Assembly: GCA_016926735.1 (NCBI GenBank)
Contig: JAFGOA010000208.1
Location: 1 to 17,905 of the forward strand
Direction: 5' to 3'
DNA from: Promethearchaeota archaeon
Lineage (GTDB): Archaea > Asgardarchaeota > Lokiarchaeia > Sigyniarchaeales > SOKP01
Length of the DNA stretch: 17,905 bases
Shown piece after piece: positions 1-17,905 of the stretch (positions are counted from its first letter, which is position 1; each line of letters starts with the position of its first letter). The notes under the pieces are model-generated. The model saw only the letters and a list, made by a program, of their open reading frames with translations, was not told the DNA's origin and did not search any database. Both the position numbers and the translations under genes were made by a program.

Positions 1-47
1 AATAAATAATAATCTTTTATTTTTAAATTTAAAAAAGAGGAAAAGTC

Positions 48-953
48 GTGACTAAAGGAACTTTTTGTATTTTAATACCCCTAGATTCTGATTATAAAAT
101 TCTAGGTTATTATTTTAAAAATAAGGATGATGCAGATTTTAAGATAACAAGTGATTTATTTCTTCGATTAAATTTAGATCATGAGAGAAGTGATTATAAT
201 TTCTTAAAACTTAAAGATCATAAGATCTTTTCATACATCAAAAAATTTGAAGGAAAAAATAAAAATAAAGCCCTAGGATTCATACTTGGATTATTATTAG
301 ATGAAGAGGAAAAGCCAGATAAGTTTAGATCTCCTCTAAAAGAAGCATCTGAAAGTCTTGAAGATTTAAATATATTAAAAATTACAGAAGATGAATTCTC
401 TCTTAAAATCAAAGAAATATATCAAGAAACATTAGAACCTATGATTGATATTCTTAAACCTGAAGCTTTAAGAGACGCTGTTATAAATAGAACAAAAGAG
501 CTATTATCTGGAGGAAAAAAAGAAAGAAAACTGGCTCAAGAATTATTAGAGAAGGTAGAAAATAGAGAATATGAAAAAATAACTCAATATTATAAAAACG
601 CGAAAAATGAACTTAAATCAGATGATTATGAAAAAGCAGGAAAAATCTTTAGTAAAGCTTGTGAAATAGCTTTGGAATTATTAGGAGAAGATTCTGAAAT
701 AACCAAATCATTAAAAGAGAAAGCATCATATTCTCAAAAAACGCCCGAATTGTCAAAGAAAAGAGATAAAATTGTTCAAGATGCAAGGATTGCATTGAAA
801 AATGAGGATTTCCATCAAGCATATTTATTATATAAACAAGCAAGTGAAATATCTAAAGAATTGGTCCAATTTGAGAAAGAGGAAGAATATAGATTAAAAT
901 CTAAGGCTTTAAATGATTTCTATCAAGTTGATCTTAAATTTAAGAAAGAATAA
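48..953 (+). CDS. Hypothetical protein: N-terminal longin/uDENN-like domain plus C-terminal tandem helical (MIT/TPR-like) repeats
   Basis: 301-aa ORF with GTG start preceded by GAGG. The first ~125 aa show a beta-beta-alpha-beta-beta-beta-alpha-alpha pattern (GTFCILI / KILGYYF / helix / YNFLKL / KIFSYI / FILGLLL / two helices). The C-terminus has two similar repeats: AKNELKSDDYEKAGKIFSKACEIALEL and ARIALKNEDFHQAYLLYKQASEISKEL. Fold calls are inferred by eye. Confidence 0.55.
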   Translation: MTKGTFCILIPLDSDYKILGYYFKNKDDADFKITSDLFLRLNLDHERSDYNFLKLKDHKIFSYIKKFEGKNKNKALGFILGLLLDEEEKPDKFRSPLKEASESLEDLNILKITEDEFSLKIKEIYQETLEPMIDILKPEALRDAVINRTKELLSGGKKERKLAQELLEKVENREYEKITQYYKNAKNELKSDDYEKAGKIFSKACEIALELLGEDSEITKSLKEKASYSQKTPELSKKRDKIVQDARIALKNEDFHQAYLLYKQASEISKELVQFEKEEEYRLKSKALNDFYQVDLKFKKE

Positions 954-966
954 TACCAAAAATATT

Positions 967-1794
967 ATGAAAGAATATAAAAACAGAATAATCGCATTAA
1001 TAACTGATTTTGGTATTAAAGGTACTCATTATATTGCTTCTATGAAAGCAATAATCTTTAAAATATGTCCTATGGCAAATATTATTGATATCTCTCACTC
1101 CATAACTCCCTTTTCCATAATTGAAGCTTCATATATTTTAAAAACATCATATTCCTATTTTCCAAAGGGAAGTATCTTTATTATCGTAGTTGATCCTGGA
1201 GTTGGAAGTAAAAGAGATATTTTAATCCTTGAAACAAAAGATAATTACTATTTTATTGGTCCCGATAATGGCATTTTTACCCATATTTCTCATAGTGCTA
1301 TTAATTGTTTTATTGCCAAAAATAAGAATTATTTTAATAACCCAATATCTAATACATTTCATGGAAGAGATATTATGGCACCATTAGCTGCGTATTTATA
1401 TAATAGAATAGAACCTAATGAATTTGGCCCTAAAATTAATGTAAATAATATCTTACAATTAACTTTAGATTTTAAAATTATAAATAATCAAGAAATTGAA
1501 GGAATTATTCAATACATTGACACTTTTGGAAATGCTATTACAAATATCGAGATAGATAATGATCATATAGTAAACTCAAATATTTTTTTAGAAAATGGTC
1601 AAAAATTAAAGTTATATATTAAGAACAATGAATATGCTTGTAATTATAGTTTATACTTTGAATCAATACCAAAAAAATCACTTTTAATAATCAAGGGATC
1701 TACTGATTATCTTGAAATCTCTATTAATAAAGGTAATGCTTCTGATAAACTTAATATTTTCACAGGAGATAAGATAAAAATAAAATTTGATTAA
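967..1794 (+). CDS. SAM hydroxide adenosyltransferase / SAM hydrolase (DUF62, halogenase-related family)
   Basis: Motifs IALITDFG, VVDPGVGSKR, GPDNG, SNTFHGRDIMAPLAA, IDTFGNAITN, LEISINKGNA. ATG at 967 is preferred over 913 because it avoids overlap with the upstream gene. Confidence 0.93.
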   Translation: MKEYKNRIIALITDFGIKGTHYIASMKAIIFKICPMANIIDISHSITPFSIIEASYILKTSYSYFPKGSIFIIVVDPGVGSKRDILILETKDNYYFIGPDNGIFTHISHSAINCFIAKNKNYFNNPISNTFHGRDIMAPLAAYLYNRIEPNEFGPKINVNNILQLTLDFKIINNQEIEGIIQYIDTFGNAITNIEIDNDHIVNSNIFLENGQKLKLYIKNNEYACNYSLYFESIPKKSLLIIKGSTDYLEISINKGNASDKLNIFTGDKIKIKFD

Positions 1795-1803
1795 TGGATT
1801 AAT

Positions 1804-2943
1804 ATGGAAGATGAAATTATATCTTGTATTAAAAAAGAAAACATTAAATATCTACATTCCGGACAGATTTCAAAATATATTTTTCCTTTATCCCGAAAAG
1901 AAGCTCATAAAAAAAAAATCCCTCATTTAATCGTTAGAGTATTTATTTTATCTAAAACTTCAGAAGGAAATATAAAATTTTTAGTACAAAAAAGAGGTAA
2001 AAATAGGAAGAGCTATCCAAATTGTTTTACAGATTCCGCAAGTGGTCATGTTCTATATAAGAAAAATCTAGATCTAAATGGTATTAAACAAGACGCAATA
2101 AGGGAACTAATTGAAGAATTCGGCATTCTTCAAAAAAATATTGATAATTTCTATTATAGTGAATTAAAAATAGAAAATGATAATATAACTGATGAAATTG
2201 CATATATTTTTATTGGGACAATAAAATCTAACACAATTCTTAAACCTAATAAAGAAGAATTGGATCTCATTAATAGTAGATTTTATTCTCAAGAAGAATT
2301 AAAAAAAATACTTGAAAATAAAAAATGTGTAGATTATTCTAAAGAGATATGGAAAAGGTTAATAAAAACAGATTTAGAGATTTATTTTGAGAAAAAATCA
2401 ATAAAAAGAAAGCAGAATCACAAAATTGCTCTTTTTATTAGCCGATTCCAACCACTTCATCATGGTCATATATATATGATATATAAAATTCTTAAAAAGT
2501 CAAATTTTCTAAAAATTGGAATTGGAAGCTCTCAACTATCCAATGCTCTAAATAATCCTTTTACAAAAGAAGAAAGAAAACAGTTTATTATAACTGCATT
2601 GGAAAAAAGATCAATATCCACCAAAAAGTACGAAATATATTTTATACCAGATATTTTTAATGCAAATAAATGGGTTGACCATGTAAGTTCTATAGTTGGA
2701 GATTTTGATATTTTATATTCAAATAGTGATTGGATGAGAGAATTATTTAAAAAAAAAGGTTATGAAATTTCAAAAAAATCATTATTATTTAAAAAAAAAT
2801 ACAATGGTACTAATATCAGAAATTCTATTTTTAAAGAAAAAAAGCAATGGCGATTATTGATTCCTAATGAGGTTATTGAATTGATCAAAAAATTTAATGG
2901 ATTTGAAAGAATTAAAGATATATCAGAGAAAAATAGGGAATAA
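1804..2943 (+). CDS. nadM: Fusion of an N-terminal IDI/YfcD-like Nudix domain and a C-terminal archaeal nicotinamide-nucleotide adenylyltransferase (NadM-type)
   Basis: Nudix part: AHKKKIPH..VRVFI, LVQKR...RKSYP, SASGHV, AIRELIEEFGI. NMNAT part: SRFQPLHHGH (HxGH), IGIGSSQ, NPFTKEER, YNGTNIR, WRLLIPNEV. Confidence 0.88.
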   Translation: MEDEIISCIKKENIKYLHSGQISKYIFPLSRKEAHKKKIPHLIVRVFILSKTSEGNIKFLVQKRGKNRKSYPNCFTDSASGHVLYKKNLDLNGIKQDAIRELIEEFGILQKNIDNFYYSELKIENDNITDEIAYIFIGTIKSNTILKPNKEELDLINSRFYSQEELKKILENKKCVDYSKEIWKRLIKTDLEIYFEKKSIKRKQNHKIALFISRFQPLHHGHIYMIYKILKKSNFLKIGIGSSQLSNALNNPFTKEERKQFIITALEKRSISTKKYEIYFIPDIFNANKWVDHVSSIVGDFDILYSNSDWMRELFKKKGYEISKKSLLFKKKYNGTNIRNSIFKEKKQWRLLIPNEVIELIKKFNGFERIKDISEKNRE

Positions 2944-2963
2944 TCATATCAACTAAAGATTTA

Positions 2964-4010
2964 TTGGAAATTGATGGATCATTTGGAGAAGGTGGAGGAT
3001 CTATCATTCGATTGAGTGCGGGATATTCAATTTTATTTAACCAACCTATAAAGATTTATAATATTAGAGCAAATCGCTCAAAACCCGGTTTACGATTACA
3101 ACATTTATTAGGATTAAAAACTTTAGCTGAAATAACTAATAGTAATCTTAGTGATTGTGATATAGGCACAAATGAAATAATCTTATATCCTAATAATCAT
3201 AACATTAAAGAAAAATTAGAAGTAAATATAAAAACAGCTGCGAGTTTAGGTTTGTTATTACAACCGATTCAGATAGCCTGTCTTGGATTTCAAAATCCAA
3301 TAACCTTGGAAGTGATTCTAAACGGTGGTGGTACTTTAGGTAAATGGGCTCCTGGTTTAGATTATTTAAAAAATGTGACTTATCAAATATTTAAGAAAGC
3401 AAATTATGAAATCAATATTGATATTAAGAAATATGGATTTTATCCAAAAGGTGGTGCTAAGACAACCTGTTATATTACTCTTCCTAAAAAGGAATTAAAT
3501 CCTATCATATTAACTGAATTGGGTAATATTCATCTCATCAATGGTAATCTTGTTTGCTCTGAAAAACTCAAAAATGCAAGGGTGCTAGAACGAATAAAAA
3601 CTTCTATTGAGAAAGAAATAATAAGAGAAATGAATATCGATACTGAATTATCACTTAAATATGTTGATTCCCTTAGTATAGGTGTGGGGGTCTGTTTGTG
3701 GGCTAATTCAGATAATGGGGCAGTTATATCTTCAGGTACAATATTAGGAGAAAAAAATATATCCTCTGAAGAATTAGGTAATAATACAGCAAAAAAAATA
3801 ATCCGATATATCAAAAATAGAGTTCCTGTAGATAATTATCTTAGTGACCAACTTCTACCTATAATGGGATATATTAAAAAATCATCGAAAATAAAGGTTT
3901 TAGAAATTACAAATCATACAAGAACAAATTTAGAATTAATAAAACTGTTTACACATAGAGACTATACCATTGAAAATAAAAAAAACCATTCTATCATTGA
4001 ATTATATTAA
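2964..4010 (+). CDS. rtcA: RNA 3'-terminal phosphate cyclase
   Basis: EIDGSFGEGGGSIIR, IRANRSKPGLRLQHL, GFYPKGG, VDNYLSDQLLP, and the catalytic His in TNHTRTN. The start codon is uncertain (TTG 2964, or in-frame ATA at 2946). Confidence 0.95.
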   Translation: MEIDGSFGEGGGSIIRLSAGYSILFNQPIKIYNIRANRSKPGLRLQHLLGLKTLAEITNSNLSDCDIGTNEIILYPNNHNIKEKLEVNIKTAASLGLLLQPIQIACLGFQNPITLEVILNGGGTLGKWAPGLDYLKNVTYQIFKKANYEINIDIKKYGFYPKGGAKTTCYITLPKKELNPIILTELGNIHLINGNLVCSEKLKNARVLERIKTSIEKEIIREMNIDTELSLKYVDSLSIGVGVCLWANSDNGAVISSGTILGEKNISSEELGNNTAKKIIRYIKNRVPVDNYLSDQLLPIMGYIKKSSKIKVLEITNHTRTNLELIKLFTHRDYTIENKKNHSIIELY

Positions 4011-4018
4011 TTTTTTTT
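4011..4018 (+). terminator. Oligo-T tract directly after the rtcA stop, a possible archaeal terminator
   Basis: TTTTTTTT follows TAA at 4008-4010. Weak evidence in such AT-rich DNA. Confidence 0.35.
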
Positions 4019-4099
4019 AATAGGTTAATCTATCGTAAAGAAGTTTTTATAAGATGATTTTTATATGATTATTATAAAAACTTATTATGCTCAAATATT

Positions 4100-5017
4100 A
4101 TGTCAGCACTAGCTTTACAACGATGTCCTCGATGTGGTAATGAAAATAGTGGAGATTCTTATGCTTGCAGCTTTTGTGGTAAGAGATTAAGAATTGAGAG
4201 AATTGAGAGAATTCCTTTCTTTAAACGTATTGAAGAAGATTGGTATAATCCTTATCCTTGGTATTTTAAAATTCTTTATCTAATTATTAATCCTTCAAGA
4301 GCATTCTGGGATATAAATCATCTCAGAAAAAAAAGCCCAGGTTTATTAATAGTATTATTTAGTTCACTTTTATATGGTCTCATGGGATTAGTCCTATTTT
4401 CAAGGTTCAATTTCATTTCTGTTGATCTAGTTTTTACCTCTGTTTATTCTTTAGGATTTTTTGTAGTTTTTTTCTTATTTGGTTTTATTTATCAAGTATT
4501 ACTGTTTTATTTTCTAATTTGGATCTATACTAAAGGTGCTAATTATTCTGTTGGATTTACACAAAAATTAGAAAAACGATTCGGTATTGGAAAACAAAAA
4601 ACAGAAACATATGAACAAACTAAATTAAGTCCCTTTAGTATATATAAAGGAGGTACTTTACTTCAAAAACAAGAAGCATTTAAATCAAAAATGATGTTAT
4701 GTGCATTCACACCATTCATGGTTTCAAATCTTATAAAATTAATTATTGTCGCTTCTATCTTCTTTCCTGAGGATCCAATATCATTAGGTAGTACTGATCT
4801 TGACGTTTTTTTTTTGAATTTGATGAAAGAACCTGTATGGAGTATACTGGATGGTTTAGATGCTATCATTCTTGTTGCTTGGGTTCCAATATTAATAACA
4901 ATTTCGATTAGAGAATTATCTAATTCCTCTACTTATAGGGTTCTTATTACGTCCTATCTCATAAGTATTGTTGTGTCGATCTTTATTTTCTTTTTAAGAC
5001 CATCTTTATTTGGTTAA
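4100..5017 (+). CDS. Zinc-ribbon plus Yip1-domain multi-pass membrane protein
   Basis: N-terminal CPRC-x10-CSFC ribbon; LIINPSRAFWDI resembles the start of Yip1 domains; about five hydrophobic segments follow, with a charged insert after TM2. Confidence 0.75.
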   Translation: MSALALQRCPRCGNENSGDSYACSFCGKRLRIERIERIPFFKRIEEDWYNPYPWYFKILYLIINPSRAFWDINHLRKKSPGLLIVLFSSLLYGLMGLVLFSRFNFISVDLVFTSVYSLGFFVVFFLFGFIYQVLLFYFLIWIYTKGANYSVGFTQKLEKRFGIGKQKTETYEQTKLSPFSIYKGGTLLQKQEAFKSKMMLCAFTPFMVSNLIKLIIVASIFFPEDPISLGSTDLDVFFLNLMKEPVWSILDGLDAIILVAWVPILITISIRELSNSSTYRVLITSYLISIVVSIFIFFLRPSLFG

Positions 5018-5070
5018 AATTTATTAATTTTAAATCCTTAAAAAGATTATATTGTTATTCTTTGTAAAAA

Positions 5071-5724
5071 ATGACCTCTCAAGACAAATCAATTCATAAA
5101 TTAGAATCTGAATTATATGGAATCATAACTACATTTAATAAATTATATGAGAAATTTCAAAGGGGTATTGTAAGCAATGAATTTTTTCAAAAAACTTTTA
5201 GTAGTTTAATTTATGATTTTATAGATATTAAAATAATACTAAAATTAAATAAAATTGATTTAGTTGATATTATAAATGGTGATTATTTTATCAAAGAATA
5301 TAGTGAAATGAATTCGATTATAAAAGAATTATCACAAACAGACTTAACAGAAAAATTAATAACTATTCATGATGAAAAAAGATTAAAATACTCAAATTTA
5401 ATATCTCCATCATTGATAAATTTGCCTGGAATAACTTCTGAAATCACATCTTATTTTATTACATTAATGGATGCTATTAAATTAGATATTTCCGTTGGTG
5501 ACTCCTTTATTTTAGGGTTATTTAAGAATTTAAAGAGAGAACTCAATAAATTTCCAAGTTTTGACTATCTTAATAAGAAAATAGATAAGTTATCCATTCA
5601 TTTATCTCAAAATATTGAAACTTTTCGAGAAAATGATTTATATCGTGAGAAATTAGCTATTCATCTAAATAATATCTTTGAAGAATTTCAAGATGTACTT
5701 GATTTACAATTAGAAAAAAAATAA
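5071..5724 (+). CDS. vps28: Vps28-like ESCRT-I subunit
   Basis: N-terminal SELYGIITTFNKLYEKFQRGIVSNEFFQKTFSSLI resembles the Vps28 'AEL(Y/F)xII.T...LEKAY..D.(I/V)...EY...C..LL' segment. SEITSYFITLMDAIKLDI matches the C-terminal-domain FITxMDxLKL signature. At 217 aa it is about the size of eukaryotic Vps28. Confidence 0.85.
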   Translation: MTSQDKSIHKLESELYGIITTFNKLYEKFQRGIVSNEFFQKTFSSLIYDFIDIKIILKLNKIDLVDIINGDYFIKEYSEMNSIIKELSQTDLTEKLITIHDEKRLKYSNLISPSLINLPGITSEITSYFITLMDAIKLDISVGDSFILGLFKNLKRELNKFPSFDYLNKKIDKLSIHLSQNIETFRENDLYREKLAIHLNNIFEEFQDVLDLQLEKK

Positions 5725-5803
5725 AAAAATTAATTAAGTTTTCTATATTCTAAAAGATAACACGTAATAGATAAAAAGAATTTATATTATAAGGACGAGT
5801 ATT

Positions 5804-6073
5804 ATGCCACGGCCAAGTTTAAGATCAAAAAAACAAAAAAGAAAACAATTAAAAACACCTGGTAATAAAAATACCACTCACTATTGGCGAAAAAAGCCTA
5901 AAAGAGCAACTTGTATACTCTGTAAACAATCTTTAGTCTCTATTCCAAGATTAAGACCTTCTAAAATGAAGAAGATAAATAGAGTAGAGAGAAGAGCTAA
6001 TAGAATTGAAAGTGGTCGCTATTGTGCTAAATGCTTAAAATCCGTTATAGAAGAAAAAGTTAGAAATGTTTAA
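5804..6073 (+). CDS. rpl34e: 50S ribosomal protein L34e
   Basis: MPRPSLRS...KTPG..TTHY.RKKPKRATCILC...RRANR..SG.YCAKCL; highly basic; conserved position before cmk and L14e. Confidence 0.96.
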   Translation: MPRPSLRSKKQKRKQLKTPGNKNTTHYWRKKPKRATCILCKQSLVSIPRLRPSKMKKINRVERRANRIESGRYCAKCLKSVIEEKVRNV

Positions 6074-6228
6074 ATTTTTAATATTTAACCTCCTATAACC
6101 AGAATTAAAATATTTATCAATTATAACTATCCCTTATTATTATTTCAAAATTATATATCTATGTTAAATCTAAAATCATAAATATCCTATTTATCATTAA
6201 AATAATAAACAATTTATTGTGAACTGTA

Positions 6229-6774
6229 ATGATAATAACTATTTCGGGATTTCATGGAACAGGAAAAAGTACGATTGGAAAGCTATTGGCAGAAAGACTT
6301 AATTTTGAATATTATTCAACCGGATTTGCATTTAGAGATTTAGCAGAAGATATGAAGATGTCATTGGAAGAGTTTACATTATATGCTGAAAAAAATCCTG
6401 AAATTGACCAAAAATTAGATGAAAGGGTTGTAAATATTGGGAAAACACAAGACAATATTGTTATAGAAAGCCTTCTAAGCAGTTATTTTCTCAAAGATAT
6501 TGCTAATTTTAAAATATTGTTGATAGCTTCCTTAGAAACAAGAATACATAGAATGATTAATAGAGATAATTCTGATTATGAACAAAAAAGAAAAGAGACA
6601 ATTATGAGAGAAAATTCAGAAATAGAACGTTTTAAACTTTTATATAATATTGATATAGAGGATGAAAAACTCAAAAAAAAGATCTATGATATGATTATTG
6701 ATACAGATCATCAAAATATTGAAGATATTCTTAATAAAATAATAAATAGACTTCAAAAAAGTAAATTAATTTAA
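6229..6774 (+). CDS. cmk: Archaeal cytidylate kinase
   Basis: MIITISGFHGTGKST P-loop, STGFAFRDLAE..KMSLEEF, IDQKLD, RENSE..RF..LYNID; sits between rpl34e and rpl14e. Confidence 0.93.
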   Translation: MIITISGFHGTGKSTIGKLLAERLNFEYYSTGFAFRDLAEDMKMSLEEFTLYAEKNPEIDQKLDERVVNIGKTQDNIVIESLLSSYFLKDIANFKILLIASLETRIHRMINRDNSDYEQKRKETIMRENSEIERFKLLYNIDIEDEKLKKKIYDMIIDTDHQNIEDILNKIINRLQKSKLI

Positions 6775-6885
6775 AATTATAAAATCACAAAGATTTTATT
6801 CTTTTCTATCTTTTATTTCTTACCTGATTAATATAATTTATCAAGACTGGTTATAAATCAGTGTTATAAATTGAAAAAGTAATTT

Positions 6886-6890
6886 GGTGA
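6886..6890 (+). promoter_or_regulatory. Shine-Dalgarno-like site (GGTGA) for rpl14e
   Basis: GGTGA lies 9 nt upstream of ATG 6900 and is the typical archaeal SD core. TTATAAA boxes lie just upstream, near 6851 and 6864. Confidence 0.55.
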
Positions 6891-6899
6891 CGAATTATT

Positions 6900-7172
6900 A
6901 TGAGTATATATGATATCGGACGCGTTTGTGCTAAAACAATGGGTCGTGAGGCTGCACATTATTGTGTAATTGTAGATATTATTGATAAAAACTATCTTCT
7001 TATCGATGGATTAAAAGTAAAAAGAAGAAGAGTTAATTTTAGACATATCATTCCAACAGAAAATATTGTTCAAATTGCGAAAGGTGCTTCCCATGATGAT
7101 GTTGTTGGAGCAATAAAAGGCGCAAATTTAGAGAAGTTATTAAAGAGTAATGTAGAAATACCTACTGTTTAA
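6900..7172 (+). CDS. rpl14e: 50S ribosomal protein L14e
   Basis: YDIGRVCAKTMGREAAHYCVIVDIIDKNYLLIDG..VKRRRVNFRHI; KOW-like; conserved synteny. Confidence 0.96.
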   Translation: MSIYDIGRVCAKTMGREAAHYCVIVDIIDKNYLLIDGLKVKRRRVNFRHIIPTENIVQIAKGASHDDVVGAIKGANLEKLLKSNVEIPTV

Positions 7173-7197
7173 AATAAGGTTTATTTATTAGTGAGAA

Positions 7198-7205
7198 TTA
7201 TAAAT
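7198..7205 (+). promoter_or_regulatory. Putative TATA box for the tRNA-Ser gene
   Basis: TTATAAAT preceded by purine-rich GAGAA (BRE-like), about 40 nt upstream of the mature tRNA 5' end. Confidence 0.4.
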
Positions 7206-7242
7206 AGATATTCTTACATATTTTTTTATTTTTTAGAAATAA

Positions 7243-7344
7243 GCAGATGTAGCCTAGTGGTAAGACGCTGGATTGGAATTTAATGGACCATCCCAGAAAT
7301 CCAGTGCGTGTGAGCGCTCGGGGGTTCGAATCCCCTCATCTGCG
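7243..7344 (+). tRNA. tRNA-Ser(GGA) with a 20-nt intron at canonical position 37/38 (intron 7279-7298); CCA not encoded
   Basis: Acceptor stem GCAGATG/CATCTGC with discriminator G; anticodon stem CTGGA/TCCAG with anticodon GGA at 7275-7277; long variable arm GCGT-gtga-GCGC; T arm GGGGG-TTCGAAT-CCCCT; central splice helix TTGG/CCAG with an AAA bulge. Confidence 0.93.
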
Positions 7345-7364
7345 CTATTTTCTCATATAAAAAA

Positions 7365-9170
7365 TCAATTTAAACACTTTTTTACATCATTTAATATTTT
7401 CTTAGTTTCATTTAAATTTGCTATATCCTCTATTTCTTCCAGATAATTAATAGCATTTTTTAAATTAGTAATAGCTTTACCATAATCTTTTAATTTGAAA
7501 TAAGTTTCCCCTATTTCTGTTAATATTTTTCCTAATGCTACCCGATCTTCAAGTTTTTGAATAATTTGATAAGATTGTCGATAAAATTCTAAAGCTTCGG
7601 AGTATTTATTTTGATCCTTATAAATATCACCTATATTCTTAAGACGGATACTTCTACCTGATAGATTACCTACTTTTTTATCAAAATTTAATGCTTCTTC
7701 AAATTTTTCAATTGCTTTCTTAAAGTCTTTTTGTTTTGAATATACTAATCCTATATTATTAATACGAACTCCCATACCCCGATAATCACCTCTCATTTTT
7801 GCTATTTCTAAAGCTTGATTAAAATATTCTAAAGCTTTATCTAAGTTGCCTTGTTCTAAATTTATTATTCCAATATTATTTAATCTAACCGCCTTTAATG
7901 GTAGATCCTTACATCTCTCATCAATATTTAACGCATCTTCATAATATTTTAAGGCTTTATCATAGTTTTTTTGATTATAATAAAATATTCCTAATAAGTT
8001 CAGAAATTCAGATTCCATTCGTTCTGAATTCTCTTTTTTTGCTTTCTCTAATCCTTCTTCTGCACATCGTAAAAAATCCTTTATGAGTCCTAATTCTAAA
8101 TAAATATCAGACGTACATTTCCATTTTAATAATGATGGGATTTTCGTAAATTTCTCTTTTAAATATATTTCGAAAGATATAGGTGGTTCTATGCCTTTAT
8201 CTTCTAAGGAAGTTATTTTTGGTAGATTATTGTCTGGTAATAATAATTTCCATAAATTATTTTTAATAAAACTACCTGTATTTGTTTTTATTATATAGAC
8301 TTCTGCTTCTGTATTTGAACTTATTTCCGCTAAGAGACGCTCTGTCTGGGATAAATTTTTTGGAATCACAAAAGCATGTTTTGGATTAAATTCAAATATT
8401 TCTATATCATCATTTGATTGATGTTCAATCCATATAATTCTTTTAATATTATGTAATTGTCTAAGCATTGGTGCTATATCAAAATCATCTCTTCCAGAAT
8501 ATCCCATAACGATTAAGATATTATCATCACAAGTTTCTATAAATGAAGATTTCTTATATGGTTCTAGCGAAAGGAATTTATTTCCTTTTCCAAAAGCGCT
8601 CATGGTTGTAACTAATGATTCTGTGGTTTTTATATTAGTAATTACATTTCTTTTTGCACCATGAAGTTTATAAAGAGGATATTTTCCATTTTGAAAAGTA
8701 CCAAATGGATTCTTATAAGTAGTATAATCAATTTTAGTTATAACTGGAATAATATTTAAAATTTTATCATTATCTACTATTTCTTTTAAAGCATATTCGA
8801 TTAAATAATCAAAATTTGTAGTATATAGTGCATGTCCATTTTTGATAATATTAGCAAAAAAGAAATGATTTAGATTTGGTTGAGTTATTAGATCAAAATA
8901 ATTCATAAATTCTAAATTATAATCAATATAACGTTGAATAATTTCAGCAATCATTTCATACCTTAAACTTTTTATTTCAATTAAATTTTCAATTTCTTCT
9001 TCAGGAGCACATAAATATAATAAATTTGATATAAATTGAGTTGCTGGCAGAAGATTTGTTGGAAAATCTATTGAGATACCGGCTCCAACTAAAAAAACCA
9101 AATTCTTCTTTGATGGAATTAATATTTCCAAATTATTTTCATATTTTTTAATAAGTTGTTTTTCGCTCAT
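7365..9170 (-). CDS. SIR2-like (SIR2_2) NAD-binding domain fused to C-terminal TPR repeats
   Basis: VFLVGAGIS, YTTNFDYLIE, LYKLHG, VMGYSGRDDFDI. The C-terminus has about five 40-aa repeats of the type LNNIG.I....G....ALEYF.QAL.I. Confidence 0.88.
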   Translation of the reverse strand: MSEKQLIKKYENNLEILIPSKKNLVFLVGAGISIDFPTNLLPATQFISNLLYLCAPEEEIENLIEIKSLRYEMIAEIIQRYIDYNLEFMNYFDLITQPNLNHFFFANIIKNGHALYTTNFDYLIEYALKEIVDNDKILNIIPVITKIDYTTYKNPFGTFQNGKYPLYKLHGAKRNVITNIKTTESLVTTMSAFGKGNKFLSLEPYKKSSFIETCDDNILIVMGYSGRDDFDIAPMLRQLHNIKRIIWIEHQSNDDIEIFEFNPKHAFVIPKNLSQTERLLAEISSNTEAEVYIIKTNTGSFIKNNLWKLLLPDNNLPKITSLEDKGIEPPISFEIYLKEKFTKIPSLLKWKCTSDIYLELGLIKDFLRCAEEGLEKAKKENSERMESEFLNLLGIFYYNQKNYDKALKYYEDALNIDERCKDLPLKAVRLNNIGIINLEQGNLDKALEYFNQALEIAKMRGDYRGMGVRINNIGLVYSKQKDFKKAIEKFEEALNFDKKVGNLSGRSIRLKNIGDIYKDQNKYSEALEFYRQSYQIIQKLEDRVALGKILTEIGETYFKLKDYGKAITNLKNAINYLEEIEDIANLNETKKILNDVKKCLN

Positions 9171-9246
9171 GATTTTATTTTATGAGATTATTATCTAATT
9201 ATTTTAATATTAAATTCATAAGAAGATAATAGATATTAAACTATTG

Positions 9247-9294
9247 AAAAAAAAAATTTGATTGTCTTATTTGGTATCTGCATGTTTAAGACAA
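9247..9294 (-). terminator. Hairpin plus T10 tract downstream of the S9 peptidase gene (possible terminator or operator)
   Basis: Inverted repeat TTGTCTTA (9262-9269) / TAAGACAA (9287-9294) with a 17-nt spacer, followed on the minus strand by ten T's (9247-9256). Confidence 0.45.
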
Positions 9295-9317
9295 AATCGT
9301 TCTAAAGTAATTTAATA

Positions 9318-11252
9318 TTATTTTTGAAGTAGCTTTTTATAAAATTCAGCTTCTTTTGTTAAAGCATCTATTTTATTTTCTTTAATTCTAAAACCATGGG
9401 CTTCTTTTTCATATTCATAATAATAATTCTCAATTCCTTTTTTCGTTAATATTTCTGCTATCTCTCGAGAGTTATTAGGTGTTACAATTTTATCTTCACT
9501 TCCTTGAAATATAATCATAGGTGCTTTGAGATTGTCCAAGTGGTTTTTTGGAGATCTTTCTTTAAAGATTTCTATATTATCCTCTATTGTTCCACCGACC
9601 AAAGTATTTATATATTGAGATTCAAATTTATGAGTATATTTTACCAATGTTATCAAGTTTCCAATTCCAAAATAACTTGCTCCTGCTTGAAATAAATCAG
9701 GAAACATTGTTAATATTCGTTGTACTGCGTAACCTCCCGCACTCCCTCCTGTTATTACACATTTTTTATTATCAATAAACCCAAGATGCTCTAAATATTC
9801 GATTCCATTTTTAATATCATACATATCTATAATACCCCACTTTCCTTTAAGAGAGTCTCGAAAACTACGTCCATATCCCGTACTTCCATGATAATCTATG
9901 TCAAATACAGCAAAACCAGAGCTAGTCCAAAACTGTGTCATGAGTGATAAAGACGTATAAGTTCTTGCAGTAGGACCACCATGTATTCGAACGATTAATG
10001 GTGGTTTTGTTTTTAAGGGTTTTACATAATTATGATTCTTAGGAAGATATAAATGTCCATAAATGCGATCTTTATTCTTATTTGTAAATGAACATAATCT
10101 GGAGCATGATATCGAATTAATAGGGAAATTCAATTCTGAACTCTTCTTAATAAGCTGTAACTTTCCATTATAAAGGTTATATTTATAGATCGATGAGATA
10201 TTCTGAGGTCCAGCAGCTATAAATGCAATTGAATTATTGTTGAGTTTTGTAATCGATGAATATTCTGTAAAAGGAAGCTTCAAATCATGAATTTGATGAG
10301 TTTTAATATCAATCCTATTTAATTTCATTTCTCCTTTTAAAAGATAAGATATTATAATTGTATCTCGGTCAAAAAAAATATATTTTCTTTCTCCAAAAAA
10401 CCATAAAGGGTCTCCAAATTCTTTAAGTTCCCATGTTAAAGGATTAATTTTTGTATCATAATAGTATAGATTCCACCAATTTTTATAATTATTAGAATAA
10501 ATTCCTCCCTTATCCATTATAAAAAATAATTGATTTTTAAGGCTATATTCTGGAAAACAAATTGAAATATTTGGTTTATTTATTAATTCTTTAGGATTTT
10601 CAATATAAGAACCTTTAAAATCCCCCTCCCAAAGAATTGTTTGATCCCAAGGCATATTAGGAAGATTCCAAGTAGTCCATGCTATTTTTTTCCCATCCTT
10701 TGATATTTGTGGTGTTCCATAAAAATCAAATCCTTTATGTAGAATAATAGGTTCACTTATATCATCTATTCTCAAATCTAGACAAGCAAGATAATTTTCA
10801 TTCTCTTTTTCTTTATACTCTTTTTCATATATAAAAATTAAAAAATCTCTGTCTGGAGAGCTAATTATGGCCCCATACTTACCTAATGATCCATCTTTAT
10901 TCTTTTCTGGTGTTATTGGATGAATAATTGTGGGATCTAAAAGACTTTGTTTGTATAATCGTTGATCTTGAAAATTAGCGAAATAAATATAATCATTATT
11001 AATTGTATAAGCAATACCTCCATATTCATGGACCCTAGTTCTTAAATAATAATTCTTTAAAGTAATATCTTGAAAGCTATCCTTAGATATTTCTCTAACT
11101 AAGACGGTTCTTCCCTTTTCTGAGGGCCTTGTTTCAAGCCAAAATAAGGTATTATTAAAAAAGTTTAAACCACTAAATCCTATTAAATCTGAGAATACTT
11201 CTTCAGGAGTAATAAGTGGTTTCCAGTTAATATATTCTGTTTTATCTGACAT
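9318..11252 (-). CDS. S9 family (prolyl oligopeptidase / acylaminoacyl peptidase-like) serine peptidase
   Basis: RTRVHEYGG, MPWD, IHGGPT, GSTGYGR, nucleophile GGSAGG, FQGSEDKIV (Asp), EAHGFR (His); N-terminal beta-propeller-length region; no signal peptide. Confidence 0.95.
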   Translation of the reverse strand: MSDKTEYINWKPLITPEEVFSDLIGFSGLNFFNNTLFWLETRPSEKGRTVLVREISKDSFQDITLKNYYLRTRVHEYGGIAYTINNDYIYFANFQDQRLYKQSLLDPTIIHPITPEKNKDGSLGKYGAIISSPDRDFLIFIYEKEYKEKENENYLACLDLRIDDISEPIILHKGFDFYGTPQISKDGKKIAWTTWNLPNMPWDQTILWEGDFKGSYIENPKELINKPNISICFPEYSLKNQLFFIMDKGGIYSNNYKNWWNLYYYDTKINPLTWELKEFGDPLWFFGERKYIFFDRDTIIISYLLKGEMKLNRIDIKTHQIHDLKLPFTEYSSITKLNNNSIAFIAAGPQNISSIYKYNLYNGKLQLIKKSSELNFPINSISCSRLCSFTNKNKDRIYGHLYLPKNHNYVKPLKTKPPLIVRIHGGPTARTYTSLSLMTQFWTSSGFAVFDIDYHGSTGYGRSFRDSLKGKWGIIDMYDIKNGIEYLEHLGFIDNKKCVITGGSAGGYAVQRILTMFPDLFQAGASYFGIGNLITLVKYTHKFESQYINTLVGGTIEDNIEIFKERSPKNHLDNLKAPMIIFQGSEDKIVTPNNSREIAEILTKKGIENYYYEYEKEAHGFRIKENKIDALTKEAEFYKKLLQK

Positions 11253-11521
11253 ATTGTTATTATGAATTATTTATATAGAAGGAATAAGAAATAAAAATAG
11301 TTATATTTTATTCTTCTCAAAATTTATTTTAAACAAAAGTAACAATTGGACTATATAACCTAATCATTATTTTATAGATATTTTATAAATAATTGAAAGG
11401 TTAGAAATAAAGTATAATTCTGTATTTAAGGTAGAATCAAATTATATATAATAAAGAAATCTATTAGATTGAAAATAAAGAATATATCGTTATAAATCGA
11501 TAATTTACTTTAAAATTGAAA

Positions 11522-14467
11522 TTACCTTCTATCATCTTTTTGACTTTTTAGCATCTCATCTATTATTTTTTTCCTTTCATTTGGATTAAGATTTGTTAAT
11601 TCTTCAATAAATTTATTTTTCTCATTGACTGGTATATTTAATTTATCTATTTTTTTTAGTTCTTTTAATTTTAAAGAAGAGATAAGATGATCTTGAATTG
11701 CAGGAGAGAATTCTAACAAATCATCAGAGTTAATAAACTGATTTATTGTTTGATCATCACTTTCAAAATTCAAATCATTTTTAGATTCTCCTAAAAATCT
11801 CTTAGAATAATGTTTTCTTCTATTAAGATAATATAAACATATTGAACAAGTGATAATAATAGATGCATTTAATATACTAAATGGTGATAAAAGATTATTT
11901 AATATTATCATAAGTATAGCTCCTAATGGATCTGGATTAGGTTCATTTCCTTCTTCAGGTGCTTTATAAATTGGATAATTATCAAGTGAATTTGCCTTTC
12001 CAGAAATGGAATAATTATCATCTCCAATCCCATCTCTATTTAAATCATATCCTATATAATCATCCCAATAATTACCTATACTTCCATTATCCCATTTATT
12101 AAAAAAACCATCATCATTCGCTTGCAATATATTATCATAAAATTCGTTAAGAAAAATAAGATTATATCCAGAGTCTTCTAATAAAGTAATTCCAATATAA
12201 TTAAGAGTGAAGTTATTATTGCTAATGGTTGAATTAATACAATTATCTAAAGAAATACCATAGATATTAGTGCTAATAATATTTGAATCTATTGTAATGT
12301 TAAACGTGTTTAATCCTAAGAAAATCGAGAATTGATTGGATTTAAATATATTATTATTGATATAAATATTATAAATTTGAGAACTAGTATTTGTATTACT
12401 TATGTATATCCCATAATATGGATTGTTTTCTATTATATTGCTATTAATATCTATTTCTTTCGAATCTATAATCTTAATTCCATATATTAAATTCTCTGAG
12501 ATTATATTATTTTCTAATAATAAGTTATAAACAGAATTAATATTAATCCCACAATTTAAATCAGAAACTATGTTATTATCTAAAATTATATTCTCACTAA
12601 AACTTATATTAATTCCACATAAAGTATTTTGATTTATGCTATTGTTTATAATATCTATTTTTATCGAATTCTTTATATTGATTCCTATTTGATGATTATT
12701 TATAATTGTGTTATTGATTATATCGCTATTATTGCATAAATCACTAAAATATATACCATGAATTATATTATTGAAGATAGTATTATTCTTGATCATAATG
12801 CAATTATCTTCTGATAGATAGATCCCACTATTGTTATTTTCACTAATCTGATTTTCTTCAATAGAAAGATTAAAACTTTTTTCTATTGTTAATCCATTAT
12901 CATAATTAGCAGAAATGCAATTATTGGTGATATAACTATTATTTGTATTGTAAATAAAGAAACTACTAATAGTATTGTTAGTAGCGATGTTATTATTTAG
13001 AGTTATATTATTTGAATAAAAAATTAATACACTAAAAGATGAATTTGAAATTTTAAAATTTGAAACAATTGAATGATTACAATTAATAAGTATAATCTGC
13101 CCAGGAGAGTCGGGATTTGTAAAATTATTAGAATTTAAATATGAGGAATTTACAAAATAATAAATAGGTTTGTCATTTACTTTATTAGTTGTATCAATTT
13201 TATAAGAAGTAAGGTCTACTAATGAATTTTCTTTATTTAAAAAGATCCCACACATTTTTAATTCATTGTTTCTTATTACTTGATTTTCTCCATTTCCATT
13301 AAAATAAATTCCAAACTCGCATCTATCTAAAGTATTATCAGAATAATTACCATTGTTGGTGTAAGGATCTATAAATAATCCATATTTACATGAAATTATT
13401 GTATTATTAGTAAGAGTTGAATTATTTCCATAATCAATAATCCCACAATAATTAGAATTTTCTATAATATTATCTTTCACTAAAGATTTATTAACTCTAT
13501 ATGTGATTTCAATCCCTTTATTTTGAATATCACTAAAGATATTATCATCTATTGTATTATTTATTGATTCTGTATCGAGTTTATAACCAATTGTATATGG
13601 ATATATTATAATTCCTCCTATACTACAATTAGAAAACTCATTTTTTTTGATAATATTATTATGACCACCAAAATTAATACCATATTCCAATGTGTTTAAC
13701 TTATTTTCTGAAATTGTTGTATTTTGTGTATTACCATAAATACCATGACCAACTTCACTATTGCTTATATTATTTTTAAATATAATTGAATTATTACTAT
13801 AGAAAAGGTCGATTCCATGTATTCTATTAGAATTAATAATATTTTCTTCAATTGTACAATTTTTACTATAAAATAATTCAATTCCATTCCTAATATTATC
13901 ATTAACGTTATTTTGAATTATTGTACAATTTTGACTATTTTTTAAAATAATTCCTACACCTCCATTATTAGAACAATTATTTTCTATTATTTTTCCATTA
14001 CTTACATTTTCTAATAGAATTCCCCCTACATAATCAGGATATTCTAAATCAAATTTCGAATTTGACAAATCGCAATTTTTAATGATAAAACTTTTATTAG
14101 AATTACATATAGTAATTGGAGTGTTTTCATAATTTCCATTTATAGATACATTTTCAATAATAAATGGATCATTCCATGTACCAAAACCACTACACCAATC
14201 TTCATTTACTGCCCATGTCCAGTTATGTGCACCTACTCCACTAGCACTATCATTAATAAAAATAGGTGTAGAACTGAGATCCCAATGATTTGAATTTTTA
14301 AATATATCCTTAGGATTTTGAACTATATCATTATTAGGAATGTGATGCTGTATTGAAATTGATGATATGAAAAAAAAATTGATAATAAAACTTATCAAAA
14401 ATATTGAAATTAGTGCTATAGTTTTTTTATTGAAATTTTTTCCTAAATTCTGTTTTGAGCTCTTCAT
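11522..14467 (-). CDS. Membrane-anchored right-handed parallel beta-helix (NosD/CASH-like) surface protein with a cytoplasmic C-terminal tail
   Basis: N-terminal hydrophobic segment (TIALISIFLISFIINFFFISSI); many GI.L..S.N..I..N.I..N repeats; GNYWDDY.GYDLNRDGIGD cap motif; Pro-rich linker; C-terminal TM followed by RRKH and a charged tail of about 95 aa. Confidence 0.88.
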   Translation of the reverse strand: MKSSKQNLGKNFNKKTIALISIFLISFIINFFFISSISIQHHIPNNDIVQNPKDIFKNSNHWDLSSTPIFINDSASGVGAHNWTWAVNEDWCSGFGTWNDPFIIENVSINGNYENTPITICNSNKSFIIKNCDLSNSKFDLEYPDYVGGILLENVSNGKIIENNCSNNGGVGIILKNSQNCTIIQNNVNDNIRNGIELFYSKNCTIEENIINSNRIHGIDLFYSNNSIIFKNNISNSEVGHGIYGNTQNTTISENKLNTLEYGINFGGHNNIIKKNEFSNCSIGGIIIYPYTIGYKLDTESINNTIDDNIFSDIQNKGIEITYRVNKSLVKDNIIENSNYCGIIDYGNNSTLTNNTIISCKYGLFIDPYTNNGNYSDNTLDRCEFGIYFNGNGENQVIRNNELKMCGIFLNKENSLVDLTSYKIDTTNKVNDKPIYYFVNSSYLNSNNFTNPDSPGQIILINCNHSIVSNFKISNSSFSVLIFYSNNITLNNNIATNNTISSFFIYNTNNSYITNNCISANYDNGLTIEKSFNLSIEENQISENNNSGIYLSEDNCIMIKNNTIFNNIIHGIYFSDLCNNSDIINNTIINNHQIGINIKNSIKIDIINNSINQNTLCGINISFSENIILDNNIVSDLNCGININSVYNLLLENNIISENLIYGIKIIDSKEIDINSNIIENNPYYGIYISNTNTSSQIYNIYINNNIFKSNQFSIFLGLNTFNITIDSNIISTNIYGISLDNCINSTISNNNFTLNYIGITLLEDSGYNLIFLNEFYDNILQANDDGFFNKWDNGSIGNYWDDYIGYDLNRDGIGDDNYSISGKANSLDNYPIYKAPEEGNEPNPDPLGAILMIILNNLLSPFSILNASIIITCSICLYYLNRRKHYSKRFLGESKNDLNFESDDQTINQFINSDDLLEFSPAIQDHLISSLKLKELKKIDKLNIPVNEKNKFIEELTNLNPNERKKIIDEMLKSQKDDRR

Positions 14468-14679
14468 TTGTAAAATATAAAATATATTATATCTTCATTA
14501 ATATCATAATTTTTTATATATTCAATTATCTTTTTGAACTAACAACTATAAATATGCATAAAGTAATACTTTTATCAGAAATAATTTGGACAAAAAATGA
14601 AATCTTCAAAAATCTAAAACTTTTATCATTAAAAATTATTTCTTCTTTTTGGTATCTCATTTTTCTCAATTTTTATTAT

Positions 14680-15357
14680 TTATTCCTTTTTATTATGCAT
14701 AATCTCATTGTATCTCTCATAATCTAAAATATATTTTTTTCTTTTTTTTTCATTTATTAATTCTATAATTTTAAGTTGTCTTAATTTTTCTAAATTTTTC
14801 TTAACAGTATTAAAATGCATTGAAAGTAAATTAGATATATCTGATGGACTTAAGGGATCTTCCTTTTGTTTAAGTATTTCTAATATAGATTTTACTTTAT
14901 CATTTGCAAAACAATAGTAAATAAGATCATATTTTGGATCTGAGTTATGTGAAAAAATGACTTTATGTTTTTCTATCTCAATAATTCTTATGAATTTGAA
15001 TTTTCTTAAAAAATCTAAATGCCAAATTATTTGGTTTGCCCCCACATCAAAGAATTTTCTTATATCATAATTAGTTGATCCCGGATTATTTAAAATATAT
15101 TCATATATTTTCCGTCTAAATGGATTATCTAAAACATTATCTTTCGCAATTCTTGATCCAATGATGATCTTTCTTTTTTTAATTAAATCTTTAACAATCC
15201 TTATAATCTTAGCTTTACTAAAATTCTGATTTCCTTTTAATTGATAGTTTAGGTAATGAGCTAAATCAACTATTCTTGAGATCGGTTTTCTTTTGATATA
15301 TTGCTTTATTAATTTATATACAATATTTTCATCCTTTTTTGAATAATAGATACTCAT
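14680..15357 (-). CDS. Multi-winged-helix (ArsR-like) transcriptional regulator
   Basis: VLDNPFRRKIYEYILNNPG...IRKFFDVGANQIIWHLDFLRKFKFI and ILEILKQKEDPLSPSDISNLLSMHFNTVKKNLEKLRQLKII are two clear wHTH units; the N-terminal 60 aa may be a third. Confidence 0.82.
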   Translation of the reverse strand: MSIYYSKKDENIVYKLIKQYIKRKPISRIVDLAHYLNYQLKGNQNFSKAKIIRIVKDLIKKRKIIIGSRIAKDNVLDNPFRRKIYEYILNNPGSTNYDIRKFFDVGANQIIWHLDFLRKFKFIRIIEIEKHKVIFSHNSDPKYDLIYYCFANDKVKSILEILKQKEDPLSPSDISNLLSMHFNTVKKNLEKLRQLKIIELINEKKRKKYILDYERYNEIMHNKKE

Positions 15358-15635
15358 ATGATTTCTGGAATTTTAGTTAGAGTTTAGTATATTTAAACAT
15401 AATCTCTTTGATTAGAGATTATAAAATAATTTTATATTTATCATTATATAATTTATTTTTTTTCTATATAAATTTCTAATAATGTATAAAATGTCAGTAA
15501 TTTAAGGTTTTATGGAATTTTAAAGAAGAGTTGCTATAACATTAAAAGAAAAAAAAATCAAATTAATAAATATTTATATCTGTACTATTGATTTTATGGA
15601 AAAAAGATTTATATATATAAAAAATAACAAAATCA

Positions 15636-16661
15636 TCAAAAGAGATCTATAGCATCTCTAATCATTTCATCCCAATTAAATAATTGAATAATTATAGAGA
15701 TTCCCATAATTATACCCGCATAAAAAAGAATAATAATTAAAATATCTTTATTGTTTTCGGGATAATCTTTTTTAATTAATTTTTTTAAAGATTTTTTTAA
15801 AGTTAGTGTAATTCTTTTTGGTAATCTAACCATAAATGGTGTTGTTTCTTGATATCTAATATATTGTTCTCCATATTTTTTTCTCATATTGATATCTTCA
15901 CGTAGTGATAAAGCAATTATTATAAGTATAGAAATTAAAAGAGGAAATGATCCTGATATTATAAAATCTGGCTGAAATCCATATAAACTTTGCATATCCA
16001 ACATATGATAACCATAAATCCATAAAATAAAACCAAAATATTGAGGATGTCTAGAATATCTATAAATTGAGAAATTTGCGATTTTAATTTCTTTTTTTTT
16101 CGCATATAACCAATTTAAAACACCTAATGAAAAAATAAATAAACCTATTGTTATAATTGTAAATTTAATAAAAAAACTTAAGTTTATTGTACTATAAACG
16201 CCATAAATGGAATATGAACTTATAGTATAGTCAAATAACATTACAGGAAGATCTATTGTTATTCCTAAATCTAAAATATTTATAACAGGTGTATTTAAAG
16301 GATACCATATGATAAAAAATGCCCCAAATCCTGCTAATAAGACCATTCGCGAGAAGAAAGAAGCATATGTTGGAAGAAATAATAAAAAAGAACTACTAGT
16401 TGTCAAAAAATGTTTCTTAATTAGAATTCCTATAATAGATAATAAGATAAGCGCAACAAAACAAATTACGCCTACTATTATATGAATATATGTTATTTCT
16501 GAGAGGCCTATGGGATGATACATTTCATCATAAAAATATTGATATAAAAGGTTATTGAAAATTGAAGTAATTAAATAAATTAAATAGAAAAAAGTGAAAG
16601 CAAAAATGATAGCTAAAATAAATAAATTATATTGACTTTGATATTTTCTATCTTCATTCAT
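15636..16661 (-). CDS. Isoprenylcysteine carboxyl methyltransferase (ICMT/PEMT/DUF1295)-like integral membrane protein
   Basis: IYRYSRHPQYFGFILW and LREDINMRKKYGEQYIRYQETTPFM motifs; multiple TM segments. Confidence 0.8.
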   Translation of the reverse strand: MNEDRKYQSQYNLFILAIIFAFTFFYLIYLITSIFNNLLYQYFYDEMYHPIGLSEITYIHIIVGVICFVALILLSIIGILIKKHFLTTSSSFLLFLPTYASFFSRMVLLAGFGAFFIIWYPLNTPVINILDLGITIDLPVMLFDYTISSYSIYGVYSTINLSFFIKFTIITIGLFIFSLGVLNWLYAKKKEIKIANFSIYRYSRHPQYFGFILWIYGYHMLDMQSLYGFQPDFIISGSFPLLISILIIIALSLREDINMRKKYGEQYIRYQETTPFMVRLPKRITLTLKKSLKKLIKKDYPENNKDILIIILFYAGIIMGISIIIQLFNWDEMIRDAIDLF

Positions 16662-16813
16662 TTTAATTCAACAGTATATATTTTAATTATGACCTATTTA
16701 AAAATTTCTAAAATAGCATTATATAATGCAATGAATAAAATCGATAAGAAAATACTATATAATGAACTTATATAAATTTAAAAATTAATGAATGAAAAAA
16801 TAAATTAAGTTAA

Positions 16814-17071
16814 CTATTTAAACATAGTTAGGATTAATGTAGTTGTAGCTGTTATAATAGAATAAAGGTCTTTTCGAGAGTTCCATATCTCTCTTTTTTC
16901 TTTCTTTACTTCTTTTTCGATATTTGATTCAAATAACAGATTATATATTATAATTTTTAATTTAGTGATAAAATATTCTAATTCTTTTGCTTCTTCCTTA
17001 TGTTTTTTTTCTTTATTGTGCTCTAGATCTGATTTATGGTTAATATCTAAGTTCTTTAATTCATAACGATT
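16814..17071 (-). pseudogene. Start-less 85-codon open frame (probable gene remnant), not in the ORF track
   Basis: Manual translation: NRYELKNLDINHKSDLEHNKEKKHKEEAKELEYFITKLKIIIYNLLFESNIEKEVKKEKREIWNSRKDLYSIITATTTLILTMFK*. It has the K/E-rich composition of real genes here and is bounded upstream by an in-frame TAA with no usable ATG/GTG/TTG. Confidence 0.45.
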
Positions 17072-17085
17072 TTAAGAAAATATAT

Positions 17086-17107
17086 TCGTGAAACGTATAT
17101 TTCACGA
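17086..17107. repeat. Perfect 8-bp inverted repeat with a 6-bp spacer
   Basis: TCGTGAAA-cgtata-TTTCACGA. Confidence 0.7.
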
Positions 17108-17201
17108 TGATTCTATTAAAATAAAATATATAAGGATTAGAGAGGGTTAATTTTGATATATTTTAACTATAATATAAATAAAAATGTAGAAAAAAACTAA
17201 T

Positions 17202-17570
17202 TTAGAATTGATTAGAATTATCAAAAACCTTATTATAAATTTCTCTAATATTTTTTGTCAACTCAGGAATGTTTATAGTGATAATATCCCAAATTATATT
17301 AATATCTACATTTGAATAATTATGAATGACAATATTTCTCAATCCTACAATTTTCCTCCAAGGAAGATCAGAGTATTCATTTTTAAATTCCTCAGGTAAT
17401 CTACTTGAAGCCTCCCCAATTAATTCAAGATTTCTTAATACTGCATCTATTACCAATTCATTTTTTTTAAATGATTCTTCATCAATTTCTTTTTTATAAC
17501 GAATAATTTTATTACAAAATGCAAGAATATCTTCCAAAATAATTTTTATAATTTTATGATCATTTTTCAT
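17202..17570 (-). CDS. hepT: HepT-like HEPN ribonuclease toxin (DUF86)
   Basis: DAVLRNLELIGEAS, PWRKIVGLRNIVIHNY (Rx4HxY), IIWDII; 4-nt ATGA overlap with the upstream MNT gene. Confidence 0.92.
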   Translation of the reverse strand: MKNDHKIIKIILEDILAFCNKIIRYKKEIDEESFKKNELVIDAVLRNLELIGEASSRLPEEFKNEYSDLPWRKIVGLRNIVIHNYSNVDINIIWDIITINIPELTKNIREIYNKVFDNSNQF

Positions 17571-17857
17571 ATATAAACCACTTCATGAAGGATTTCTGTC
17601 TTAAATTGAGGTTTTAATGCATTAATACTTACTAAATCTACTTTTTTATTTAAGAGTTTTTCTAAAAAATCATTTAATTCAATAAAATCCCACCCAATTG
17701 GACCATTAAATTCCACTAAGATATCAATATCGCTTTCTGGATCTTCTTCATTTCTAGAATATGAACCGAAAATTCCAATTTTCTCAACAAAAAAATTATT
17801 TTTTAATTCTTGCTGATGTTCTTTTAAAATTCCTTTAATTCTATTTAGATTATCCAT
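17567..17857 (-). CDS. mntA: Minimal nucleotidyltransferase antitoxin (MntA-like)
   Basis: IGIFGSYSRNEEDPESDIDILVEF (GSx10DxD) and KKVDLV; 96 aa; directly upstream of the HEPN gene. Confidence 0.92.
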   Translation of the reverse strand: MDNLNRIKGILKEHQQELKNNFFVEKIGIFGSYSRNEEDPESDIDILVEFNGPIGWDFIELNDFLEKLLNKKVDLVSINALKPQFKTEILHEVVYI

Positions 17858-17905
17858 ATTAATTCTCTCTTTTTTATGATTACATTAAAGAAATAATATA
17901 ATTAA

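Follow-up and report, generated by a model that had tools for sequence, protein, structure and literature searches.

A conserved receptor tail encoded beside a triple winged-helix protein: a candidate kinase-free docking module of Lokiarchaeia

How Asgard archaea sense their surroundings is, to our knowledge, little known, with published work centred on two-component systems and eukaryote-like GTPases. The window analysed here, a 17,905-bp stretch of a lokiarchaeial genome, raises the question of whether a surface protein and a winged-helix-turn-helix (wHTH) protein encoded beside it could together carry a signal across the membrane. The first-pass annotation had proposed such a pair for two co-oriented open reading frames (ORFs) encoding 225 and 981 aa, 212 bp apart, and the ORF list places both on the minus strand, with the regulator gene upstream of the sensor gene:

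14680..15357, minus strand: triple winged-helix gene (P0002; ORF and translation, 225 aa)
11522..14467, minus strand: receptor gene (P0001; ORF, 981 aa, type I membrane protein)
14468..14679, minus strand: intergenic spacer from the wHTH gene to the receptor gene, 212 bp
15358..15635, minus strand: region upstream of the wHTH gene, sequence inspected for an operator

A PEMT/ICMT-like gene (P0003) and an S9 peptidase gene (P0004) were considered as further parts of the unit and ruled out, as neither neighbour is conserved in congeners. A Vps28 homologue is also encoded in the window and, like the source names attached to homologues, supports an Asgard origin.

We favor the reading in which the pair exemplifies a two-gene receptor-tail/wHTH docking module that spans Lokiarchaeia and works without a kinase, and we put its probability at roughly 55%. 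A type I surface protein would sense an outside cue through an exchangeable ectodomain, here a NosD/CASH-like beta-helix, and the basic triple winged-helix protein encoded by the adjacent gene would dock on the receptor's cytoplasmic tail domain of ~75 aa. Docking would keep the wHTH protein at the membrane and tie its activity, most likely promoter binding, to the state of the receptor, with no kinase in the link between the two. We infer that tail and wHTH protein would bind physically and directly, probably through the first two winged-helix units (WH1 and WH2), that the latter would bind DNA and that its activity would depend on a signal, with the ligand outside and the regulator either released or active while membrane-held.

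The architecture first described for the larger protein, in which a signal or transmembrane (TM) segment, a beta-helix, a C-terminal TM segment and a tail follow one another, is borne out by Pfam, hydropathy and the sequence itself, with a tail of ~100 aa:

14345..14428, minus strand: signal anchor or signal peptide, residues ~14-41, with basic residues in front (hydropathy scan)
11930..14344, minus strand: ectodomain, residues ~42-846, right-handed parallel beta-helix of NosD/CASH type (PF05048, PF13229)
11825..11929, minus strand: C-terminal TM stretch, residues ~847-881, then a positive segment (hydropathy, sequence)

The ectodomain scores 188 bits against PF05048 (NosD) and 182 bits against PF13229 (Beta_helix) and holds 18 Cys; NosD/CASH-like beta-helices usually bind or cut polysaccharides. 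The hydrophobic stretch at 847-881 is followed by the basic segment NRRKHYSKRF and then by ~100 residues, which by the positive-inside rule should lie in the cytoplasm. N-X-S/T sequons are confined to the ectodomain (38 in residues 42-846, 0 in the tail), consistent with this outside/inside split. The receptor is not a true NosD, the N2O reductase maturation protein, because its TIGR04247 score of 135.7 bits is below the cutoff of 300; the window contains no nos genes, and the receptor matches solely the generic NosD/Beta_helix repeat fold. The Pfam scan found no HTH domain in P0001.

The tail, from which the first-pass annotation had quoted a peptide that we find in the translated 981-aa protein, contains a conserved domain of ~75 aa that profile searches of genomes recover class-wide in Lokiarchaeia:

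11534..11758, minus strand: conserved tail domain, residues 904-978 (profile matches, alignments, AF2)

Its core motif is ID.L....EK..FI.EL..L.P.ER..I..EML, with position-specific conservation at F68, E71, L75, E79 and R80 (alignment numbering), and its AF2 model is helical, the last three helices reaching pLDDT 87-94. The receptor tail matches the tail profile at E = 1.1e-21, and the same profile finds the domain on 12 proteins of its own genome, a gap between E-values of 1e-9 and 0.16 separating the matches. Among 1.84 billion representative proteins, 327 clusters match at E<=1e-3, the best at 1e-44, and the domain lies <=20 aa from the C-terminus in 158 of 162 representatives. The ectodomains on tail proteins include beta-helices, beta-propellers, Big_7, CBM, LamG (lectin-like), GH9, SBP_bac_5 (solute-binding) and fn3; a GH9 receptor is encoded on C42 and an SBP receptor on C153. 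Tail matches occur in 133 of the 134 genomes from the organism's family and extend to related families within the class, with almost none elsewhere in the phylum; this genus has 7-13 per genome and other Lokiarchaeial genomes mostly 1-7. The tail appears to be a small, previously undescribed domain, since searches against Pfam at E<=10 returned scattered single-member noise and no family, sequence-profile searches of the PDB gave no E-value lower than 0.44, and a Foldseek search with the AF2 model had no match better than E = 4. A full-text literature search of incomplete coverage found no description of the tail or of its pairing with wHTH proteins.

Such similarity might in principle be spurious, with both the tail resemblance and the adjacency being products of AT-rich, low-complexity coding regions or of faulty assembly, and the source invites the suspicion: the host genome is a 3.88-Mb metagenome-assembled genome (MAG) of 238 contigs, with 26% GC, Asn/Lys/Ile-rich proteins and an estimated contamination of 4.8%. 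We regard this explanation as refuted by the E-values and position-specific conservation just given and by the recurrence of the tail and wHTH pair in well over 100 independent assemblies.

Adjacency of tail and wHTH genes is near-obligate. For nine of the 12 tail genes in the organism's own genome, a family wHTH gene lies on the same strand at -7 to +213 bp (chance expectation ~1e-14), and in other Lokiarchaeial genomes a full-length family wHTH gene adjoins the tail gene in 27 of the 30 best loci, the sample behind this count, or in 28 of 30 if L064 is included, where the wHTH gene was found upstream in a larger region. The expectation that the tail should recur on membrane proteins with varied ectodomains neighboring this wHTH family thus held in both samples. 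The wHTH family is distributed almost identically to the tail, and three congeneric genomes (G158, G159 and G160) keep the order of wHTH gene, ~215-bp spacer and beta-helix-tail gene. We define the module as a ~75-aa C-terminal domain with the motif EK..FI.E(L/M)..L.P.ER on a membrane protein, beside a co-oriented gene for a WH1-bearing triple winged-helix protein, and this is what the locus contains. The two partners have also diversified together: tail identity tracks partner identity with a Mantel r of 0.87, which 0 of 2,000 permutations reach, and tail and wHTH subfamilies also agree with gene order, although tandem duplication of the gene pair would also produce such co-diversification without protein contact.

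Within the organism's own genome, the first unit, WH1, is kept in all 11 of the tail-adjacent wHTH genes, and members without WH1 are never tail-adjacent; every other WH1-bearing member lies beside a polytopic membrane protein or is itself TM-anchored.

These patterns bear on a simpler explanation, in which the wHTH protein controls the adjoining surface-protein gene without touching its product and the tail serves anchoring, oligomerisation or sorting. Regulators are often encoded beside their targets, the 212-bp spacer here carries promoter-like conserved blocks, the closest receptor paralogue (C129, 1005 aa) keeps the same tail with no adjacent wHTH gene, and the tail-only mini-proteins C184 and C222 are encoded away from wHTH genes. 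However, the association tracks the tail and not the ectodomain, in that unrelated ectodomains with the tail all have a wHTH neighbor; related wHTH proteins carry TM anchors of their own or are encoded in pairs with other membrane proteins, something that cytosolic autoregulators would not need; and tail and wHTH are covalently joined in fusions from two genera. We therefore think it quite improbable that regulation without contact accounts for the pair.

The fusions deserve attention in their own right. P0024 (1073 aa) and, in a different genus, L066:1198-4152 (985 aa) each run from beta-helix through TM segment and tail to triple wHTH, with a linker of ~17-20 aa between the last two, so that fusion of the tail to this wHTH family, an arrangement the first-pass annotation had proposed looking for, occurs in two species. 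TM anchoring also occurs in the wHTH proteins of a conserved sister subfamily (C138 type). C138 (376 aa) was also considered as a longin fusion, which was ruled out because its N-terminus consists of two TM segments. Together, the fused forms and the TM-anchored triple-wHTH relatives show that members of the family can function as membrane-bound proteins and that simple release is not required. The original idea of a receptor paired with a regulator accordingly survives in its tail conservation, wHTH co-occurrence and fusion, whereas its mechanism, a tail that sequesters or releases the regulator, becomes only one possible mode among others.

The smaller protein had been described as having two or three wHTH units, and AF2 models three winged-helix-type units with high confidence:

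15148-15357, minus strand: WH1, residues ~1-70 (AF2)
14938-15147, minus strand: WH2, residues ~71-140 (AF2)
14683-14937, minus strand: WH3, residues ~141-225 (AF2, Pfam)

The model (mean pLDDT 94.9) comprises an N-terminal three-helix unit and two canonical winged helices, WH2 and WH3, with H-H-H-E-E order. Pfam sees the third unit only, through an HTH_24/HTH_20 match over residues 150-215 (HTH_24, PF13412, 28.2 bits against a cutoff of 21.9), and this match, with the fold, places P0002 in the winged-helix superfamily. The hydropathy scan found no hydrophobic segment, and P0002 has no sensor or ligand domain, in agreement with the first description. Its family has 28 members in the organism's own genome, and P0002 matches over its full length at E = 1.7e-71. 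We also considered P0002 as an ArsR/SmtB metalloregulator and rejected this assignment, as its NCBIfam NF033788 score is 31 bits against a cutoff of 55.

What such a protein does at the membrane is where a second alternative must be weighed, namely that it is an adaptor that binds the tail and so couples surface proteins to machinery inside the cell (sorting, turnover, cytoskeleton or GTPase modules), with no DNA output. Tandem winged-helix proteins, such as ESCRT-II, ScpB and NPRL2/3, act as protein scaffolds, and the best whole-chain Foldseek matches to P0002 are tandem-WH proteins of this sort (Rpc34, the SelB C-terminus, UFL1/DDRGK1, Vps22 and ScpB), with low TM-scores of 0.24-0.29. The wHTH family is always membrane-associated, covalently anchored forms included, and the 'recognition' helices contain residues (W112, H113, H181 and K187) that do not vary between paralogues and could mark a common protein interface. 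Against this stand the sequence profiles of WH2 and WH3, which match DNA-binding wHTH regulators (PDB chains 5duk at 1.5e-8, AF2008, TFE and ArsR/HlyU) and no scaffold family; EAP30, ScpB and NPR2 were specifically considered and rejected, with no Pfam match and no such PDB chain by profile. When single domains of P0002 are superposed on ArsR/SmtB, the target-normalised TM-scores are 0.7-0.8. The net charge is strongly positive, at +22 for P0002 and +14.8 for the family mean, Lys-rich proteins being normal at 26% GC. The start of the WH2 recognition helix differs between subfamilies yet is kept among orthologues, as expected for diverging DNA specificities, and the orthologous loci that were examined show no GTPase, longin or ESCRT gene in linkage with the pair. 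Family resemblance and charge thus point to DNA binding by WH2 and WH3, and we consider a pure adaptor role unlikely.

The docking module that we prefer has counterparts among known systems. An analogy to anti-sigma/ECF pairs had been drawn at the outset, and it holds as an analogy only: Pfam and NCBIfam find only wHTH families in P0002 and no sigma-70 domain (Sigma70_r2/r4), and P0001 has no zf-HC2 or RsgI_N anti-sigma domain, its N-terminus being a signal anchor and its C-terminal cytoplasmic domain having no Pfam match. We know of no sigma factors in archaea. One close likeness is to RsgI/SigI, the anti-sigma/sigma pairs with which Clostridium (Acetivibrio) thermocellum and Bacillus sense polysaccharides (PMC6582324, PMC10328401, PMC4711584). 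Both systems have several paralogous pairs per genome and a single-pass sensor whose carbohydrate-type ectodomain is exchangeable (CBM, GH and PA14 in RsgI; beta-helix, GH9, CBM, LamG and SBP here), and in both the sensor's small cytoplasmic domain is encoded beside its cognate transcription protein, with the regulator gene upstream. The topology is inverse, with an N-terminal docking domain on a type II protein in RsgI and a C-terminal one on a type I protein here; the module's partner, unlike SigI, is a triple winged-helix protein, and the module showed neither an autoproteolytic domain of SEAL type nor a link to RseP.

Transmembrane transcription regulators (TTRs), such as ToxR, CadC and the archaeal ArnR type, are defined as single polypeptides with one or more TM segments besides a DNA-binding domain (PMC10269533). 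They resemble the proposed module in that no phosphotransfer is needed to couple a DNA-binding-type domain at the cytoplasmic membrane to an extracytoplasmic one. P0024, L066:1198-4152 and the C138 type fall within this definition, whereas P0001 and P0002, whose sensor and wHTH are separate chains that the tail would join, do not; the fused homologues further differ from TTRs in placing the DNA-binding module C-terminal to the TM segment and in having three WH units. The TTR survey does not mention Asgard archaea (PMC10269533). WH2 and WH3 share with wHTH proteins of ArsR/SmtB and HVO_0163 type (PF12840, PF13412, PF01022, PF24266) the helix-turn-helix, the beta-wing and an 'xHL..L' recognition-helix signature, but P0002 has three units per chain, and its extra WH1 is confined to membrane-associated subfamilies. 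In the Mlc-PtsG system of E. coli, a soluble HTH repressor is held at the membrane by a transporter's cytoplasmic domain, so that, as in our proposal, the regulator's availability for DNA tracks the state of a membrane protein. In that system, however, the regulator's partner is a PTS EIIB domain that phosphorylation controls; its proteins have no homology to those of the module, and its genes do not form a dedicated pair that has multiplied. On our best reading, the module works like RsgI/SigI or the transmembrane regulators and belongs to neither family.

If this reading is right, the locus exemplifies a widespread, class-specific signalling route built from an undescribed domain and an unusual three-unit winged-helix protein; it would connect the cell surface, probably with gene control, in a kinase-free manner that is as yet uncharacterised. 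The fuller picture, in which Lokiarchaeia own a dedicated kinase-free family of dozens of receptors, each tail holding a cognate triple winged-helix factor whose DNA binding is altered or which is freed by ligand, is one we advance more tentatively, as somewhat short of an even bet. In that picture, receptor-tail-to-transcription-factor logic, otherwise familiar from eukaryotes, would have been expanded in their closest prokaryotic relatives. The ectodomains (beta-helix, GH9, CBM, solute-binding protein and lectin-like) suggest sensing of sediment polysaccharides and solutes, which bears on the ecology and possible cultivation of these archaea. The module also lends itself to experiment, as its tail of ~100 aa and its 225-aa protein are both small soluble pieces, its two intergenic regions are defined and two cultured relatives, 'Ca. 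Prometheoarchaeum' and 'Ca. Lokiarchaeum', belong to the same order and have at least one tail match in their genomes.

The intergenic regions provide candidate control elements. Aligned with the orthologous spacers of G159, G160 and G158, the spacer at 14468-14679 has 78% mean column identity, and the three congeneric genomes conserve a TGAA-N3-TTCA palindrome with a T-run after it, as well as a box, ATATTTATA, ~80 nt before the receptor ATG, which we take as a candidate terminator and a candidate promoter/operator, respectively. At most other loci, the gap between the paired genes is 20-60 bp or an overlap; with 212 bp and a possible terminator between them, the two genes here may form separate transcripts. 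Upstream of the wHTH gene, one repeat stands out as a weak operator candidate:

15399-15422: perfect 9-bp inverted repeat ATAATCTCT-N6-AGAGATTAT, 42-65 nt before the wHTH ATG

Neither G160 nor G158 keeps this repeat sequence, and AT-rich DNA yields many chance repeats in both regions; beyond these, the two share no motif, and no conserved operator could be defined in the spacer or the upstream region. The C41 and C207 loci have a second, short wHTH gene; the possibility that the 212-bp spacer here retains a trace of such a gene was set aside, the tblastn match being an unconvincing 19 aa.

Two adjoining genes on the minus strand, together a real feature, lie in the window, which is the complete 17,905-bp contig C30 of a 3.88-Mb MAG of 26% GC:

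14680-15357, minus strand: ORF of P0002, translated as a 225-aa triple winged-helix (wHTH) protein
11522-14467, minus strand: ORF of P0001, translated as a 981-aa beta-helix membrane protein (the receptor)

The P0002 gene comes first, and 212 bp separate it from the P0001 gene. By hydropathy, P0001 starts with a basic N-terminus carrying a ~20-aa hydrophobic segment; NosD/Beta_helix repeats then cover ~800 aa (Pfam PF05048, 188 bits; PF13229, 182 bits), its score as a true NosD falling far under the NCBI cutoff in an NCBIfam scan. Residues 847-881 are hydrophobic and are followed by NRRKHYSKRF and ~100 more residues, and all 38 N-X-S/T sequons lie before residue 846. Given this layout, the first-pass annotation was correct in describing a type I membrane protein whose cytoplasmic tail is long. 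P0002, with a net charge of +22, is modelled by AF2 (mean pLDDT 94.9) as an N-terminal three-helix unit (WH1) followed by two canonical winged helices (WH2 and WH3). Three congeneric genomes keep the pair with its order unchanged and a spacer of ~215 bp, whereas the genes flanking it are not conserved there, so the conserved unit is exactly this pair.

The end of P0001 is a real, recurrent domain, undescribed until now, that we call the tail. A search of own-genome ORFs with the last 70-96 aa of P0001, followed by iteration, retrieved 12 proteins, with a clear gap in E-values from 1e-9 to 0.16; alignments A1 and A3 delimit a conserved core of ~75 aa and a closing motif, ID.L....EK..FI.E(L/M)..L.P.ER..I..EML. 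The tail matched no Pfam family and no PDB sequence, and its AF2 model, which is helical with pLDDT 87-94 for the last three helices, had no match in Foldseek. Among 1.84 billion representative proteins, the tail profile found 327 clusters at E<=1e-3. The domain ends the protein, to within 20 aa, in 158 of 162 representatives inspected, and most show the type I pattern of one or two hydrophobic segments. A literature search of incomplete coverage found no paper on the domain or on its pairing with wHTH proteins. The outcome that the first-pass annotation had set as a test is observed, in that the tail recurs on membrane proteins with varied ectodomains: across 38 long representatives and the own-genome copies, about one third are beta-helices, and the others include several kinds of beta-propeller, Big_7, a sialidase-type CBM, LamG, GH9 with fn3, SBP_bac_5 and PKD.

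Several variants of the domain stand apart. P0164 (293 aa, metagenomic), one of just four representatives with a non-terminal tail, has a TM segment, the tail and then ~110 further C-terminal residues that, by eye, look like a small beta-grasp-type domain. Some receptors (15 of 162 representatives) end in a tandem double tail, such as G000:C19:21081-23201 (L017) in the own genome and P0009-P0011, P0025-P0033 and others elsewhere. Roughly 37 of the 162 are tail-only mini-proteins of 82-150 aa with neither a TM segment nor an adjoining wHTH gene, represented in the own genome by G000:C184:385-675 (L016) and G000:C222:41132-41380 (L019); these may be soluble competitors or decoys, and fragments may account for part of the metagenomic ones.

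Tail genes neighbour, or are fused to, the wHTH family of P0002, again in line with the earlier proposal. The own genome holds 28 members of this family, and 9 of its 12 tail genes have one co-oriented with them at a distance of -7 to +213 bp (probability by chance ~1e-14). We scanned 400 genomes of the phylum for the tail. Within the window's family, 133 of 134 genomes carry it; neighbouring families within its order and class also have it, and beyond these it is almost absent. The range of the wHTH family (E<=1e-25) is nearly equal. Thirty hits in other genomes each supplied their best tail locus; a full-length wHTH-family gene directly adjoins 27 of these loci, and at one more (L064) a wHTH gene upstream is visible in a larger DNA stretch; of the other two loci, one is ended by the contig edge and one has no wHTH gene nearby. 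Two gene orders exist, each tied to its own subfamily of both tail and wHTH proteins: the wHTH gene is upstream of the beta-helix receptors on C30, C41 and C207 and at L064, and downstream at most other loci. Pairwise identities of tails and partners correlate strongly (Mantel r = 0.87, reached by 0 of 2000 permutations); tail and partner are duplicated and diverge together.

Natural fusions place receptor, tail and wHTH array in one chain. P0024 (NCBI, Lokiarchaeota; 1073 aa) has a beta-helix, a TM segment at 690-712, the tail at 765-836 and a complete triple wHTH at 856-1061, and in a non-identical fusion from another genus (L066:1198-4152; 985 aa), a signal anchor and a beta-helix with PKD precede the TM segment, after which come the tail (683-753) and the wHTH array (770-977). 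Two lineages retain the fusion, which is good evidence for joint action of tail and wHTH. The wHTH protein could instead be a local regulator that never contacts the tail, but this is less likely because such fusions exist and because the association goes with the tail and not with the ectodomain.

Some loci depart from the simple pair. Two sister loci (G000:C41:22375-23582 and C207:11253-12507; counterparts L055 and L056 in G160) have a pair of wHTH genes ahead of the beta-helix receptor, one full-length and one short (135-190 aa, WH1 and WH2 only); the window's locus has the full-length gene only. Upstream of P0001's closest paralogue (G000:C129:363-3380, L012; 1005 aa, tail 54% identical), and of its G160 counterpart (C110, L058), the gene present encodes not a wHTH protein but a C-terminally anchored secreted protein; this paralogue may depend on a partner from another locus. 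Weak tail matches (E 3e-8 to 1e-5) occur in G300, G302 and G303, genomes of 1.3-1.4 Mb from family f27 in another class of the phylum, with no triple-wHTH family member at E<=1e-25.

WH1 is present in 11 of 11 tail-adjacent wHTH genes. Nine family members lack it, with WH2 and WH3 fused to long N-terminal regions without a Pfam match, and none of the nine is tail-adjacent. The other WH1-bearing members lie beside a polytopic membrane protein (seven) or are self-anchored (one, the C138 type). Judged from these architectures, the presence of WH1 tracks membrane association, and since its bearers are tail-adjacent, beside a polytopic protein or TM-anchored, the family as a whole would work at the membrane.

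The polytopic proteins form a second, uncharacterised class of membrane partner, unrelated to the tail receptors. Each is ~430 aa long, with 5-6 TM segments, a ~200-aa cytoplasmic part, no Pfam match and a conserved end motif, DL.K.P.S.S.(D/E)FF.LY(D/E)ELK; paralogues are 36% identical, and each adjoins a member of a 235-267-aa triple-wHTH subfamily (G000 C192; C153, 27868-29869; C41, 43873-45937; C69; C97, 17066-19080, L075; C228, 6591-8650, L076; C95). In the C138 type (332-380 aa), a pair of TM segments at the N-terminus, with a short loop outside, is covalently joined to a full triple wHTH; the type is found at G000:C138:3373-4503 (L077) and, in other genomes, at L078, L079, L080 and L081, spanning at least three genera.

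The best-supported reading, and the one we prefer, is a kinase-free coupling of the pair to its ectodomain, in which the tail would act as a docking domain for its own cognate triple-WH protein, the state of the ectodomain would be passed through the pair to that protein, and the output would fall at the level of transcription. We infer this mechanism and consider it plausible. A transcriptional output, through putative DNA binding by the wHTH protein, is most likely because of the profile matches, the basic charge and the WH2 recognition-helix pattern. In the PDB, the family profile hits wHTH proteins that bind DNA (5duk, 1.5e-8; AF2008, TFE and ArsR/HlyU/CzrA), related clusters bear HTH_24, HTH_5 and HVO_0163_N, the family proteins are strongly basic, and the WH2 recognition helix begins with positions that vary from one subfamily to another yet are kept among orthologues. 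The main rival would make the WH array a protein scaffold; it draws on whole-chain Foldseek matches to Rpc34, SelB, UFL1/DDRGK1, Vps22 and ScpB, but their TM-scores are only 0.24-0.29. If the tail does dock a DNA-binding regulator, that regulator need not leave the membrane, since fused and TM-anchored forms exist; it could bind DNA there, like transmembrane transcription regulators (PMC10269533), or alternatively be freed by proteolysis. For split pairs such as the window's, a 'sequester and release' mode is possible.

We infer that the module is a transcription regulator coupled to the membrane, with an undescribed domain at its core. By putative function, the closest system is RsgI/SigI of cellulolytic clostridia: its paralogous pairs are numerous, its sensors cross the membrane once and have carbohydrate-type ectodomains that can be exchanged, and beside each sensor gene lies that of a cognate transcription protein (PMC6582324, PMC10328401, PMC4711584). 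The window's module likewise forms multi-paralogue pairs of a single-pass protein with an exchangeable ectodomain and an adjoining wHTH gene. Unlike RsgI/SigI, P0001 and P0002 contain neither a sigma factor nor an anti-sigma domain in Pfam and NCBIfam scans, and the topology is inverted, so the pair falls outside that system on every defining feature. The definition of transmembrane transcription regulators (PMC10269533) takes in the fused homologues but not the window's split pair.

Other genes in the window merit brief description. Upstream of the pair, 15636-16661 (minus strand) encodes a polytopic membrane protein that weakly matches PEMT/ICMT/DUF1295 methyltransferase-like families, and downstream, 9318-11252 (minus strand) encodes an S9 prolyl-oligopeptidase-family protein; congeners keep neither of them next to the pair. 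The MAG belongs to Lokiarchaeota/Promethearchaeota, going by the source names of homologues. A homologue of Vps28 (ESCRT-I), an Asgard eukaryotic signature protein, lies at 5071-5724 (plus strand; PF03997, 36.8 bits), and the product of the adjoining gene at 4100-5017 is a zinc-ribbon membrane protein that weakly matches the Yip1 domain (23.6 bits, under the 28.6-bit cutoff). The 601-aa protein at 7365-9170 (minus strand) combines an N-terminal SIR2_2 domain with C-terminal TPR repeats, an architecture that occurs in candidate defence or NAD-depleting systems. At the contig end, 17202-17857 (minus strand) is a HEPN/MNT toxin-antitoxin pair, in which the genes for a HepT-like RNase and an MNT-type nucleotidyltransferase overlap by 4 nt.
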